The notes under the pieces: model-generated
Seen by the model: only the letters and a program-made list of their open reading frames with translations
The model's database searches: none
Told to the model about the DNA's origin: nothing
Assembly (NCBI GenBank): GCA_944390835.1
Contig: CALXQT010000024.1
Coordinates: forward strand, 3,037 to 67,036
Direction of reading: 5' to 3'
DNA from: an uncultured Alphaproteobacteria bacterium
GTDB taxonomy: Bacteria; Pseudomonadota; Alphaproteobacteria; Rs-D84
Length of the DNA: 64,000 bases
Shown here: positions 1 to 64,000 of the stretch, piece by piece
Position numbering within the stretch: the stretch's first letter is position 1
Layout: each line of letters begins with the position of its first letter
Made by a program: the position numbers and the translations under genes

Positions 1-223
1 TCATGGTTAGATATACGTGTTGATTTTTAGCCGAAATATTTATATCTAACCGGTTTTTACCGGATATTTCTCCAATATATATAATATGAATAGGTTTTTT
101 ATATGTTTTATTAAAATCTGTATTTTTTAACGTCGACAAGTCTGGACAAAAAACACCGTCACGAAAAACAACTGTTTCCGCTGGAAAAGTTTTTATATTG
201 AATTCATCCCACATGTATGACAT
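1..223 (-). CDS. Hypothetical protein, N-terminal part only (gene runs off the window start); N-terminus reads MSYMWDEFNIKTFPAETVVFRDGVFCPDLSTLKN...
   Basis: Hand translation of the minus strand from ATG (rc of 221-223) is open to the window edge. It is not in the ORF track because it is truncated by the edge. Confidence 0.35.
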   Translation of the reverse strand, partial: MSYMWDEFNIKTFPAETVVFRDGVFCPDLSTLKNTDFNKTYKKPIHIIYIGEISGKNRLDINISAKNQHVYLTM

Positions 224-250
224 ATTATCAACATTATAGAGGAAATAAAT

Positions 251-1330
251 ATGGGATTCAATTGCGGAATTGTGGGGTTACCAAATGTTGGTAAATCTAC
301 ATTGTTTAATGCACTAACACAAAGTGCCGCGGCTGATGCACAAAATTATCCTTTTTGTACGATTGAGCCAAATACAGGACGGGTTATTGTCCCTGATGTA
401 ACTTTGCATAAATTAGCGAATGTCGCTAAATCTCAAAAAATCATACCTACTCAACTTGAAATAGTTGATATAGCAGGATTAGTGAAAGGTGCATCTGCTG
501 GTGAAGGTTTGGGTAATAAATTCTTAGGTAATATATTATCAACAGATGCCATAATTCATGTTGTAAGATGTTTTGAAAATGATGACATTGTGCATGTAAA
601 CGGTAAAATAGACCCTTTATCAGATATAGATACAATTGAAACAGAATTAATGCTTGCGGATATAGAAAGTCTTGATAAGCAAATGAAAAACCTTGAAAAA
701 AAAGCGCATGGTTTAGATAAAAATGCTATTAAACAACTAGAAAATGCAAAATCCATAAGAGATGGGCTTGCGCGTGGTGTTCCTGCGCGTGATTCTAATA
801 TTGATGCTTCACAGTTTAATTTATTAACAGCTAAACCAGTTATATATGTATGTAACGTTGATGAAAATTCTGCTGCAACCGGAAATAAATTTTCTGACGC
901 TGTTAAAGAAAAATACGGTACTACTTCCGCTGTATTGGTTATATCTTCAAAAATAGAAATGGAGATAGCACAAATAGTAGATCCGTCAGAACGTAAAATG
1001 TTTTTAGAAGAGTTGGGTTTAAAAGAGTCTGGCTTAGATCAAGTTATAAGAACTGGATATGCAACACTTGGTTTACAAACGTTTTATACAATTGGTCCAA
1101 AAGAAGCACACGCATGGACTATTACAAAAGGTATGACAGCACCACAGGCTGCAGGTAAGATTCATACTGATTTCGAAAAAGGTTTTATTCGTGCTGAGAT
1201 AATCTCTCCGTCTGACTTTATTGAATTAGGTGGAGAGGTTGCCGTTAAAGAAGCTGGTAAAATGCGTCTTGTTGGCAAAGAATATATTATGCAAGAAGGT
1301 GATATTTGCCATTTCTTGTTTAATAATTAA
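251..1330 (+). CDS. ychF: Ribosome-binding ATPase YchF (Obg-family GTPase)
   Basis: N-terminal G1 motif GLPNVGKSTLFNALT, a TGS-like C-terminus, and length 359 aa. Confidence 0.9.
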   Translation: MGFNCGIVGLPNVGKSTLFNALTQSAAADAQNYPFCTIEPNTGRVIVPDVTLHKLANVAKSQKIIPTQLEIVDIAGLVKGASAGEGLGNKFLGNILSTDAIIHVVRCFENDDIVHVNGKIDPLSDIDTIETELMLADIESLDKQMKNLEKKAHGLDKNAIKQLENAKSIRDGLARGVPARDSNIDASQFNLLTAKPVIYVCNVDENSAATGNKFSDAVKEKYGTTSAVLVISSKIEMEIAQIVDPSERKMFLEELGLKESGLDQVIRTGYATLGLQTFYTIGPKEAHAWTITKGMTAPQAAGKIHTDFEKGFIRAEIISPSDFIELGGEVAVKEAGKMRLVGKEYIMQEGDICHFLFNN

Positions 1331-1356
1331 AAAGGCCGGTATTTACCGGTCTTTTT
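1329..1356. terminator. Bidirectional intrinsic terminator (A-tract, GCCGGTATTTACCGGT stem-loop, T-tract)
   Basis: Perfect stem ccggta..taccgg flanked by A5 and T5 right after the ychF stop. Confidence 0.7.
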
Positions 1357-1693
1357 ATTTTAAAATACTTTCTTGTTTTATAATTTGTGAAATTGAAGTA
1401 GAAATAGACATAAGATTAAAATTTTTATCTAAAACAACTTCTCCTTTATGTGGTTTATATAAATCAAATTTATTCTCACAAACATTATATATTATTGGGT
1501 CCCAAACTATTTGCTTTTTACCGTTTTCTTCTTTTTGTATACATATTTGAAACCGTTTTAAAGAAGAATGTGTTTTTTGTAACATATTTAATATATCTGA
1601 TAATTTTACAGGCAACATATTATTAGGTACAAAATAAGATGAAATTTTTGTTTCTCCTACTTTGCGAAAAAGATAAATATATTTTTTATTCAT
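1355..1693 (-). CDS. Hypothetical 112-aa protein immediately downstream of dnaG (probably co-transcribed)
   Basis: ORF starts 4 nt after the dnaG stop on the same strand. No recognisable motifs. Confidence 0.35.
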   Translation of the reverse strand: MNKKYIYLFRKVGETKISSYFVPNNMLPVKLSDILNMLQKTHSSLKRFQICIQKEENGKKQIVWDPIIYNVCENKFDLYKPHKGEVVLDKNFNLMSISTSISQIIKQESILK

Positions 1694-1696
1694 TTT

Positions 1697-3313
1697 TTAT
1701 ATTGATATAAGAGTATCTATTTTTTGTTGAGCTTCATCTAGTTTTTTATCTATATTTTTTATTTCTTCAATAATATCTTCACCTGATAATAAACGAGAGG
1801 TTAAATCCTTTTTTTCAGATTGTAGTTTTTCTATATATTTTTGTAACTTTAGTGAAACTATATATTTTTCTGCTGATTTTTCACCCATATTCATATCTGG
1901 TGTGTTTGAATCGAAATCGATACCAAGATTGGCAAGAAAATCACCGTATCTTTCCGCAATTTCTGGATATTTATTTACAATGAAAATAACTGTATTTTTT
2001 GTGATGTCGTCTATCTGAGGTAATTCAATATTTATTATTTTCTGTGATGATTTTTTCCATTTATGCCAAGTATTGAATTTTCTAGAATCATATTCATGTT
2101 CGTATTCATTACGTAAATCAGAGTCTGTAATTTTTTCTATTTTTTGTTTTAAAAATTTTTCAGCTTGTGTTCGTCCACCTGGTGTAGATACATTAAAACC
2201 TGCATTTGCGAGACTCCATAAAAAATCAACCAAAGGTGTTGCCTGATCTATTGTTTTACGCATTGCAGGTTCGCCACTTGTTTTCAAAACATCGTCAGGA
2301 TCTTTTCCGCCTGTAACAAAAGCAAATTTTACTTCTGATGCATCACGCAAAAAAGGTAAAACAATATCGCATGCACGTGCAGCCGCTTTTTGACCAGCGG
2401 CGTCACCATCAAAGCAAAAAATTATATTTCTATTAGATTTACATAATATTGCGATATGATCTTCTGTCAGCGCAGTACCAAGTGGGGCAACTGTTTCAGG
2501 AAAACCGTGACATTGCATTTGTATTGCATCTATTTGACCCTCAACCACTATGCTGCGATTGGCGCGATGAATCGCATCACGTGCAAAATTAAAACCGAAT
2601 ATAGTTTTTCTTTTATGAAATAACTCTGTATCACTGGTATTTATATATTTAGGTTCGCTGCCGTCCAGACTGCGACCAGAAAAAGCAACTATTTGATTGT
2701 GGGCATTAAATATAGGAAACATTAATTTATCGCGAAAAAAGTCGTACATTCCGAAGTCGCCACGTCTGCACAAACCAGTCGCTAATAAAGCATCTTGTTT
2801 AAGATTTATAAATTTATTTGCAATTATATTATTTTTAGGCGCATAACCAATACGATATTTTTTTATCATATCATCTGTAAAACCACGTTTCTTTATATAA
2901 TTTAAAGCAGTTTCACCTTCTGGTTCGAATAATTTTTTCTGATATATATCACAGGCATCAGACATTATTTGATAATAAGATTCTTCTCGCCTAACCTGCT
3001 CTACTGGCTTTGGCTTATAATCAGGCATTTTTAAACCAGCTTGTGCCGCAAGTTCTGTAATAGCTGTTTTGAAATCAACGTTTTCTGATTTCATTACAAA
3101 AGATATAATGTCTCCATGTTCACCACATCCAAAACAATGATAAAACCCTTTGTCTTCATTTACAGAAAAACTTGGTGTTTTTTCATTATGAAACGGACAA
3201 CACCCCCAATAATTTTGACCTTTTTTTACCAATGGAACACGACGACTTATAACATCAACAAGTGACAGACGTTCTCTTAATTCATCGGTAAAATTTCTGT
3301 CATATTTAGCCAT
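1697..3313 (-). CDS. dnaG: DNA primase DnaG
   Basis: CHC2 zinc finger CCPFHNEKTPSF, a TOPRIM region, 538 aa. Confidence 0.9.
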   Translation of the reverse strand: MAKYDRNFTDELRERLSLVDVISRRVPLVKKGQNYWGCCPFHNEKTPSFSVNEDKGFYHCFGCGEHGDIISFVMKSENVDFKTAITELAAQAGLKMPDYKPKPVEQVRREESYYQIMSDACDIYQKKLFEPEGETALNYIKKRGFTDDMIKKYRIGYAPKNNIIANKFINLKQDALLATGLCRRGDFGMYDFFRDKLMFPIFNAHNQIVAFSGRSLDGSEPKYINTSDTELFHKRKTIFGFNFARDAIHRANRSIVVEGQIDAIQMQCHGFPETVAPLGTALTEDHIAILCKSNRNIIFCFDGDAAGQKAAARACDIVLPFLRDASEVKFAFVTGGKDPDDVLKTSGEPAMRKTIDQATPLVDFLWSLANAGFNVSTPGGRTQAEKFLKQKIEKITDSDLRNEYEHEYDSRKFNTWHKWKKSSQKIINIELPQIDDITKNTVIFIVNKYPEIAERYGDFLANLGIDFDSNTPDMNMGEKSAEKYIVSLKLQKYIEKLQSEKKDLTSRLLSGEDIIEEIKNIDKKLDEAQQKIDTLISI

Positions 3314-5574
3314 TATTTATTTGGTGTCCTTTTGAATTTTTTTGTTGTTTTTTTGTTGTTTATTAAGTCAATAGCCGTTTCTAAATCTGGTTTTTCTTTA
3401 ACTGAAACATTTACTCTATTGGATGAAATATACGCACCGTATCTACCAGTTGGATAATAAAATATAGGTTTTCCAGTTACGGGATTTTCACCGATATTTA
3501 TTGGTTCTGACTTTTTTGTCCCATTTTCTAATAGTTCGTTTGCTATATCCAAAGTTATAGTTTCAGAAGTATATTGTTTTGCAGGAACATTCTTTTGCCC
3601 ATCTGTAACGTATGGACCAAATTTACCAATCCTGAAAGAAATTCCATTACCTAAATCAATATTTGTATTTTTGTTTTTTTCTATCTTTTCTTCAGTTTGT
3701 GTTTTTGTATCAATATCGATAAGTTTTTTTGTATAATCACATTTTGGATAGTTTTCACAACCTATAAAAGCCCCATACTTTGATAATTTAATACCAAGTT
3801 TTCCACCACATTTTGGACATTTGTCGTTACCATCAACAAACAAGTGATCGTGCATAACTTCATTAATAGCATTAATTATTTCTGTTGTTTTTACACCCTT
3901 TGCGTCATCTATCATAGATGAGGTTGGAGTCCAGAAATTACGTAAAGCGTCTAACTTATTTTGTTTTCCGTTTGATACGTCATCTAAAGTATCTTCTGTT
4001 TTTGCAGTAAAATTAACATCAACAAGATCTTTAAAGTATTTAGACAAATATGCAGAAAGAACCCAACCACCAGATGTCGGATGAAAACGACGTTGTTTAT
4101 CTTGTTCAACATACTTTCTATCAACTATAGTAGACATAATTGTAGCATATGTAGATGGGCGACCGATACCAAGTTCTTCTAGTTTTTTTACCAACGATGC
4201 TTCTGTGTAACGTGCAGGTGGTTGAGTAAAATGTTGTTCTGGCAATAAATCAATAATTTTGATTTCATCATTAATAGATAACGTGGGTAATTTAGATTCA
4301 CCATTTTCTTCCGCATCATCTTTATCTTCTGTATAAACTCGCATAAAGCCGTCAAATGTACGCGTTGTACCAACAGCATGAAATATAGATTTTTTGTTTC
4401 TTGTTTCTATATCTGCAGATACACTATCAAATTCAGCGTTTGACATTTGACACGCAATTGTACGTTTCCATATTAAATCATATAATTTTGCTTCATCACC
4501 AGTTAGTTGCGTTTCTGGTTTATCAAAATGTGTCGGGCGAATTGCTTCGTGTGCTTCTTGGGCGTTTTTCGATTTCGTTATATATACGTTTGGTGTTTTA
4601 GGTAAAAATGATTCACCATAAGTTTTTGATATGTAAGCACGTATATCATCTATTGCCTCGGCAGATAAGTTTGTTGCATCTGTACGCATATAAGTTATTA
4701 AACCCTGTTCGTATAACTTTTGTGCGGTCGCCATAGTTCTTTTAGAAGAAAAATATAACTTTCTGGCCGCTTCTTGTTGTAATGTACTTGTTGTGAATGG
4801 TGCCGCGGCGCGACGTGACGTTTTCTTTTTATCAATAGAAATTACATTTGCCAAGATTTCTGGTTTGCCAATTTTATCTAAAATATCATTCATCTGTGAA
4901 TGATTTTCTATTGTCATTTTTTCAATTTTTTTACCGTCAACATTAGATAATTGGGCATTAAAAGTAGTGTTTTTTATATTACAAGCTGCGGTTAAAGACC
5001 AATACTCAATCGGTTTGAACGCTTCTATTTCTTTTTCACGATCAACTACTAATTTTACCGCTACAGATTGAACACGACCAGCACTGCGTCCTAAATTTCT
5101 ACGCCATAATAAAGGTGATATACTGAAACCAATTAAATAATCTAATGCGCGCCTAACAAGATACGCATCGACTAAATCTTTATCTATTTCACGTGGGTGT
5201 GCAATTGCATCCATTACAGCTTTTTTTGTAATTTCATGAAACGCTACACGATATACCTTTTTCCCATCCAGTACTTTTTTAGAATTTAATATATCTAAAA
5301 TATGCCAAGCAATAGCCTCTCCTTCTCTATCCGGATCTGATGCAAGATATACAGCATCAGCTTTTTTTAATTCATTTGTTATTTGTTTTATCTGTTTTTC
5401 TTTACCTGGCATAATTTGCCATTGCATAGCAAAGTCTTTTTCAGGGTCAACACTTCCATTTTCTGGAACAAGATCACGCACATGACCGACAGACGCAATA
5501 ACTCGCCATCCTTGGCCTAAGTATTTTTCAATCGTTTTTGCTTTTGAAGGAGACTCTACTATCAACAGGTTCAT
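3313..5574 (-). CDS. topA: DNA topoisomerase I (TopA) with C-terminal Zn-ribbon repeats and a Lys-rich tail
   Basis: N-terminus MNLLIVESPSKAKTIEKYLG is a TOPRIM; C4 zinc ribbons CPKCGGKL...CENYPKC. The true start is probably ATG at 5574, since the track ORF extends 24 codons upstream into rodA. The stop overlaps the dnaG start (TAATG). Confidence 0.9.
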   Translation of the reverse strand: MNLLIVESPSKAKTIEKYLGQGWRVIASVGHVRDLVPENGSVDPEKDFAMQWQIMPGKEKQIKQITNELKKADAVYLASDPDREGEAIAWHILDILNSKKVLDGKKVYRVAFHEITKKAVMDAIAHPREIDKDLVDAYLVRRALDYLIGFSISPLLWRRNLGRSAGRVQSVAVKLVVDREKEIEAFKPIEYWSLTAACNIKNTTFNAQLSNVDGKKIEKMTIENHSQMNDILDKIGKPEILANVISIDKKKTSRRAAAPFTTSTLQQEAARKLYFSSKRTMATAQKLYEQGLITYMRTDATNLSAEAIDDIRAYISKTYGESFLPKTPNVYITKSKNAQEAHEAIRPTHFDKPETQLTGDEAKLYDLIWKRTIACQMSNAEFDSVSADIETRNKKSIFHAVGTTRTFDGFMRVYTEDKDDAEENGESKLPTLSINDEIKIIDLLPEQHFTQPPARYTEASLVKKLEELGIGRPSTYATIMSTIVDRKYVEQDKQRRFHPTSGGWVLSAYLSKYFKDLVDVNFTAKTEDTLDDVSNGKQNKLDALRNFWTPTSSMIDDAKGVKTTEIINAINEVMHDHLFVDGNDKCPKCGGKLGIKLSKYGAFIGCENYPKCDYTKKLIDIDTKTQTEEKIEKNKNTNIDLGNGISFRIGKFGPYVTDGQKNVPAKQYTSETITLDIANELLENGTKKSEPINIGENPVTGKPIFYYPTGRYGAYISSNRVNVSVKEKPDLETAIDLINNKKTTKKFKRTPNK

Positions 5575-5578
5575 AATC

Positions 5579-6724
5579 TTAACTTCCTTTTGCAGATAAT
5601 TGTTGGTCTTTATGGATATGAGCATTTTGGCATAACCCGAACCCAAACATCAGTGATAACAAGCTGCTACCGCCAAACGACATTAATGGTAACGGTACAC
5701 CGACGGTTGGCATTAATCCTAAAACCATAGAAATATTTATAAAATAATAAATGAAAAAGTTCAACATAAAACCAAAACATACAAGTTGACCAAATCGATT
5801 TCTACATGTTTTTGCGCACCAGAAAAGGACTAATATTATAATCGTATAAAGCATTAATAAAGCAAATGCACCAAAGAAACCAAACTCTTCTCCTAACATG
5901 GTAAAGATAAAATCTGTTTGTTTTTCTGGTAAAAAAGATTGTTGAGATTGCGTTCCTGATAAATAGCCTTTTCCAAGCATACCGCCAGACCCAAAGGCTA
6001 TTTTTGCTTGATTTATTTGATATCCAGCACCCTGGGCATCGTGGTCTGGATTTATAAACGTGATAATTCTGTCACGCTGATAGTCGTGTAATCCGCCATA
6101 CCATACCAAAGGCGCAGCCATTAACCCAAGTATTATCGCGATAATAAACCACTTTTTTTGAGCACCAACTATATAAAACATTCCTACAGTAATCATTCCC
6201 AGTGATAATGCCGTCCCTAAATCAGGTTGTGCAACGATTAATAAAAATGGGATAAGCAACATTGCTGTGGGAACCGCATAATTTTTTATTTGTGTTAATT
6301 CTACAGAGTTCATCCATGCAAAATAACGTGCCAAAGCCAATACCAATGCAATTTTTATTAATTCTGATGGCTGTATGTGAAAAAAACCAAGGTTTAACCA
6401 TCTTTGGGCACCCATACCAGTATGCCCTACAAATGTAACAAGGATTATCATTATTAGAGCAATTATATATATAATATATGCGGACTTTATCCATGTTTTT
6501 ATATTTGTAAAAGCTGCAAAAAAGAATACCCCAAATCCTAGAATTATTTTAATCAGTTGAGATAAAGCAAATGGTTGCCAAGAACCGCCACCTGCAGAAT
6601 ATAAAATCACTATTGATATGGCTAATATCAAACACATTGGAATAAACATTGCCCATGAAAAACGATTAAGTTTTTCAGGAAAACTCATCATGTTAGCGTT
6701 TGAAACACGTGTTTGTCGTGCCAT
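5579..6724 (-). CDS. mrdB: Peptidoglycan glycosyltransferase RodA (SEDS family)
   Basis: Ten-TM SEDS protein directly downstream of mrdA. Contains motifs GFFHIQPSELIKIALVLALARY and QPDLGTAL. Confidence 0.8.
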   Translation of the reverse strand: MARQTRVSNANMMSFPEKLNRFSWAMFIPMCLILAISIVILYSAGGGSWQPFALSQLIKIILGFGVFFFAAFTNIKTWIKSAYIIYIIALIMIILVTFVGHTGMGAQRWLNLGFFHIQPSELIKIALVLALARYFAWMNSVELTQIKNYAVPTAMLLIPFLLIVAQPDLGTALSLGMITVGMFYIVGAQKKWFIIAIILGLMAAPLVWYGGLHDYQRDRIITFINPDHDAQGAGYQINQAKIAFGSGGMLGKGYLSGTQSQQSFLPEKQTDFIFTMLGEEFGFFGAFALLMLYTIIILVLFWCAKTCRNRFGQLVCFGFMLNFFIYYFINISMVLGLMPTVGVPLPLMSFGGSSLLSLMFGFGLCQNAHIHKDQQLSAKGS

Positions 6725-6725
6725 T

Positions 6726-8501
6726 TTATTTATTTTCCTTTAATAGTGCACGCATTGTTGCTGCAACAGTTCTTGCTGCTGGACCGCTGCTACCAGAATG
6801 TTCTGTTATTGCGCATACAGCATATTTGGGTTTGTTTGTTGGTGCGTAGCCAACAAATAAACCATGGTTACGCATGTTCCATTTTAATTGGTCATTTGTT
6901 AACACACCACTTTCACGTTCTTCTCGTGAAATACTGCGGACCTGGGATGTCCCTGTTTTTCCACCCATCCGTTGTCCTTTTACATTTATTGCACTTCCTG
7001 CGGCAGTACCACCTGTTTTTGTTACCTGCTCTAGTCCTGATAATATTGATTGAATGTTTTTTTTCTGTAGGCCAAGATTTGCAAATTGTGGTTTTTCATC
7101 TGTTAAAATTAACCTTGGCATTACTACCTTATTAGATGCTGTTCGCGCCATCATTATTGCCAGCTGTAAACAGTTTGTTAGTGTAAATCCCTGACCAATT
7201 CCAGAAATAATAGTATCGCCATGTACCCATCTGTAACCTATTGCTTCTTCTTTCCAATACCTATCTGGAATTATTCCTGGCATTTCTCTAGATAATATAC
7301 CGTCCATATATTTTTGAGTGAACCCAAGCTTTATTGCCATATCTTTAATAGAATCAATACCTATTCGTAAAGCAAGCTGATAAAAGTATATGTCACAAGA
7401 ATGTTTTAAAGCATCAGAAAGGTTTACCCAACCATGACCTTCTGCTTCCCAACAGTGATAACGTCTATCACCGTAATCCCAATGACCAGGGCAGTATATT
7501 TTTTCGTTTGCTGTTATTGCGCCAGCTTCAAGCGCTGCTAAAGCAACAACTATTTTGAAAGTTGAACCTGGTGGATATAAACCTTCTATTGTTTTGTTCA
7601 TAAAAGGCTTCATATAATCTTTTCGTAAAGAATCGATATATTCTTCACCATCATCGGCACTAAACATATTTGGATCAAAACTTGGTGCGGATACCATTGC
7701 TAAAATATCACCTGTTTCAATATCCAGCGCAACCCCACAGCCTGAACGATGTTGCATTAATGCATCATACATAGCTCGTTGAGCATCATCGTTAATCGTA
7801 GTATGTAAATTTTTACCTATTATTGGGGAACGAAATTGGGTTTTATCTTCACCAGTTATTCGACCAACTGCATTAGCTATCATCACAGTCTGTCCAGGTG
7901 TTCCTGCAAGTTCGGTGTTATATCTTTTTTCAAGCCCCGTGATACCAGTCGTCATAAAAGGTGCGTTTGGCACAGGTTCGTTTGGTGCCCCCACGTAACC
8001 GAATATTTGTGCACCAGCAGGACCCATTTCATACACACGGGTAAAACCAGCTCTTACATGAATACCAGGAATATTTTTAGCCTGTAATTTTGCTAGTTCT
8101 GACCAATTAGAATTTTCACTTATTAAAACAGGTTGAAAAGCAGCTTGTTTTTTTATTTGTTTATAGATGCGATCTATTCGTTTTTGTTTTAATTTTAATT
8201 CTTTTGCAACGGTGGATATAGTGTTTTCTAAATCCATAATTTCTTCTGGTATAATATATATTCTATAAGTTTGAGTATCACGTGATATAGGTGTTCCGGA
8301 TGCAGATAAAATTTTTCCGCGCTCAGGCATATTTATCTGGATTCTGAATGAATTATTTTCGCTTTTTTTTGTGTATTCACGATAATCAAACAACTGCATC
8401 TGTAACATTCGCATGACAAGAGCAGACGTTAATATTGCACCAGCTGTTAAAAACAGAGCGCTGCGTCTATCAAAAAGGCGTGCAACTTCTTTATCTATCA
8501 T
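6726..8501 (-). CDS. mrdA: Penicillin-binding protein 2 (elongasome transpeptidase)
   Basis: STFK active-site motif, SGS/KTGT motifs, an N-terminal TM anchor, and synteny mreC-mreD-mrdA-rodA. Confidence 0.9.
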   Translation of the reverse strand: MIDKEVARLFDRRSALFLTAGAILTSALVMRMLQMQLFDYREYTKKSENNSFRIQINMPERGKILSASGTPISRDTQTYRIYIIPEEIMDLENTISTVAKELKLKQKRIDRIYKQIKKQAAFQPVLISENSNWSELAKLQAKNIPGIHVRAGFTRVYEMGPAGAQIFGYVGAPNEPVPNAPFMTTGITGLEKRYNTELAGTPGQTVMIANAVGRITGEDKTQFRSPIIGKNLHTTINDDAQRAMYDALMQHRSGCGVALDIETGDILAMVSAPSFDPNMFSADDGEEYIDSLRKDYMKPFMNKTIEGLYPPGSTFKIVVALAALEAGAITANEKIYCPGHWDYGDRRYHCWEAEGHGWVNLSDALKHSCDIYFYQLALRIGIDSIKDMAIKLGFTQKYMDGILSREMPGIIPDRYWKEEAIGYRWVHGDTIISGIGQGFTLTNCLQLAIMMARTASNKVVMPRLILTDEKPQFANLGLQKKNIQSILSGLEQVTKTGGTAAGSAINVKGQRMGGKTGTSQVRSISREERESGVLTNDQLKWNMRNHGLFVGYAPTNKPKYAVCAITEHSGSSGPAARTVAATMRALLKENK

Positions 8502-8949
8502 TGTATACCCCTTTGATAAGTGCGGTTATCGGTATGTATAAAGTTGATACCCACGCAAACAACCATACTGCACGCATAAGATTGTCTATGTTTATGTGTA
8601 ATAAAGATAATATAAATGTTGCGATACCGAAAAATATCATAAATACATTGATAGCGTTTTTATCAACCCTGGTTAAATCAAAAAAGGTTTGAAAACCATT
8701 TATCGCGTAAAAAAGACAATACATTATAGTCCAATAAAATAACGTATCAAATCTATAGTCTATTAAAAAACAAAACAATAATGCAAAAGGCGCAAACCAA
8801 GGTACAGGCCTAACGAAAGAACAATAAAATATAGGAATAATAGCCAATATACCAGCAGGGTTCCAAAACGCGATAGAAAGGCGCCATAATACAATAACGG
8901 CGATAAAAGGAAAAACATCGCGCAAAAATTTTATTATTTTTTCTTTCAT
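8491..8949 (-). CDS. mreD: Rod shape-determining protein MreD
   Basis: 152-aa polytopic membrane protein between mreC and mrdA. Identified by position and hydrophobicity. Confidence 0.6.
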   Translation of the reverse strand: MKEKIIKFLRDVFPFIAVIVLWRLSIAFWNPAGILAIIPIFYCSFVRPVPWFAPFALLFCFLIDYRFDTLFYWTIMYCLFYAINGFQTFFDLTRVDKNAINVFMIFFGIATFILSLLHINIDNLMRAVWLFAWVSTLYIPITALIKGVYNDR

Positions 8950-9770
8950 TATTTATATTCGTTCTGTGTATCAAACTGTAATATAATTACACGAGATAAA
9001 GTTTTTGGATGTACGACTTTTACATCTGTTTCATTTATCATTTCACCTACAAGAATACCACTAGGTAAAACCCCGCTTATATTACTGGTTAATAATTTTA
9101 TACCTGCTGATGGTTGAAATTGCGGATCACTAAAAAATCCCATTGTCGGCGTTGCAGATCCGTTTCCCTGAAGAAAACCATATACTTCTGAGCCTGCAAT
9201 TCTTACTGCCACATTTGTGGAAGAATCTATTAATGACCGTACGCGTGAAAAGTAAGGGGCAACGTCGGTTATGATACCAACCAGCATACCATCTGTCGAT
9301 ACCACAGCCATTCCTTTTGATAAACCATCACGAACGCCTTTGTTTATAAAAAAAGTACTATGTTGAAAGGCTGTATTATCATAGGTTACATCTGCAATAA
9401 TTGCTTTACGTGGTTGGCTTTCTACTATATCTAATTCGCGTGATAATTTTTGATTTTCTGCGATTGCTACGTCACAGATGTTTTTGTTTCTTAAGGCGTC
9501 GTCTAGTCTTACACGTAATTCCTCGTTTTCTGTTCGTAGATTAGATAACTCTCGTATATTTTCGGCAGCCGACCCGACGGCACGTATTGGCCACGTAATT
9601 ACATCCCCAACCCAATTTGCCACCGGTAATACAATATGAGCAAGCCCATTCATTATTTTATAGTCTGGTTTAGCAATCATTATATATATAAACAGAATTG
9701 GCAAAACTGCCGCTGCAAAAGCGGACTTTACTATTGTTCGCAGTCTAGAAGATAATTTATTCTGGTTCAT
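8949..9770 (-). CDS. mreC: Rod shape-determining protein MreC
   Basis: N-terminal TM, a coiled-coil (ENEELRVRLDDAL), and a beta-rich C-terminus; synteny with mreD/mrdA. Confidence 0.8.
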   Translation of the reverse strand: MNQNKLSSRLRTIVKSAFAAAVLPILFIYIMIAKPDYKIMNGLAHIVLPVANWVGDVITWPIRAVGSAAENIRELSNLRTENEELRVRLDDALRNKNICDVAIAENQKLSRELDIVESQPRKAIIADVTYDNTAFQHSTFFINKGVRDGLSKGMAVVSTDGMLVGIITDVAPYFSRVRSLIDSSTNVAVRIAGSEVYGFLQGNGSATPTMGFFSDPQFQPSAGIKLLTSNISGVLPSGILVGEMINETDVKVVHPKTLSRVIILQFDTQNEYK

Positions 9771-9867
9771 CGGGCATAAGTGTAGACGCTAAAAAGCAGA
9801 TATTCAATAAAAACTTGATTTTTCATTTAAATATGCCAAAATAAAGCCCGTATTAGACAAACCGAAA

Positions 9868-9884
9868 TGGCAATGGCATTGCCA
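9868..9884 (+). promoter_or_regulatory. Palindromic stem-loop TGGCAATGGCATTGCCA in the rpmI-rplT leader (candidate L20 operator or attenuator)
   Basis: 7-bp perfect inverted repeat with a 3-nt loop, 25 nt upstream of the rpmI start. Confidence 0.3.
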
Positions 9885-9909
9885 TCAGGTAAACAAAAAG
9901 AGGTGAAAA

Positions 9910-10113
9910 ATGCCAAAGTTAAAAACGAAGTCGTACATGAAAAAACGTGCGTCTATGACTGCAACTGGTAAAATTCGTGTTGCCAGAAATGCCCACAAGA
10001 AATTGCTACGTAATAAATCTAAGCGTGCAAATAACGCTGGATCTAAAGCGCAGTACTTAAATGATAACATGGTTGGTCAGGCAAAAATCTTGGCCCCATA
10101 TGGATTGAAATAA
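9910..10113 (+). CDS. rpmI: 50S ribosomal protein L35
   Basis: MPKLKTKSYMKKR...; 67-aa basic protein. Confidence 0.9.
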   Translation: MPKLKTKSYMKKRASMTATGKIRVARNAHKKLLRNKSKRANNAGSKAQYLNDNMVGQAKILAPYGLK

Positions 10114-10130
10114 TTTAAGGGGGTAGATTT

Positions 10131-10499
10131 ATGGCAAGAGTTAAACGCGGAACAACCGTAAAACAAAAACATAATAAGATTTTGGCACGTGCCAAGGGTT
10201 ATTTGGGACGTCATAGCACAACATATCGTGCAGCGCGTGAAAAAACAGAAAAAGCCGGACAGTATGCATATCGTGATCGTCGCGTAAAAAAACGCGAATT
10301 TCGTGGTTTGTGGATTGTTCGTATTAACGCTGCTGTTCGTAACAATGGTATGACATATAGCCAGTTTATGAACGGTCTGAAAAAGGCTGGAATCGCTTTG
10401 GATCGTAAGGTATTGGCCGAAATGGCGTATGCTGGTGATGCAAATTTCATAAAATTGGTTGAAACAGCAAAACGATTTACTTCTGCCGAAGCTAAATAA
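10131..10499 (+). CDS. rplT: 50S ribosomal protein L20
   Basis: [18 protein letters not shown]... is the classic L20 N-terminus. Confidence 0.9.
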
Positions 10500-10534
10500 T
10501 GCCTTGGCGGCAGGTGATTTATTTTGTATTATAA

Positions 10535-10560
10535 AGCCGTCAAATGACGGCTTTTTGTTT
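10535..10560 (+). terminator. Intrinsic terminator after rplT (AAAGCCGTCAAATGACGGCTTTTT)
   Basis: Stem GCCGTC/GACGGC followed by a T-run. Confidence 0.7.
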
Positions 10561-10578
10561 TAATTTAAGGTAAAAGTT

Positions 10579-11526
10579 ATGCAAGAACAGATAAAAAAAA
10601 TTAATACATTAGAAGAACTGCAGGCTTTATATTCTGCCACGTTTGGTAAAAATGGGACAATGACGGCAAAATTAAAAGAAATGAAAAATTTGGATAATGA
10701 TGCGCGTGCCGCTCTTAACCTAGAAAATACCGAATTACGTGAACTATTTAAATTACGTCAACTAGAATTAGAAAATGCCGCTATGATGGCTGGATTGCAA
10801 AAGCAGAAGTTAGACGTTTCTTTAAACAAAGAACCAGAAAATACAGGAACTTTACACCCTATAACACGTTCTTTGGTAGATATTTCGGGTATATTAGAGT
10901 CTTTTGGTTATGAAATGTGGACGGGTCCAGAAATAGAGGACGATTGGCATAACTTTACTGCTCTGAATACACCAGAACATCATCCAGCACGAGATATGCA
11001 AGATACATTCTTTTTAGAAAATGGTAATGTAATGCGTACTCAGACATCAGCAATACAAATTCGTAGCATGGAAAAAAAGGGGGCACCGATAAAAATGTTT
11101 GGCATAGGAGCCACCTATCGTAAAGAAATGGATGCCACACACGGTCCCATGTTTCACCAGATAGAAGGTTTATATATCGATAAAAATATAACTATGACCG
11201 ACTTAATAGGCGATGTAAAAGAGTTTTTAAAAAGATTCTTTGAAGTGGATGATTTAGAAATACGTATTCGTCCATCATACTTTCCGTTCACAGAACCAAG
11301 TATTGAAGTTGACATGAAATGGCGTGGTGGTAAGTGGTTGGAATTGATGGGGGCGGGTATGGTACATCCGAACGTCTTGCGTAACTGTGGTATCAATCCA
11401 GATGAATATCAGGGTTTTGCTTTCGGTTTCGGTTGGGACAGACTAGCCATGTTAAAATACGGCTTAAATGATTTGCGTAAAATGTTTGATGGGGACGTTC
11501 GTTGGTTAAAGAATGCAGGTTTCTAA
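10579..11526 (+). CDS. pheS: Phenylalanine--tRNA ligase alpha subunit
   Basis: Class II aaRS motifs (FRPSYFPFTEPS, GAGMVHPNV); adjacent to pheT. Confidence 0.9.
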   Translation: MQEQIKKINTLEELQALYSATFGKNGTMTAKLKEMKNLDNDARAALNLENTELRELFKLRQLELENAAMMAGLQKQKLDVSLNKEPENTGTLHPITRSLVDISGILESFGYEMWTGPEIEDDWHNFTALNTPEHHPARDMQDTFFLENGNVMRTQTSAIQIRSMEKKGAPIKMFGIGATYRKEMDATHGPMFHQIEGLYIDKNITMTDLIGDVKEFLKRFFEVDDLEIRIRPSYFPFTEPSIEVDMKWRGGKWLELMGAGMVHPNVLRNCGINPDEYQGFAFGFGWDRLAMLKYGLNDLRKMFDGDVRWLKNAGF

Positions 11527-11541
11527 TCACAGGGGTTTAAA

Positions 11542-13845
11542 ATGAAGTGGACTTATGATTGGTTAAAAGATTATATAGAAACAAAGGTATCGGCGGAACA
11601 GATTGCTGATACGTTGACTCGTACGGGATTGGAAGTTGAAGATTTAATAGTTCCTGTATCACCGATTGCTGCAAAGATTATTGAATGCAAACCAATGGAA
11701 GGCAGCGATCATTTACATGTATTACAGGTGGACGATGGAAGCAGTACTTTACGTCAGGTTGTATGTGGTGCACCAAATGCTCGCGTTGGTTTAATTTCTG
11801 CGCTGGCAACGCCTGGCTGCATAATAGAAGGTCATGAAATAAAAAGTGGTAAATTACGTGGCGTTTTGTCGGATGGTATGATGTGCAGCGGTCGTGAGTT
11901 AGGAATAAATGATGATCATAGTGGTATAATAGAATTACCCGAAAAGACTAAAATAGGTACGCCAGTATTAAACTCTGAAATAGTATTTGATGCAGGTATC
12001 ACCCCTAACCGTCCTGATTATTTGGCTGTACGTGGTATTGCGCGGGATCTTTCTGCGTGTGGAGTCGGTAAATATATTACACCTAAAGAAGAATTATTAA
12101 AACCTGTCTCTGGTAAAAGAAAAGTTAATATAAACACTGATAAATGCCCAGTGTATCAATTTTGTGAAATTCATGGGATTACTGTTAATCAAAGTGATTT
12201 AAAAGTAAAATCTCGTTTAGCAGCAATCGGAATTAACCCAAAAAATTCACCAGTAGATACAACAAATTATATTTGTTATGACATGGGACAACCGATGCAC
12301 TGCTTTGATGCAGATGAAATTAATGGAAATATAACCGTTAGAATGGCAAATGCTGGAGAAGAGTTTGAGGATTTGTTTGGTAATAAGCATACATTGAAAG
12401 ATACGGATATGGTAATTGCCGATGATACAGGTATATTGGCTTTGGCAGGTGTTATCGGCGGTGCGCGTGGTATGACGACAGAAAAAACAAAGAATATTAT
12501 TCTGGAAAGCGCGTACTTTAATCCTGTATCTGTTCGAAAAACCTCTAAACGTTTGGGGATATCGACGGATTCTTCATACAGGTATGAACGTGGTATTGAT
12601 CCTACAATAACAGGGGTCGCATTAGCTAATGCTGCAAGAATGATAATAAGTACTTGTGGGGGTAAAATTGTTTGTACTGGCATTGCTGGTAAGATACCAA
12701 GTGAAAATAGAACTATTGAATATTCACCTGATTTATTCTTGCATAAGACAGGGATAGATATACCTGCAGATGCTCAATATGAAATTTTATCTAAATTAGG
12801 TTTTAACATAGTTAAACGTAATAACAAGTGGTTTATAACTCCTACGCCGGCACGGGTAAATATTGAAATTGCAGAAAATATCGTGTCAGAGTTAATACGT
12901 ATATATGGATACGATAATATTGCGAAAGCCGCGGTTCATAAACCGACTGATTCCGCACCACACCGTGATTACTATATAAATGTTAAACAAGAATTAGCAA
13001 AACGCGGTTTGAATGAAAACAAGGCATATGGATTTGGCGACTCAAAGATTGAAGAATTATTATCAGATAAACCAATAATAAAGATTGCAAATCCTATTAT
13101 AAATAATATGGATACTGCCAGAAATTGTTTATTGGAAACCTTGTTAGGTGTTGTTGGTGAAAACGAAAAACGCGGTTTTCCGGATCTAAACATATTTGAA
13201 CTTGGAACAGTGTTTGACGGGGATATGCCAGGGGAACAACATACACAGATTTGTATTGTAAGGACCGGTAACACATCCCCAAAACATTGGCAGCACAGAA
13301 ATCGACAGACGGATATATATGATGTAAAGGCAGACTTGGTTGCGTTAATACATGGTCAACGTTTTACCGTTTCAACAGATACCCCTCCTCGTTGGGCGCA
13401 TCCGTTTAGATATGGTGCTATTATGCAGGGCAAAAAGAAAATCGCTGAATTTGGTGAACTGCATCCATCTGTTGCACATAAATTAAAAATAAAAACGAAT
13501 GTAAACATTGCGATTGTGGATGACGTTGAAAACCTACCGCCTGCTAGAAAGCCGAAAGAACCTGTGATAAGTGATTTTCAACCGATTACTCGTGATTTTG
13601 CTTTTATAGTTGAGGCAGATTTTCCTGCTGAAAAGCTAGTAAGTGTTGCTATGTCTACAGATGCTCGTATAACAGATGTGGTTGTGTTTGATGCATTTGA
13701 TATGGGGGGCGAGAAAAAATCAATAGCCTTTACGATAACAATAACCCCGACAGAAAATATGTCGGATGACGATTTGCAAAAATTGCAAAATCTGGTTATC
13801 GCAAATATAGAGAAGAAATGTAACGCAAAAATACGTGATAAATAG
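11542..13845 (+). CDS. pheT: Phenylalanine--tRNA ligase beta subunit
   Basis: 767 aa with an N-terminal tRNA-binding domain, B3/B4 and a C-terminal FDX-ACB domain, plus synteny. Confidence 0.9.
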   Translation: MKWTYDWLKDYIETKVSAEQIADTLTRTGLEVEDLIVPVSPIAAKIIECKPMEGSDHLHVLQVDDGSSTLRQVVCGAPNARVGLISALATPGCIIEGHEIKSGKLRGVLSDGMMCSGRELGINDDHSGIIELPEKTKIGTPVLNSEIVFDAGITPNRPDYLAVRGIARDLSACGVGKYITPKEELLKPVSGKRKVNINTDKCPVYQFCEIHGITVNQSDLKVKSRLAAIGINPKNSPVDTTNYICYDMGQPMHCFDADEINGNITVRMANAGEEFEDLFGNKHTLKDTDMVIADDTGILALAGVIGGARGMTTEKTKNIILESAYFNPVSVRKTSKRLGISTDSSYRYERGIDPTITGVALANAARMIISTCGGKIVCTGIAGKIPSENRTIEYSPDLFLHKTGIDIPADAQYEILSKLGFNIVKRNNKWFITPTPARVNIEIAENIVSELIRIYGYDNIAKAAVHKPTDSAPHRDYYINVKQELAKRGLNENKAYGFGDSKIEELLSDKPIIKIANPIINNMDTARNCLLETLLGVVGENEKRGFPDLNIFELGTVFDGDMPGEQHTQICIVRTGNTSPKHWQHRNRQTDIYDVKADLVALIHGQRFTVSTDTPPRWAHPFRYGAIMQGKKKIAEFGELHPSVAHKLKIKTNVNIAIVDDVENLPPARKPKEPVISDFQPITRDFAFIVEADFPAEKLVSVAMSTDARITDVVVFDAFDMGGEKKSIAFTITITPTENMSDDDLQKLQNLVIANIEKKCNAKIRDK

Positions 13846-13846
13846 T

Positions 13847-13876
13847 AAAAAAAGCCGGTATTTGCCGGCTTTTTTA
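13847..13876. terminator. Bidirectional terminator shared by pheT(+) and nth(-): A7 GCCGGTATTTGCCGGC T7
   Basis: Perfect hairpin flanked by an A-tract and a T-tract. Confidence 0.7.
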
Positions 13877-14533
13877 TATTATTCTGTCTGGGGCATTACA
13901 CCACTTTGCAACCGGACATTCGTTACATTTTGGGTGTATTGCTTTACAAATATATCTTCCGTGCAAAACCATGACATGATTCACAATAAGGTGATATTTT
14001 TTTGGTATTATTTTTAATAGTTGCTCTTCTACTTTTTCTGGAGTATTTGCATCAGCATTAACCCAGCCATATCGATGAGAGTTTCTGAATACATGTGTAT
14101 CGACGCCAATATTTGGGGCGTTCCATAGTACATTCATGATAACGTTTGCAGTCTTTTGCCCTATTCCTGGTAATTTCATTAATGCGTTACGATCATGGTA
14201 TTTTTTTGGAAAAACGTAATTGTCGTCCGTGTTATTTTTATCGTCCATTAAAGATGCTGCAAGACCGATAATACTTTTCGCTTTATTGTTAAAAAAAGAT
14301 AAAACTTTAATATATTTTTTTAATCCGTCTTCACCAAGTTCCAACATTTTTGCCGGTGATGGTGCAACACGAAATAGTTCAGGGGTAACTTCATTTACTT
14401 TTTTATCTGTTGCTTGCGCAGATAAAATTACCGCAACCGCAAAAGTAAATTCGTTGGTGTGGTACAATTCACTACGTATCGTCATGTCGATTACGCTTGG
14501 AACGTGTTTAAAATATATTTCTGGTGTAATCAT
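13874..14533 (-). CDS. nth: Endonuclease III (DNA glycosylase/AP lyase, HhH-GPD, 4Fe-4S)
   Basis: LSAQATDKKVN, HhH-GPD, and C-terminal C-x6-C-x2-C-x5-C (CKAIHPKCNECPVAKWC). Confidence 0.85.
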   Translation of the reverse strand: MITPEIYFKHVPSVIDMTIRSELYHTNEFTFAVAVILSAQATDKKVNEVTPELFRVAPSPAKMLELGEDGLKKYIKVLSFFNNKAKSIIGLAASLMDDKNNTDDNYVFPKKYHDRNALMKLPGIGQKTANVIMNVLWNAPNIGVDTHVFRNSHRYGWVNADANTPEKVEEQLLKIIPKKYHLIVNHVMVLHGRYICKAIHPKCNECPVAKWCNAPDRII

Positions 14534-14958
14534 TTTTCAGATTTCAATTCTTCCAATTTTTTTTCGCATAGTTTATTGCATATTGGAGTGCAATCTTTTT
14601 GTTCTTCGGTTAATTCGTAATCGTACGAATTATGTATTTCAAAGTCATATTGAAATTGCTTATTATTATATGTAATGTTACATTTGCAGCCGATAGAAAG
14701 GTCTGATTGTACTTCTTGTGTAGTCTTAATGATTTTATTACCTTTTTCATCTAAAACTAAGTCACCTTTGTCATTTGTGACTGCAAACCGAACTGTTCTG
14801 GAGTTAGAATTATAGTTTGAGGTACAAGAAGTTTGGTAATTATATTGATTTGTCTCGAATATTTTATTTCCTCGAAACAAAAATACAGCCATTAAACCCA
14901 GAACTATAATAAGCAAAACCAATAAAATTAAATTTGTTTTTTTGTGCATTTTTTCCAC
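14530..14958 (-). CDS. Hypothetical signal-anchored Cys-rich protein (142 aa)
   Basis: N-terminal TM (LILLVLLIIVLGLMAVFLF) and 8 Cys in the C-terminal half. The start overlaps the nth stop. Confidence 0.4.
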   Translation of the reverse strand: MEKMHKKTNLILLVLLIIVLGLMAVFLFRGNKIFETNQYNYQTSCTSNYNSNSRTVRFAVTNDKGDLVLDEKGNKIIKTTQEVQSDLSIGCKCNITYNNKQFQYDFEIHNSYDYELTEEQKDCTPICNKLCEKKLEELKSEK

Positions 14959-14967
14959 CTAATGTTT

Positions 14968-17900
14968 TTATGCTTTTGTAATAGATATAGATAAATTATA
15001 TCCTTCTATCTCTGTATTATACTCTGCAGATGAAGTTTGTGACATATTTTTTATTAATGCTTCGCTCATAATGCGTTCACGATGCTGTTCAATTGCATTT
15101 GTTAATGCTGGATCTGCATGATACTCCATATTTATGCGATCAGAAACATCTAACCCGACTGTTTTACGAGTGTCTTGAATGAAACGTAATGCATCATTTG
15201 CTAAACCTTCTGCAATCAGATCAGAGTTTATTTCTGTGTCCAGCACAACAACTGCTGTATTGTCTGGTAAAGCCGCACCAGTAATACCGGCTTTTACTGT
15301 TAAGCGTTGTTCAAACTCTTCACTATTTAAAGAATAGGAGGCAACATTTAACACGTCCCCAGAAATTTCATATTCACCACGTTTTACAGCTGGTATTATT
15401 TCTTTTAAAGCACCACCCAAACGTGCACCAATCTTTGGTGTGATTAGGTATACGAAAGAATCTGCAACCGCAGAAATGTCGTCTGTAAATTCAACAACCT
15501 TAACATTTAATTCGTCACGAATGATACTTGCATATTTTTCAAGATTTACACCAGCAACGGTTAATTTTGCTAAAGGTAAACGATTGCGTAATTTATATTG
15601 TTCGCGCAGTTGTTTACCAATAGATACAACAGATTGAACACGGCGCATATCTTCAACAATCTTATGGTCATATTCTTGTGCGGTTGGAAAATCTTGTAAG
15701 TGCACACTTTCTTTACCCGTCAGATTTCTATAAATATAGTCGCTGATAAATGGTGCAAATGGCGCCAAAGCACGACACAAGTTTGTCAGTACATAATATA
15801 GCGTATCAAAAGCATCTTGATCTTCGTCCCAAAAGCGTTCACGACTACGACGGATGTACCAGTTGTTTAATATGTCTAAAAATCGGATAAATTCTTTGAT
15901 TGCAACGTCTGGTTTATATTCGTCCAAAGCGTTGCCAACGATGGAAATTAATTCACTTAATTCTGCTATGATGTATTTATCCAATGCATTTTCAGAAATA
16001 ACTGTATTACGGGCAGTTACGTTTCCGGCGTTTGCATATAATGTAAAGAAATGATATGCGTTCCATAAAGGCGTTAATATCGTCTTTGTAGGTTCTGTGA
16101 AAACTTTACATTCTTTATCAACTGGGACTGGTTCTGCTTTTAAGAAGTTAGAACCCTGGATGAACAAGCGAATTGCGTCCGCACCAAATTGTTCAATTTG
16201 ATCTTCTGGGTTAACGAAGTTCTTTAGGGACTTAGATAACTTCTTTTTATTTTCATCAACCACCATACCGTTTGCTGATACTGTCTTAAAGGCAGGTTTA
16301 TTAAACAAAGCGGTTGCCAGAATCATTAAATTATAGAACCAACCTCTGGTTTGATCTTGCCCTTCGATAATATAGTCGGCTGGGAATGTAGCTTCAAATT
16401 TATCGTGGTTTTCAAATGGGTAATGCAGTGATGCAAACGGCATAGATCCAGAATCAAACCAACAATCTAAAACATCTGTGATACGGTGCCAGCCGTCTTT
16501 TGTTAATTTATCTAACGTTGGTCTATGCAGGTCATCAACCTTTACACCAAAGAATTCTTCTAGTTCTGCAACAGAACCGAATACTTTATATTCGCCGTCT
16601 TTTTCCCAGATTGGCAGTGGTGTGCCCCAGAAACGATTTCTGGAAATAGACCATGGTCGTGCACCTTCTATCCAAGAAGCAAAGCGATTACCCGCAGACG
16701 TCCAATTTACTTTTTTATTATTTTCAATTAAAGCATCACGAATCTTAGGAACGTCAACATACCAAGAATCTGTTGCGCGATAAATTAACTTTTCTTTACT
16801 GCGTGGACTATACGGATAACTGTGCTTATATTGTTCTTTTTTTACTAAATGGCCGTTATCACGCAGGTGTTGAATGATTTTTGGATTGGCTTCAAAAATA
16901 TTTTCACCCGCCCAGTCCGTAACTTCTTTTGTAAAATTGCCATAGTCATCAACGTTCAGCAAAACTGGGAATTGTGGGTCTATGTTTTTTGCGGCCCAGA
17001 AGTCGTCTTCACCATATGCAGGTGCGATGTGAACAATACCAGTACCATCGTCGTCCGACACATATTCCGCTGGAATTACTTGGTACAACAAATCAGATGT
17101 ATTTTCATAATAATTAAATAAAGGCTTATAGTGCAAACCAGCTAAGTCAGAACCCATCAGTTCACCGATTTTTTCAGCGTTTGCAAATTGCTTTTCATAT
17201 GCTTTTAAGCGGCTTTCTGCAATTACATAATTTGCACCATCGGCGTCACGCATACGTAAATATTTCATATTTGGGTTTACTGCCAGTGCACTGTTGGCCG
17301 GCAAGGTCCAAGGTGTTGTTGTCCACGCCAGAACTCTGTCGCCATTTTCCAGTTCAAACCAAACGGTTATCGCATCATCAATCGTATCTTGATATTCGCT
17401 GGATGCCTCTGAATTAGACAAAACTGTTCCAAGTTTCCAATCAAATGGGTTAACACGATAATCTTTGTACAACAGACCTTTTTTATGAAGTTCTTTCATT
17501 GCCCACATTACAGATTCCATGTAGTTTTTATCCATGGTTTTGTATCCATAACCTTCACCAACTTCAACCCAACGCCCCATACGTTCAATAAATTTTTCCC
17601 ATTCTTTCGTGTAGGTCAAAACGTCTGTGCGGCACATGTCACAGAATGCTTCAATACCTTGTTCGGCAACGATATCTTTAGCTTGCTTGCCCAGCTTCTT
17701 TTCAACCGAGTTTTCCGCCGGCAATCCATGGCAATCCCAACCCAGTTCACGAACGACATGTTTGCCCCGCATGGTCTGATAACGTGCAACCATATCTTTT
17801 ATCGTAGTAACCCCCAAATGCCCCCAGTGCGGTAACCCATTACCAAAAGGCGGTCCGTCATAGAAAGAGAACGGATGACCTAGTTTTGTTTTATTCAAAG

Positions 17901-18006
17901 ATTTATGAAAAGTGTCATCTTTACGCCAGAACTCCAGAACTTGATGTTCTAACTCTGGAAAATTTGCCTTTGGGTCTGTTTTTGGGTATGACATAAAAAA
18001 CTCCAT
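14968..18006 (-). CDS. ileS: Isoleucine--tRNA ligase, eukaryote-like type 2
   Basis: FYDGPPFGNGLPHWGH signature (type-2 form of HIGH), KLSKS, 1012 aa with no C-terminal Zn-finger domain. Confidence 0.9.
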   Translation of the reverse strand: MEFFMSYPKTDPKANFPELEHQVLEFWRKDDTFHKSLNKTKLGHPFSFYDGPPFGNGLPHWGHLGVTTIKDMVARYQTMRGKHVVRELGWDCHGLPAENSVEKKLGKQAKDIVAEQGIEAFCDMCRTDVLTYTKEWEKFIERMGRWVEVGEGYGYKTMDKNYMESVMWAMKELHKKGLLYKDYRVNPFDWKLGTVLSNSEASSEYQDTIDDAITVWFELENGDRVLAWTTTPWTLPANSALAVNPNMKYLRMRDADGANYVIAESRLKAYEKQFANAEKIGELMGSDLAGLHYKPLFNYYENTSDLLYQVIPAEYVSDDDGTGIVHIAPAYGEDDFWAAKNIDPQFPVLLNVDDYGNFTKEVTDWAGENIFEANPKIIQHLRDNGHLVKKEQYKHSYPYSPRSKEKLIYRATDSWYVDVPKIRDALIENNKKVNWTSAGNRFASWIEGARPWSISRNRFWGTPLPIWEKDGEYKVFGSVAELEEFFGVKVDDLHRPTLDKLTKDGWHRITDVLDCWFDSGSMPFASLHYPFENHDKFEATFPADYIIEGQDQTRGWFYNLMILATALFNKPAFKTVSANGMVVDENKKKLSKSLKNFVNPEDQIEQFGADAIRLFIQGSNFLKAEPVPVDKECKVFTEPTKTILTPLWNAYHFFTLYANAGNVTARNTVISENALDKYIIAELSELISIVGNALDEYKPDVAIKEFIRFLDILNNWYIRRSRERFWDEDQDAFDTLYYVLTNLCRALAPFAPFISDYIYRNLTGKESVHLQDFPTAQEYDHKIVEDMRRVQSVVSIGKQLREQYKLRNRLPLAKLTVAGVNLEKYASIIRDELNVKVVEFTDDISAVADSFVYLITPKIGARLGGALKEIIPAVKRGEYEISGDVLNVASYSLNSEEFEQRLTVKAGITGAALPDNTAVVVLDTEINSDLIAEGLANDALRFIQDTRKTVGLDVSDRINMEYHADPALTNAIEQHRERIMSEALIKNMSQTSSAEYNTEIEGYNLSISITKA

Positions 18007-18029
18007 ATATTCTGATTACTATAAAAAAC

Positions 18030-18053
18030 GGGCGCCTATGCGCCCCAGCCACG
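18030..18053 (-). terminator. GC-rich stem-loop GGGGCGCATAGGCGCCC plus T6 on the minus strand, about 25 nt upstream of the ileS start (leader attenuator or terminator of an unannotated transcript)
   Basis: The only GC-rich block in a 600-bp AT-rich spacer. It has the same orientation as ileS and is followed by TTTTTT. Confidence 0.4.
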
Positions 18054-18172
18054 TGCAGAAGCGCGGTGCCGAGTTATCTTATAATAATTATGCTTTTTTG
18101 TTTCATTTCTCATAAATTCTAGTATATAAAATTTCATATTTCCAGAATTATTTATAAAATTTATAGCACATG

Positions 18173-18200
18173 TTGACGATTTTATTTTTGGTATTAATAT
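18173..18200 (+). promoter_or_regulatory. Sigma70-like promoter (TTGACG, 16-17 bp spacer, TAATAT) driving the 18332 gene
   Basis: Near-consensus -35 and -10 boxes read directly, about 130 nt upstream of ATG 18332. Confidence 0.4.
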
Positions 18201-18331
18201 TTTTATAAAAGAATAAAGTGATTCGTTTAATCGGTACAAATAAAAGAGGAAAAATGGATTTTGAGTTAACAGACACAAGAAAATAATTGTTGAAAAAACA
18301 GAAAAAAGAGAATTTTGTAAACCGTGCTCTT

Positions 18332-18984
18332 ATGGTATCTTTATCTCCTGTTATGTTAACAGCTGTGTTATTAGCATCTCCGATTGCGGCGGTTAGATCA
18401 GGTTTAAGTAAAAAAGAAGCCGGTGTGAAAGAGTCTGTAAAAGCTGCTCTAAGGGATTTGTAAGACCTTTTAAAGAGTCTGTAAAATCAGTAAAGGAACT
18501 TTATTCTGAAGGTACAGAAAAACTTAATAATATTCGTGAGGGTTTTGTTAAAGAAGATTTACAAAAGGCTAAACAAGAAGAACTTAAAAGAAAAGAAGAA
18601 AAGCGTAAAGCCGAAGAAGCAGCGATGGAAGCGAAAGATAAAGAAAACGCAGAAAAGAAGGGTATTACTGAAATTGCCAGAAGTATACAAAATGCAATAC
18701 GCGTAGATAGCGTAAAGGATGATTATGTATGCCTTGGCTATAAAATTTCATTTGATAATGGTGTTGAAATGCGCATTATCGAAGGCGATGAATCAAAGCC
18801 AGCAACGGTTTGTATATTTAATTCAGGTGATAAAGAAAGATATGAACTGTTCTTATCTGATTATGAATATAAATTATTAACTAAAGAAGCTTCTAAAAAA
18901 ATACGTTTGCAACTTCAAGAAGCTAGTGAAAAAAAGTTAGCTTGTATAATGAATTTATTAAAAGAAGGTCAGAATATCAGATAA
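18332..18984 (+). pseudogene. Frameshifted gene for a membrane-anchored, Lys/Glu-rich coiled-coil protein. The N-terminal part (frame 2, 18332-18463) and C-terminal part (frame 1, 18442-18984) overlap.
   Basis: Two adjacent open frames both encode the KESVK motif, from a 15-nt direct repeat AAAGAGTCTGTAAAA at 18428 and 18472 that lies in different frames. The N-terminal part has a TM helix and the C-terminal part is the 119-aa track ORF. Confidence 0.4.
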
Positions 18985-18995
18985 AATTAAAAATA

Positions 18996-19019
18996 AAAAG
19001 CCACTTTTGTGGCTTTTTA
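18996..19019. terminator. Terminator AAAAAGCCACTTTTGTGGCTTTTT
   Basis: Hairpin plus T-run after the 18984 stop. Confidence 0.6.
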
Positions 19020-19027
19020 TTTTTATC

Positions 19028-19103
19028 TGGTGCCGGTTATAGGACTTGAACCTACGACCCCCTCATTACGAATGAGATGCTCTACCAGCTGAGCTAAACC
19101 GGC
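19028..19103 (-). tRNA. tRNA-Thr (anticodon CGT)
   Basis: Reverse complement folds as a cloverleaf: acceptor GCCGGTT/AACCGGC, anticodon loop TTCGTAA, T-loop TTCAAGT, encoded CCA. Confidence 0.85.
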
Positions 19104-19130
19104 GTGTAGCCCATATCATAATATATGTTT

Positions 19131-20783
19131 CTATGAATTTCCACATTTAATTTTGCGCAACACAACCATGATACCAGCCGGAGTCATACCAGGAATCCTT
19201 GATAAATCTGCAATATTTTCCGGTCTTGTCGCAGTTAATTTTTCGATCAGTTCATTCGTCAGACCAGGCAGGTTTTTGTATTCAAAATTGTTTGGTATTT
19301 TTAATTCCGCATCGCGTCTATATGCAGCAATTTCCCGTTCATTGCGCTGTATATATCCTGCATAAAATTTATCGTTTTCGCGGATTAGTTTTTCTTTACG
19401 CTCAAATTTTTCTTCGTATTGTTCGTTTGATATTAAATTAAGTTTTACACCAGTTTTTCCCAAACGCATAATAGCATTATCACTGCGCAGTGACAATCTG
19501 TATTCTGCACGTGATGTAAACATACGGTATGGCTCATCAACCCCAAGAGTTGTTATATCGTCAATTAATACACCAATCATAGAATTTGTTCTGTCAAGAT
19601 TTAATGTGGTTAAACCAAGTGCGAATGCAGCAGCGTTTGTACCGGCAACTATGCCTTGGGCAGCAGCCTCCTCATAACCAGACGTACCGTTTATTTGGCC
19701 AGCAAAGAATAAACCTGGTATATCTTTGGATTCCAAGGTTTCTTTTAATGACCGAGCATCAATTGCATCATATTCTATTGCATAACCGTAGCGAACAATT
19801 TTTGCGTTTTCTAAACCTGGGATGGTGTGAATCCATATGTCTTGAATATCGGCACCAAAACTCGTTGATATACCATTAGGATAAATTAAGTTGCTATTTA
19901 GTCCTTCTGGTTCTAAAAACACATGATGAGACTGGTGCTCTGGAAATCGCATAACTTTGTCTTCCAATGAAGGGCAGTATCTCGGACCCGTACCACGAAT
20001 ATCACCATTATACATTGGGGCACTGGAAATATTTTCACGAATAATTTCGTGTGTACGTTGGGTTGTATGGGTGATATGACATACTGCTTCATAATTATTA
20101 TTTAAGTTTGGTGCTGAAAACCAATCGTGTGGATTATCCCCCGGCTGTAGTTCGCAAACAGAAAAATTAATAGATGACTTATCAATACGTGCAGGCGTTC
20201 CTGTTTTTAAACGCATTAAATGAAACCCTGCGTCAGATAAAATACTAGATATGTTTTTATCTGGTGCCTGATAAGTTCCATCGTCTGTAATACGACCAGA
20301 TGGTACTTTTTCTGAACCACGTGTGACCAGCCCTTGCAAGAAAGTACCGGTGGTTAAAATAATTGCGCGTGCTAAGTATTTGTTGTTTACGATTTTTTGT
20401 GTTAAATTTAAACTATCAACAGTTTCAAATATAGTTGTCAGATTTTTATAGTTTTTCAGAATATTGACGATTTGACTATGGTAAAGTTCGCGGTCTATTT
20501 GTGCGCGCAGGGCCTGTGTTGCTGCACCATGTGACGCATTAAGTGTGCGAAAATGAATTCCTGATGCATCTGCTGCGGCCCCCATGACGCCCCCCAGAGC
20601 GTCAATTTCAGCAACCATCTGTGATTTACCTGGACCGCCTATGCTTGGGTTACAAGACATCGCACCCAAGTCATTTTCGCATTGGGTAAGCAACAAAGTG
20701 CGCGCACCACGCCTGGCAGACGCCGTTGCAGCCTCTACCCCGGCGTGACCACCACCAATAACAATTACATCAAATTCTGTCAT
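19131..20783 (-). CDS. mnmG: tRNA uridine 5-carboxymethylaminomethyl modification enzyme MnmG (GidA)
   Basis: FAD-binding [15 protein letters not shown]; 550 aa; C-terminal MnmE-interaction helices. Confidence 0.9.
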
Positions 20784-20789
20784 TTTTTA

Positions 20790-21518
20790 TTAAAAACGTC
20801 CCATGCCACCGTTTATATGTAATACCTGACCGTTTATATAAGATGCTTCATCAGATGCTAAGAAAACGCAGGCGTTTGCTATATCTTCTGGTTCCCCGAA
20901 GCGACCTGCAGGAATTTGAGCCAAATATGACTTTTTTAAATCTTCGGATAAAACGTCAGTCATAGGTGTTTTAATAAATCCAGGAGCAATGCAGTTTGCG
21001 GTGATTCCTCGTGATCCAACCTCGGCGGCGATAGACTTTGTCATAGCAATCATACCACCTTTTGATGCCGCATAGTTCGCTTGCCCTGGTCCACCAATAG
21101 TACCAATAATAGACGCCATATTAATGATCCGACCAAAGCGATTTTTCATCATAGGCATAATGACTGCACGACACATTTTAAAGCATGAACGTAAGTTTGT
21201 ATTTATAACATCTTCAAATTGATCATCGGTCATACGCATTAATAAAGTATCTTTGGTTATACCTGCATTATTAACTACGATGTCAATTTTACCTGCGGTA
21301 TCAATTGTAGATTGAACTAAATCGATTGCACCACCTTCTGACGCTAAATCAACCGGAATTTTGATATAAGAATCATCAAACTGAGAATTTAATTTATCCA
21401 TACTGCGCCCTGATACGACAACTTTTGCGCCGGCTTCTTTCATTTTTTTTGTGATTGCACCACCGATGCCACCAGTTGCACCAGTAATCAAAGCGACTTT
21501 ACCTGTTAAATCAAACAT
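20790..21518 (-). CDS. fabG: 3-oxoacyl-ACP reductase FabG
   Basis: SDR family, TGATGGIG Rossmann motif, catalytic YAASK. Confidence 0.9.
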   Translation of the reverse strand: MFDLTGKVALITGATGGIGGAITKKMKEAGAKVVVSGRSMDKLNSQFDDSYIKIPVDLASEGGAIDLVQSTIDTAGKIDIVVNNAGITKDTLLMRMTDDQFEDVINTNLRSCFKMCRAVIMPMMKNRFGRIINMASIIGTIGGPGQANYAASKGGMIAMTKSIAAEVGSRGITANCIAPGFIKTPMTDVLSEDLKKSYLAQIPAGRFGEPEDIANACVFLASDEASYINGQVLHINGGMGRF

Positions 21519-21519
21519 T

Positions 21520-22395
21520 TTATATCTCCAATTTTTTTCCTGTCATTTCCGGGCAAATGCGTCCGGTTAATCCCGTTAAAACGCTGCCTGGTCCAACTTC
21601 AATTGTTTCGGTTATGCCAAGTTCGTGCATTTTTAAAACAGATTCACGCCAATGTACACCGTGAGTAATTTGATATACCAAAGCATCCTTTATTTCTATC
21701 GGATCGCTCATAGGAGAAGCAGTTTTATTAGAAATTAGAATTGCTTTTGGTGTTTTTATTTCTATATTTTCTAATGCCGCACGCATTTCTTCCGCGGCAG
21801 GTTCCTGAATACGGCAATGAACAGGAACAGACAATGCTAGGGGCATAGCGCGCTTTGCACCGGCTTCTTTTGCAAGTAGCAATGTTTCTTCTACAACATT
21901 TTTTGCCCCAGATACAACAACTTGTCCGGGACTGTTGTCATTAGCAACATCACAGTTTGTTTGTGCACAAATTTCACGAACTTTTTCAATGTCTAATCCT
22001 AATATAACGGCCGTTAAACCCTTACCAACTGGAACTGCGCGTTGCATAGCATCCCCACGCAACCGAAGAAGTCTTGCAGTATCTGCAACAGATAACGCTC
22101 CTGCGGCGCAAAGTGCTGTATATTCTCCCAAAGAATGTCCTGCAACATATTCTGTTAAAGGCATCCCACTTGCACGCAACATTGCAATTGATACTGCCAT
22201 AATAGCTGGTTGAACATTTGTTGTAAGCGTCAAATCTTCCATAGGACCGTTAAAAATAATGTCGGATAATTTTTGATTTAGCGCATCGTCAACTTCATCA
22301 AATACGGCACGCGCTTCGGGGTTGTTTTCATATAGTTCTTTCCCCATACCAACGGCTTGCGAACCCTGTCCAGGGAAAACAAGTATAGATGACAT
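21520..22395 (-). CDS. fabD: Malonyl CoA-ACP transacylase FabD
   Basis: GQGSQ and GHSLGEY active-site motifs. Confidence 0.9.
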   Translation of the reverse strand: MSSILVFPGQGSQAVGMGKELYENNPEARAVFDEVDDALNQKLSDIIFNGPMEDLTLTTNVQPAIMAVSIAMLRASGMPLTEYVAGHSLGEYTALCAAGALSVADTARLLRLRGDAMQRAVPVGKGLTAVILGLDIEKVREICAQTNCDVANDNSPGQVVVSGAKNVVEETLLLAKEAGAKRAMPLALSVPVHCRIQEPAAEEMRAALENIEIKTPKAILISNKTASPMSDPIEIKDALVYQITHGVHWRESVLKMHELGITETIEVGPGSVLTGLTGRICPEMTGKKLEI

Positions 22396-22450
22396 ATAAA
22401 CTCCTTTAAATTGAGTTTATTATAGAATTGAAAATACGTAATCGCAAATA

Positions 22451-23023
22451 TTATCTAACAGGAAGAATTTTTATTTGAATCGTGTCTTTTTCTGCGTTTC
22501 CTTTACGAACGGAAAATTCGCAACCGCAATAATTTTGACGGTAAAAGCCTGATTCGCGACCGATTTTTTGCCGTAATGCTTCATCCCATTTAATGGGTTT
22601 ATATTGGTTTCCTAATGCAGATATACCCGCTTTATCAACCTGAGATTGATCTTTGTGTTTAGACACACCGAAAACAGATGCAACAGCGTCATACCCATGT
22701 TCTGAGGCCCATTTTTTTGCGTATTCAAAGCGAAATAGAAAACATTTACTGCAACGAGCCCCCCGTTCTGGTTCTGTTTCCAAACCACGCATTGCATTAC
22801 GCCATGCATCGTGATTGTATTCACCGATGGCGTAGTTTACACCAAGTTTTTCGCAATATTTAATTTGTTCAGAAAGTCTTTTATCATATTCTGTAGATGG
22901 GAAAATATTCGGATTAAAAAATAAAACAATAAAGTCTTCAATATCCGATATTTCCCCGTCTACAAGTTGTTTTATGGCGCCAGCACTGCATGGAGCACAG
23001 CAAGACATCAAAACTAGTTTCAT
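22451..23023 (-). CDS. queH: Epoxyqueuosine reductase QueH (DUF208 family)
   Basis: N-terminal LMSCCAPCS and C-terminal YCGCEFS cysteine motifs typical of QueH; 190 aa. Confidence 0.65.
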   Translation of the reverse strand: MKLVLMSCCAPCSAGAIKQLVDGEISDIEDFIVLFFNPNIFPSTEYDKRLSEQIKYCEKLGVNYAIGEYNHDAWRNAMRGLETEPERGARCSKCFLFRFEYAKKWASEHGYDAVASVFGVSKHKDQSQVDKAGISALGNQYKPIKWDEALRQKIGRESGFYRQNYCGCEFSVRKGNAEKDTIQIKILPVR

Positions 23024-23024
23024 T

Positions 23025-23288
23025 TTATCTAATTCTGTGTTTGCGTAATTTTATAGCACGTTTAATCAAAGTAATGGTTTTATCATAGTCTTTTGCTTTG
23101 ATTGTTATTACATTATCTGCATCAAGACTTGTGTCAGATATTCTTTGGTGTAAATAATTATATAATTTACAAGTATCTGTCGGCTTGCAGGTTGTAAAAG
23201 CTCTACAGTCAATACATGCTAATTTATCTACGAATATATGTTCATTATTATTTTCAATAACTATTTTCATTTTTTTATCTGTTAACAT
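23025..23288 (-). CDS. Hypothetical small Cys4 protein (87 aa; C-x2-C-x5-C-x5-C)
   Basis: Tightly packed between metG and queH on the same strand. Possible metal-binding motif CIDCRAFTTCKPTDTC. Confidence 0.35.
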   Translation of the reverse strand: MLTDKKMKIVIENNNEHIFVDKLACIDCRAFTTCKPTDTCKLYNYLHQRISDTSLDADNVITIKAKDYDKTITLIKRAIKLRKHRIR

Positions 23289-23298
23289 TTTTTACCTT

Positions 23299-25296
23299 TT
23301 ATATTGATTTACCTATTTCTGTATTTGTGTCTAATTCTATTATTTCTTCAGAATTTTCACCCTGCCCTAATTCGGCAGCACTGCACATCATACCATAAGA
23401 TTCAACACCTGCAACTGTTCTTTGCAGTATAGGTTTTTTTGCATTTGGTAATAAACAGCCAATTGGTGCAAGCGCCCCCACCATTCCGATACGTACATTC
23501 GGTGCACCACATACAATTTGTAAGTCATGATGTGTACCGTCGTCAACAGTCAGAATATGTAAATTTTCTCGGACCGGATGGTCTTTTATATCAACAATTT
23601 TTGCTGCGACTGGTTTCGGCGTATTTTCTGTTTTTGGCGCATATTTATTGGTTAATTCAACAACCGTTTCAGCGTCAATACGCGAAAACAAGTTTTCGGG
23701 TATTACAAATTTAGTATCGTCCGCAATACGAGATACGTAAGTATCTGGCCAAGAAAGATCTAGTTCGGTATTAAATATTTTACGTATTTTTTCTGATGTA
23801 TCAGGGATAAATGGTGCAGATACTCGTGCATATAAATCAATCAGTTGAAAGCATTGATTTAATACAGCTGCCGCTTCTGTCAGTTCACCGCGCTTTACCA
23901 ATGCCCAAGGTTCTTTGATGGTCATATATTCATTACCGATTGCGTATAATGAACGCAATGCAACAATAGCCGCACGGAATTCACAAGCGTCCAGTGCAGT
24001 TGTCAACTCGGATAATTTTTCATTTATCTGTGCGATTAAATCCTTATCTGCAGGAGCGGCTTTCGGCACATTCAGACCAAAATTCTTTTCTGTCAGTTTG
24101 CATACACGTGAAATAAAGTTTCCCAGCATACCATTCAGGTCTTTATTTACAATGTCTGCAAAGCGAGAGAATGTAAAGTCAGTATCATCTGTCTCTGGTG
24201 CGGACGCAATCAACGCATAACGCCAAGCATCAGCGGGTGCAATTTCAATAGCCTGGTCTAAAAATACACCGCGGTTTTCTGATTTAGAGAACTTACCGCC
24301 TTCAAAATTCAGGAAGTTCATTGATTTCAACATATCAACGGTTTTCCAGTTATCATTCATGGCCAATTGCTGTTCTGGGAAGAAAACAGCATGGAATTTG
24401 ACATTATCTTTTGCCATAAATTGCGCATAATGGCAGTCAGGATTTTTCCACCACGTTGCCCAATCTTTATTTGCGGCCTGAGATATAGAAACATACCCCC
24501 ACGGTGCATCGAACCACACATAGAAAACTTTATTTTCATAACCTGGCTTGTTCACAGAAATCCCCCACGGTAGGTCACGTGTAATAGATGTATCTTGCAG
24601 ACCTTCTTTTGACCAACCGTTTGCGATGGCGGACGCGGTTTTAGACCATTTTTGTGCATGTGTTTTTAACCATTGCCTCCATTTTTCTTCGACCTTTGAC
24701 GCCAAGAAAAACAAGTTCTTTGTCGGTTTCATTTCAATATTCGTACTGCCAGATATAGTACTGCGCGGGTTTATTAATTCTGTTGCTTCATAAGTTGCAC
24801 TGCATCTATCACATTGGTCGCCGCGTGCTTTGTCATAACCGCACTTTGGGCACGTTCCAACTAATTGACGGTCCGCTAAGAACATATTGTCATCAACAGA
24901 AAACGGTTGCAACGTTTCGCGTTCTTCGATTAATCCTTCTGCATCCAGACGCAGGAATAATTCATGTATTAATTTTTCTTGCAATTCTGTATGTGTACGT
25001 CCATAAAAGTCAAAAGACATATTAAAATCTTTTACTGCACGTAGATGCTTTTCATAATATTTAGTGGCGTAATCAAAATATGTCATATTTTCTTTCATTG
25101 CACCAACGACAACAGGTGTACCATGTTCATCAGCACCACAGATATATAGTACATCGCGACCACACGCGCGACAAAAACGAGCATAAATATCAGAAGGCAA
25201 CCAGCAACCAATCAAGTGCCCTAAGTGCAATTCTCCATTTACGTATGGCAAAGCAGAGGTAATTAAATATTTTTGTTTTTTATTGTCGTTTGTCAT
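23299..25296 (-). CDS. metG: Methionine--tRNA ligase with a C-terminal tRNA-binding domain
   Basis: HLGH (HIGH-type), KFSKS, Zn knuckle CPKCG...CDRC; 665 aa. Confidence 0.9.
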   Translation of the reverse strand: MTNDNKKQKYLITSALPYVNGELHLGHLIGCWLPSDIYARFCRACGRDVLYICGADEHGTPVVVGAMKENMTYFDYATKYYEKHLRAVKDFNMSFDFYGRTHTELQEKLIHELFLRLDAEGLIEERETLQPFSVDDNMFLADRQLVGTCPKCGYDKARGDQCDRCSATYEATELINPRSTISGSTNIEMKPTKNLFFLASKVEEKWRQWLKTHAQKWSKTASAIANGWSKEGLQDTSITRDLPWGISVNKPGYENKVFYVWFDAPWGYVSISQAANKDWATWWKNPDCHYAQFMAKDNVKFHAVFFPEQQLAMNDNWKTVDMLKSMNFLNFEGGKFSKSENRGVFLDQAIEIAPADAWRYALIASAPETDDTDFTFSRFADIVNKDLNGMLGNFISRVCKLTEKNFGLNVPKAAPADKDLIAQINEKLSELTTALDACEFRAAIVALRSLYAIGNEYMTIKEPWALVKRGELTEAAAVLNQCFQLIDLYARVSAPFIPDTSEKIRKIFNTELDLSWPDTYVSRIADDTKFVIPENLFSRIDAETVVELTNKYAPKTENTPKPVAAKIVDIKDHPVRENLHILTVDDGTHHDLQIVCGAPNVRIGMVGALAPIGCLLPNAKKPILQRTVAGVESYGMMCSAAELGQGENSEEIIELDTNTEIGKSI

Positions 25297-25326
25297 ATTA
25301 ACGCCTTTTGTAAAAAATATGGACGC

Positions 25327-25352
25327 CCAACGGGGCGCCCAAGGAATCCCGT
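25327..25352 (-). terminator. Terminator for the tRNA-Val transcript (GGGCGCCCCGTTGGGCGTCC plus T-run on the minus strand), just upstream of the metG start
   Basis: GC-rich hairpin followed by ATATTTTTT when read on the minus strand. Confidence 0.5.
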
Positions 25353-25415
25353 TAGAAATTGTTATCTAATATTAATTATACATTCGCATCATTTTAATTT
25401 CCGTTTTTCTTAAAT

Positions 25416-25492
25416 TGGTGGGTGGTATTGGACTCGAACCAACGACCTTTACGATGTCAACGTAACGCTCTAACCAACTGAGCTAACCACCC
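25416..25492 (-). tRNA. tRNA-Val (anticodon GAC)
   Basis: Reverse complement: acceptor GGGTGGT/ACCACCC, D-arm GCTC..GAGC, anticodon loop TTGACAT, T-arm GTTGG TTCGAGT CCAAT, CCA. Confidence 0.85.
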
Positions 25493-25517
25493 AAAACTTT
25501 ATCCACGGTGCTTTGTC

Positions 25518-25577
25518 CAGAAAACCAGCGACCTTACGATGTTAACGTACGCGGCTGACCAACTGAGCTAACCACCC
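25518..25577 (-). pseudogene. Degenerate partial duplicate of tRNA-Val (5-prime acceptor/D region conserved; broken D and anticodon stems, no T-arm or 3-prime acceptor)
   Basis: Shares GGGTGGTTAGCTCAGTTGGT...CGTAA.GGTCG with the adjacent tRNA-Val(GAC) but cannot form a cloverleaf. Confidence 0.4.
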
Positions 25578-25685
25578 AAACTTTACGGATTATATCAAAG
25601 AAAAATCAGATTGCAATACTAAAGTACAAGATTTCTGGCCGTTACGGCAAAATAAAATATCACACTTTAATTTATGTGCGATATG

Positions 25686-27101
25686 TTATTTTTGCTTTTT
25701 GGTTTTCTTTTTGGGTTTTGTTTTGGAGATATCTGATTCTAGTTCTGTTTTTTTATGTTCAGACGCAAGATATGCTTCAAGCCAATGGTTGTCAAAATTT
25801 AATGTTTTGATATCCCGATTATTCAATAAACGTTGTTGCAAAGGTATAGTTGTTTTTACACCTTCTATTACAAATTCATCTAATGCACGCACAGCACGCA
25901 TTATACATGCTGGTCTGCTTGTGGCGTGAACTATTAATTTTGCAATCATAGAATCGTATGTTGGTGGGATTGTATAACCCGTATATACTGCACTATCTAC
26001 ACGAACCCCCATACCACCGGATGGCGCATACAAAGTTATTTTACCAGGATTCGGTATAAATGTTTCAGGATCTTCTGCATTTATCCGAAATTCAATTGCG
26101 TGCCCATGTGGAACTACATTGGATTGTGTATAACCAAGTTTTTCGCCCGCTGCAATGCGGATTTGTTCGCGTACTAAATCAACCCCATATACCATTTCTG
26201 TAACAGGGTGTTCTACTTGTAATCTAGTATTCATTTCTAGAAAATAGAACTTACCGTCTTCAAACATGAATTCAAAAGTACCTGCGTTGACATAGCCCAT
26301 TTTTTTTGCGGCATTTTTACAGATCTCAATCATGTCGTCGCGTTGTTTTTGGGTAAGTATCGCTGCTGGACATTCTTCCATTACTTTTTGATTTTTACGC
26401 TGTAAAGAACAGTCGCGTTCACCAAAAATTACTACATTACCATGTTTGTCGCCCAATACCTGAAATTCAATATGGCGTGGATGCATTAGTAATTTTTCCA
26501 TATAAAGCGTGTCATCACCGAAACCAGATTTAGCTTCGTTTTTAGTCATTTGAAAAGCTTCAGGCATTTGATCTGCTGACATAACAGGGCGAATACCGCG
26601 TCCACCACCACCAGCCGCAGCTTTTAACATAACAGGATAACCTATTTCTTCCGCACATTTAAGTGCGTCTTCCAAAGACTCGATTGCGCCATCTGAGCCC
26701 GGGACTACAGGCAATCCACATTTTATTGCGGTTTGCTTTGCGTTAACTTTGTCCCCCATTTTTTCTATCATAGCCGCCGAAGGACCGATCCATATTAATC
26801 CATGCTGCTCAACTTTTTGCGCAAAATCCGCACGTTCAGATAAAAAACCATACCCAGGGTGGATTGCGTCAGAATTAGTTAATAATGCCGCCGTTAAAAT
26901 TGCAGATTCATTTAAATAAGAATCCTTTGACGGTCCTGGACCAATACAAACAGATTCGTCTGCTAATTGTACGTGCATTGCATTTCTGTCGACTGTTGAA
27001 TAAACGGCAACAGTACGAATGCCCATGTCGCGACAGGCACGAATTATACGTAGTGCAATTTCACCACGATTTGCGATTAAAACTTTTTTTATGTGTGACA
27101 T
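25686..27101 (-). CDS. accC: Acetyl-CoA carboxylase biotin carboxylase subunit, with a short Lys-rich C-terminal extension
   Basis: ATP-grasp motifs and MKKVLIANRGEIA N-terminus; about 450-aa core plus KPKKKTKKQK tail. Confidence 0.9.
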   Translation of the reverse strand: MSHIKKVLIANRGEIALRIIRACRDMGIRTVAVYSTVDRNAMHVQLADESVCIGPGPSKDSYLNESAILTAALLTNSDAIHPGYGFLSERADFAQKVEQHGLIWIGPSAAMIEKMGDKVNAKQTAIKCGLPVVPGSDGAIESLEDALKCAEEIGYPVMLKAAAGGGGRGIRPVMSADQMPEAFQMTKNEAKSGFGDDTLYMEKLLMHPRHIEFQVLGDKHGNVVIFGERDCSLQRKNQKVMEECPAAILTQKQRDDMIEICKNAAKKMGYVNAGTFEFMFEDGKFYFLEMNTRLQVEHPVTEMVYGVDLVREQIRIAAGEKLGYTQSNVVPHGHAIEFRINAEDPETFIPNPGKITLYAPSGGMGVRVDSAVYTGYTIPPTYDSMIAKLIVHATSRPACIMRAVRALDEFVIEGVKTTIPLQQRLLNNRDIKTLNFDNHWLEAYLASEHKKTELESDISKTKPKKKTKKQK

Positions 27102-27110
27102 TTTCGTTAC

Positions 27111-27566
27111 TTATTCAATAACAATTATTGGTTGATCAAATTCTACGGCTTGACCATCTGTAACCAAAATTTCTTTTACGATACCGTCTTTGTCAGATTT
27201 AATAGGATTAAATGTTTTCATAGCTTCTATTAAAGCGACGGTATCACCGGCTTTTATTTGTTCGCCAATCGTTGTAAATGGTTTTGCACCAGGTTCCGGT
27301 GCTAGGTATGCAACCCCAACCATTGGTGACTTTAAAGCATAACCGTTAATTGCTTTTTCTGTGTCTGTAGGTTCGCTGTTTGTGTTTTTTGATTCTGCAG
27401 AAACAGGAAGGTTTGGCATCGCAACTGCTGTTGCTGCCTGCTGTTTAGATAAGTGTATATGCTTGCGGTATACACCAAATAAAAATTGGCGTTCTAAATC
27501 TAATTCTGTAATACCCATTTCATCCATGATTTTCGACATAGATTCAACGGTTGCACGAAAAGACAT
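27111..27566 (-). CDS. accB: Biotin carboxyl carrier protein AccB
   Basis: Biotinyl-lysine motif IEAMKT in the C-terminal lipoyl-like domain; upstream of accC. Confidence 0.9.
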   Translation of the reverse strand: MSFRATVESMSKIMDEMGITELDLERQFLFGVYRKHIHLSKQQAATAVAMPNLPVSAESKNTNSEPTDTEKAINGYALKSPMVGVAYLAPEPGAKPFTTIGEQIKAGDTVALIEAMKTFNPIKSDKDGIVKEILVTDGQAVEFDQPIIVIE

Positions 27567-27651
27567 TTTCTATCCTTTTATATATAATCTTCTATGAACT
27601 TTACCAAACGTGTTCAATGTGGATAAAATTTTACCACAATCACATCGGTTG

Positions 27652-27906
27652 TCAAGGGACAGGGTCATATCCAAACCCACCACCCGGTCTGCAGCGTAAT
27701 ATTCTGCGTATTCCAAGAAGCGTTCCACGACATATTCCGTATTTATTAATAGCTTGCGCTGTATATTCACTACATGTTGGTGTAAACCTGCATGCGGCTT
27801 GCCCACCGATAAATGGAGATATACATATTTGATATAATCGAACAAAGCGAATGGCAGCGCCTTTTAATAAATTCGAAAAAAACAGGCCGTTTTTATTATT
27901 CCGCAT
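27652..27906 (-). CDS. yidD: Membrane protein insertion efficiency factor YidD
   Basis: Conserved YQ.ISP..G..CRF.PTCS.Y motif. Confidence 0.8.
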
Positions 27907-28270
27907 GTGATTTTTTTATGTAATTTAAAGCTTTGCGCATCTCATTTCTGCCCTCTGTACGTGTGGCAGTTAAAATTGGTGTGCGGGCAATAAATATATA
28001 ATCTAAATCGTTAGACATATGTTTTTCGTTGAAACGAATCCAATCGCGCAGTAAACGTTTCGCACGATTTCTATCAACGGCAAGTTTAAAGTTTTTTTTT
28101 GTAACAACTAAGCCATATTGAGGGTCTTCTTTAAAATGTGTCGGTCTGGCACGTACGAAAAACATAGCGCAACGTGCATTTAAATCGTTTTCGCCTATTA
28201 AAAAGTCTTTATGTTTTTTTATGGTATTTCTCATATCTCGCATATAATACCAAAATATAACGATAAGCAA
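27896..28270 (-). CDS. rnpA: RNase P protein component RnpA
   Basis: Basic protein with RNR-motif-like [12 protein letters not shown]; overlaps yidD as in the canonical rnpA-yidD arrangement. No rpmH seen upstream. Confidence 0.8.
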
Positions 28271-28346
28271 ATAAAAAACATAAATTTGATGTATGCCTGC
28301 TTGATTTTTTGATTGCTAGGCTTTATAGTGCAAAAAAATCATATAG

Positions 28347-29403
<1,057 letters not shown>

Positions 29404-29405
<2 letters not shown>

Positions 29406-29430
29406 AAAAACCGGCAAATGCCGGTTTTTT
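29404..29430. terminator. Bidirectional terminator A7 CCGGCAAATGCCGG T8
   Basis: Perfect hairpin between mreB(+) and the sspB-like gene(-). Confidence 0.7.
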
Positions 29431-29895
29431 TTATTGTTTTCTTTTTTTTCTAAAATCGTCTAACGACACTATCCTGCCTTTGTCAGGAACGCTGCCTGGT
29501 TTTTCGTCCAACGGTAATTCCATGTCGTTATCTGCCGCAGATACCCCTTTTGGGTGAAAGGACAGCATAAAATCAACAGACGGATCTTTAAATTCAACCA
29601 GCGCAGAAAAAGGAACTCTTATAAAAAATGGCCGTCCGTCAAAAGTTAATTGAACGCCAAATTCTTTATCAGATACATGTAAGTTATTATATGAATATTG
29701 CAAAACTATCGTCATAATATCTGGATAACGTATACGAAGAAAATCTGGCAGTACAACACCTGGAACGCGTGTTTTAAAAGTTATATAGAAATGCGTTCCT
29801 TCACCAAGACCGTTTACTTGTGCGTGTATCAGTGCTTCTTTCACAACTGATTTTAATGCGTTATCTAATAAAGTTTGATAATCAATTTTACTCAT
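29431..29895 (-). CDS. sspB: ClpXP adaptor SspB, alphaproteobacterial type
   Basis: HFYITF, YPDIMTIVLQ, PFSALVEFKDPSV and the C-terminal ClpX-binding tail VSLDDFRKKRK resemble Caulobacter SspB-alpha. The start overlaps recF. Confidence 0.55.
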   Translation of the reverse strand: MSKIDYQTLLDNALKSVVKEALIHAQVNGLGEGTHFYITFKTRVPGVVLPDFLRIRYPDIMTIVLQYSYNNLHVSDKEFGVQLTFDGRPFFIRVPFSALVEFKDPSVDFMLSFHPKGVSAADNDMELPLDEKPGSVPDKGRIVSLDDFRKKRKQ

Positions 29896-30997
29896 TTGTA
29901 TTTCCTGCGACCAGTATATTATTTATTTCGCCGTTCTTGCAAGTAACAAATATGGCATTTGGGACGTTTGCAAAAATATTTGCGTCAAGTCCAGTGGCCC
30001 ACACTTGTGCGTCTGTTTCGCCTAACGCTTTAAATAAAAGCGCACGTGCGGTTTCATCAAGGTGTGCCGCTGCTTCGTCTAATAATATTATTGGACTGTG
30101 TTTAGTTTTGGTATGAATTAGTTTTGCATGAGCTAAAATTAAGTTTATTAAAACGGTTTTTTGCTGTCCGGTACTTGTAAGTACGGCTGGTAAGTTCAAG
30201 ATTTTATTAAAAACACCGAAGTCTGATTTGTGCGGTCCGTCTAAAATCATTTTGTCTCCGACAAGTTCACGATTATTCTGGAGGTAAGTTAAATATTGTC
30301 GTTCGGCGGCGGCATTTGTTATTCCATCTATTAACATTTGCTCTATTTGTCCGGATACGGTCACAGCACAATCGGTTAAAAAATAGTTTAATTCACCGGC
30401 ATATTGTATACGTGCTGCGGCAATTGCTGTTGCGGTTCCGGCTATTTGTGCGTCAAGAGCATCAAGCCAATTTTTATCATTGCCGTTTTTTAAAGCAAAG
30501 GCACGTTCTGATAATAGTTTTGAAAGTCGTGCCACCCTGCCCGCATGTGATGTATCAAAACTGGCTGTAAGACGGTCAAAAAAAGCCCTGCGGTCTGAAG
30601 CAGATTCAATAAATAACCTATCTTCTTTAGGAGTAAGCCAAACAATACGTAGTCGGTTACCCAAATCACCAAGAGTCGCGCTGTCGCCATCTATGCGGGC
30701 TTTACGGTTAGACTCGTTATTTGTAAAATAAACACATAATTCTGTATCGTCTTCTAGCTCTGCAGTAACAGAAAAACCACCGTCACCAGTAAAGCGTGCG
30801 ACATCTGACATCGCCGCCCCACGTAAACCTTTGTCGCCAGATAATATGGATACTGCTTCTAATATTGCGGTTTTCCCTGCGCCATTGGGTCCTGTAATTA
30901 TTATGTTACGGCATCCATTTGTTTTTATTCTTGCGGCCGCATGATTACGAAAATTATATAGTGTAATCGCTTTTATCATGGCCAAATCATACACCAT
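29888..30997 (-). CDS. recF: DNA replication and repair protein RecF
   Basis: Walker A GPNGAGKT, SMC-like signature, 369 aa. Confidence 0.9.
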   Translation of the reverse strand: MVYDLAMIKAITLYNFRNHAAARIKTNGCRNIIITGPNGAGKTAILEAVSILSGDKGLRGAAMSDVARFTGDGGFSVTAELEDDTELCVYFTNNESNRKARIDGDSATLGDLGNRLRIVWLTPKEDRLFIESASDRRAFFDRLTASFDTSHAGRVARLSKLLSERAFALKNGNDKNWLDALDAQIAGTATAIAAARIQYAGELNYFLTDCAVTVSGQIEQMLIDGITNAAAERQYLTYLQNNRELVGDKMILDGPHKSDFGVFNKILNLPAVLTSTGQQKTVLINLILAHAKLIHTKTKHSPIILLDEAAAHLDETARALLFKALGETDAQVWATGLDANIFANVPNAIFVTCKNGEINNILVAGNTNE

Positions 30998-31051
30998 TTT
31001 ATTTTAAAAACAAACTAAAACAAAACGCCCCGCAAATGGGCGTTTGATTTC

Positions 31052-31125
31052 TGGAGGCCTGGGTCGGAATCGAACCGGCATACAAGGATTTGCAGTCCTC
31101 TGCATAACCACTCTGCCACCAGGCC
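31052..31125 (-). tRNA. tRNA-Cys (anticodon GCA)
   Basis: Reverse complement GGCCTGGTGGCAGAGTGGTTATGCAGAGGACTGCAAATCCTTG...TTCGATTCC...CCAGGCCTCCA; anticodon loop CTGCAAA. Confidence 0.85.
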
Positions 31126-31233
31126 AATTAAAATTTGTGTAACTATACTAGGCAAAAAAAAATTGTAATTCAACAGAAAAATTGTATATATATAATATAT
31201 TTGTTATATGATATTATAATGGGAAAGAGAGAA

Positions 31234-32559
31234 ATGAAAAAGCTATTGTTTGTTTTATGTCTGTTGCCGACAAGTGTTCTTGCTGCAACAGAAAATTGTC
31301 GTACTATGGAAATAGTACCAGAAGAAGAATTAACATTACAGCAGGTTATCGAGTTGGGGCTATGTCGAAATCCAGAAACTGCCTCTGCGTATTTATCTCT
31401 AGAATCAGCAAGGTTTAATAAGAATGCGGGATACGCTCAATATTTACCAAGTGTCAGCGCATCTGGTTCCGCAAGTCTACCATATCGTAATCAAGAATGG
31501 TCTGATTGGTCTTATGGAGCGTCTATTTCTGCATCATATCTGATATTTGACTTTGGTAAAAGATTGTCAGATGTTAATCAATTAATAGATACATGGCGTG
31601 TAACTGGTTTTGATTATAGTGAATCTGTTCAAAATTATGTTTATGGAATAATAGGTGCTTACTATGCATTATTGAATGCTGATGCAGATGTGATTACAGC
31701 GCAGGCAGTAAAGGATGTTTCGCAGACTGCAAAAGATACTGCCGATACAAAGTTTAAAGCAGGGGCCGCTGCAAAAGCAGATGTTTTGAAAGCCGAAGTT
31801 ACGTTATCAAGCAGTATTTTAGATTTGGAACGTGCAAAAAATAATAGAGAAATAGCAAAGGGTAATTTGTTGTCAAAACTTTCGTTCCCAGCGGACCAAG
31901 AAATAAAGATAGCAGATATGTCGTCTGATTTTGGTTCTGAAGCGGAAAACAAGAGTATAGATGATTTGATTGCAGTGGCGCGAGAAAAGCGTCCAGATTT
32001 ATTGCGTGCATCGGCGAATAAGGATGCAGCGTGGCATCGTAGAAATAGTGCTTTCTTATCTAATTTACCAAGTATTTCTGCAAGCGGCAGTTTGTCATGG
32101 AATAATATACCATCTGATGTATTTAATGCAGGTCAAGACGAATGGAGTGGTAGTATAGGTATTCGTGCATCTATGCCAATATTTGCAGGTTTTGCTAATA
32201 TGTATAACGTGCGTTCAGCACAGGCTAATTATGAGAGGGCAAAAGAACAAGAACGTTTAACTACGGATAATGCAATGTTAGACGTATTTACGGCGTATCA
32301 AAATTATAAAACCGCTCAAATGGTTTTAAAACAGACGACGACGTTATTAGAATCTGCCAAGGAATCAGAAAAAGTTACTGCCGGTATGTATAAAGTTGGT
32401 AAAGCAACGATGTTAGACTGGCAAACAGCATTGGCTGATTTAGCAGATGCTCATAAACAGAATAATGCAGCAAAATACGATTTATTTACTAAACGTGCTG
32501 CGCTGGCATTGGCGATAGGTGATATAAAAGAAGGTTTAATGGAGGGAGAAGATGAATAA
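31234..32559 (+). CDS. TolC-family outer-membrane efflux channel with a signal peptide
   Basis: Real start is probably MKKLLFVLCLLPTSVLAA (ATG 31234). Two internal OEP repeats; 3-prime end overlaps the HlyD gene. Confidence 0.75.
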   Translation: MKKLLFVLCLLPTSVLAATENCRTMEIVPEEELTLQQVIELGLCRNPETASAYLSLESARFNKNAGYAQYLPSVSASGSASLPYRNQEWSDWSYGASISASYLIFDFGKRLSDVNQLIDTWRVTGFDYSESVQNYVYGIIGAYYALLNADADVITAQAVKDVSQTAKDTADTKFKAGAAAKADVLKAEVTLSSSILDLERAKNNREIAKGNLLSKLSFPADQEIKIADMSSDFGSEAENKSIDDLIAVAREKRPDLLRASANKDAAWHRRNSAFLSNLPSISASGSLSWNNIPSDVFNAGQDEWSGSIGIRASMPIFAGFANMYNVRSAQANYERAKEQERLTTDNAMLDVFTAYQNYKTAQMVLKQTTTLLESAKESEKVTAGMYKVGKATMLDWQTALADLADAHKQNNAAKYDLFTKRAALALAIGDIKEGLMEGEDE

Positions 32560-33736
32560 AGAAGGAAAGAAAAAAAGAGGCTTTTTTTCGTGGTTATGGC
32601 GTCGCAAATGGTGGATAATTTTATTTGCTCTTGTTGCTGGTATCGCTATATATTTTATGGGCGGAAGCAGTAGCAACCAAGGAACTGGTTTCGCAACAGC
32701 AACGATTACACGTGGTGATTTGAGTCAGGTTGTAACAGCAACAGGTGAAATACAGCCTTTGAATACAATTAATGTCGGATCACAGGTTAGTGGAACAATT
32801 GAAGCAATCTATGTAGACTATAACTCAAAAGTTAAGAAAGGTGATGTATTGCTAAAAATAGAACCGTCTGTATTACAGGCATCTGTTGACGAGGCTTATG
32901 CATCTTTGGTTAGTTCGGAATCACAACGTAACTATGCTAAAAGTGAATATGAACGTAATAAGACCTTATATGAAGCTGGTTACATACCTCTTGCAGATTT
33001 AGAACAATCTCAAACAACATACGAGCAGGCAGAACAGAATGTTAATAAAATGAAATCACAGTATGATCGTGCTGTAACAAACCTTGGGTATGCGACAATT
33101 ACTTCCCCTGTTGATGGTACTGTTATTTCTCGTCAGGTTGATGTTGGACAAACCGTTGCCGCATCTTTCCAAACGCCAGATTTGTTTGAAATCGCAGAAG
33201 ATTTGTCTCAGATGCAAATAGAAACAGCAGTGTCCGAAGCAGATATAGGTATGATAAAAGAAGGTCAAAAGGTAACCTTTACGGTTGATGCATATCCAAC
33301 GCAAACCTTTGAAGGTACCGTAAGGCAAGTTCGTTTGTCACCAACAATTACGTCAAACGTAGTTGTTTATACCGTTGTAATTGATGTTGACAATAGTGAT
33401 TTGCGCTTAAAACCTGGTATGACGGCTTTCGTTACTATATTAATTTCTGAGAAAAACGATATATGGAAAGTACAGAATTCAGCGTTGATTTTACGTAACT
33501 TTGATGGCATTGTCGCAGATGCTGGAGATGCTACACCAAGTACTCATTTAGCAATTCAGCGTATGGTAAACGGCGAACCAACGGTCGTTCTTATTCCTTA
33601 TCAAAAAGGTTTAGTAACAGCAACAGAGACAGAAATTGTTTCTGATGAAATTCAAGAGGGAGACAGAGTAATTTTTGGTAAATATGGTATGTCGTCTTCT
33701 GGTTCTGCTAGCATGCGTATGGGGCCACCAATGTAA
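32552..33736 (+). CDS. HlyD/MacA-family periplasmic adaptor (membrane fusion protein)
   Basis: N-terminal TM, biotinyl/lipoyl-like and coiled-coil hairpin, beta-barrel domains; 394 aa. Confidence 0.8.
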   Translation: MNKEGKKKRGFFSWLWRRKWWIILFALVAGIAIYFMGGSSSNQGTGFATATITRGDLSQVVTATGEIQPLNTINVGSQVSGTIEAIYVDYNSKVKKGDVLLKIEPSVLQASVDEAYASLVSSESQRNYAKSEYERNKTLYEAGYIPLADLEQSQTTYEQAEQNVNKMKSQYDRAVTNLGYATITSPVDGTVISRQVDVGQTVAASFQTPDLFEIAEDLSQMQIETAVSEADIGMIKEGQKVTFTVDAYPTQTFEGTVRQVRLSPTITSNVVVYTVVIDVDNSDLRLKPGMTAFVTILISEKNDIWKVQNSALILRNFDGIVADAGDATPSTHLAIQRMVNGEPTVVLIPYQKGLVTATETEIVSDEIQEGDRVIFGKYGMSSSGSASMRMGPPM

Positions 33737-33784
33737 TAAATTGATAATGGGGCAGGACGCCCCATTTTTTTTATAAAAAGTTTT

Positions 33785-34570
33785 TTGATAAATGATATAA
33801 TTTTGGGAGTAAAGAGAGAATGTAACATGAAGAAAGTAAGAGAAAAAAAGTCAGATATTAATATAATTTCTATGAACAAAATATGTAAAAGTTTCCCAGT
33901 AGAAATGGGTGGGGAACAACAAGTTTTGTTTGATATAACATTCGATGTAAATCAGGGTGAATTTGTTTCTATTATGGGACCGTCCGGTAGCGGTAAATCT
34001 ACATGTATGAACATAATCGGCGCACTTGATACACCAACGAGCGGTACTTATAAGTTATACGGTAAAGATATAACACATTTATCTTCAGATGAGCTGGCCG
34101 TTGTTCGAAACGAATATATCGGTTTCGTTTTTCAGCAATTTAATTTGTTAGCTAAGCGCAGCGTATTGGATAACGTCATGATGCCATTGATGTATCGAGG
34201 GGTTTCTATGTCTGAGCGGATTAAGCGCGCACGTGAAATGTTAAAGCGTGTTGGATTGGAAAAATTTGAATCGTATTTACCAACACAATTGTCGGGTGGT
34301 ATGAAACAAAGAGTTGCGATTGCTCGTGCTCTTGTTGGCAACCCAAAACTTATTCTTGCAGACGAACCCACTGGGGCTTTAGACAGTAAAATGGGAAATG
34401 ACATATTGCAGTTTTTCAAGCAGTTAAATCAAGAAATGGGAATTACAATTGTTATGATTACGCATGAATTTGAAATAGCCCAATATTCAAAACGTCTGAT
34501 TCATATTTATGATGGTCGAATAACTTATGATGGAAAAGTTCCTCGTGATGAACGCGTATTACAAAAATAA
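33785..34570 (+). CDS. ABC transporter ATP-binding protein of MacB/LolD type
   Basis: Walker A GPSGSGKST, signature LSGGMKQR, Walker B LILADEPT. Confidence 0.85.
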   Translation: MINDIILGVKRECNMKKVREKKSDINIISMNKICKSFPVEMGGEQQVLFDITFDVNQGEFVSIMGPSGSGKSTCMNIIGALDTPTSGTYKLYGKDITHLSSDELAVVRNEYIGFVFQQFNLLAKRSVLDNVMMPLMYRGVSMSERIKRAREMLKRVGLEKFESYLPTQLSGGMKQRVAIARALVGNPKLILADEPTGALDSKMGNDILQFFKQLNQEMGITIVMITHEFEIAQYSKRLIHIYDGRITYDGKVPRDERVLQK

Positions 34571-34593
34571 ACAAGTAAAAGTAGGTATATAAA

Positions 34594-35811
34594 ATGACTT
34601 TTAATGATATTATGAAAGAATCTTGGTTATCTATCAGTGGTAATAAGATACGTTCTTTTTTAACGGTTTTGGGTATAGTTATCGGAGTTATGGCAGTCGT
34701 TATTATGGTGGCTGTTGGTGAAACAGTTTCACAGCAAATTAACGATCAATTTTCTTCGCTTGGGACTAATACGATAATGATACGTGCTGGTGCCGCCCAA
34801 AGTGCTGGTGTCAGAACAGGTAATCGTCAGACTTTAACTATTCAAGACGCAGAATTTATAGGAAAGCTACCAGACGTCGCTGCATATAGTCCTGTTCAAA
34901 ATGCTTCGGCTCAGGTTATTTATGGAAATCAGAACTGGGCAACTTCAATGGTTGGTGCATATCCTGGGTATGAACAGGTTCAAAATCTTGAAATGAAATA
35001 TGGAACATTTTTTAACCAGTCGGCAGTTAGAAACGCTTCTACTTACGCTATAATTGGGCCACAGACGGCTGAAGAATTAAATATGCCAGAGAACCCCGTT
35101 GGGGAAATAATTCGTATTCAGAATACCCCTCTTACGATTATAGGCGTTACAAAAGAACGCGGCGATTCAGCAATGGGTAGTCAAGACGATATGATAATCA
35201 TACCTATTACAACGTTAAAAAAGCGGTTGCAAGGAAGCCGTTTTCCAAATTCTGTTAGTATGGTTACATTGAAGTTGAACGAAGGTGCTGATAATGCGCT
35301 GGTAATAGAACAGATAACTGCCCTACTTCGAGACCGTCATAATCTTGCAGATGATGCTGCAGATGACTTTCAGATCATGGATATGAAACAGATGATGGAG
35401 GCAATGGACACTGTTACTGGTTATATGACACTATTATTGGTCGCTATTGCTGCCGTATCATTGCTTGTAGGATCGATAGGTATTATGAATATGATGCTTG
35501 TATCTGTTGCTGAACGTACACGTGAAATTGGAATAAGAAAAGCAATCGGTGCAAGAGAAAGGCATATTATTATTCAATTCTTGTCAGAGGCGATATTAAT
35601 ATCTTTTATGGGGTCTATGGCAGGGTTGTTGTTCGGTGTCGGTCTGTCACAGGGCATAGGGCGTTTCGTTTTAGGTTATGAAGTTCCTTTTAGCGCGTGG
35701 CCAGTTGTAGTTTCTGTAACTGTTGCGGTTGTTGTTGGATTGGCATCTGGTGTTATGCCGGCTATGAAAGCGGCAAAGTTGAATCCGATTGATAGTTTAA
35801 GATACGAATAA
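34594..35811 (+). CDS. ABC transporter permease of FtsX/MacB type (4 TM plus a large periplasmic domain)
   Basis: MacB_PCD-like periplasmic domain between TM1 and TM2 and a C-terminal FtsX domain; 405 aa. Confidence 0.85.
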   Translation: MTFNDIMKESWLSISGNKIRSFLTVLGIVIGVMAVVIMVAVGETVSQQINDQFSSLGTNTIMIRAGAAQSAGVRTGNRQTLTIQDAEFIGKLPDVAAYSPVQNASAQVIYGNQNWATSMVGAYPGYEQVQNLEMKYGTFFNQSAVRNASTYAIIGPQTAEELNMPENPVGEIIRIQNTPLTIIGVTKERGDSAMGSQDDMIIIPITTLKKRLQGSRFPNSVSMVTLKLNEGADNALVIEQITALLRDRHNLADDAADDFQIMDMKQMMEAMDTVTGYMTLLLVAIAAVSLLVGSIGIMNMMLVSVAERTREIGIRKAIGARERHIIIQFLSEAILISFMGSMAGLLFGVGLSQGIGRFVLGYEVPFSAWPVVVSVTVAVVVGLASGVMPAMKAAKLNPIDSLRYE

Positions 35812-35839
35812 AAAATACCCGCATTGCGGGTATTTTTTA
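35811..35839. terminator. Bidirectional terminator AAAAAATACCCGCATTGCGGGTATTTTTT
   Basis: Hairpin between the permease(+) and gpsA(-). Confidence 0.7.
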
Positions 35840-36703
35840 CGATAAATTCATCTTCTTTTGCATCTCAATTAATACAGGTGTTTTTATACCAAGGTTGTGT
35901 GCACGCTGAATTAGACCCGCCAAAGCAAAAATCCCCTCTACGGTACCTTCTGGTTTTTCGCCTTTGGCTATTGCTATGCCCCCAGCAAAATTTCGGCTTG
36001 TCGCAGATGTCGCAGATAAAAATAGGTCCCCTATTCCACATAAATCTAAGAATGTAGCCATTTTTGCCCCACTCTTTAAACCTATTTCCATAACCTCGTT
36101 CCATGCACGAGTAAATATCATTGCTCGTTCGTTTTCACCGGCCGCCGCAATAAAGTTATAACCGCATATTAATGCAACGGCGTTTTTACCAACTCCGCAC
36201 ATTTCTGCTCCGATTATGTCATCGCTTGCATTAAGGTATAATAAATTTAATATCTTTTTACCCGTTTCGATTGCTTTTGGATTTCCAGCTAAGGTGCTAC
36301 CTGTTGGAACACCGCGTGCAACCTCTGCTGCAAATTGCGGACCAGATAAAACGCCATAGTTTTCGGCTTCGGGTAGTTCTGTTTTTATTATTTCAGACAT
36401 AAAGTCGCCAGTTGAACTTTCTGCACCTTTGGTACAAATAATTATAGTTTGTTTTTTATATACTGCCTTTGCTTTACGAATAGTTTCACGAAAAAAAGCG
36501 GCGGGCGTTACAATTAACCAGGCTTCGCATTCACCTATTTTAGCCATTTCACTGGTTATACTTAAATTATTTGGCATTTTAACGCCATCAAATTCTTTTA
36601 ATAATCCGTCATAAGACCATAAAATAACATCAGATCCACCGCGGGCGGATATTATTGCCAGCGCTGTTCCCCATGCGCCTGCACCTATTACACCAACTTT
36701 CAT
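35837..36703 (-). CDS. gpsA: Glycerol-3-phosphate dehydrogenase [NAD(P)+]
   Basis: MKVGVIGAGAWGTALA Rossmann N-terminus; 288 aa. Confidence 0.9.
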   Translation of the reverse strand: MKVGVIGAGAWGTALAIISARGGSDVILWSYDGLLKEFDGVKMPNNLSITSEMAKIGECEAWLIVTPAAFFRETIRKAKAVYKKQTIIICTKGAESSTGDFMSEIIKTELPEAENYGVLSGPQFAAEVARGVPTGSTLAGNPKAIETGKKILNLLYLNASDDIIGAEMCGVGKNAVALICGYNFIAAAGENERAMIFTRAWNEVMEIGLKSGAKMATFLDLCGIGDLFLSATSATSRNFAGGIAIAKGEKPEGTVEGIFALAGLIQRAHNLGIKTPVLIEMQKKMNLS

Positions 36704-38316
36704 CTTATTTCCCTTAACTTTTTTTGGATTTTTTTGACGATAACTAAACCATCGTCAGATAATTCAATAGCACGTAAATACGCATCTTTTGCTAATTTTT
36801 CATCTCCTGCAGCAACGTATAAATCACCAAGTTGTTCAAACAACGATGAACAGGAAATAGAAATCTCACCAACACGTGCAAGTACATTTAATGCGGGTTC
36901 AACACCTTCGCGAACCGTTATTACGCGCGCCAACGTATCCCATGCAATAATGTCTGTAGGATCCTGTTTAACCAGCGTCATGGCGTAATCATACGCGTTT
37001 TCTATCTCGCGACCTTGTGAAGCCCATATTTTTGCTTGTAAGGCTAAGATTTCCCCGTCTAGCGGCAGGGTTTGTGATGCCTCGTGTAAATCCGTTTGAG
37101 CTTTGTCTAAGTCACCAAAAACATAATATATATGCGCCCTGCTCTTTAAAAAGAATGCACGACCCAATTCTGTCAAATTTTCATCATCTAAGGCCATGTT
37201 TACAATATTAAGAGCCTTACGCTGATTATTGTTTTGAATATTATAAGCAATTAATTTGTTTATAGCAGGAACAAATAAAGGATTTTCTTTAACCGCGTTT
37301 TTTAAAACATGTATATTGTCAGTTTTTTCTGCCTGGCGTAATATCGCAAATAAATAAAACGGGCTGTTTTTTGTAATGTTTTGAAAATATGCGTCAAAGT
37401 CCCCTTTGTTGTTATAGAAGAACTGCCCTAAATAATAATCTATAGCATCGCTTTTTTTGCCGAAGTCGGGACTAGTTATTTGTGCAAAACGTAACAACAA
37501 AATAGATAAATCAGAATACATCATGATTTGAGTATGAGAAACAGTTTGCACTAAACTAAAAGCTAATTCGTTTTTCTCGCCAGAAAACATTGACCAATCC
37601 GGTATATTTTTATAATCCAACATATACATTCCGCCGGGACGAGAAGTAAAATCATCGTGTAGTTTATTTGCCGCCTCTGTCAGATTATTATGTTGATAAA
37701 ACGACATCAAATACAAATAATCGTTAATATTCATAAAATCCACTCTGACATTTTCGAATGCTTCTTTAGCATTTTCTATATCACCTGTTTCTGCATATAT
37801 TTGACCTGATATAAAATTTTGCCAAGATGCATTTGTCGGCAAGGTTTTTATGAATTTTAAAGCGTCTTTTTCTTTCCCCGTCGCTACAGATGCCCATATA
37901 CGAAGTGGTGCCGCCAAAGCAGATTCGTCTTTTTTATGTCGCTGATATAATTCTTTCCATTTATCGTTTTTTACAAGATAAGCGTCATAAATCAATCGCG
38001 AAGCAGCGTTTTTTTCTTCTTCAAGAACTTCAACCCCATCTGGCATATCTCCGCTTAGGAACTGAGATAAAAACTTTGTCGATTGAACGATTGGGTATTC
38101 TGTATCTGTTAATTGTGCGGAAAACTTTGACGCATTTTCAAAATCATTAACATAAATAGCGTGCTGGGCAGCCAAAAAAGCCCCATATTTATTTTCTGGA
38201 TAAATGTGATTATTAATATTGGAATCAGCATAATGTTGATTCCAAACAGCACCACTAACAACTATAACGGCGGCGATTAATAATGCGCCTATAAATAACG
38301 TTTCTGCTTTTTTCAT
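36700..38316 (-). CDS. Membrane-anchored TPR-repeat protein (538 aa)
   Basis: N-terminal TM followed by multiple TPR-like helical repeats. The stop overlaps the gpsA start. Confidence 0.55.
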   Translation of the reverse strand: MKKAETLFIGALLIAAVIVVSGAVWNQHYADSNINNHIYPENKYGAFLAAQHAIYVNDFENASKFSAQLTDTEYPIVQSTKFLSQFLSGDMPDGVEVLEEEKNAASRLIYDAYLVKNDKWKELYQRHKKDESALAAPLRIWASVATGKEKDALKFIKTLPTNASWQNFISGQIYAETGDIENAKEAFENVRVDFMNINDYLYLMSFYQHNNLTEAANKLHDDFTSRPGGMYMLDYKNIPDWSMFSGEKNELAFSLVQTVSHTQIMMYSDLSILLLRFAQITSPDFGKKSDAIDYYLGQFFYNNKGDFDAYFQNITKNSPFYLFAILRQAEKTDNIHVLKNAVKENPLFVPAINKLIAYNIQNNNQRKALNIVNMALDDENLTELGRAFFLKSRAHIYYVFGDLDKAQTDLHEASQTLPLDGEILALQAKIWASQGREIENAYDYAMTLVKQDPTDIIAWDTLARVITVREGVEPALNVLARVGEISISCSSLFEQLGDLYVAAGDEKLAKDAYLRAIELSDDGLVIVKKIQKKLREIR

Positions 38317-38342
38317 AGTAAAAATATGCTACAATAATATTT

Positions 38343-38900
38343 ATGAATAATAAAGCGAAATTTAATCGATATGCGGAATTATTAATAGATTGGTCAAAGC
38401 GTATGAATTTGGTGGCCCCAAGCACGCTGACGGATATAGAATCAAGGCATTTTGCTGACAGTGCTCAATTATCTGACGTTTTGCCCAAAAATGCTAAAAT
38501 CGTTGATTTAGGCAGTGGCGCCGGCTTTCCTGGAGTTGTTTTGGCTATTCTTGGTTGGCAAGTAGTTTGTATAGAATCTATTGGTAAGAAGATTGCTTTT
38601 TTAAATACATTAAAATCAGATTTGGAACTTGATAATTTAACAATTTATCATGGTCGTGTAGAACATTATATTTCTGACCTGCCCCGTGATGATAAAATTG
38701 TTTTTACTGCTCGGGCATTTGCGCCGTTGGTAAAAATTATGGATTATGTTGCAAAAACACCATATCCTCTTTTTTTGTTAAAAGGCCGGGAAGTATCGGC
38801 AGAAATAGATGTCGCAAAGCGTAAATATAAGTTTGATTATGAATTAATACCATCAAAAACAGGCGATGGCTTTATAACAATTATACGAAAATACCGGTAG
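38343..38900 (+). CDS. rsmG: 16S rRNA (guanine527-N7)-methyltransferase RsmG (GidB)
   Basis: SAM motif VDLGSGAGFPGVVLAI; 185 aa. Confidence 0.85.
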   Translation: MNNKAKFNRYAELLIDWSKRMNLVAPSTLTDIESRHFADSAQLSDVLPKNAKIVDLGSGAGFPGVVLAILGWQVVCIESIGKKIAFLNTLKSDLELDNLTIYHGRVEHYISDLPRDDKIVFTARAFAPLVKIMDYVAKTPYPLFLLKGREVSAEIDVAKRKYKFDYELIPSKTGDGFITIIRKYR

Positions 38901-38913
38901 TTTCATATGAAAC
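38898..38913. promoter_or_regulatory. parS-like palindrome TAGTTTCATATGAAAC (copy 1; overlaps the rsmG stop codon)
   Basis: 14-bp perfect palindrome GTTTCATATGAAAC. Compare the canonical parS TGTTTCACGTGAAACA. Confidence 0.45.
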
Positions 38914-38932
38914 AAATTATATTTATTTGATA

Positions 38933-39847
38933 TTAGTGCGTTTTTTGATTTGATAAAATTAATTGATTTTTGCCGGCAATTGCACACACTAACGAGTCTA
39001 TGGTGTTTAGCATTTTGTTTTTTTGTTCCTGGCTTGCGGCGTTCCACAAATTAACGCTGCCTGCCCTGCTTTCAAATTGCCATAAGGGGGCCCATAAATT
39101 TAATCGAGGGTTGAATAAAAATTTATTATATTCATTACAAAGATTGTTTGTGACGTATATACCTGGCTTTTGAGTTTGTATCGCATTATAAATGCTTGTT
39201 TTGTATAAACCGCGATTTATTTCGTTTAGAAATTGTTCGGTCGCACATTGAATGATTATATCGGCAATTTGTTGATTATTAAAATCTAGCGGCCATTGTA
39301 AATTTTGTTTTTTTGCCTCGGTAATAATAAGCCGGTCTGCTTTTTTTATAAACTTTCTGTTGCTGGGAATAGGTAATTTCATTTCGTACCTATAATCAAG
39401 CGCTTCTATGATTTCAGCGGCCGGTGCGATGATTTCGCTTTGTGCAGCAATCATACCACGTGTCTTTGGCGAATAGTACCATAGGTTTTTTGTTATGTTG
39501 GCTTTTCGGGCATGCTCTTTTTCGTGTCTTAAAACTAATGTTGCCTGAGCATTGTTGTTGTTACAGAAACGAACGGTTCGAGGATTTGTGCTATTGGTTT
39601 CAAAGTGCTTTATAATTATTTTACCAGAATTAGGTAAAAAAACACCAAGCGCAATTATATCATCGCTATATACCATTTGATCGGTGACCCAAACGGTATC
39701 TGTTTGCACTGATATAGTTTTTTTTAAATATTTAGTCCCAGTATTTTCCGGCTTTTTGGTGTTGTTGTTTAGTGCATATAAACCAAGCCCTGTTCCATAA
39801 CAAAGCAAAACCGTTGCCGCAAAAGAATAAAGGTGCTTAAATTTCAC
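38933..39847 (-). CDS. Hypothetical secreted protein (304 aa) with an HEKEH (HExxH-like) motif
   Basis: N-terminal signal peptide (ATVLLCYGTGLGLYA). Opposite strand to the flanking rsmG and parA. Bounded by the two parS-like palindromes. Confidence 0.5.
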   Translation of the reverse strand: MKFKHLYSFAATVLLCYGTGLGLYALNNNTKKPENTGTKYLKKTISVQTDTVWVTDQMVYSDDIIALGVFLPNSGKIIIKHFETNSTNPRTVRFCNNNNAQATLVLRHEKEHARKANITKNLWYYSPKTRGMIAAQSEIIAPAAEIIEALDYRYEMKLPIPSNRKFIKKADRLIITEAKKQNLQWPLDFNNQQIADIIIQCATEQFLNEINRGLYKTSIYNAIQTQKPGIYVTNNLCNEYNKFLFNPRLNLWAPLWQFESRAGSVNLWNAASQEQKNKMLNTIDSLVCAIAGKNQLILSNQKTH

Positions 39848-39893
39848 ATCTTTAACGTATATCTAAAAAACAATTTTGTCAACTATGTTGTTT

Positions 39894-39909
39894 AGTTTCA
39901 TATGAAACT
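39894..39909. promoter_or_regulatory. parS-like 16-bp perfect palindrome AGTTTCATATGAAACT (copy 2), upstream of parA
   Basis: Identical 14-bp core to copy 1; about 130 bp upstream of the parA start. Confidence 0.45.
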
Positions 39910-40040
39910 TTGTGTAGTAATTTGTTTTTTGTGTATTTTTTTATTTTAAATATTATTGCCTTGACTGAATTGTTTGCTTTATTCTATTCTTTAAACGAAC
40001 AAGATATTAAATGTTTTTACTGTTGATGGAAGAAGGATAG

Positions 40041-40811
<771 letters not shown>

Positions 40812-41687
40812 ATGTCTAAATTTGGTTTGGGGCGCGGTTTGGCAGATTTAAACAAAGAAATGGGTACAATACCAGACATTTCGATATTAACTGGGGTCGA
40901 GCGTGTAGTTGTAAAGCAAATTCCTTTAGCACAAATTGGCGCTAATCCAGATCAGCCGCGTAAGGTTTTTAAGGAATCAGAATTAAGTGATTTGGCTGCT
41001 TCTATAAAAGAAAAGGGAGTTTTGCAACCCATATTATTACGTGCAGTTTCTGGACGACCATATATGTATGAAATTGTCGCTGGAGAGCGTCGTTTTCGCG
41101 CCAGTAAATTAGCAGGATTGACGGAAATTCCGGCATTGATAAAACAAATTACACCAGAAAATGCGATGGAAATAGCCCTGATTGAAAACGTTCAACGAGA
41201 GAATCTAAATCCAATAGAAGAGGGTAATGCATATAAAAATATAATGGAGAAATGTGGTTATGAATTATCAGACGTTGCACGTCTGATAGGGAAGTCTGAA
41301 AGTTATATAAAAAATATTATGCGATTGGATCCTTTGCCAGTTGATGTTAAGCAAATGGTTGAAAACGGTGATTTGTCCGCATCGCATGCGCGTGTATTAG
41401 TTGTTGCAGAAAATCCGTCGGAATTAGCGAGGATAATTTTTGATAAAAAGCTATCTGTTGCAGAAACAGAAAAACTTGTAAAAGGTGTTAATCGTAGACC
41501 CAGCAGTAGAGCATACGTTGCAAAAACAATAGATGCTGATACTGTTCGTGAAATCGAATCGAAAATTTCTAAAAGATTGGGTGTAAAAGTAAAATTGCAA
41601 GAAAGAAAGGGTGGAGCAGGGCAGATTGTTTTATCCTTTGCTACACGCGTTCAAATGCAGGAATTAGTAGACAAACTTACCAGATAA
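40812..41687 (+). CDS. parB: Chromosome-partitioning protein ParB
   Basis: ParB box GERRFRA, HTH, C-terminal dimerisation domain; 291 aa. Confidence 0.9.
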   Translation: MSKFGLGRGLADLNKEMGTIPDISILTGVERVVVKQIPLAQIGANPDQPRKVFKESELSDLAASIKEKGVLQPILLRAVSGRPYMYEIVAGERRFRASKLAGLTEIPALIKQITPENAMEIALIENVQRENLNPIEEGNAYKNIMEKCGYELSDVARLIGKSESYIKNIMRLDPLPVDVKQMVENGDLSASHARVLVVAENPSELARIIFDKKLSVAETEKLVKGVNRRPSSRAYVAKTIDADTVREIESKISKRLGVKVKLQERKGGAGQIVLSFATRVQMQELVDKLTR

Positions 41688-41712
41688 AAAACCGGTAAAT
41701 ACCGGTTTTTTT
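41686..41712 (+). terminator. Terminator after parB: A7 CCGGTAAATACCGG T7
   Basis: Perfect hairpin. Confidence 0.7.
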
Positions 41713-41742
41713 ATTGTCGAATATTCGCTGTTTTATAAAATA

Positions 41743-41773
41743 AAAAAAATACCGGCCAATGCCGGTATTTTTT
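41743..41773 (-). terminator. Terminator after pal: ATACCGGCCAATGCCGGTAT flanked by A/T tracts
   Basis: Perfect hairpin. Confidence 0.65.
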
Positions 41774-41784
41774 ACAATTAAATA

Positions 41785-42201
41785 TTATTTAACTGTTGTT
41801 GTGGCATTACGATTCCATTTCCAAACTTCTTCACCAGTACCTTGTACTAATGGACGTTCTTTACCATAAGAAATGGTGGAAATACGTGAAGATTCGATGC
41901 CGTCTTTTACTAACACTTGTTTAGCAGCGTTTGCACGACGTGCACCTAAAGCCAAGTTGTATTCTGTAGAACCACGTTCGTCGCAGTTACCTGCAATTTG
42001 GATTTTCACGTCACCATGATTCTTCATGTACAATGACTGACCCAACAAATTGTCACGTGCTTCATCAGAAATTTCAGATGAATTAAACGCGAAGAATACG
42101 CGTTGATCATTTAAATCAGCTGGTTCTACGATTGATGAGCCACCACAAGCAGCCAACAATCCAGCAACGCCAGCCAACAAAGCAAAGTTTTTAATTTTCA
42201 T
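41785..42201 (-). CDS. pal: Peptidoglycan-associated lipoprotein Pal (OmpA family)
   Basis: Lipobox LLAAC and the OmpA-C motif NLALGARRANAAKQVL. Confidence 0.85.
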   Translation of the reverse strand: MKIKNFALLAGVAGLLAACGGSSIVEPADLNDQRVFFAFNSSEISDEARDNLLGQSLYMKNHGDVKIQIAGNCDERGSTEYNLALGARRANAAKQVLVKDGIESSRISTISYGKERPLVQGTGEEVWKWNRNATTTVK

Positions 42202-42279
42202 GAAAATACTCCCTTGAGTTTCTGTTGCTCGTGTTCTATTTTAGAATAAAAGGTTTGAGAAATCAAGGAAAAACAAGTT

Positions 42280-43080
42280 ATGAACGATTGGAATTTAAAG
42301 GATTTAGTTTTATCTGGCGTTAAATGGGAAATAACAGATATGCCGATAGCATTAGTCCCTATAGCAAAAAACGTATTTTCTGGGGCAGATTCTATTAAGC
42401 CCGTTGCGGCAGCAGAAATAAAAAATTCGGAAAACATTCCTGGGCGTACTCACACATCTATTGTGCCGCCGATCGCACCGCAACAGGTTATATCCGTTGA
42501 TACCGCCGCTGCAATGGCAGCAAGACCGGTTGATATAAATGCATTATGTAGAATGATTTCTGAGTTTAATCATCCGTTACGTACGGGGGGGGCTAATGTG
42601 GTTCTTCCTCATATTGCTTCCAAACCTAATGGATTAGTGATAATAACAGATGTCCCGGGGGGTGAAGATGATGCAACTGGGCAAATTTTAAGCGGCGCAG
42701 CGGGTGATTTGTTAGATAAGATGTTATCTGCAATTGAAACAAGTCGTGACGAAGTTTCTATTGTTCCATTGGTTTTTTGGCGTACCCCAGGTGGTCGCAC
42801 ACCAAGTCATGACGAATTAGATTTAGCGCGTCCTTTTGTAAACCGAATACTAGAATTTTTAAAACCCAGATTTATTTTAACTTTGGGTACGCTTTCAGCG
42901 TCAGAAATTGCAAACGTAGTATTACCGCGTGGCCATGGGATGACGGTTATGTTAGCTTCTGGGGCCACAGTTATGCCAATTTATCATCCGAATTATCTTA
43001 TTTTGAAACCTGCGGCAAAGCGTGACGCATGGAATGCTTTGCAAATAGTGCAAAATTTGTTGAAAAGCACAGATAAATAG
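42280..43080 (+). CDS. Uracil-DNA glycosylase superfamily protein (family 4-like) with an N-terminal extension of about 100 aa
   Basis: VPGGEDDATGQILSGAAGDLLDKML resembles the family-4 GE.PG..ED..G.PF.G.AG.LL motif; C-terminal HPNYLI. Confidence 0.55.
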   Translation: MNDWNLKDLVLSGVKWEITDMPIALVPIAKNVFSGADSIKPVAAAEIKNSENIPGRTHTSIVPPIAPQQVISVDTAAAMAARPVDINALCRMISEFNHPLRTGGANVVLPHIASKPNGLVIITDVPGGEDDATGQILSGAAGDLLDKMLSAIETSRDEVSIVPLVFWRTPGGRTPSHDELDLARPFVNRILEFLKPRFILTLGTLSASEIANVVLPRGHGMTVMLASGATVMPIYHPNYLILKPAAKRDAWNALQIVQNLLKSTDK

Positions 43081-43118
43081 ATAATAATTTCCACATAATA
43101 TTTAAAAAGGAGCCTAAG

Positions 43119-43667
43119 ATTAAAACATCTTTTAACCGTGATAATCGCCGGGATACGGGCCCGCGCACAAACAACAGAATTTTCGCAAAATCTGTTCAGG
43201 TAATCAGTTCTTCGGGGCAGAATCTTGGTGTTATGCCAACAGCTCAGGCCTTACAAATGGCTGCAGACGAAGGTTTAGATCTGGTTGAAATCAGCACGAA
43301 TGGTGATACTACTATTACAAAAATTATGGATTTTGGTAAGTTTAAATACGAACAAAAAAAGCGTGCAGCAGAAGCCAGAAAAAATCAGAAAACAATTGAA
43401 ATGAAAGAGGTTTGGGTCAAACCTTTCATTGAGGAAAATGATTTAAATATAAAAATGAAAAAAGTATTTGAGTTTCTGGGAGAGGGCAATAAAGTAAAAA
43501 TAGCCGTTATGACCAGAGGTTCAAAAAAAGTCTTGGCCAGGGGTAAAGACGCTGTCCCTGAATTGTTCGCAAGAATAATGGAAATCGTTGGTGATAAGGG
43601 AGTTCTGGAAGCAAAATCAAAACCAGATGAGCGAACAAAATCTATAATAATTGCACCTGCAAAATAA
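43119..43667 (+). CDS. infC: Translation initiation factor IF-3 with a non-canonical ATT start codon
   Basis: Extending the track ORF 43233..43667 upstream in frame gives IKTSFNRDNRRDTGPRTNNRIFAKSVQVISSSGQNLGV..., which aligns to the IF3 N-domain (NRINGEIRA.EVRLI..G). ATT at 43119 is preceded by AAGGAG at about 43107-43112. Confidence 0.75.
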   Translation: MKTSFNRDNRRDTGPRTNNRIFAKSVQVISSSGQNLGVMPTAQALQMAADEGLDLVEISTNGDTTITKIMDFGKFKYEQKKRAAEARKNQKTIEMKEVWVKPFIEENDLNIKMKKVFEFLGEGNKVKIAVMTRGSKKVLARGKDAVPELFARIMEIVGDKGVLEAKSKPDERTKSIIIAPAK

Positions 43668-43693
43668 GTACCGCCTTTTGGCGGTATTTTTAT
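43668..43693 (+). terminator. Terminator GTACCGCCTTTTGGCGGTATTTTT
   Basis: Hairpin plus T-run after infC. Confidence 0.65.
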
Positions 43694-43755
43694 TAAAAAA
43701 TCTTTGCCTTTTTTTGTTTCTTTTTGTATGGTTCCCTTATATAGAAGGTAAAAAA

Positions 43756-43959
43756 ATGGACGAAAAAAAATTATCTTTTGAAGATGCATATAAACAACTA
43801 ACTGAATTAGTAAAAAAAATGGAATCTGGCGAGTTGCCTTTGGCAGAGTCTGTCGCTGCGTATGAACAGGGGATTAAATTGAAGGCGTATTGTGAACAGC
43901 TGTTAAAAGAAGCCGAATTAAAAATTGAAACATTAAAGGTTACACCTGCTCAAGCATAA
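43756..43959 (+). CDS. xseB: Exodeoxyribonuclease VII small subunit
   Basis: MDEKKLSFEDAYKQLTELVKKMESGELPLAESVAAYEQG is the typical XseB helical hairpin. The track ORF start at 43651 is an upstream artefact. Confidence 0.8.
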   Translation: MDEKKLSFEDAYKQLTELVKKMESGELPLAESVAAYEQGIKLKAYCEQLLKEAELKIETLKVTPAQA

Positions 43960-43969
43960 TGGATTTATC

Positions 43970-46522
43970 GTGGCGGACAAAACAAAATTAACCCCAGTTA
44001 TGCAGCAATATGTCAACATGAAGGAAGAAAATCCTGATGCCTTGTTGATGTTTCGTTTGGGGGATTTTTATGAGGCTTTTTTTGACGATGCAAAAATAAT
44101 CAGCCAAAGTTTAGGTTTGGTATTAACACAACGTGGTACAGATGGGGATGGTGAAAATATCCCTATGTGTGGTATTCCATGGCATGCGGCTGACAATTAT
44201 TTTGGGCGTTTGGTTCGCGCTGGATTTCGTGTCGCATTGGTAGAGCAGATGGAAACTCCTGCGGAGGCAAAGGCGCGCGGGCATAAATTTATAGATAGGA
44301 AAATTATTCGAGTTTTAACCCCGGGGACCTTAACGGATGAAAATTTATTAACGCCGAAAAATTCTAATTTTTTAATATCGGTTGTTATGTTAGATGACGG
44401 ACAATTTGATATTGCAGGATGTGATATTTCAACGGGAGAATTCTTTGTCGGAAAGACTGCTGATGTAATTGATGATTTGGTTCGTATAAATCCGGCCGAG
44501 GTTATATATCCGGAATCTTTGGCAGAAAACGAAACAATTATGCATCTGCGTGACGTTTTTAAAACAACACCCGTATACGAGAAATTATATCATCGTGCTG
44601 ATATTGATATCATTGTATCTAATGTTTTTGGTGGGGCTGTAGCACCGGGTGATATCGCTGCTGTAAATTATGATAGCGCCATAAAATTATTAGCTGGTTA
44701 TTTGTTTAATACTCAACGTGGTGCGTCAATAACTTTTCGTGCACCATACGTATATAAATCTGGGCGCCAGCTGTTAATAGATTCTGCAACGTGGAAAAGT
44801 CTAGAAATTGATGCGCCAATAAATGATGGCGGTATATGCTTAACAGACGTTTTAGACAACACAAAAACTGCAGCAGGTGCGCGTAAATTACGTTCTTATT
44901 TGCGTACGTTATCGGGTGATATTGATGAAATAAAGCGTAGACAGGGGCATATAGGTCATTTAATTTTAAATCCAGATGTAATGGGATCTGTTTCTGCTAC
45001 GTTGTCATCTGTACCAGATGTTGGCCGTAGTTTATCTAGATTGTTATCTGGGCGTGGTACACCGCGTGATATGCGGCATATTACAGATTTCTTAATAGAG
45101 TTGCCGAACGCAAAAATGTTAGGGGCACGTCTTGATTCAGGATTAGCAATAAAGTTTTCAGAAATTGATACTCATGATGCGTTGGCTTTAGAACTAGGGT
45201 CTGCCTTAAGTGATGAGCTGCCGACGTTCTTTCGTGACGGTAACGTAATTCGTGACGGTTTTGATGTGTCCTTGGATCATATGCGAGGGCTTGCACACGG
45301 TGCAAAAGAAACAATTGCAGGTATGCAGGCAGAATATGCATCTTCGACGGGTGTTCATAATTTGAAAATTAAATATAACAATATACTTGGGTATTTTATA
45401 GAGGTGCCTAGTGCTCGTGCAGATGCTTTAATGAAACCCGAGTCAGGTTTTATTCACCGTCAAACTATGGCTGGCAATATGCGTTTTACAACGGCACGTT
45501 TAATCGACTTAGATAACGACGTTCGCAGCGCAGCCGAAAAATCTGATGCGATAGAAGCGGAAATAATATCAAGATTAATTGAAAAAATTCGTAATGTTGC
45601 AGATGATTTATTATCAACAGCCGAATTACTGGCAGATTTGGATGTATGGTATTCTTTGGCAACGGTTGCGGATAAATATTCATGGGTTCGACCAGAAATA
45701 ACAAATGACGTTGCATTTGATGTGGTTGGTGGACGACATCCTGTAATTGATTTCGTATTGCGCAGTCGTGGCGATAATTTTGTAAAAAATGATTGTAATT
45801 TAAATGTAAAATCAATCGCTTTATTGACGGGGCCAAATATGGCCGGTAAGTCAACTTATTTACGTCAAAATGCTTTGCTAGTGGTTCTTGCACATCTTGG
45901 GTCTTTTGTTCCAGCTATAAGCGCAACAATCGGTATTTGCGATCAATTGTTTAGTAGAGTGGGGGCCTCTGATAATTTAGCCGCGGGACAATCCACTTTT
46001 ATGGTGGAAATGAGTGAAACTGCAAACATATTAAATCGAGCAACCAAAAATTCTTTCATTATTTTTGACGAAATAGGTCGCGGAACTTCTACGTATGATG
46101 GTATGGCGATTGCCCAAGCCGTATTGGAATACTTAAACGAATTACAACCAAGAACTTTGTTCGCAACACATTATCATGAATTAACTGCGCTGGTTGGGTG
46201 TGGAATAGGGCAGTTACAAAACGTGTCTTGTTTAACAATAGATGTTCGTGAACATAACAATGAAATAATATTTATGCATAAAATTATTTCTGGTGTTGCA
46301 AATCGTTCTTATGGCATACAAGTTGCTAAAATGGCGGGTATGCCAAAGTCGGTTGTCACGAGAGCAGAGGAAGTTTTGGCTGGTTTAGAGTCTCATAATG
46401 AAATGCTGTGTGAAGATGTTAGACCAGTTGAAAACAAAAATGGGAGTTTTAAAGGGGAGAAAAAAGAGGCAAAAGTATCGCAACCCCAAAACGGGAAAAA
46501 GCAATTGAATTTATTTGGATGA
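43970..46522 (+). CDS. mutS: DNA mismatch repair protein MutS
   Basis: N-terminal mismatch-binding domain (GDFYEAFFDDA), Walker A GPNMAGKST; 850 aa. Confidence 0.9.
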   Translation: MADKTKLTPVMQQYVNMKEENPDALLMFRLGDFYEAFFDDAKIISQSLGLVLTQRGTDGDGENIPMCGIPWHAADNYFGRLVRAGFRVALVEQMETPAEAKARGHKFIDRKIIRVLTPGTLTDENLLTPKNSNFLISVVMLDDGQFDIAGCDISTGEFFVGKTADVIDDLVRINPAEVIYPESLAENETIMHLRDVFKTTPVYEKLYHRADIDIIVSNVFGGAVAPGDIAAVNYDSAIKLLAGYLFNTQRGASITFRAPYVYKSGRQLLIDSATWKSLEIDAPINDGGICLTDVLDNTKTAAGARKLRSYLRTLSGDIDEIKRRQGHIGHLILNPDVMGSVSATLSSVPDVGRSLSRLLSGRGTPRDMRHITDFLIELPNAKMLGARLDSGLAIKFSEIDTHDALALELGSALSDELPTFFRDGNVIRDGFDVSLDHMRGLAHGAKETIAGMQAEYASSTGVHNLKIKYNNILGYFIEVPSARADALMKPESGFIHRQTMAGNMRFTTARLIDLDNDVRSAAEKSDAIEAEIISRLIEKIRNVADDLLSTAELLADLDVWYSLATVADKYSWVRPEITNDVAFDVVGGRHPVIDFVLRSRGDNFVKNDCNLNVKSIALLTGPNMAGKSTYLRQNALLVVLAHLGSFVPAISATIGICDQLFSRVGASDNLAAGQSTFMVEMSETANILNRATKNSFIIFDEIGRGTSTYDGMAIAQAVLEYLNELQPRTLFATHYHELTALVGCGIGQLQNVSCLTIDVREHNNEIIFMHKIISGVANRSYGIQVAKMAGMPKSVVTRAEEVLAGLESHNEMLCEDVRPVENKNGSFKGEKKEAKVSQPQNGKKQLNLFG

Positions 46523-47031
46523 AAGGAAATTATATGTACGTTCGCCCTATAATTGTTTTTAAGACGTCTTTTTACGAACCATCGTATTGTGAATTTAGAA
46601 ATATTAGCTCTTTGCAGAATTTTTTAAAAAATTTTGATTTTATGCGACCGCATAAGATTAGTCGATTATCAACGGGGTTGCCTATATTTCGATTAGGGGT
46701 TAAATACGAATGTTTCATGGAGGGTTATGTCTTTAGATCTGACGTTAAATGGCTTAGTGCTTTTTTATGTGGGCGGTACTGCAAAAAAGACAAAAATGGA
46801 AAAATGGTGGTAAGTGTACCATTTGATAAAATTATAGAAAAAGATAATGATAGTACAGTTTATCGTGAATATAAAGAAATCCCTTTTCATAAAGATATGG
46901 TAGACGCTGTAATTAATGTTGATAAATTACGTCAGGTTTGGCCGAAAAATGTTACTATGTCAGAAATGGCAAAATTTTTAAAGTCTGTTGAGAAAAACAA
47001 AAATAAAATATGTAAAAAAAGGGTTCGTTAA
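46519..47031 (+). CDS. Hypothetical 170-aa protein between mutS and truB
   Basis: No recognisable motif. Overlaps the mutS stop by 4 nt. Basic C-terminus. Confidence 0.35.
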   Translation: MKGNYMYVRPIIVFKTSFYEPSYCEFRNISSLQNFLKNFDFMRPHKISRLSTGLPIFRLGVKYECFMEGYVFRSDVKWLSAFLCGRYCKKDKNGKMVVSVPFDKIIEKDNDSTVYREYKEIPFHKDMVDAVINVDKLRQVWPKNVTMSEMAKFLKSVEKNKNKICKKRVR

Positions 47032-47033
47032 CA

Positions 47034-47909
47034 GTGGTTTCGGGGTGGGTAATTTTAGACAAACCTGCTGGTATATTCAGTCGCAGTGCAGGTGCTCAGG
47101 TTGCTCGTATGTTCGGGGTAAAAAAATTCGGACATATTGGAACGCTTGATCCTATGGCTTCTGGCGTTTTACCAATCGCGCTTGGGGCGGCAACAAAAAT
47201 GATACCCTTTGCAGAAGAATTTCGATCAAACATAAAAGAATACTTGTTTTCTATGCAATTTGGTTTCGAAACCGATACTTTAGATATAACAGGCACCGAA
47301 ATATCAAGAACAAATGTTGTACCGTTAAAAGAAGACGTTTTATCTGTATTACCACAATTAATCGGTGATATAGATCAAATTCCGCCAATGTATAGCGCAA
47401 TACACGTAAATGGACAGCGAGCATACGATTTAGCGCGCCAAGGCAGGAAATTTGATAAGATGCCTTTTCGTCGCGTTTATATAGAGGCATTAGATTTAGT
47501 AAATATAAACAAAGAAAGTTGGGTTTTCAGAGTGCGCTGCAGTCGTGGGACATACGTACGTGCAATTGCACGTGATATAGCAAAATTATGTGGTACAGAA
47601 GCGACTGTTGATATGATAAAACGAACGGAAAGTATTGGTTTGAATATAAAAGATGCTGTACAACTTGATTTTTTGGAAAAAGTGTTTAATAATAGTGCAG
47701 ATTTCAAGGAAATCTTGAAACCGATAGATTTTGTGCTGGGGGACATTCCGGTTCAAAGTTTGGATGATGAACAGGTCGTTTTATATAGAAACGGTGGGTT
47801 TATCAAAACAGATCGTAAAAATGGCTATTATCGCATATATAATGGTTCTGACTTTGTTGGGATTGGTGTGGTAGTAGACGGTTTTTTACGACCGAAAAGA
47901 ACAATTTAA
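47034..47909 (+). CDS. truB: tRNA pseudouridine(55) synthase TruB
   Basis: GHIGTLDPMASGVLPIALG catalytic Asp motif; PUA-like C-terminus. Confidence 0.9.
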   Translation: MVSGWVILDKPAGIFSRSAGAQVARMFGVKKFGHIGTLDPMASGVLPIALGAATKMIPFAEEFRSNIKEYLFSMQFGFETDTLDITGTEISRTNVVPLKEDVLSVLPQLIGDIDQIPPMYSAIHVNGQRAYDLARQGRKFDKMPFRRVYIEALDLVNINKESWVFRVRCSRGTYVRAIARDIAKLCGTEATVDMIKRTESIGLNIKDAVQLDFLEKVFNNSADFKEILKPIDFVLGDIPVQSLDDEQVVLYRNGGFIKTDRKNGYYRIYNGSDFVGIGVVVDGFLRPKRTI

Positions 47910-47927
47910 ACGTAAAAAGGGAAAACA

Positions 47928-48200
47928 ATGTCCGTTACAAAAGAAAAAAAGAGCGAATTGATTCAGACGTATAAAACGACTGAAAAAGATAACGGCGGTT
48001 CTGCGGCTTCTCAAGTTGCGGTTCTGACGGAACGTATTCGTAATTTAACAGAACATATGAAAAACAATCATAACGATCAACATTCTAAACGTGGATTGTT
48101 ATTGATGGTTAATCGCCGCAAGAAATTATTGGCGTACATAAAGAAACGCAATCCTGCGGAATACGAAGATTTGATTAAGAAATTGGGTCTACGTAAATAA
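47928..48200 (+). CDS. rpsO: 30S ribosomal protein S15
   Basis: 89-aa protein with [28 protein letters not shown]. Confidence 0.9.
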
Positions 48201-48226
48201 AAAACCGGCAATCGCCGGTTTTTATT
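48199..48226 (+). terminator. Terminator after rpsO: AAAAACCGGCAATCGCCGGTTTTT
   Basis: Perfect hairpin. Confidence 0.7.
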
Positions 48227-48265
48227 TGCAAACGATTAAATATATTTTATAATCACTTGGTGCGA

Positions 48266-48300
48266 AGGGGAAATTGTTCATTCTTGCATTTGTTACGGAA
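48266..48300 (+). promoter_or_regulatory. pnp leader stem-loop (TTGCATT..AATGCAA), candidate RNase III/PNPase autoregulatory hairpin
   Basis: 7-bp inverted repeat in the 5-prime UTR of pnp, as in other rpsO-pnp loci. Confidence 0.35.
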
Positions 48301-48345
48301 TGCAAAAACGAATAATTTTTCTTCGCGTTTATATTAATTTAACAA

Positions 48346-50526
48346 ATGGAGAAATATATGTTATTTGGTTTATTTAATAAAGATGAAAAAACTCATTTAA
48401 ATAACCCCGTTGCAGTTGAAATACAGTATGGGGATGAAACGCTGCGTTTGGAAACAGGGCGTATGGCAAAACAAGCAAATGGGTCAGTGTTAGCAACTAT
48501 GGGCGGAACCATGGTATTGGCAACGGTTTGTGCAGAAAAAACAGCAGTTGAGGGGCAAGACTTCTTTCCTTTGACAGTTGACTATCAAGAAAAGTTTGCG
48601 TCTGCTGGTCGTATTCCTGGATCTCGTGATAGACGAGAAGGCAAAGCGTCAACAGGGGAAACTTTAATTGCTCGTTTAATTGATCGACCAATTCGTCCGC
48701 TTTTCCCAGAGACGTTTAAGAACAAGGTCCAAATTATAGCGCAGGTATTTTCTTATGATAAGAAAAACCAACCGGATATTTTAGCTATGATTGCGTCTTC
48801 TGCAGCATTGGCGTTATCTGGTGTACCTTTTGCGGGACCAATTGGGGCGGCGCGTGTTGGTTATTCAGATGGTAAATATATTCTGAACCCATCAAAGAAA
48901 ATGACGGAAGATTCCGAAATGGATTTAGTCGTTGCGGCTACAAAAGACGGCGTTTTAATGGTTGAGTCTGAAATCGGTGAGTTGGATGAAGCAACTACAT
49001 TAGGGGCTGTTAAATTCGGATTTGATGCTCAGCAGGACGTCATTAAGGCTATAAATGAATTGGCTGAAAAAGCAGGTAAAGAACGTTGGGCGGTTCCAGA
49101 AAAGTCAGAAGAATATGTTACTATGGAAAAGGACTTTGAGTCTTTTGCAGGTGAAGTTGAAGCAGCACTGCAAATTAAAGAAAAGTTAGTCCGTTTGGAA
49201 ACCTTAGGAAATATTCATACCGAAGCAAAGGCTCGTATTCCTGAATTGTTCCCAGAAGCAATAACTGCAACATCTACGCTAGAATCTTGGGCAGATGAAA
49301 TTATTGAAAATCTGACAGCGCGTATTATGCGTGGTAATATTTTGGCTGGTAAACCTCGTATTGACGGTCGCGATAACAAGACAGTTCGTCCAATTGAGAT
49401 TGAGTTGGGTGTTCTGCCTCGTGCGCACGGTTCTGCGTTATTTACACGCGGTGAAACCCAAGCATTAGTGTCTTTAACTCTTGGTGGTGGTAAAGATGCA
49501 CTGCCGATTGAATCGTTGGATGGTGATGAAGAACGTGATTTTATTTTAAACTATAATTTCCCAGGATATTCCGTTGGTGAATGCAAGGGTTTAAAATCAC
49601 CAGGACGTCGTGAAATTGGTCATGGTAATTTGGCTTGGCGTGCGCTACATCCGATGGTACCAAGTCGTTCTGATTTTGATTATGTTATCCGTGTTGTGTC
49701 CGATATTTTAGAATCTAATGGTTCTTCTTCTATGGCAACAACTTGCGGTGCAACTTTGGCGATGATGGACGGTGGCGTGCCTTTAAAACGTCCTGTTGCG
49801 GGTATTGCGATGGGGCTTATAAAAGAGGGCGATGATTATGCGATTTTAACTGATATTTTAGGGGATGAAGATCACCTTGGTGATATGGACTTTAAAGTAA
49901 CGGGTACAGATCGTGGTATTACGGCGTTACAGATGGATATTAAAATTACATCTATAACGTTTGAAATTATGGAACATGCATTAGCGCAGGCTAAAGATGG
50001 TCGTATGCATATTTTAGGTAAAATTGAAAAAGCGATCAAGGCCCCACGTAAGCATGTATCTGAATTCGCTCCACAGGCCTATACAATGAAAATCAATCCT
50101 GACAAGGTTCGTGATGTGATAGGTAAGGGTGGCGCCGTAATTCAGGCTTTAACTCGTGAAACTAATACTCAGATTGATTTAGAGGACGACGGATCTATCA
50201 AAATCATGGCAACGTCAAAGGAAGATGCTGATGCTGCGATTGCTCGCATTAAAGATATCGTTGCAGAACCAGAAGTTGGGGTTATTTATCCTGGGGTTGT
50301 TTCAGGGGTAAAAGATTTTGGACTGTTTGTAAAAATATTAAACGGTTTTGAATCAATGGTTCATATTTCTGAAATTACCGGTGAAAGAATTGCAAAAATT
50401 GAAGATACCAAAATAAAAGAAGGCGATAAAGTATTTGTAAAATATTTGGGCGCCGATAAACGTGGTAAAACGCGTATGTCTATGGTTGGTATCGATCAGA
50501 AAACTGGTAAAGAAATTGAAAAATAA
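48346..50526 (+). CDS. pnp: Polyribonucleotide nucleotidyltransferase (PNPase)
   Basis: Two RNase PH domains, KH and S1 C-terminus. The start is possibly ATG 48358 (MLFGLFNK). Confidence 0.9.
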   Translation: MEKYMLFGLFNKDEKTHLNNPVAVEIQYGDETLRLETGRMAKQANGSVLATMGGTMVLATVCAEKTAVEGQDFFPLTVDYQEKFASAGRIPGSRDRREGKASTGETLIARLIDRPIRPLFPETFKNKVQIIAQVFSYDKKNQPDILAMIASSAALALSGVPFAGPIGAARVGYSDGKYILNPSKKMTEDSEMDLVVAATKDGVLMVESEIGELDEATTLGAVKFGFDAQQDVIKAINELAEKAGKERWAVPEKSEEYVTMEKDFESFAGEVEAALQIKEKLVRLETLGNIHTEAKARIPELFPEAITATSTLESWADEIIENLTARIMRGNILAGKPRIDGRDNKTVRPIEIELGVLPRAHGSALFTRGETQALVSLTLGGGKDALPIESLDGDEERDFILNYNFPGYSVGECKGLKSPGRREIGHGNLAWRALHPMVPSRSDFDYVIRVVSDILESNGSSSMATTCGATLAMMDGGVPLKRPVAGIAMGLIKEGDDYAILTDILGDEDHLGDMDFKVTGTDRGITALQMDIKITSITFEIMEHALAQAKDGRMHILGKIEKAIKAPRKHVSEFAPQAYTMKINPDKVRDVIGKGGAVIQALTRETNTQIDLEDDGSIKIMATSKEDADAAIARIKDIVAEPEVGVIYPGVVSGVKDFGLFVKILNGFESMVHISEITGERIAKIEDTKIKEGDKVFVKYLGADKRGKTRMSMVGIDQKTGKEIEK

Positions 50527-50567
50527 TTGAATATGTTTGCGCTTCTTCGGGGGCGCATTTGTAAAAG

Positions 50568-50879
50568 ATGGAGAAAAAGATGGATATGGACGCATTAATG
50601 GCACAAGCCAGTGCTTTGCAGGAAAAAGTTAGCGCAGCACAAGAAAGATTGGCGTCAATGCACGTAAAAGGTATCGCTGATGCAGGGGCTGTTATTATTG
50701 ATATGACGGGAAAATATGATTTAGCAGAAATAAAAATACGCGAAGATGTTATGGCGCTTGGTGCGGCTCGTGTTGAAGCCCTGATAACCGCTGCTTATAA
50801 TGATGCAAAGGCAAAGGCTGACGAGTTAATTGATACTGTAATGGGCGAGGCCACAGCTGGTATGCCGATGCCGGAATAA
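50568..50879 (+). CDS. ybaB: Nucleoid-associated protein YbaB/EbfC
   Basis: About 100 aa; MAQASALQEK...V.G.AGAG.V...G.......I....V..D.E.LEDL..AA.NDA pattern. Confidence 0.75.
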   Translation: MEKKMDMDALMAQASALQEKVSAAQERLASMHVKGIADAGAVIIDMTGKYDLAEIKIREDVMALGAARVEALITAAYNDAKAKADELIDTVMGEATAGMPMPE

Positions 50880-50928
50880 AAAAACTGGACAAGTGATAAA
50901 AAATGATTTATGATTTGCCCACTGTTTC

Positions 50929-51005
50929 GGATGTTTAGCTCAGTTGATTAGAGCATCTCGTTTACACCGAGAGGGTCGGGGGTTTGAGTCCCTCAACATC
51001 CACCA
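50929..51005 (+). tRNA. tRNA-Val (anticodon TAC)
   Basis: GGATGTT/AACATCC acceptor, D-arm GCTC..GAGC, anticodon loop TTTACAC, T-arm GGGGG TTTGAGT CCCTC, encoded CCA. Confidence 0.85.
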
Positions 51006-51036
51006 AGAAAAATGCCATCCGAAAGGATGGCTTTTT
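51006..51036 (+). terminator. Terminator AAAAATGCCATCCGAAAGGATGGCTTTTT after tRNA-Val
   Basis: Perfect 8-bp stem plus T-run. Confidence 0.7.
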
Positions 51037-51037
51037 A

Positions 51038-51781
51038 CTACCGTTTATGTTGATGTAACCACAATAAAGATTTGGTTATGTAATCATTAGCCCTATTTGC
51101 ATCAAATTGTATCGTACCTGGTTTCTTTAAATTAAATTCGGCATCAATCCAGGTTTTGTAAATATATGGTACAACTGTTGATATCTTATCAAGGTTTTCA
51201 AATACATTTTCACCACATAAACCACCTGCATATCCATGACAGTGTCCTGCAAAATGCGGTTCTTCCCATTTATCTGGGCGCGAACCTGTGCCATAAGAAG
51301 AATCGTACAGTAGAGAAAAAGGAACATCTGTTCGGTACAATTTTTTTATGTATGACATAACAATTGGACCATTGTTTAATGAAAATATGAATTCCTTATC
51401 AGGGTGAGATTTTATTATATTTCTGATCGCATCTGTTTGTTGCAAGTTCATATTATTATCTATGTTTAATTGCCAACGGCGTATAATTGGTTTCCCTGTT
51501 TTGTCGCGCATGTTTAACCACTGTTGTATTTCTGGTGAAATTTTGTTGTTACAAAAATCTATGCACCAATCGTGGGTTAAATGCAGCGCCATGTTTATGT
51601 CTGATATATCTTGAGAGTGTAATAATGTTTCAAACCAGTCGTATTGCGGTTTACCCTTTTTTATATAGGAATTAGCAATAACACCGATTTCAATTAATTT
51701 TGATTGTTTAGCAAGTTTTATTAAACTATCGATAGAAGTTGACTCATCTGGTCCAGAGCATGTTATATAACGTAAATCCAT
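51038..51781 (-). CDS. PRAI(TrpF)-fold TIM-barrel protein, paralogue 1 (divergent)
   Basis: N-terminus MDLRYITCS (compare TrpF MxVKICGIT, catalytic Cys). RRWQLNID (compare AVQLHGDE), FSLLYDSSYGTGS..WEEP (compare LLDTK.GGSGKTFDW), GYAGGLCGENV (compare AGGLNPENV), WIDAEFNL (compare VDVSSGVE). Confidence 0.6.
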   Translation of the reverse strand: MDLRYITCSGPDESTSIDSLIKLAKQSKLIEIGVIANSYIKKGKPQYDWFETLLHSQDISDINMALHLTHDWCIDFCNNKISPEIQQWLNMRDKTGKPIIRRWQLNIDNNMNLQQTDAIRNIIKSHPDKEFIFSLNNGPIVMSYIKKLYRTDVPFSLLYDSSYGTGSRPDKWEEPHFAGHCHGYAGGLCGENVFENLDKISTVVPYIYKTWIDAEFNLKKPGTIQFDANRANDYITKSLLWLHQHKR

Positions 51782-51937
51782 TTTCTACCTTTTCAAATTT
51801 TTATCTATACTTTTAGCATATTAGGACAAAAATAATAACCCTGTCAATTCTCAGAATAAGAACAAAATGTCATTTCTTTTGATTGCGGTTTAGGTTTATA
51901 GTATTTATACTATAATCATATAAAAGGAGTCATAGAT

Positions 51938-52585
51938 ATGAAAAAATTATTTGCTTTAATTGGGATTATTTCGATGTTAAGTGCATGCGCAACAGTTAAT
52001 CCTTATACTGGTGAAGCGCAAACATCAAAGGCAGTATGGGGTACGGCTATTGGTGCCGCAACTGGCGCTGCAACTGGTGCGCTGGTAGCAAAAAATAGCG
52101 GTGCAGGTGCTTTGGTTGGTGGTTTGGCTGGTGCCGCAATAGGGGGTGGGGCCGGTTATTATTTGGATGTACAAGAGGCAGAATTACGTCAAGAATTGGC
52201 TTCAACTGGTGTCAGTGTCGTACGCGATGGAGACAGTATACGTTTAATTATGCCGGGTAATATAACGTTTAAAACAGATTCTTCTGATATAAATGCTGGA
52301 TTCTATGCAACATTAAATTCTGTTGCCAAAGTATTAAACAAGTATGACGATTCTACGGTTATGGTGTTGGGATATACTGATAGTACCGGTAGCGCAGAAT
52401 ACAATCAATCTTTGTCTCTACAGCGTGCAAATGCCGTGGCGGCATATTTACAGGGGCAGGGCGTAAAAGCGTCTAGGTTTGAAATTATGGGGCTAGGATC
52501 GTCTAATCCGATAGCGTCTAATTCTACTGTTGAAGGGCGCCAGCAAAATCGACGTGTGGAGATAAAAATTATTCCAAACAAATAA
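51938..52585 (+). CDS. OmpA-family lipoprotein with a glycine-zipper region (YiaD-like)
   Basis: Lipobox MLSAC; GAATGAATGALVA...GGLAGAAIGGGAG glycine zipper; OmpA-C motif NQSLSLQRANAVAAYL. Confidence 0.8.
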   Translation: MKKLFALIGIISMLSACATVNPYTGEAQTSKAVWGTAIGAATGAATGALVAKNSGAGALVGGLAGAAIGGGAGYYLDVQEAELRQELASTGVSVVRDGDSIRLIMPGNITFKTDSSDINAGFYATLNSVAKVLNKYDDSTVMVLGYTDSTGSAEYNQSLSLQRANAVAAYLQGQGVKASRFEIMGLGSSNPIASNSTVEGRQQNRRVEIKIIPNK

Positions 52586-52612
52586 AAAACCCGCATAAGC
52601 GGGTTTTATTTT
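52586..52612. terminator. Bidirectional terminator AAAAAACCCGCATAAGCGGGTTTTATTTT
   Basis: Hairpin between the ompA-like gene(+) and PRAI-like paralogue 2(-). Confidence 0.7.
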
Positions 52613-53358
52613 TGTCTTTGTTCCCAATTTAAAGCATTTGTTATATACTTTACTGCTTTATCTAAATCAAAAATCCTGGTTCCTGGTTTCATTAATCGGC
52701 CCTCAGCGTCAATCCATATGTCATCTCTATCTCCTGCAACTTTGGCGATTTTATTAAGGTTTTCTGTAACATTTTCAGGCGATAAACCACCAGCATAACC
52801 CTGGGAATGCGTTTTATAAACAGGTTCGTCCCACGATGTCGGGCTGATCCCGGCCCCATAAGAGGCGTCAAACAGTAAGGAAAACTTGGCCCCTGTTTTA
52901 TTAAGCTCTTTAATAAAATCTTGTAAATCGTGGTTTGAGTTATAAGGAAAAATGAATTCTTGATAAGGAAATGATTTGATGATTTTAGATATTTGGTCAG
53001 GATTTGGTATTATTGTTCCGTCCCCCAAGTTTAACTGCCAACGTTTTATCATTGGCATACCTGTTGATTTATGTTTCCTCTGTAATAAATTATTTATTTC
53101 TTCTGGGGTGTTCCCTAAACAAAAATCAGAGCACCAATTGTAATTTATATGAATTGCGATATTTAATGGTGTGTGACAAGCATCTGAAATGTTTAAAAGG
53201 CGGTTTAACCATAGATTCCTTGGCATACCAGTGCACATACAAGGGCTGTGAGCCTGAATCCCCAATTCTACTTTTTTTGACCCTTTTAATAAATCTACCG
53301 CTTTTTCCGCCGGAACGTTTTCTCTGATATCAGAACATGTTATGTATCGTAGTTTCAT
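52606..53358 (-). CDS. PRAI(TrpF)-fold TIM-barrel protein, paralogue 2
   Basis: Same motif set (MKLRYITCS, KRWQLNLG, FSLLFDASYGAGIS..W, HSQGYAGGLSPENVTENLNKIAKVAGDRDDIWIDAEG). Start taken at the second Met (53358) by homology with paralogues 1 and 3. Confidence 0.6.
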   Translation of the reverse strand: MKLRYITCSDIRENVPAEKAVDLLKGSKKVELGIQAHSPCMCTGMPRNLWLNRLLNISDACHTPLNIAIHINYNWCSDFCLGNTPEEINNLLQRKHKSTGMPMIKRWQLNLGDGTIIPNPDQISKIIKSFPYQEFIFPYNSNHDLQDFIKELNKTGAKFSLLFDASYGAGISPTSWDEPVYKTHSQGYAGGLSPENVTENLNKIAKVAGDRDDIWIDAEGRLMKPGTRIFDLDKAVKYITNALNWEQRQK

Positions 53359-53369
53359 GAAAGATCTTT

Positions 53370-54113
53370 TTATTTTGTCTTTTGCCATTTTAATGCGGCA
53401 GTTATATATTGTTTTGCTTTATTTACGTCGAATTTTTTTGTGTCAGGATTTTTTAATTTACCTTCGGCGTCAATCCATATGTCATCTCTATCTCCTGCAA
53501 CCTTCGCGATTTTATTAAGGTTTTCTGTAACATTTTCTGGCGAAAGTCCACCCGCGTATCCTTGTGAATGTGCATCGAATAAAGGTGGACCCCAATTCTT
53601 TGCTAATTTACCTGCCCCGCCAGAAGTATCGTATAAAACAGAAAAGTTTATACCCGTTTTATCCAATCTATGTATTCTATTATATTCAGATGAACCATAT
53701 TGAAAAATGAATTCATTATTAGAAAATGTTTTTAATAATTTTGCAATTTCAGCAGTATTAAACAATTTCGTTTTGCTGCCATAAATATTTATTTGCCACC
53801 GTCGAATTACAGGAGAACCATCTGTACGGGTTAAAAGCAACCAATTTTTTATTTCTGGTGCTAGTATCCCTCTACAAAAATTATCACACCATTCCATGTT
53901 TACATGGACCGCTAAATTAGGAGCAGTTGGCATGTATAAACTTTCCCTTAAAAGTCGGTTAAACCATTGATTGCGTGGCATATCAGCAGACATTTTAGAA
54001 GGGTGGGCCTGTACTGCTATTTCTACAATTGGATCCAATTGTGATAAACGTAATAACGTTTCTACAGCGACGTTTTCCCTTGGGTCAGAACAGGTTATAT
54101 AACGTAACTTCAT
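53370..54113 (-). CDS. PRAI(TrpF)-fold TIM-barrel protein, paralogue 3; start overlaps the rlmN stop (ATGA)
   Basis: MKLRYITCS, RRWQINIYG, FSVLYDTSGGAGKLAKNW, HSQGYAGGLSPENV..., WIDAEGKL. The 37-aa C-terminal block is identical to paralogue 2. Confidence 0.6.
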   Translation of the reverse strand: MKLRYITCSDPRENVAVETLLRLSQLDPIVEIAVQAHPSKMSADMPRNQWFNRLLRESLYMPTAPNLAVHVNMEWCDNFCRGILAPEIKNWLLLTRTDGSPVIRRWQINIYGSKTKLFNTAEIAKLLKTFSNNEFIFQYGSSEYNRIHRLDKTGINFSVLYDTSGGAGKLAKNWGPPLFDAHSQGYAGGLSPENVTENLNKIAKVAGDRDDIWIDAEGKLKNPDTKKFDVNKAKQYITAALKWQKTK

Positions 54114-55216
54114 TTTGTACCTTTTGTGTTATTTAAACGTAATTGACCGCAGGCACTCCCTATATCCTGACCCCGTTCGCGACGGATTCTTGTATGAATA
54201 CCGTTTTTTATTAAAATGTCTTGAAATCTGTGTACGGCGTTACCAGATGGTGCGGCAAAATCCCTTTCATCAACCGCATTCCAAGGTATTAGATTTACCA
54301 TACAGTTTTTACCTTTTAGCAGGGTAGATAATTTCTCTGCATGTTCTGGTGTGGAATTTAATAACTCGGTTTCATCGTCTTTGTTTTTTCTGCCAAGTAA
54401 TATATACTCTATCATTAATTGTCGGTTATGCAGATTTGAAAATTCTGTTGCTGCGTCTAATACATCTTCTAGTTTATATTTATTATTTATTGGCATAATC
54501 TCGCTGCGTAATTCATTGGTTGGTGCATGCAACGATATTGCTAAATTGATAGGCCGCCCCCATTTGGTTAGTTCTTTAATTCCAGGAACTATTCCACAAG
54601 TAGAAACAGTTATCTTTCGCCATCCGATACCCATATCAGAATTGGCTCGTTCTATAAAACCAATTACATTTTCAATGTTTTGCAGCGGTTCCCCTGTACC
54701 CATTATAACGATGTGAGAAACGTCATTATTATTTGCGTCACCATTTGGGTGTATCGGTTTGTCTGAAAATTTATCGTTACGCAATTCCCATTGTGCAACT
54801 AGAATTTGAGAATATATTTCATTTACGGTTAAATTGCGCTTCAATCCTAATAAAGTACTGGCACAGAACTTACACCCCATGGCGCAACCAGCTTGAGAAC
54901 TGACACAGACACTATTACCATAACTAGTTCGCATTAAGACGCATTCAATCTGTTCGCAATCATTTAATTCAAGTAAAAATTTCGTCGTTTGACCGTCTGA
55001 AGAGTCTAATCGTTTTATTATACGAACCGGTAACGTTTGAGCAATACAATCCAGGTCTAGGCGCAATTTTTCTGGTAAATTTTTCATAGATTTGAAATCT
55101 GGGGCGCCCCGATTTAACCATTCACGAATTTGTTTCGCACGAAATTTTGGTTGTCTAAGCTTTGTTATAAACTCAACTAATTCTGTATCTGTTAAATTAA
55201 ATAATATAGTTTTCAT
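54110..55216 (-). CDS. rlmN: Dual-specificity RNA methyltransferase RlmN (radical SAM; 23S rRNA m2A2503 / tRNA m2A37)
   Basis: Radical-SAM CAMGCKFC motif plus the additional conserved Cys (SACGQ); 368 aa. Confidence 0.9.
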   Translation of the reverse strand: MKTILFNLTDTELVEFITKLRQPKFRAKQIREWLNRGAPDFKSMKNLPEKLRLDLDCIAQTLPVRIIKRLDSSDGQTTKFLLELNDCEQIECVLMRTSYGNSVCVSSQAGCAMGCKFCASTLLGLKRNLTVNEIYSQILVAQWELRNDKFSDKPIHPNGDANNNDVSHIVIMGTGEPLQNIENVIGFIERANSDMGIGWRKITVSTCGIVPGIKELTKWGRPINLAISLHAPTNELRSEIMPINNKYKLEDVLDAATEFSNLHNRQLMIEYILLGRKNKDDETELLNSTPEHAEKLSTLLKGKNCMVNLIPWNAVDERDFAAPSGNAVHRFQDILIKNGIHTRIRRERGQDIGSACGQLRLNNTKGTK

Positions 55217-56034
55217 AATGCGTATCTATCATCATTTATAACAACAACTGCTTTGCGTCGTAGTTGTTTAAGTTGTTGATCTGCAACGAACATGGCCTGT
55301 TTGAATAGAGTGTTTTGTTCTATCATATCATCCAACTTTCCGTATTCTGAGGTCTTTTTAGTATCACATACCAATAATACAGAACGATCTATAACTGGCG
55401 ACCAAGTTAATTTTGGCAATGTAGCAACGCGTTCGCGAATGTCTTCGGCAAGTTCATATTGCAAAGCGGTAAATTTTTGTGGCATCCCACCCAAATTTTG
55501 CGCCATTTGCATCGCTTCATCACAACTTTTTGGTTTCGTTAGTTTGGCCGCTACGTCTGCAGGTATATCAACCAAACGAATCAGCGTCATTTCTATTGGT
55601 AAACCTTGTTCTCGTGCAATATCTGCGCGTTCTGCGGCAACGTCTGCTTCTGTTACTTCTATAGTTGGCAGAATGGTTCTTGCCACGATTATTTGCCATG
55701 CTATTTCTGCACGCATCGCAGATTTTGCCATTTGTTTTTCTGTTTCTGATAAATCCCCCAGATTCATTTTTTTCAGTTCTTTTTCTACGGTATCGTCGTC
55801 TGGTATCGCATTGAAATTTTTTGCGTAGGCTAACTTTACGTTGTCGTCAATAATGTTTTGTAAAGCAATCCGACGATTATCTGTAGCCGCGTTACCCTGT
55901 TTTGCCATAAGAGTTGTTCGTGCTGTTATATCTGTATCCGTTATTGGTTCCCCGTTAACAGATGCAACGACAGATGCGGCGTTTACGGATTGAATACAAA
56001 ACAAAGAAAATATGATCGCAAATATTCTTTTCAT
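55213..56034 (-). CDS. SurA N-terminal-domain periplasmic chaperone-like protein (no PPIase domains)
   Basis: Signal peptide, SVVASVNGEPIT start typical of SurA, 273 aa; located downstream of lptD as surA is. Confidence 0.55.
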   Translation of the reverse strand: MKRIFAIIFSLFCIQSVNAASVVASVNGEPITDTDITARTTLMAKQGNAATDNRRIALQNIIDDNVKLAYAKNFNAIPDDDTVEKELKKMNLGDLSETEKQMAKSAMRAEIAWQIIVARTILPTIEVTEADVAAERADIAREQGLPIEMTLIRLVDIPADVAAKLTKPKSCDEAMQMAQNLGGMPQKFTALQYELAEDIRERVATLPKLTWSPVIDRSVLLVCDTKKTSEYGKLDDMIEQNTLFKQAMFVADQQLKQLRRKAVVVINDDRYAL

Positions 56035-56052
56035 AAAATTCCTTCCTTGGTG

Positions 56053-58065
56053 TTAATATTTCTGACCATTTATACTCATTCCAAATTTGAATTGAAAGGT
56101 TGTATTACCAACGTAGTCATACTTAATAGCATTATCTTTACGATATTGTAGCGATAAATAATAACATGGGTGCGTATAGAATATCCCACCTGTATGGCGT
56201 TGGAATCTATCATACGTAGCATTATATACTGCGTTAAAACGTATTGCCCATCTATCAGATAACTGTATGCCGACGCCCCCCATAATTTCGTTTATATTTT
56301 CACCCTCTGTATATTCATCAATAAATTGCTGTGACCACATATGGCTGATGTTAATAAAGTTTTTCGATTTCCAGAGATATGCGGATGTTTCTATGTGTCG
56401 TAAAGATAAATCAGATTGATCAAATCTGAAACGAGAGGATATTCTTATCCATTTTGAGTTATTATAACTAATTCTACCAACATAATCAGATGCACCATTA
56501 TGAAAGCCGCTATTTAAATTTGTATCGGCGCGTTCGTCAAAATCATATGTTTGACCTAAAAACAGTTCAAACATTTTTCCAGTAGTATTAAATGCGGTAT
56601 AGCGAACACCGTAATCGGCATATGTCCCATTTTCCCATAGATCTAATCCAGCAAACCGGTTATCAGAAAATAACGTTGTGTCTGATAAAAAAGCACCAGC
56701 TGAATCGTTATTTAATGTGAATTGGTCTTCATCTGTTTTGCGCATTATCGTTAATCTTGCCCGCGGTTCTATAACCTGTGTCCATTTAGAAGATGGTTTA
56801 AATAACGGCAAACCCCATTCTACGTAACCACTTGGCAAGAAACGATCTTTTAAACCAGAAAATTCAGAGGCATCAATCATTTCTGAATTATTAAAATTAT
56901 ACACGTCATATCTAGTAGATAAACTGGCCGTTATTCTATTTCCTCCCCATAAGGTCCAAGGTGATACAATACGAGCGTCACCTATTAAACGTTGAGAAGC
57001 CGTCCCATCACCAGATATACCCAAAACATCGGCATCTAATACAAGATAGGTTTCTTTAAAGAACGGGGTGGTTTGATATGTTGCTCTTATGTTCGGTAAG
57101 ATGTTACCAGATGGGGCTGTATATGTCCCCGTTGATCTACGTAATTCTTGGAATATATGCGCATCTGCAACAACGTAACTGGATTGACCGAAAACTTCTA
57201 ACTTTGCACCAGAATCCAAATATGGCTGATCATCATAAAATCCATACCTCTGCATGAATGTTTTATCAGATGCACGTTCTAAGAAGACGGTTGCGCGTGT
57301 GTATTCTCCGAGTTCTATAACGTCATTATTAAATATGTACCAACGATTTTCTCCGGCTTTGTTGTGAGTAAATGCACCGTGCGTTCGATATTGTGAATGG
57401 TCATAATTTAACCGATGTTCCATTTGGAACAATGGATTCTCTTGAGTTAAATATGATGTCGTTATAGTCAAGTCATGGGTGTCAGAAAAATTTATGTATA
57501 TAGGTACATTTATTTGCGTTCCCATGTTATTGGTTGATTCAAAATCGGGCATTAAAAATCCCGTCTTGTATTTTACGCTTGGGTCTGGCATTTCATAAAA
57601 AGGCAGCCAAAACACTGGTATATTATATGTCCAAAGTACCGAGTTAAAGAACTTTAACATATGGGTGTCTATATTATGAATAATTTTAGACGCCTTTATT
57701 TCCCAAGCGTTTCCGTATGCGTCGCAATCATCACATGCGGTAAACATCGCTTTATAAGCAATTGTTTTTTCACCTTCATGAACGACATTATTTGATTCGA
57801 CATAGACATGATCACCCAGCCATAATTTTATATCATCACCAGATAGTTCTTGTCCGTTTTTGGATAAATAAGAATCCGTCAACGTCATACGCTGACCGGT
57901 TTGATTAATTATTTCTGTGTTACCAGATGTTTTTATCGTTTCTGTTTTTACATCATATTCTATTTTATCAGAAGTTATTGTTTTTGGGGTTTCTATATCA
58001 AGAGACACGGCTTGTGCATAAGCCGGAATACAACTTAATAAAAGAAACAGATTAAACTTTCTCAT
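56053..58065 (-). CDS. lptD: LPS-assembly outer-membrane protein LptD
   Basis: Signal peptide, OstA-like N-domain plus a large beta-barrel (Tyr/Asn-rich); synteny lptFG-lptD-surA. Confidence 0.75.
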   Translation of the reverse strand: MRKFNLFLLLSCIPAYAQAVSLDIETPKTITSDKIEYDVKTETIKTSGNTEIINQTGQRMTLTDSYLSKNGQELSGDDIKLWLGDHVYVESNNVVHEGEKTIAYKAMFTACDDCDAYGNAWEIKASKIIHNIDTHMLKFFNSVLWTYNIPVFWLPFYEMPDPSVKYKTGFLMPDFESTNNMGTQINVPIYINFSDTHDLTITTSYLTQENPLFQMEHRLNYDHSQYRTHGAFTHNKAGENRWYIFNNDVIELGEYTRATVFLERASDKTFMQRYGFYDDQPYLDSGAKLEVFGQSSYVVADAHIFQELRRSTGTYTAPSGNILPNIRATYQTTPFFKETYLVLDADVLGISGDGTASQRLIGDARIVSPWTLWGGNRITASLSTRYDVYNFNNSEMIDASEFSGLKDRFLPSGYVEWGLPLFKPSSKWTQVIEPRARLTIMRKTDEDQFTLNNDSAGAFLSDTTLFSDNRFAGLDLWENGTYADYGVRYTAFNTTGKMFELFLGQTYDFDERADTNLNSGFHNGASDYVGRISYNNSKWIRISSRFRFDQSDLSLRHIETSAYLWKSKNFINISHMWSQQFIDEYTEGENINEIMGGVGIQLSDRWAIRFNAVYNATYDRFQRHTGGIFYTHPCYYLSLQYRKDNAIKYDYVGNTTFQFKFGMSINGQKY

Positions 58066-59156
58066 TTTTTAAATAATATAAATAATATCCCGCCTAATGT
58101 TGCAAAAATACCTAATGCCAGCAATAAAAACTGCGTTACACTACCGACCATATTAGATAAAGACATAAATAAAGACATAACTACCGCCATTGCAGCAACT
58201 GCAAGCGCAGGAGCAAAACTTGCCCGGCGTCGTAATAGTGACGAACGCAATAATATGGTTGCACACAATGCAGCAAGTATCAAATTCATAAGCGGGCCTA
58301 ATAATCTGGTGCATAATTCTGCTAGCACGACCTGGTGTTGTTTTTCCGAAGGTGAGTCTAATACAGACATTAACAATAAAGACGTGGGTACGCGCCGAAC
58401 ACGAAATGAATTTTCACCTTCTTTATCTTCAACGTTTAAGTCCATATCGAAATTATCAAATGTGCCGGTTGTCAAAGTTTCGCTTTTTGACTGTAAAGCA
58501 CCGTTTTTCATTACTATAGATAATCCCCTTGGCGTAGAAACCAACTTACCTTTTTCAGCAAATATAGTTATTGGGGAATTTTCATCTCTCATATCAGATA
58601 ACATTACTTGGCTTAAATCATGCCCAGATACCTTATCAACATAAACAACCAAACCATCTGCTAGTTCTGTAAATGCAGATTCTTGTAACTTCAGGTGAGC
58701 TAAACCATACCTTAGATTCCATTGGGTTGAATAAAATAATGCCTGGCTTTGTGGGACAACCCATATATTTAACATAAAATGTAATATGGTCAGCACTAAA
58801 GCCATCGCTAAAGCAGGACGAGCCAACTGTTTTGGTGATAATCCAGATGACGTCATAACAGTTATCTCATTATCTGATATAAGTTTATTATATATAAATA
58901 TAATCGCGATAAATGTGACGAATGGTATGATAATGGATACTATAAAAGGGACCATAAGGATAGTCATACCCAAAAAACTAGTTATATCTATGCCATAGTT
59001 TAATAAGAACTTCATCATGGACATAATTTGTAACATCCAAGCCAGTCCAGTTAATACCAATAACAGCATTATAAAAATCGCGACCAGCTGACGCGTAAAA
59101 TATCTATTTATTATTTTCATAATTTGAAGTATAAAGCCCAAAAGCGATAGCGTCAA
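58062..59156 (-). CDS. LPS export ABC permease of the LptF/LptG (YjgP/YjgQ) family
   Basis: 6-TM permease with a periplasmic beta-jellyroll. The stop overlaps the lptD start. Confidence 0.7.
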   Translation of the reverse strand: MTLSLLGFILQIMKIINRYFTRQLVAIFIMLLLVLTGLAWMLQIMSMMKFLLNYGIDITSFLGMTILMVPFIVSIIIPFVTFIAIIFIYNKLISDNEITVMTSSGLSPKQLARPALAMALVLTILHFMLNIWVVPQSQALFYSTQWNLRYGLAHLKLQESAFTELADGLVVYVDKVSGHDLSQVMLSDMRDENSPITIFAEKGKLVSTPRGLSIVMKNGALQSKSETLTTGTFDNFDMDLNVEDKEGENSFRVRRVPTSLLLMSVLDSPSEKQHQVVLAELCTRLLGPLMNLILAALCATILLRSSLLRRRASFAPALAVAAMAVVMSLFMSLSNMVGSVTQFLLLALGIFATLGGILFILFKK

Positions 59157-59248
59157 ATCTTATTTATGAAGATTAGTGATGTTGTGTAGATTTTTCTTGA
59201 TTTTATTCGATTCGGCGTAAATAATTAGTGTGTTCTTAAAAGTTTTTT

Positions 59249-59279
59249 AAGAGCGGGGTTGAAAAACCCCGCTCTTTTA
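59249..59279 (+). terminator. Stem-loop AAGAGCGGGGTTGAAAAACCCCGCTCTTTT about 40 nt upstream of the nusA start (leader terminator or attenuator); no rimP present
   Basis: 11-bp perfect stem followed by T4. Confidence 0.4.
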
Positions 59280-59319
59280 GTAAAAAGAGACATGATAAAC
59301 AAATAGAAGGAGATTACAA

Positions 59320-60858
59320 ATGTCTTTTGTTTCTATGCCCCGTCAAGATTTGTTATTGGCTATTGATTCTTTGGCCCAAGAAAAACAAATTGATCGTGAA
59401 ATAGTTATTGATTCTTTAGAAGCGGCTATTGCGAAAATAGCAAAGCATAAGTATGGTGAAGAATTTAATATTACAGCAGAAATAGACCGTAAAAATGGGG
59501 CCATTCATGTAAAGCGTTTGTTTGAGGTCATAGAATCCCCAGAGGCCAAGGGTGAAGAATATGATGCTAATACTATGCTTACGGTTGAGAAGGCGAAAAA
59601 ATATGCAAAAGACCCAAAGGTTGGGGATGTAGTTGAGGATCCTTTACCAGAACCAGAATTTGGGCGTATGGCTTTTCAGACGGCAAAACAAATTATGACT
59701 GCACGCGTTCGTGACGCTGAAAAGGGACGCCAATACGAAGAGTTTAAAGATAATATTGGTGATATAGTTAGCGGTGTTGTTAAACGTATTGAGTTTGGAA
59801 ATGTTTTTGTTGATATTAATGGCAAAGCTGAAGGTTATATCAAAGGAACAGAATTGATCCCAGGGGAACGCTTGGGCGTTGGGGATCGCGTTCGTGCATT
59901 AATTATGGATGTTGCGCGTTCAAATTCTGGGCCACAGATTTTCTTAACTCGTACCCATCCGATGTTTATGGAAAAACTATTCGTTCAAGAAGTTCCGGAA
60001 ATTTATGAGGGCATTATTAAAATAAAATCTGTTGCGCGTGCACCAGGAAGTCACGCAAAGATAGCAGTTGAAACTCAAGACCCATCTATTGATGCAGTTG
60101 GTATGACCGTTGGTATTAAAGGTACTCGCATTCAACCGGTTATTAATGAGTGCCATGGTGAAAAGATAGACGTAATATTATATTCAGAAGATCCGGCAGT
60201 GTTTATAGTTAATGCTATGCAGCCGGCAAAGGTAGCAAAGATTATCGTTGACGAAGATACAAGAAGTGCTGCGGTTGTGGTAAATGAAGATCAACAGTCT
60301 TTGGCAATTGGGCGGCGCGGTCAGAACGTCCGTCTGGCTTCTCAATTAACGGGATGGAATATCGATGTTATGAACGAAGCAGAAGAACAAGAAAGACGCG
60401 CTAAAGAAGTAAAAGAAAAAACAGAATTGTTCATCAGTGCGTTGGACGTTGATGAAATGTTGGCACATTTATTAATTACAGAGGGGTTCAGAACGATCGA
60501 AGAAATTGCATTCGTTGATGTTTCTGAACTTCAAAGTATAGAAGGGTTTAACGCAGAATTGGCAGCGGAATTACAAAATCGTGCAAAGGATTATTTGGCT
60601 CGTCAAGAAACTCAGTATAAAGAAGAAGGTCATAAACTGGGCATGGCGGATAGTCTGTTAGAATTTGATTTTATTAAACGTCCTATTATAATGCAATTAG
60701 GTAAAGCAGGAATAAAGTCTTTGGAAGATTTAGCAGATTTATCTACGGATGAATTGATTGAAATCTTGGGAGAAGATACGATGAGTCCTCGTTTGGCCGG
60801 TCGTGTAATTATGAAAGCGCGTGAGCTGGCGTACGGAATCACACAGGGTGAAGACTAA
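59320..60858 (+). CDS. nusA: Transcription termination/antitermination factor NusA (with C-terminal acidic repeats)
   Basis: N-terminal domain, S1, KH1/KH2, two AR repeats; 512 aa. Confidence 0.9.
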   Translation: MSFVSMPRQDLLLAIDSLAQEKQIDREIVIDSLEAAIAKIAKHKYGEEFNITAEIDRKNGAIHVKRLFEVIESPEAKGEEYDANTMLTVEKAKKYAKDPKVGDVVEDPLPEPEFGRMAFQTAKQIMTARVRDAEKGRQYEEFKDNIGDIVSGVVKRIEFGNVFVDINGKAEGYIKGTELIPGERLGVGDRVRALIMDVARSNSGPQIFLTRTHPMFMEKLFVQEVPEIYEGIIKIKSVARAPGSHAKIAVETQDPSIDAVGMTVGIKGTRIQPVINECHGEKIDVILYSEDPAVFIVNAMQPAKVAKIIVDEDTRSAAVVVNEDQQSLAIGRRGQNVRLASQLTGWNIDVMNEAEEQERRAKEVKEKTELFISALDVDEMLAHLLITEGFRTIEEIAFVDVSELQSIEGFNAELAAELQNRAKDYLARQETQYKEEGHKLGMADSLLEFDFIKRPIIMQLGKAGIKSLEDLADLSTDELIEILGEDTMSPRLAGRVIMKARELAYGITQGED

Positions 60859-60876
60859 TTTAACGGAGTACATTTT

Positions 60877-63264
60877 ATGGCGACATTGACACTTGGAAAA
60901 TCTGTAACTATAGATGCGGTACAAAGTAAAAAGGGCGATGCAGTATTCGTAGAACGCCGTCGTCGTGTTGTTGCACCTGGGAGCAAGGAATTGCGTGAAG
61001 AACCTGTAACACCGACCGCACCTAAAAGCGCAGCCGATGAAAAATTACGTGCTGTTTTAGAAGCGGCACGTGCGCGCGAAGAAGAAAGACAAAAACGTGC
61101 AGCAGAAGAAGCGGCACAACGCGCAGCGCGTGAGGCAGAAATTGCACGTGAAAATCGCGAATATGAACAAGTTAAGGAACAATTGGCGGCCAGAGAAAAC
61201 ATTGTTGATGAAACCATAGATGCACCGGTTGAAAAAAATATTGCTGCGCAGAAAAAGCAATTTTCTTCATCTCGGGCAAAACAAAATCGTGATGATGATG
61301 ATATGGATATGGGGCGTCCGTCAAAGTTTGGCAATTCTAAAAAAGAGTTTAAGAAAACCGGAAAAATATCATTACATGATATTGTAATTGGGGGCGATGA
61401 CGACGACGATGATGAGATAGGTTTGCGTGGCGCAAACCGTCGTAGATCTGAAGCATCTTTAAAGCGTTTTCGTGAAAAGGCTCGAGCTATATTTGCTGCA
61501 CCCCAGAAAGTAGAGCATGTTGTAACATTGGGTGATACGATCACTGTTAAAGACTTAGCTGGGGCTATGGCGGAAAAGGTTGGTAATGTAATAAAAAAAT
61601 TGATGGAAATGGGGATGATGGTTTCTCAGAACCAGTCAATAGATGCAGATACAGCAGAATTAATTGCAGGCGAATTCGGTGCAAAAGTAAAACGTGTAGA
61701 TGTGAAACCTTACGCCGATCAATTGGAACGCCAACCAGATCCAGAACATATGCAACCTCGTTCACCGGTGGTTACTGTGGTGGGGCATGTTGATCATGGT
61801 AAAACGTCTTTATTAGACGCCTTTCGACATGCGAATGTGGCTGCTCGTGAAGCAGGCGGAATTACTCAACATGTTTCTGCATACGAAGTTAAGTCTAAAT
61901 CGGGGGCAATGATTACGTTTTTAGACACACCTGGTCATGAAACATTTACTGCAATGCGTGCTCGTGGTGCACAAATGGCGGACATTGTGGTTTTGGTTGT
62001 GGCGGCGAATGATTCTATAATGCCACAAACAATAGAGGCAATTAATCATATTCGTGCTGCAAAGGTTCCGTTTATTGTTGCTATAAATAAGATTGATTTG
62101 CCAGATGCTGATCCGCAACGTGTTAAAACAGATTTGTTGCAACAAGAAGTTCAAGTTGAAGAACTTGGAGGCGATATACAGTGTGTAGAGATTTCCGCAA
62201 CAAAACATATTGGCCTAGAGAAATTAGAGGAAGCGATATTGCTGCAGGCGGGAATTATGGATTTAAAGGCAGACCCAGATATGCCGGCTATCGCATATGT
62301 TGTTGAGGCTAAAATGGAACGCGGCTTGGGAGCCACGGCAACGGTTTTGATGCGTCAAGGAACTTTGGCCATTGGTGACGTATTTGTTGTTGGTGAGACG
62401 TTTGGTCGTGTTCGTGGGTTAATAAATTCTGCTGGTGAAAGGGTAAAATCGGTAAAACCTGGGCAGCCAGCGGTCGTTTTAGGTTTAGATTCTGTACCGA
62501 ACGCCGGTGATGATTTGCACGTTATGGAAACAGAAGCGCAGGCTAGAGAAGTTGCGGCATATCGTACACAGAAAGCAAAAGATAAGGCAAATGCGGTTAA
62601 GCGTTCTTCTTTGCAAGAGTTATTCGCAAAGCGTGACGCAAATAAGAAATTAGTCTTGCCGATCGTTTTACGTGCAGATGTTCAGGGTAGCGTTGAAGCT
62701 ATAACAGATATGTTGAAAGAAATAGATACAGATAAAGTATCTGTAGAGGTTCTGTCGTCTGGTGTTGGACAAATAACCGAGGGCGACATACGTCTTGCGG
62801 CTGCATCTGGTGCAATAATAATTGCTTTTAACGTTCGTGCAGATTCCGCTGTGCGTGACATGGCACGATCATCTGGTGTAGATATTCGCTATCATAGCGT
62901 TGTGTACCGCATTACTGATGAAATCAAAGAAATTTTATCTGGTAAATTGGCACCAGAAAGAAAAGAGAACTTTATTGGTTATGCAGATGTTATAGCTTTG
63001 TTTACAGTTGGAAAGGGAATTAGAGTCGCGGGTTGTCGCGTTAGTGAGGGAGTTATAAAGAAAGAGGCTTTTGTCCGTCTGTTACGTAACAATGTTGTTA
63101 TTTATGATGGAAAAATTGGTGAATTACGTCGTGAGAAAAACGAGGTAAAAGAAGTCTCTGGTGCAGGCGTTGAATTTGGTATGTCATTTGATAAATACAA
63201 TGACTTAAAAGAAGGTGATCGCGTAGAATGCTACGAGGTTGAAGAAGTTCGCGCTAAATTATAA
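60877..63264 (+). CDS. infB: Translation initiation factor IF-2
   Basis: G1 [22 protein letters not shown]; a long charged N-terminal region; 795 aa. Confidence 0.9.
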
Positions 63265-63275
63265 GAATATGGTTA

Positions 63276-63308
63276 TAAAAAATACCGGCTTTTGCCGGTG
63301 TTTTTTTA
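63276..63308. terminator. Bidirectional terminator AAAAAATACCGGCTTTTGCCGGTGTTTTTTT
   Basis: Hairpin between infB(+) and der(-). Confidence 0.7.
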
Positions 63309-64000
63309 CTTGTTTTCAAACGGGTTCTCTTCTTTCTTATACTCAATTACAATTGGTAAATGTTCCCAATGTAATGCTTCTGCCAGACCGCGGCGCAAGT
63401 ATCTGGTATAAGATTCTGGGATATCTGATGCGCCACCAACATTAATTGTTATTTTCATTGGATGACGTCCAGTTTGACGGGCGAACTTTATTTTCATCGG
63501 TCGCTTTAATCGTGACATTGGTGGTTGTCGCGATGCAATTAATTTCTCGATAATACGATTAATTAAACTTGTCGGTGCATCGGTATTAGATATATCCCAT
63601 TGTTCGTAAATTCGGCGAAACATGTTCTGTACACCCGTTCCTGTTTCAGCAGATATAGCCAAAATCATAGGTTTTATTATCTGATGAAATGAATTTGTAA
63701 ATTGGTGTTTTAATTTTAATAATTTTTCATCACGAATATCTGGATCTACTAAATCCCACTTGTTTAATGCTACGCATAGTATTTTTCCTGCGTCATAAAC
63801 GCGCGAAGCAATCCCTAATGCTTGGTTTTCAATATTACGCGTTGCATCTACAACTAATATTACGGCATCAGATTTTTCAATTGCGTCTAAAGATTTTAAT
63901 GCTGACAACGTTTCTACGTCATCTTTTATGCCAGCCTTACGGCGTAGCCCTGCTGTATCCATTAAAATTATATCTCGTCCATAAAAAGATGCAGGTATTT
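63306..64000 (-). CDS. der: GTPase Der (EngA), 3-prime portion (second GTPase domain G3-G5 and KH-like domain); gene continues beyond the window end
   Basis: DTAGLRRK, NKWDL, SA G5, and the C-terminal KH-like RHPMKITINVGGASDIPESYTRYL. The frame stays open to the edge. Confidence 0.8.
   Translation of the reverse strand, partial: IPASFYGRDIILMDTAGLRRKAGIKDDVETLSALKSLDAIEKSDAVILVVDATRNIENQALGIASRVYDAGKILCVALNKWDLVDPDIRDEKLLKLKHQFTNSFHQIIKPMILAISAETGTGVQNMFRRIYEQWDISNTDAPTSLINRIIEKLIASRQPPMSRLKRPMKIKFARQTGRHPMKITINVGGASDIPESYTRYLRRGLAEALHWEHLPIVIEYKKEENPFENK

Follow-up and report, generated by a model that had tools for sequence, protein, structure and literature searches.

[quoted passage not shown] In the canonical ParABS systems, with parS tGTTNCACGTGAAACa, residue R173 of ParB hydrogen-bonds guanine 1 and is invariable in parS binders, and the substitution R173Q alone abolishes binding unless a permissive lysine is added (PMC7383237). 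From a single site, ParB spreads roughly 2 kb (PMC5815017). In Noc, the Firmicutes protein that binds NBS (tATTTCCCGGGAAATa), the loss of R173 comes with extra basic “permissive” residues (PMC7383237), and the engineered ParB-to-Noc intermediates described by Jalal et al. 2020 (PtoN5 QKAG, PtoN6 QTKG, and PtoN11 QKKG) favour a hybrid parS/NBS site. The locus described here comes from Candidatus Enterousia, a reduced-genome group of Alphaproteobacteria (order Rs-D84) whose members have very small genomes of ~0.75-1.0 Mb (PMC12306168). Two palindromes at this locus are very probably the chromosomal parS sites of this bacterium, in a lineage-specific variant that is paired with a rewired ParB.

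In the window, meaning the whole 64-kb stretch of DNA that was analysed, the 14-bp perfect palindrome GTTTCATATGAAAC is present at 38900-38913 and again at 39895-39908, read as TAGTTTCATATGAAACAA at 38898-38915 and as TAGTTTCATATGAAACTT at 39893-39910. These two exact copies are the only matches to GTTTCATATGAAAC at up to two mismatches in the whole 64 kb, while shuffled sequence gave a mean of 0.55 such matches, exact ones being expected far more rarely. The first parS-like site (38899..38914, AGTTTCATATGAAACA) lies at the end of rsmG (38343..38900, forward strand; 16S rRNA m7G methyltransferase, GidB; Pfam GidB E=5e-38), the stop codon of which is contained in the site, as bases 1 and 2 of the 16-mer are the final two bases of the TAG stop and the inner 14-mer starts on its G. 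The second parS-like site (39894..39909, AGTTTCATATGAAACT) is a perfect palindrome over all 16 bp. It precedes the parA ATG (40041) by 132 bp and the parA -35 box by ~52 bp, and its upstream distance from the start of a 304-amino acid orphan gene, here X304 (38933..39847, reverse strand), is 47 bp. X304 is the open reading frame between both sites. The original prediction of a palindrome overlapping the rsmG stop codon with a second copy ahead of parA is therefore real, and its figure of 12/16 positions matching the consensus is correct for site 2 against canonical parS TGTTTCACGTGAAACA, but not for site 1, which scores 13/16. A search of the 64-kb window for canonical parS at up to three mismatches yielded no further match. 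Two sequences, GTTTCATATGAAAC and ATTTCAYRTGAAAT, are predicted candidate DNA targets of the window ParB, and ATTTCATATGAAAT is a predicted candidate target for comparing it with the ParB of an R177-type relative.

The position of the palindromes next to parAB was confirmed by the Pfam-supported genes downstream of site 2. These are parA (40041..40811, forward strand; Soj-type ATPase, with Pfam AAA_31/CbiA matches on both halves) and parB (40812..41687, forward strand; CTPase-type chromosomal ParB, with Pfam ParB_N at 8.5e-33, HTH_ParB at 1e-25, and ParB_C). The ParB carries a GERRFRA box at residue 91, and its closest relative in the PDB is Caulobacter ParB (6t1f, E=3e-49). A consensus scan places a likely parA-parB promoter at 39961..39990 on the forward strand (TTGACT, 18-nt spacer, TATTCT), and blocks of TTGAC and TATATTCT are conserved across 78 aligned parA upstream regions. 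The recF gene lies ~8 kb from the parAB locus, and GC skew across the window tracks gene orientation, with no clear switch by which an origin could be placed. The window parA is 94% identical to its nearest relatives over the full length and is interrupted by an in-frame TGA (40434-40436) at a position that is a glycine codon (GGN) in every relative listed. If this TGA is real, the ParABS system would be impaired here. An alternative genetic code (4 or 25) was considered for this codon and rejected, as long open reading frames are intact under table 11 and the TGA aligns with the conserved glycine.

Evidence for the identity of the sites also comes from related genomes. Both palindromes are found at the same two positions in 78 related genomes, with or without the 304-amino acid gene and with ParB identities to the window as low as 63%. 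In a scan of 80 related loci plus the window (1.59 Mb in total, ~20 kb per locus), RTTTCAYRTGAAAY was counted 147 times within rsmG-parA spacers and 2 times elsewhere, where ~0.2 were expected, so that the motif is nearly confined to this spacer beside parAB; each ~20-kb locus has two sites, as does the 64-kb window. Site 1 overlaps an in-frame stop codon in 72 of the 78 genomes (TAA in 61, TAG in 7, and TGA in 4), and parA begins 109-147 bp after the orthologue of site 2 in almost every relative, and 227 bp after it in L032. In an alignment of the 78 parA upstream regions, the best-conserved islands of the spacer are site 2 and the -35 box, and synonymous divergence is saturated even against the nearest relatives (dS >1). 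The orthologous site in one relative (L006) is AGTTTCACGTGAAACT, with a fully canonical 14-bp core, three others (L003, L007, and L025) have TGTTTCATGTGAAACA, matching the consensus at 15/16 positions, and a further one (L081) has AATTTCACGTGAAACA. In L085, the same ParB type occurs together with TATTTCATATGAAATA in a different gene context. Because some of the orthologous sites are canonical or near-canonical parS sequences, the palindromes are identified as parS, and the first of the two originally proposed readings, that these are the parS sites of the chromosome, is well supported by positional orthology, by conservation within saturated intergenic DNA, and by the near-canonical parS of the relatives.

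The second of those readings takes the palindromes for the terminal inverted repeats or the insertion scars left by a mobile element when it brought in the 304-amino acid gene. It starts from the arrangement of two near-identical copies bracketing a 1-kb segment that some relatives have and others lack, and from a 16-nt identity between the copies, TAGTTTCATATGAAAC, that extends in the window into a weak 54-nt direct repeat with 76% identity. Comparison of the spacers showed that the insert varies among relatives while the palindromes are kept either way: ~48 relatives without X304 have both, with their distances to rsmG and to parA unchanged. As both palindromes hold the same positions in all 78 genomes irrespective of the gene, they are not terminal repeats. 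Furthermore, recombination between the copies would leave a single site, yet most genomes lacking the gene have two, and the close relatives L007 and L025, which lack it, preserve a vestige of its 3' end (TAGTGT/TTAGTGC). The segment holds a single orphan open reading frame and no transposase or integrase, and the divergence of X304 follows housekeeping divergence (Pearson 0.78) with no anomalously similar pair. An insertion sequence or transposon would be expected to move between locations and to be missing its repeats from empty sites, whereas here the empty sites have the repeats and the gene is inherited vertically. Delivery of the gene by such an element is thus extremely improbable, and the mobile-insertion lead for the 1-kb segment has been removed as false.

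X304 itself is a clade-restricted, fast-evolving orphan that is ancestral to the group, has been passed on vertically, and has been lost by deletion repeatedly, and it is unrelated to the partition system despite lying between the parS sites. Its dN/dS is 0.12-0.26, and none of the 34 homologues found is named. The protein has an N-terminal hydrophobic signal or anchor helix, followed by an HExxH motif (H108, E109, and H112), N137-E138, E145, and D151; in 30 sequences, the HExxH motif, N137-E138, and E145 are invariant or nearly so. Searches of X304 yielded no Pfam or NCBIfam match and no PDB profile match, and its AF2 model (pLDDT 86.5) gave no significant Foldseek match in the PDB, a few zinc proteases appearing only at E>3. 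From these sequence features, X304 is probably an exported zincin-like metalloprotein.

Palindromes of this kind could also act as RNA hairpins, for instance as an rsmG terminator or a leader structure, given that a perfect palindrome can fold in this way and that site 1 lies right at the end of rsmG between convergent genes. The stems would be weak, however, at 5-6 AT-rich base pairs, with a folding energy near that of shuffled sequence (z -0.5 to -1.6). A terminator scan was silent on the palindromes, no U-tract follows them, and no Rfam match covers them. Across relatives they vary as a protein-type dyad would, with nothing but transitions at the centre and no compensatory stem changes, and a role as hairpins is accordingly very doubtful.

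A less remote alternative, though still an unlikely one, is that the palindromes are transcriptional operators only, serving ParB autoregulation or another dimeric regulator with no centromere role. Just two sites are seen, site 2 stands close to both the conserved parA -35 box and the divergent X304 start, segregation systems can degenerate in genomes as small as those of this clade, and the window parA has a nonsense codon. Against this, site 1 is at the 3' end of rsmG, where a promoter is unexpected, and is nonetheless conserved like site 2; the sequence family of the palindromes is that of parS; the CTPase and spreading motifs are kept in ParB; and the dN/dS of ParA and ParB (0.02-0.08) denotes strong purifying selection. 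Regulatory and centromere roles are, moreover, compatible with each other. With the palindromes taken as parS, ParB dimers would load on the site by the rsmG end and on the one within the parA promoter region, and would spread from them over the ~1-kb interval and the parAB promoter to form a partition complex. Feedback on parAB expression by way of site 2 is also possible.

The sites are members of the tGTTNCACGTGAAACa family, both in the window and in the orthologues, and are 16-bp palindromes accompanied by a cognate ParB, which has an N-terminal domain for CTP binding as well as an HTH, and by ParA with its in-frame TGA. What sets them apart is the way in which guanine 1 would be read, since the residue of the window ParB at the place of the invariant Arg173 is Glu163, and as the ParB is without Arg173 they are classed as a parS variant and not as a standard member. 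The clade site consensus is wATTTCAyrTGAAATw (TATTTCAYRTGAAATA), with adenine at half-site position 1, and the window genome carries the G/C form, GTTTCATATGAAAC. The centre of the site is CAYRTG, for which four interchangeable states exist clade-wide, CATATG being that of the window, and the state can differ between both sites within one genome. As one ParB must then serve two differing centres in single genomes, CATATG needs no change in ParB, and the proposal that a diverged CATATG core implies a co-evolved ParB did not survive the comparison, given that the centre varies freely across the clade. Co-evolved specificity fails for the centre, but recognition does appear altered elsewhere, with half-site position 1 (G/A) as the co-varying base.

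The recognition surface of ParB shows where this alteration would lie. The recognition helix, GKSESYIKNIMRL, comprises residues 160-172 (41289..41327, forward strand), and in a HMMER alignment to 6t1f, E163, K167, and L152 of the window ParB correspond to R173, A177, and Q162 of Caulobacter ParB, while S191 (codon start 41382) occupies the position of Caulobacter G201. In 79 clade ParBs, position 173 is never arginine (E in 59, A in 9, D in 6, V in 3, S in 1, and P in 1), R is found at position 177 in 72 and K in 7, Ser occupies position 201 in 79/79, and the glutamine at 162 has given way to L, M, or I. Among the 145 best representatives outside the clade, R173 is present in 142/145, G201 in 140/145, and Q162 in 125/145, and a basic residue at 177 occurs in only 1/145 (P0157, 53% identical). 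Residues G170, K171, S172, N178, and R204, which contact parS, are retained in the clade ParB. The new basic residue, R/K177, is one helical turn beyond 173 on the recognition helix and may compensate for the lost R173, with discrimination at half-site position 1 relaxed or shifted as a possible consequence. Judged from these residues, ParB-DNA recognition seems to have been rewired naturally in this lineage, and the window ParB would be expected to bind the palindromes; ParB could alternatively have lost sequence-specific binding, with another protein reading the palindrome. An independent ParB with E173 (P0243) was also observed, on a contig only 2.7 kb long that has no parS-like site.

The residue at 177 is associated with the base at half-site position 1. 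Guanine occupies this position in 23/28 half-sites of K177 genomes compared to 41/272 half-sites of R177 genomes, and the window genome is among the few K177 genomes and has G at position 1. Six further loci, representing four ParB clusters, agree with this association. The K/R state at 177 changes three times on the tree, and with only about three transitions, shared ancestry and AT mutation pressure could produce the K177/G1 association. In a tree listing read by eye, the position-1 base shows no evident dependence on residue 173 (E or A/V/S/P), and a Noc-like contact of that residue with adenine is therefore not required. A contact of this kind made by Glu173 had been considered as the driver of A1 and is weakened, with Ala, Val, Ser, and Pro found at 173 without an evident change in the site. 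We tentatively propose, at somewhat less than even confidence, that the ParB of Enterousia and its Rs-D84 relatives has been rewired by the loss of R173 and Q162 and the gain of a basic residue at 177 and of Ser201, that its centromere has moved to the parS/NBS hybrid TATTTCAYRTGAAATA, and that co-variation is ongoing (Lys177 with G1, Arg177 with A1). If true, the lineage would parallel in nature the ParB-to-Noc specificity paths made in the laboratory, having used other residues to get there.

A clade that keeps a working-looking ParABS locus without the “invariable” guanine-reading arginine is a natural experiment, with position 1 of the centromere drifting from G to A and its centre between C and T. 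It can reveal which contacts are dispensable, how a lost specificity residue is buffered, and whether site and protein co-evolve or not. In addition, parS predictors that rely on the canonical consensus would give wrong scores for these gut alphaproteobacteria, and a variant ParB/parS pair could serve for orthogonal labelling.

Finally, the locus can be placed among the known systems. With the canonical ParABS systems of B. subtilis and Caulobacter crescentus it shares 16-bp dyads with TTTCA...TGAAA arms and adjacency to parAB, and its ParB shares with ParB/Spo0J the ParB_N CTPase domain, the HTH, and the C-terminal dimerisation domain; the small cluster of sites also fits inside the ~2-kb ParB spreading range. 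Canonical parS differs in having G at position 1 and a CG centre, whereas Enterousia has A1 and a degenerate Y-R centre, and canonical ParB has both R173 and Q162, whereas Enterousia ParB lacks both and has R/K177 and S201. The Noc-NBS system resembles the Enterousia pair in its adenine-first half-site (ATTTC...), in the loss of R173, and in an extra basic residue, which in Enterousia ParB is at 177. The specificity residues of Noc were not found in the clade, however, as Q173, K179, K184, and R201 are replaced by E/x173, I/M/x179, no Lys184, and S201, and the site shares the A of parS at position 6, not the C of NBS. The Enterousia protein is, furthermore, alphaproteobacterial, the only ParB beside parA, and best aligned to ParB structures. 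The PtoN intermediates likewise lack R173 and combine a small residue at 201 with one added basic residue, and the Enterousia site (A1, A6) is a parS/NBS hybrid like the one that they favour. They differ in that Enterousia, which has Glu, Asp, Ala, or Val at 173, carries its basic residue at 177, a position not varied by Jalal et al. 2020.

A sequence scan of the window located the 14-bp perfect palindrome GTTTCATATGAAAC at 38900-38913 and 39895-39908, so that the two palindromes of the original prediction, flanking a 1-kb segment between rsmG and parA, are confirmed as written. The final base of the rsmG TAG stop codon (rsmG, 38343-38900) is also the first base of copy one, which lies within TAGTTTCATATGAAACAA (38898-38915; site 1). 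The second copy lies within TAGTTTCATATGAAACTT (39893-39910; site 2), where it is extended to a perfect 16-bp palindrome (39894-39909) whose end is 132 bp short of the parA start codon (ATG, 40041). No other copy of GTTTCATATGAAAC with up to two mismatches exists in the 64-kb window, and a scan with the 12-mer core at one mismatch returned the same two sites only. The 16-mers of site 1 and site 2 match the parS consensus TGTTTCACGTGAAACA at 13/16 and 12/16 positions, respectively, with no other window match at three or fewer mismatches. Pfam domains identify the flanking genes as GidB/RsmG, a split ParA, and a ParB with ParB_N, HTH_ParB and ParB_C. The two copies share 16 nt including the preceding TA (TAGTTTCATATGAAAC), and their identity runs on as a weak, T-rich 54-nt direct repeat (38898-38951 versus 39893-39946, 76%). 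As site 2 of the closest relatives has T...A outer bases, gene conversion between the two sites is possible in this genome.

The window ParB was used as a query against a species-representative genome collection, yielding 80 related loci (ParB identity 87% to 63%) in which rsmG, parA, parB and the 304-aa gene lying between the palindromes (38933-39847, minus strand) were located by tblastn. By title these are uncultured gut Alphaproteobacteria, in many cases Candidatus Enterousia, which falls in the uncultured order Rs-D84, an order with genomes of ~0.75-1.0 Mb (PMC12306168). The 304-aa gene is present between rsmG and parA in ~30 relatives (29-56% identity) and missing in ~48, where the spacer measures 130-350 bp. 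In almost all relatives, whether or not they have the gene, one palindrome lies over the rsmG stop and another 109-147 bp upstream of parA; in the gene-less locus L003, for example, these are AGTTTCATATGAAACT and TGTTTCATGTGAAACA (the latter 133 bp from parA), and in the gene-less L025 they are AGTTTCATATGAAACA and TGTTTCATGTGAAACA. The suggestion that the palindromes are terminal inverted repeats that delivered the 304-aa gene is therefore rejected, since comparison of the spacer, proposed as a check for an insertion, shows the sites staying in place whether the gene is there or not. Vertical divergence and deletion remnants contradict it further. Divergence of the 304-aa gene tracks that of rsmG, ParA and ParB (Pearson 0.78, 406 pairs) with no anomalously similar pair among the 406, its presence switches at least 15 times on a neighbour-joining tree, L007 and L025 retain a remnant of its 3' end beside site 1, and dN/dS of 0.12-0.26 indicates purifying selection. 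As such, the gene is ancestral, fast-evolving and clade-restricted, and has been lost by deletion many times. Four loci (L065, L079, L080 and L081) have a single palindrome in a very short rsmG-parA spacer (130-135 bp), the expected product of recombination or deletion between two sites.

The other suggestion, that the palindromes are parS sites, is supported by their distribution, conservation and sequence. In 1.59 Mb of sequence (the window and the 80 loci), 147 copies of the degenerate motif RTTTCAYRTGAAAY fall in rsmG-parA spacers and two fall elsewhere, against an expectation of ~0.2. The two copies outside the spacers are at L015 10898 and L040 4780, the former just downstream of parB, where it may be an extra parS of that genome. 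The palindromes persist although synonymous divergence of the window from its nearest relatives has reached saturation (dS >1), and no block in the alignment of parA upstream regions is better conserved than site 2 and the -35 box. In addition, canonical or near-canonical parS sequences occupy the orthologous positions of some relatives, including AGTTTCACGTGAAACT at site 1 of L006, TGTTTCATGTGAAACA at site 2 of L003, L007 and L025, and AATTTCACGTGAAACA in L081. L085 encodes a ParB that is more distant (60% identity) but of this rewired type; its parB has a PCC-domain gene before it in place of an adjacent parA, and TATTTCATATGAAATA lies a short way upstream of the operon (235-250). Readings at the RNA level, as a hairpin or terminator, fail at the palindromes, with weak hairpins (z -0.5 to -1.6), no call in a terminator scan and no Rfam match. 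We therefore regard the palindromes as predicted parS sites. The rsmG stop within site 1 (38898-38900 and orthologous positions in L002-L081) couples stop codon choice to half-site position 1, being TAG where the site starts GTTTCA and TAA where it starts ATTTCA (in-frame counts 61 TAA, 7 TAG and 4 TGA).

On the observed anatomy, and by what is known of the family, ParB dimers would nucleate at the end of rsmG and at site 2, close as CTP-dependent clamps and spread, and ParA would segregate the resulting complex. Site 2 lies ~52 bp upstream of the conserved -35 box of the likely parA promoter (TTGACT-18-TATTCT, 39961-39990). The sites are 995 bp apart in the window and ~60-160 bp apart in relatives without the 304-aa gene, both well inside the ~2 kb over which Caulobacter ParB extends from one site (PMC5815017); the 304-aa gene and the parAB promoter would thus fall in the stretch where ParB is expected.

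The parA gene is split by an in-frame TGA (40434-40436) into ORFs of 130 and 124 aa, where every relative listed has a glycine codon (GGN; ATG GGA TTT in L006), and is otherwise 94% identical to its closest relatives. The TGA could reflect polymorphism, recent mutation or an error in the assembly; the independent 1.3-kb contig L001, from a different sample, has its first base exactly one position past the variant, hinting at a polymorphism or assembly break. Upstream of rsmG is a divergent 538-aa TPR protein (36700-38316) rather than mnmG (gidA), as also in the clade and in L082, a contig from outside it; recF (29888-30997) lies ~8 kb upstream of rsmG with mreB beside it, and no dnaA was seen among the window ORFs examined. 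GC skew across the window tracks the direction of the genes and points to no origin there. Between the convergent parB and OmpA/Pal-like lipoprotein genes, 41680-41810 matches several Rfam sRNA and leader models below threshold and is most likely a shared terminator hairpin.

The 304-aa protein has an N-terminal hydrophobic helix, with a lipobox-like cysteine in many homologues, and invariant H108, E109, H112, E138, E145 and D151 (RHExEHARK...NEIxAPAAEIIEALD). Only 34 homologues were found in 5.8 billion clusters, all confined to the clade and none with a Pfam domain, and profile searches were empty. Its AlphaFold model is confident (pLDDT 86.5, pTM 0.80), with nothing significant in the PDB by Foldseek (best E=0.8). 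The protein is best described as a predicted exported, zincin-like orphan that may represent a new zincin-like fold or family; no functional link to partition is apparent.

Finally, in its parS reading, one of two that it offered, the original prediction took a diverged core (CATATG here) to imply co-evolved ParB specificity. The centre of the site does not bear this out. Across all sites the central dinucleotide is CG (8), TG (43), CA (39) or TA (60), a variation made up of transitions only with counts roughly fitting independent C-to-T drift of the two halves. Within a genome the two sites are often unlike (CG and TA in L006, TA and TG in L003), and one ParB must serve both; CATATG is therefore one of four interchangeable states and does not call for an altered ParB.

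ParB is altered nonetheless, at other positions; the idea of a co-evolved ParB is sound in outline, though not for the bases it named. The window protein was aligned residue by residue to Caulobacter ParB 6t1f (GKSRSHVANTMRL paired with GKSESYIKNIMRL in the window), with published numbering equal to chain index + 10, an offset that reproduces R173, T179, A184 and G201. In the co-crystal with half-site G1T2T3T4C5A6C7, R173 hydrogen-bonds guanine 1, and further conserved contacts to DNA are made by Q162, G170, K171, S172, N178 and R204. R173 does not vary among parS-specific variants, and the single change R173Q abolishes binding if it is not accompanied by a permissive lysine (PMC7383237). In 79 clade ParBs, residue 173 is never arginine (E 59, A 9, D 6, V 3, otherwise S or P), residue 162 is L, M or I, residue 177 is R (72) or K (7), and residue 201 is S in all 79, with K171, S172, N178 and R204 retained. 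An HMMER scan of 1.84 billion cluster representatives gave a best 150 ParBs, or 145 after removal of four clade members and the frameshifted P0158; among these, R173 is found in 142, G201 in 140 and Q162 in 125. The only one with a basic residue 177 is P0157 (53% identity; I173, K177, G201), apparently from a sister lineage. On its contig, L082, the 80-bp rsmG-parA spacer has no site, and two hybrid sites lie elsewhere, TGTTTCACGTGAAATT and TATTTCACGTGAAACC (495-510 and 4782-4797). Both pair a G half with an A half, and TATTTCACGTGAAACC falls within the coding region of rsmG.

Position 1 of the half-site varies with residue 177. Genomes with R177 have A in 230 of 272 half-sites, and the seven with K177, the window included, have G in 23 of 28. 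K177 is found in two clades apart from each other, and L002, nested among K177 loci, has reverted to R, making three transitions; each of the two L002 sites reads A in its left half and G in its right. Six further loci from an exact protein look-up agree (AAAA with R177; two or three G of four with K177). The position-1 base does not seem to follow residue 173, be it Glu or one of Ala, Val, Ser and Pro. We therefore infer that loss of R173 relaxes position-1 readout and that the basic residue gained one helical turn further on contributes affinity, and perhaps a degree of base preference. The co-variation involves few independent events, and ancestry and AT mutation pressure could lie partly behind it.

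The interest of this finding is that a whole clade's ParB, in a variant of a known system, is without the canonical guanine-reading arginine. The clade site consensus, wATTTCAyrTGAAATw, shares the adenine at half-site position 1 with the Noc-binding site and the adenine at position 6 with parS.

Follow-up and report, generated by a model that had tools for sequence, protein, structure and literature searches.

The presence of three neighbouring genes resembling trpF, which encodes phosphoribosylanthranilate isomerase (PRAI), in a 64-kb stretch of DNA from the alphaproteobacterial order Rs-D84 (the window) raises the question of whether these genes serve tryptophan synthesis or belong to a family recruited to another function. 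Their structure, surroundings, relatives and active-site residues were therefore compared with those of known barrel enzymes.

Gene structure and neighbourhood of the three ORFs

All three genes lie on the minus strand: ORF A at 51038-51781 (247 aa), ORF B at 52606-53358 (250 aa) and ORF C at 53370-54113 (247 aa). As originally predicted, they are three uninterrupted reading frames of about 250 codons, with 0 frameshifts and 0 internal stops. The mechanical ORF of B spans 52606-53388 (260 aa); based on homologues and an independent gene call, its start was moved to Met11 ('MKLRYITCS...'), 11 nt past the ORF C stop. Each of the motifs quoted for these proteins was found in their sequences, namely LRYITCS, RRWQ(L/I)N, G(G/T)G..W, GYAGGL(S/C)(P/G)ENV and WIDAE. 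The expected mutual identity of 35-45% holds for A-B (43.5%) and A-C (40.3%) but not for B-C (53.3%), partly because B and C share an identical C-terminal stretch of 37 aa. A recent tandem duplication of B and C was ruled out by their 61% nucleotide identity and their placement in different old clades, and gene conversion between them appears confined to about 70 nt. The paralogy of A, B and C is far above chance: the family profile, built with these ORFs included, matches each of them at E 1e-99 to 1e-119, and ORF C as the lone query retrieved 508 homologues. The same profile found no further diverged copies in the 64-kb window. ORF A, an A-type copy and the most divergent of the three, keeps every family-wide invariant residue.

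ORFs C and B follow a co-directional, minus-strand string of genes that begins with an lptF/lptG-family permease (58062..59156; PF03739 LptF_LptG, assigned to the identical gene of ENA contigs) and continues with lptD, encoding an LPS assembly outer-membrane protein (56053..58065; PF04453 LptD; syntenic in 76/79 related loci), a SurA-N-like periplasmic protein (55213..56034) and rlmN, encoding a member of the radical-SAM rRNA/tRNA adenine-C2 methyltransferase family (54110..55216; RlmN_N and Radical_SAM domains). The SurA-like assignment is weak (21.9 bits for PF13624 SurA_N_3, whose gathering score is 27.2), and the slot of this gene between lptD and rlmN is kept across related loci. The ATG of ORF C overlaps the TGA stop of rlmN (ATGA; 'AAAATGAAG'), so that the proposed linkage to rlmN is borne out here, as it is in 76 of 79 species. 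A consensus scan identified a bidirectional hairpin terminator at 52586..52607 (9-bp stem, 5 G-C pairs, T-runs on both strands), common to ORF B and a convergent OmpA gene, and this is the predicted end of an lptFG-lptD-surA-like-rlmN-C-B unit. The position after rlmN would imply co-expression, which is no proof of a common pathway.

The gene between B and A encodes an OmpA-family lipoprotein with glycine-zipper domains and a lipobox-like N-terminus (51938..52585, plus strand; PF00691 OmpA, E 1e-24), in agreement with the interleaving on the other strand that had been described. ORF A looks monocistronic. The promoter-like site on its 5' side (TTGACA-18-TAATAT, 51818..51847, minus strand, 10/12 consensus match) is weak evidence, as shuffled sequence yields at least as many such sites as this region. 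The ORFs had also been placed immediately downstream of a tRNA gene; tRNA-Val(TAC) (50929..51005, plus strand; ARAGORN; Rfam tRNA, 66 bits) does adjoin ORF A, but the two are convergent, 3' end facing 3' end, with a bidirectional hairpin terminator in the gap (51014..51031; 7-bp stem, 5 G-C pairs, T-runs on each strand). A genuine queH is present at 22451-23023, but its suggested link to the barrel ORFs is unsupported because it lies 30 kb away, and it was rejected as functional context.

Fold, active site and the tryptophan question

The AF2 model of ORF C is a (βα)8 barrel (pLDDT 94.1) with a phosphate site in the β7 and β8 loops, as in the ribulose-phosphate-binding (βα)8 superfamily. The structural check thus agreed with the predicted barrel but did not point to PRAI in particular, since the structure search did not single out PRAI over ribulose-phosphate 3-epimerase (RPE) or PdxJ; among BFVD viral structures, no match was obtained at E<=1e-3. 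At the sequence level, the 'diagnostic' PRAI signature was absent. None of the three ORFs matched PF00697 at E<=1 (gathering threshold 22.7 bits), no Pfam or NCBIfam family could be assigned to them, and searches of Pfam, NCBIfam and PDB sequences returned noise only (DUF6953, DUF6794, PdxJ at 12.5 bits and a phosducin-like match at E 0.13). However, PRAI is the sole recurrent sequence-family signal: weak sub-threshold PF00697 matches occur in 8 of 40 close relatives (best E 0.012), among which no other barrel Pfam family recurs; distant phage-type members exceed the gathering score (P0200, 30.6 vs 22.7 bits); and a precomputed PF00697 match is held by 16 of the best 120 hits of the wide family. 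Comparison of the close-family profile with the single E. coli TrpF domain by hhalign was uninformative (Prob 0.8%), and the TrpF signal required small alignments of true TrpFs, first of five (Prob 91%, E 9e-7) and then of seven (local Prob 94%, E 1e-7; global 95.7%, E 4e-9). With hhalign probabilities of 91-96%, this profile comparison upholds the original prediction of a PRAI-fold family. The significant similarity is limited to β6-α8, a region that contains the Asp acting as general acid in PRAI, the AGGL.P.N motif and the GGxG..W and β8 loops; the N-terminal two thirds align with low per-column confidence. It is likely that the family descends from the PRAI lineage of ribulose-phosphate-binding barrels and is distinct from TrpF.

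Within the high-confidence hhalign region, D162 ('LYDxS'), at the end of β6, pairs with the general acid Asp126 of Thermotoga maritima TrpF ('LLDTK') and is kept in 96/97 copies. The phosphate-site motifs of PRAI in the β6 loop, β7 and β8 are also present in the family, GGAG..W aligning with GGxG..FDW, GYAGGLSPEN(V) with AGGLNPEN and WIDAE(G) with VDVSS (Prob 94%, E 1e-7). The Cys of LRYITCS, previously taken as catalytic, seems to be one position away from the true equivalent: the extended hhalign alignment, of low per-column confidence, matches TrpF Cys7 to Ser9, which is Thr in phage-type members, and places Cys8 of the ORFs opposite the buried Ile6 of TrpF. Because confidence in the N-terminal alignment is low, we infer, rather than observe, that the general-base Cys of PRAI has been replaced by Ser/Thr in the family. 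This mapping is supported by the Cys8 column, which is hydrophobic in phage-type members (I/V/C/F in 73 sequences); in the 97 Rs-D84 copies, this column is 100% Cys. The invariant polar set comprises T7, S/T9, E31, H70, R105, Q107, N109, D162, S164, D215 and E217, with 96-100% active-site conservation in 97 copies (79 species and the window). A-type copies carry phosphate-loop changes at β7 and β8 (SP to CG, and G to F/Y), and the Rs-D84 pocket differs from the phage-type pocket at D10/G, Q35/L, H37/S, R47/S and N72/C.

The claim that trpA-E are missing within 64 kb stands for trpA-D: tblastn found no homologue of TrpA, TrpB, TrpC/F or TrpD in the window (best E about 0.9; TrpE was outside the query set). 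No match to these proteins was found in 79 syntenic loci either, so co-occurrence of the barrel genes with trpD, trpC, trpB and trpA is seen in neither. Rs-D84 genomes are reported to be smaller than 1 Mb and to have no complete pathway for making amino acids, nucleotides or fatty acids (PMC12306168). The absence of trp genes from the window, and a clade described from related MAGs as lacking amino-acid biosynthesis, support the non-tryptophan role that had been proposed, and it is almost certain that the family does not serve tryptophan synthesis. That the ORFs are genuine TrpF enzymes, acting in tryptophan synthesis or anthranilate salvage, would fit the remote PRAI homology, the retained general-acid Asp and phosphate site, and the JGI automatic annotation of a few wide-family members as 'phosphoribosylanthranilate isomerase'. 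However, PF00697 matches 0/3 ORFs, Ser/Thr occupies the catalytic Cys position in the profile alignment, trpA-D are absent from the window and the 79 loci, and the clade is reported to be without amino-acid biosynthesis (PMC12306168, for related MAGs and not this genome). Triplicate genes and a broad phage occurrence would also be unexpected for TrpF, which makes this explanation extremely improbable.

Distribution in Rs-D84 and in phages

The barrel genes are fixed across Rs-D84, a reduced-genome order of Ca. Enterousia relatives, and the order lptD-surA-like-rlmN-barrel is found in 76/79 species. The host is a tiny-genome gut alphaproteobacterium, and Rs-D84 bacteria are partner-dependent. 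Copy number in the order ranges from 1 to 3, drawn from two old paralogue lineages, and a neighbour-joining tree places ORF B (B-type lineage) in its own clade apart from ORF C (C-type lineage). Orthologues of ORF A (51-58% identity) are restricted to L001-L003, the three closest genomes, where the OmpA gene between B and A has the same layout. Other paralogues are located elsewhere, such as P0165 beside Ffh and P0157, whose neighbours are Dus, TrkA and a T4SS coupling protein. The retention and duplication of these genes in hosts reported to lack complete biosynthesis pathways argue for an important function.

Far from being a lineage-specific oddity, the Rs-D84 genes are, by sequence similarity, one branch of a large unannotated family in which phage sequences predominate. 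The wide family contains about 3,500 clusters (50% identity) at E<=1e-3 and 2,229 at E<=1e-10, mostly from phage and jumbo-phage contigs; its frequent occurrence in large phages suggests that it contributes to the metabolism of nucleotides or cofactors in infected cells. The three ORFs and four phage-type members had no match in PHROGs v4 or PADLOC-DB v2; the wide family is without a model in Pfam, NCBIfam, PHROGs or PADLOC, and none of its members has a solved structure. Literature searches covering jumbo-phage, RNA-repair and NAD-ADPr surveys turned up no TrpF-like or PRAI-like phage or TIM-barrel family. Longer members carry no extra domain, with the exception of a lone NadR-like fusion, P0229 (phage-type, 576 aa), in which the barrel is joined to an AAA_28 (NadR-type) kinase and an NMN-adenylyltransferase-type domain, and which adjoins an NMNAT+NUDIX gene. 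Neighbours of other members include RNA ligase, PTH2, NADAR+tRNA_bind and NAD-dependent DNA ligase (P0383), KptA/Tpt1, WGR-PARP and ADP-ribosylglycohydrolase (P0323), PRPP synthetase, cREC, RNA ligase and PARP (P0299), RNA ligase and AAA_33 (P0348), and HAD_SAK_2 (P0366). A neighbour census added TyrRS at 4 loci and Nuc_deoxyri_tr2 at 2 loci, together with Thg1, RlaP, cpYpsA and RNA ligase. A recognisable RNA-repair or NAD/ADPr gene lay within ±6 kb at 13/80 IMG/VR loci, a raw count from single-seed phmmer searches. When 1,363 ORFs taken from 80 viral loci were clustered by blastp, no dominant partner emerged, and the largest neighbour cluster was HNH endonucleases (11/80).

Possible functions and comparison with known barrel enzymes

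The interpretation favoured here, which we regard as probable, is that the three paralogues A, B and C are functional members of an unannotated, PRAI-derived (βα)8 enzyme family other than TrpF. The conserved phosphate site suggests, as a guess, a ligand of the 5-phosphopentose or N-ribosyl-5-phosphate type. The proposal of Amadori-type chemistry is weakened by the apparent loss of the general-base Cys, and the reaction may instead be acid/base, possibly metal-assisted, unlike the Cys/Asp Amadori rearrangement. In partner-dependent hosts, such enzymes could salvage an imported ribosyl-phosphate compound or convert it to another form, and substrate preference might differ among the paralogues, the β7/β8 phosphate loops being altered in A-type copies.

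A more specific function has been considered from the phage-type members. NMN, like PRA, is an N-(5-phosphoribosyl) compound, and the barrel could process a phosphoribosyl metabolite derived from NAD+ or ADP-ribose, such as NMN/NaMN, ADP-ribose, ADPr-1''-phosphate or Nudix-released ribose-5-P, beside NAD-salvage and RNA-repair genes in phages and for cofactor salvage in Rs-D84. A PRAI-derived family without the Cys base, with a new invariant E/H/R/Q/N/D/E pocket, would then act by a novel chemistry on a metabolite of the N-ribosyl-5-phosphate or ADP-ribose-derived type, as a missing part of phage NAD+/ADPr and RNA-repair islands and as a duplicated core salvage enzyme in Rs-D84. The P0229 fusion with its NMNAT+NUDIX neighbour, the surroundings of P0383, P0323, P0299, P0348 and P0366, and the census genes all point in this direction. 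However, such genes accompany the barrel at only 13 of the 80 viral loci and are frequent in jumbo phages generally (PMC9503650), the fusion is known from one member only, a 2022 survey of viral NAD-ADPr genes does not mention such a barrel, and the window ORFs scanned against Pfam include no NAD gene near the locus. Moreover, function may not transfer because the Rs-D84 and phage-type pockets differ. This joint reading, although possible, is therefore doubtful.

Two further explanations derive from the bacterial context. The barrel may take part in the same RNA-modification process as RlmN or in the disposal of a radical-SAM by-product (a 5'-deoxyadenosine-derived sugar), given its place directly 3' of rlmN in nearly all species, with a stop/start overlap here, and the tRNA-related genes (TyrRS, Thg1, tRNA_bind) near some phage-type members. 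This adjacency is weak evidence because the genomes are compact (less than 1 Mb) and rlmN is part of an extended run of housekeeping genes, lptFG-lptD-surA-like-rlmN. In addition, ORF A, P0157 and P0165 are transcribed elsewhere, no radical-SAM genes were seen beside phage-type members, and 5-deoxyribose salvage intermediates carry their phosphate on C1, not C5, and involve a different isomerase fold, so a partnership with RlmN is distinctly unlikely. Co-expression with Lpt genes could alternatively indicate that the barrel is a phosphosugar isomerase or epimerase of envelope metabolism, such as a non-orthologous substitute for KdsD (arabinose-5-phosphate isomerase) in Kdo/LPS synthesis; lptF/G and lptD lie on the same strand in one gene string, and E31, H70, D162, D215 and E217 could form an RPE-like metal site. 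However, the basis for this role is purely contextual, and it leaves the phage distribution and the 1-3 paralogues unexplained, which renders it very unlikely.

As PRAI-derived enzymes other than TrpF, these proteins would represent a natural TrpF-type scaffold in which the phosphate site and acid catalyst are kept and the remaining pocket is changed, and the family thus bears on the evolution of new activities in (βα)8 isomerases. Automatic annotation as 'phosphoribosylanthranilate isomerase' could yield false tryptophan-pathway calls in metabolic reconstructions.

Among known barrel enzymes, HisA/PriA (ProFAR isomerase and the dual-substrate isomerase) are farther from the ORFs than PRAI in structure and sequence, and the RPE Pfam family (structures 1tqx, 2fli) matches 0/60 members scanned. 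PdxJ (1ho1, 6rg0; NF003623) was raised because of the gene order lptD-surA-pdxA in E. coli; it was rejected, as its match to ORF C only (12.5 bits, E 0.068, against an equivalog cut-off of 347 bits) is noise-level similarity limited to the generic phosphate-binding region. With TrpF/PRAI (PF00697; T. maritima 1lbm/1nsj, E. coli TrpC-F 1pii), the ORFs share the (βα)8 barrel, LxD with the general-acid Asp, GGxG..(D)W, AGGL.P.N, the D-x-S/E loop of β8 and likely a QL(N/H) motif in β4, and some distant family members score above the PF00697 threshold. They differ from TrpF in being about 40 residues longer and below any Pfam reporting level, in their multi-copy state outside a trp operon context and broad phage occurrence, and in having, by alignment, Ser/Thr for the catalytic Cys, with E31, H70, R105 and E217 additionally invariant.

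Gene organization of the barrel locus

ORFs A, B, and C, three paralogous barrel proteins encoded on the minus strand, are distant relatives of phosphoribosylanthranilate isomerase (PRAI, TrpF; PF00697), an enzyme of the tryptophan pathway. All three are intact. ORF A (51038-51781) and ORF C (53370-54113) each encode 247 aa. ORF B was called mechanically at 52606-53388, and its start was taken at the 11th codon (52606-53358, 250 aa), where its homologues and a separate gene prediction for ENA contigs of identical sequence also begin; with this start it opens with MKLRYITCS, as do A and C. Upstream of ORF C, the same strand carries rlmN (54110-55216), a weakly SurA-N-like gene of 273 aa (55213-56034), lptD, and an lptF/G gene. 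The start of ORF C overlaps the stop of rlmN (ATGA), and its own stop lies 11 nt from the start of ORF B. An OmpA-family glycine-zipper lipoprotein gene (51938-52585, plus strand) is located between A and B, and tRNA-Val(TAC) (50929-51005, plus strand) is convergent with ORF A. Sites detected by consensus scan only were a TTGACA-18-TAATAT sequence upstream of ORF A and two hairpins with T-runs readable on both strands, at 52586-52607 (ORF B/OmpA gap) and 51014-51031 (ORF A/tRNA-Val gap). Both hairpins fall exactly between convergent genes and are probably bidirectional terminators in a very compact genome. Gene overlap and spacing, together with the hairpins and the promoter-like site, suggest that the likely transcription units are lptFG-lptD-surA-like-rlmN-C-B and ORF A alone.

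The SurA-like product scored 21.9 bits against the SurA_N_3 threshold of 27.2, and the Pfam scan reported no PPIase (rotamase) family in it. In E. coli, surA occupies the equivalent slot, and the gene may encode a minimal SurA-like chaperone.

Searches by tblastn with E. coli TrpA, TrpB, TrpC-F, and TrpD, as well as five TrpFs, found nothing in 79 syntenic loci or in the window (best E approximately 0.9). The ORFs scanned elsewhere in the window were all housekeeping, with products involved in replication and repair (DnaG, topoisomerase I, MutS, UDG, RecF, an HhH-GPD glycosylase, and ParB), cell shape and wall (RodA, PBP2, MreB, and MreC), translation and RNA (PheS, an IleRS-type synthetase, MnmG, RsmG, TruB, PNPase, NusA, IF-2, Der, YchF, and QueH), and lipid metabolism (FabG, FabD, and GpsA). 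A tryptophan role for A, B, and C is very unlikely, the genome-wide absence of trp genes being taken from the literature on related MAGs. Two ORFs had no Pfam match, at 38933-39847 (minus strand, 304 aa) and at 46519-47031 (plus strand, 170 aa, between mutS and truB). QueH (epoxyqueuosine reductase, PF02677, E 4e-43; 22451-23023, minus strand) adjoins fabD and fabG near mnmG; with this gene, the organism seems able to carry tRNA queuosine synthesis to its end even though its genome is reduced.

Distribution and divergence of the paralogues in Rs-D84

The search with ORF C retrieved 508 homologues of approximately 250 aa, with no Pfam domain in the best 120 of them; the few that were named were all "hypothetical protein" from gut or rumen Alphaproteobacteria MAGs. 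A scan of one genome per species recovered 230 relatives, the best 79 of which belong to loci of uncultured Alphaproteobacteria and 'Candidatus Enterousia', that is, order Rs-D84. Genomes of this order are reported to be below 1 Mb and to lack amino acid, nucleotide, and lipid pathways, and a partner-dependent lifestyle has been suggested for these bacteria (PMC12306168). At 76 of the 79 loci, the barrel gene directly follows lptD-surA-like-rlmN in the same orientation. The locus has a single copy in 66 sources, whereas 8 sources have two copies and 5 have three. The same order is present on a 3.6-kb contig (L013, CAZJGX010000080.1) deposited in a 'Muribaculaceae' MAG, probably a binning error.

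In a neighbour-joining tree calculated without bootstrap, the copies split into two deep clades, B-type and C-type. Where a genome has two copies, both types are represented, in an order after rlmN that differs among genomes; those with a single copy retain either type. A-type copies are restricted to the window and the three relatives nearest to it and are the fastest evolving, with 51-58% identity; C copies compared between the same genomes are 78% identical. Thus, the paralogues are old, and a recent tandem duplication is ruled out. The tree and these identities resolve two ancient paralogue lineages and a young, fast-evolving third. Divergent cellular paralogues also stand apart from rlmN, namely P0157 (L180, 3645-4433), adjoining Dus, TrkA, and a T4SS coupling protein, and P0165 (L182, 1989-2768), adjoining Ffh; thus, the family in each genome may be larger than its rlmN-linked copies.

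ORFs A, B, and C align over their full length (identity of 43.5% for A-B, 40.3% for A-C, and 53.3% for B-C), the motifs quoted in the original prediction are present in all three, and no further copy was found in the window. ORF B codons 184-220 and ORF C codons 182-218 encode an identical 37-aa stretch (HSQGYAGGLSPENVTENLNKIAKVAGDRDDIWIDAEG), in which 97 of 111 nt are identical. This stretch includes a run of approximately 70 nt with two mismatches, against an overall B-C nucleotide identity of 61%, which points to local gene conversion. In locus L003, the B and C copies are homogenised across the equivalent segment. Putative pocket residues are 96-100% conserved over 97 copies, which fits A, B, and C being three working enzymes.

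Relatives in phages

When 1.84 billion representative proteins were searched with a profile, 3,510 clusters matched at E<=1e-3, of which 2,229 remained at E<=1e-10; this wider family is far larger and lies mostly in phages. Members at E 1e-30 to 1e-40 are approximately 235 aa long, with the consensus VTxTGADD...VEWGIL...HxCG...RxQLNxHG...LFDxSxGxG...GYAGGLxPxN...IWIDAET. They were found in published huge-phage genomes, on 162 IMG/VR contigs of 7-570 kb, on a 723-kb contig with a T4 gp13-like gene, and in a 41-kb Microcystis phage, adjoining RecT and YqaJ. The family is not represented in PHROGs or PADLOC.

Phage neighbourhoods were variable, and no dominant partner gene was found. RNA ligase was seen in several contexts, and other recurring neighbours included HAD_SAK_2, TyrRS, Thg1, RlaP, and deoxyribosyltransferase-like genes. 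For instance, KptA/Tpt1, WGR-PARP, and ADP-ribosylglycohydrolase lie within a few kb of the barrel on contig L174 (P0323), as do RNA ligase, PTH2, NADAR+tRNA_bind, and an NAD-dependent ligase on L083 (P0383), and PRPP synthetase, cREC, and RNA ligase on L179 (P0299). One of these three contigs was binned as a Thorarchaeota MAG and may be a mis-binned virus. The sole domain fusion found in the family is P0229 (L169, 74-1804; 576 aa), which joins the barrel to CTP_transf_like (NMNAT-type) and AAA_28 (NadR-type kinase) domains, beside an NMNAT+NUDIX gene (L169, 2658-3638).

Relationship to PRAI and possible function

None of ORFs A, B, and C reached a Pfam or NCBIfam threshold or had a PDB sequence match. 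The AlphaFold2 model of ORF C, built from a 40-sequence alignment, shows eight β-α units (pLDDT 94.1, pTM 0.91). Its top Foldseek match in the PDB was Thermococcus PRAI, but this match was weak (E 2.4e-4, TM 0.53/0.61), with generic barrels close behind; therefore, the predicted structure places the family among ribulose-phosphate-binding barrels without singling out PRAI. Sequence profiles, in contrast, do pick PRAI. When 40 close relatives were compared with all of Pfam, no other family was matched by more than two of them, whereas PRAI was matched by 8 (best E 0.012); more distant members exceed its gathering score of 22.7 bits (P0200, 30.6 bits, profile positions 115-192), and a precomputed PF00697 match exists for 16 of the top 120 wide-family proteins. 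With hhalign, the wide-family alignment matched five true TrpFs (E. coli, an NDM-linked plasmid gene, Thioclava, Listeria, and Staphylococcus) with Prob 91% and E 9e-7. Against seven TrpFs, with T. maritima and Jonesia added, a 356-sequence family alignment gave Prob 94% and E 1e-7 locally (β6-α8), and Prob 95.7% and E 4e-9 globally (202 columns). Columns aligned with confidence place D162 opposite Asp126, the general acid of T. maritima TrpF, GGAG..W opposite GGSGKTFDW, GYAGGLSPEN opposite SGGLNPEN, and WIDAEG opposite VDVSSG. These alignments show that the family is homologous to PRAI, mainly through its phosphate-binding third, and that the acid Asp is retained.

The N-terminal part aligns with low confidence; there, Ser9 lies opposite Cys7 of TrpF, and Cys8 of the ORFs opposite Ile6. 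Every Rs-D84 copy has Cys at position 8, where 73 phage-type sequences have I/V/C/F, while position 7 is T and position 9 is S/T in both groups, a pattern consistent with the Cys7-Ser9 mapping. Consequently, Cys8, originally predicted to be the catalytic Cys of LRYITCS, is probably buried, and the proteins probably lack the canonical general base. Invariant polar residues that set the family apart from PRAI are E31 (β2), H70 (β3), R105/Q107/N109 (β4), and E217 (β8). Several pocket positions differ between the Rs-D84 and phage-type branches (D10/G, Q35/L, H37/S, R47/S, N72/C, and G218/T), suggesting that their functions may differ.

We consider it likely that these proteins are PRAI-related barrels acting in salvage in the scavenging Rs-D84 bacteria. 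Their ligand would carry a phosphate, most simply as a pentose-5-phosphate or N-ribosyl-5-phosphate compound, the chemistry would differ from the Cys/Asp Amadori mechanism, a metal could be held by E31, H70, D162, D215, and E217, and the paralogues would differ in substrate preference. Processing of NAD/ADP-ribose metabolites, hinted at, along with RNA-repair metabolism, by the recurrent phage neighbours and the P0229 fusion, is a rather unlikely alternative. RNA-repair or NAD/ADP-ribose genes were found within 6 kb in only 13 of 80 viral loci, a raw count from a low-sensitivity search. Such genes are common in large phages anyway (PMC9503650), and two comparative surveys, of jumbo phages and of viral NAD-ADPr systems, make no reference to a barrel of this kind. 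In Rs-D84, the position after rlmN is fixed within a long string of envelope and RNA housekeeping genes; a partner of RlmN is improbable, an envelope phosphosugar isomerase substituting for KdsD slightly more so, and a true TrpF is the least probable identity.

The salvage barrel proposed here is of moderate interest as part of a large, unannotated family, common to Rs-D84 bacteria and large phages, in which a TrpF scaffold carries a rebuilt pocket, and which persists, with duplications, in alphaproteobacterial genomes that are among the smallest. Its closest described family is TrpF/PRAI, with which it shares the fold, the acid Asp, and the phosphate site. However, it differs from TrpF/PRAI in falling below the Pfam threshold, in its missing pathway context, and in the probable loss of the catalytic Cys, and it is a distinct, unnamed family within the PRAI / ribulose-phosphate-binding barrel lineage.
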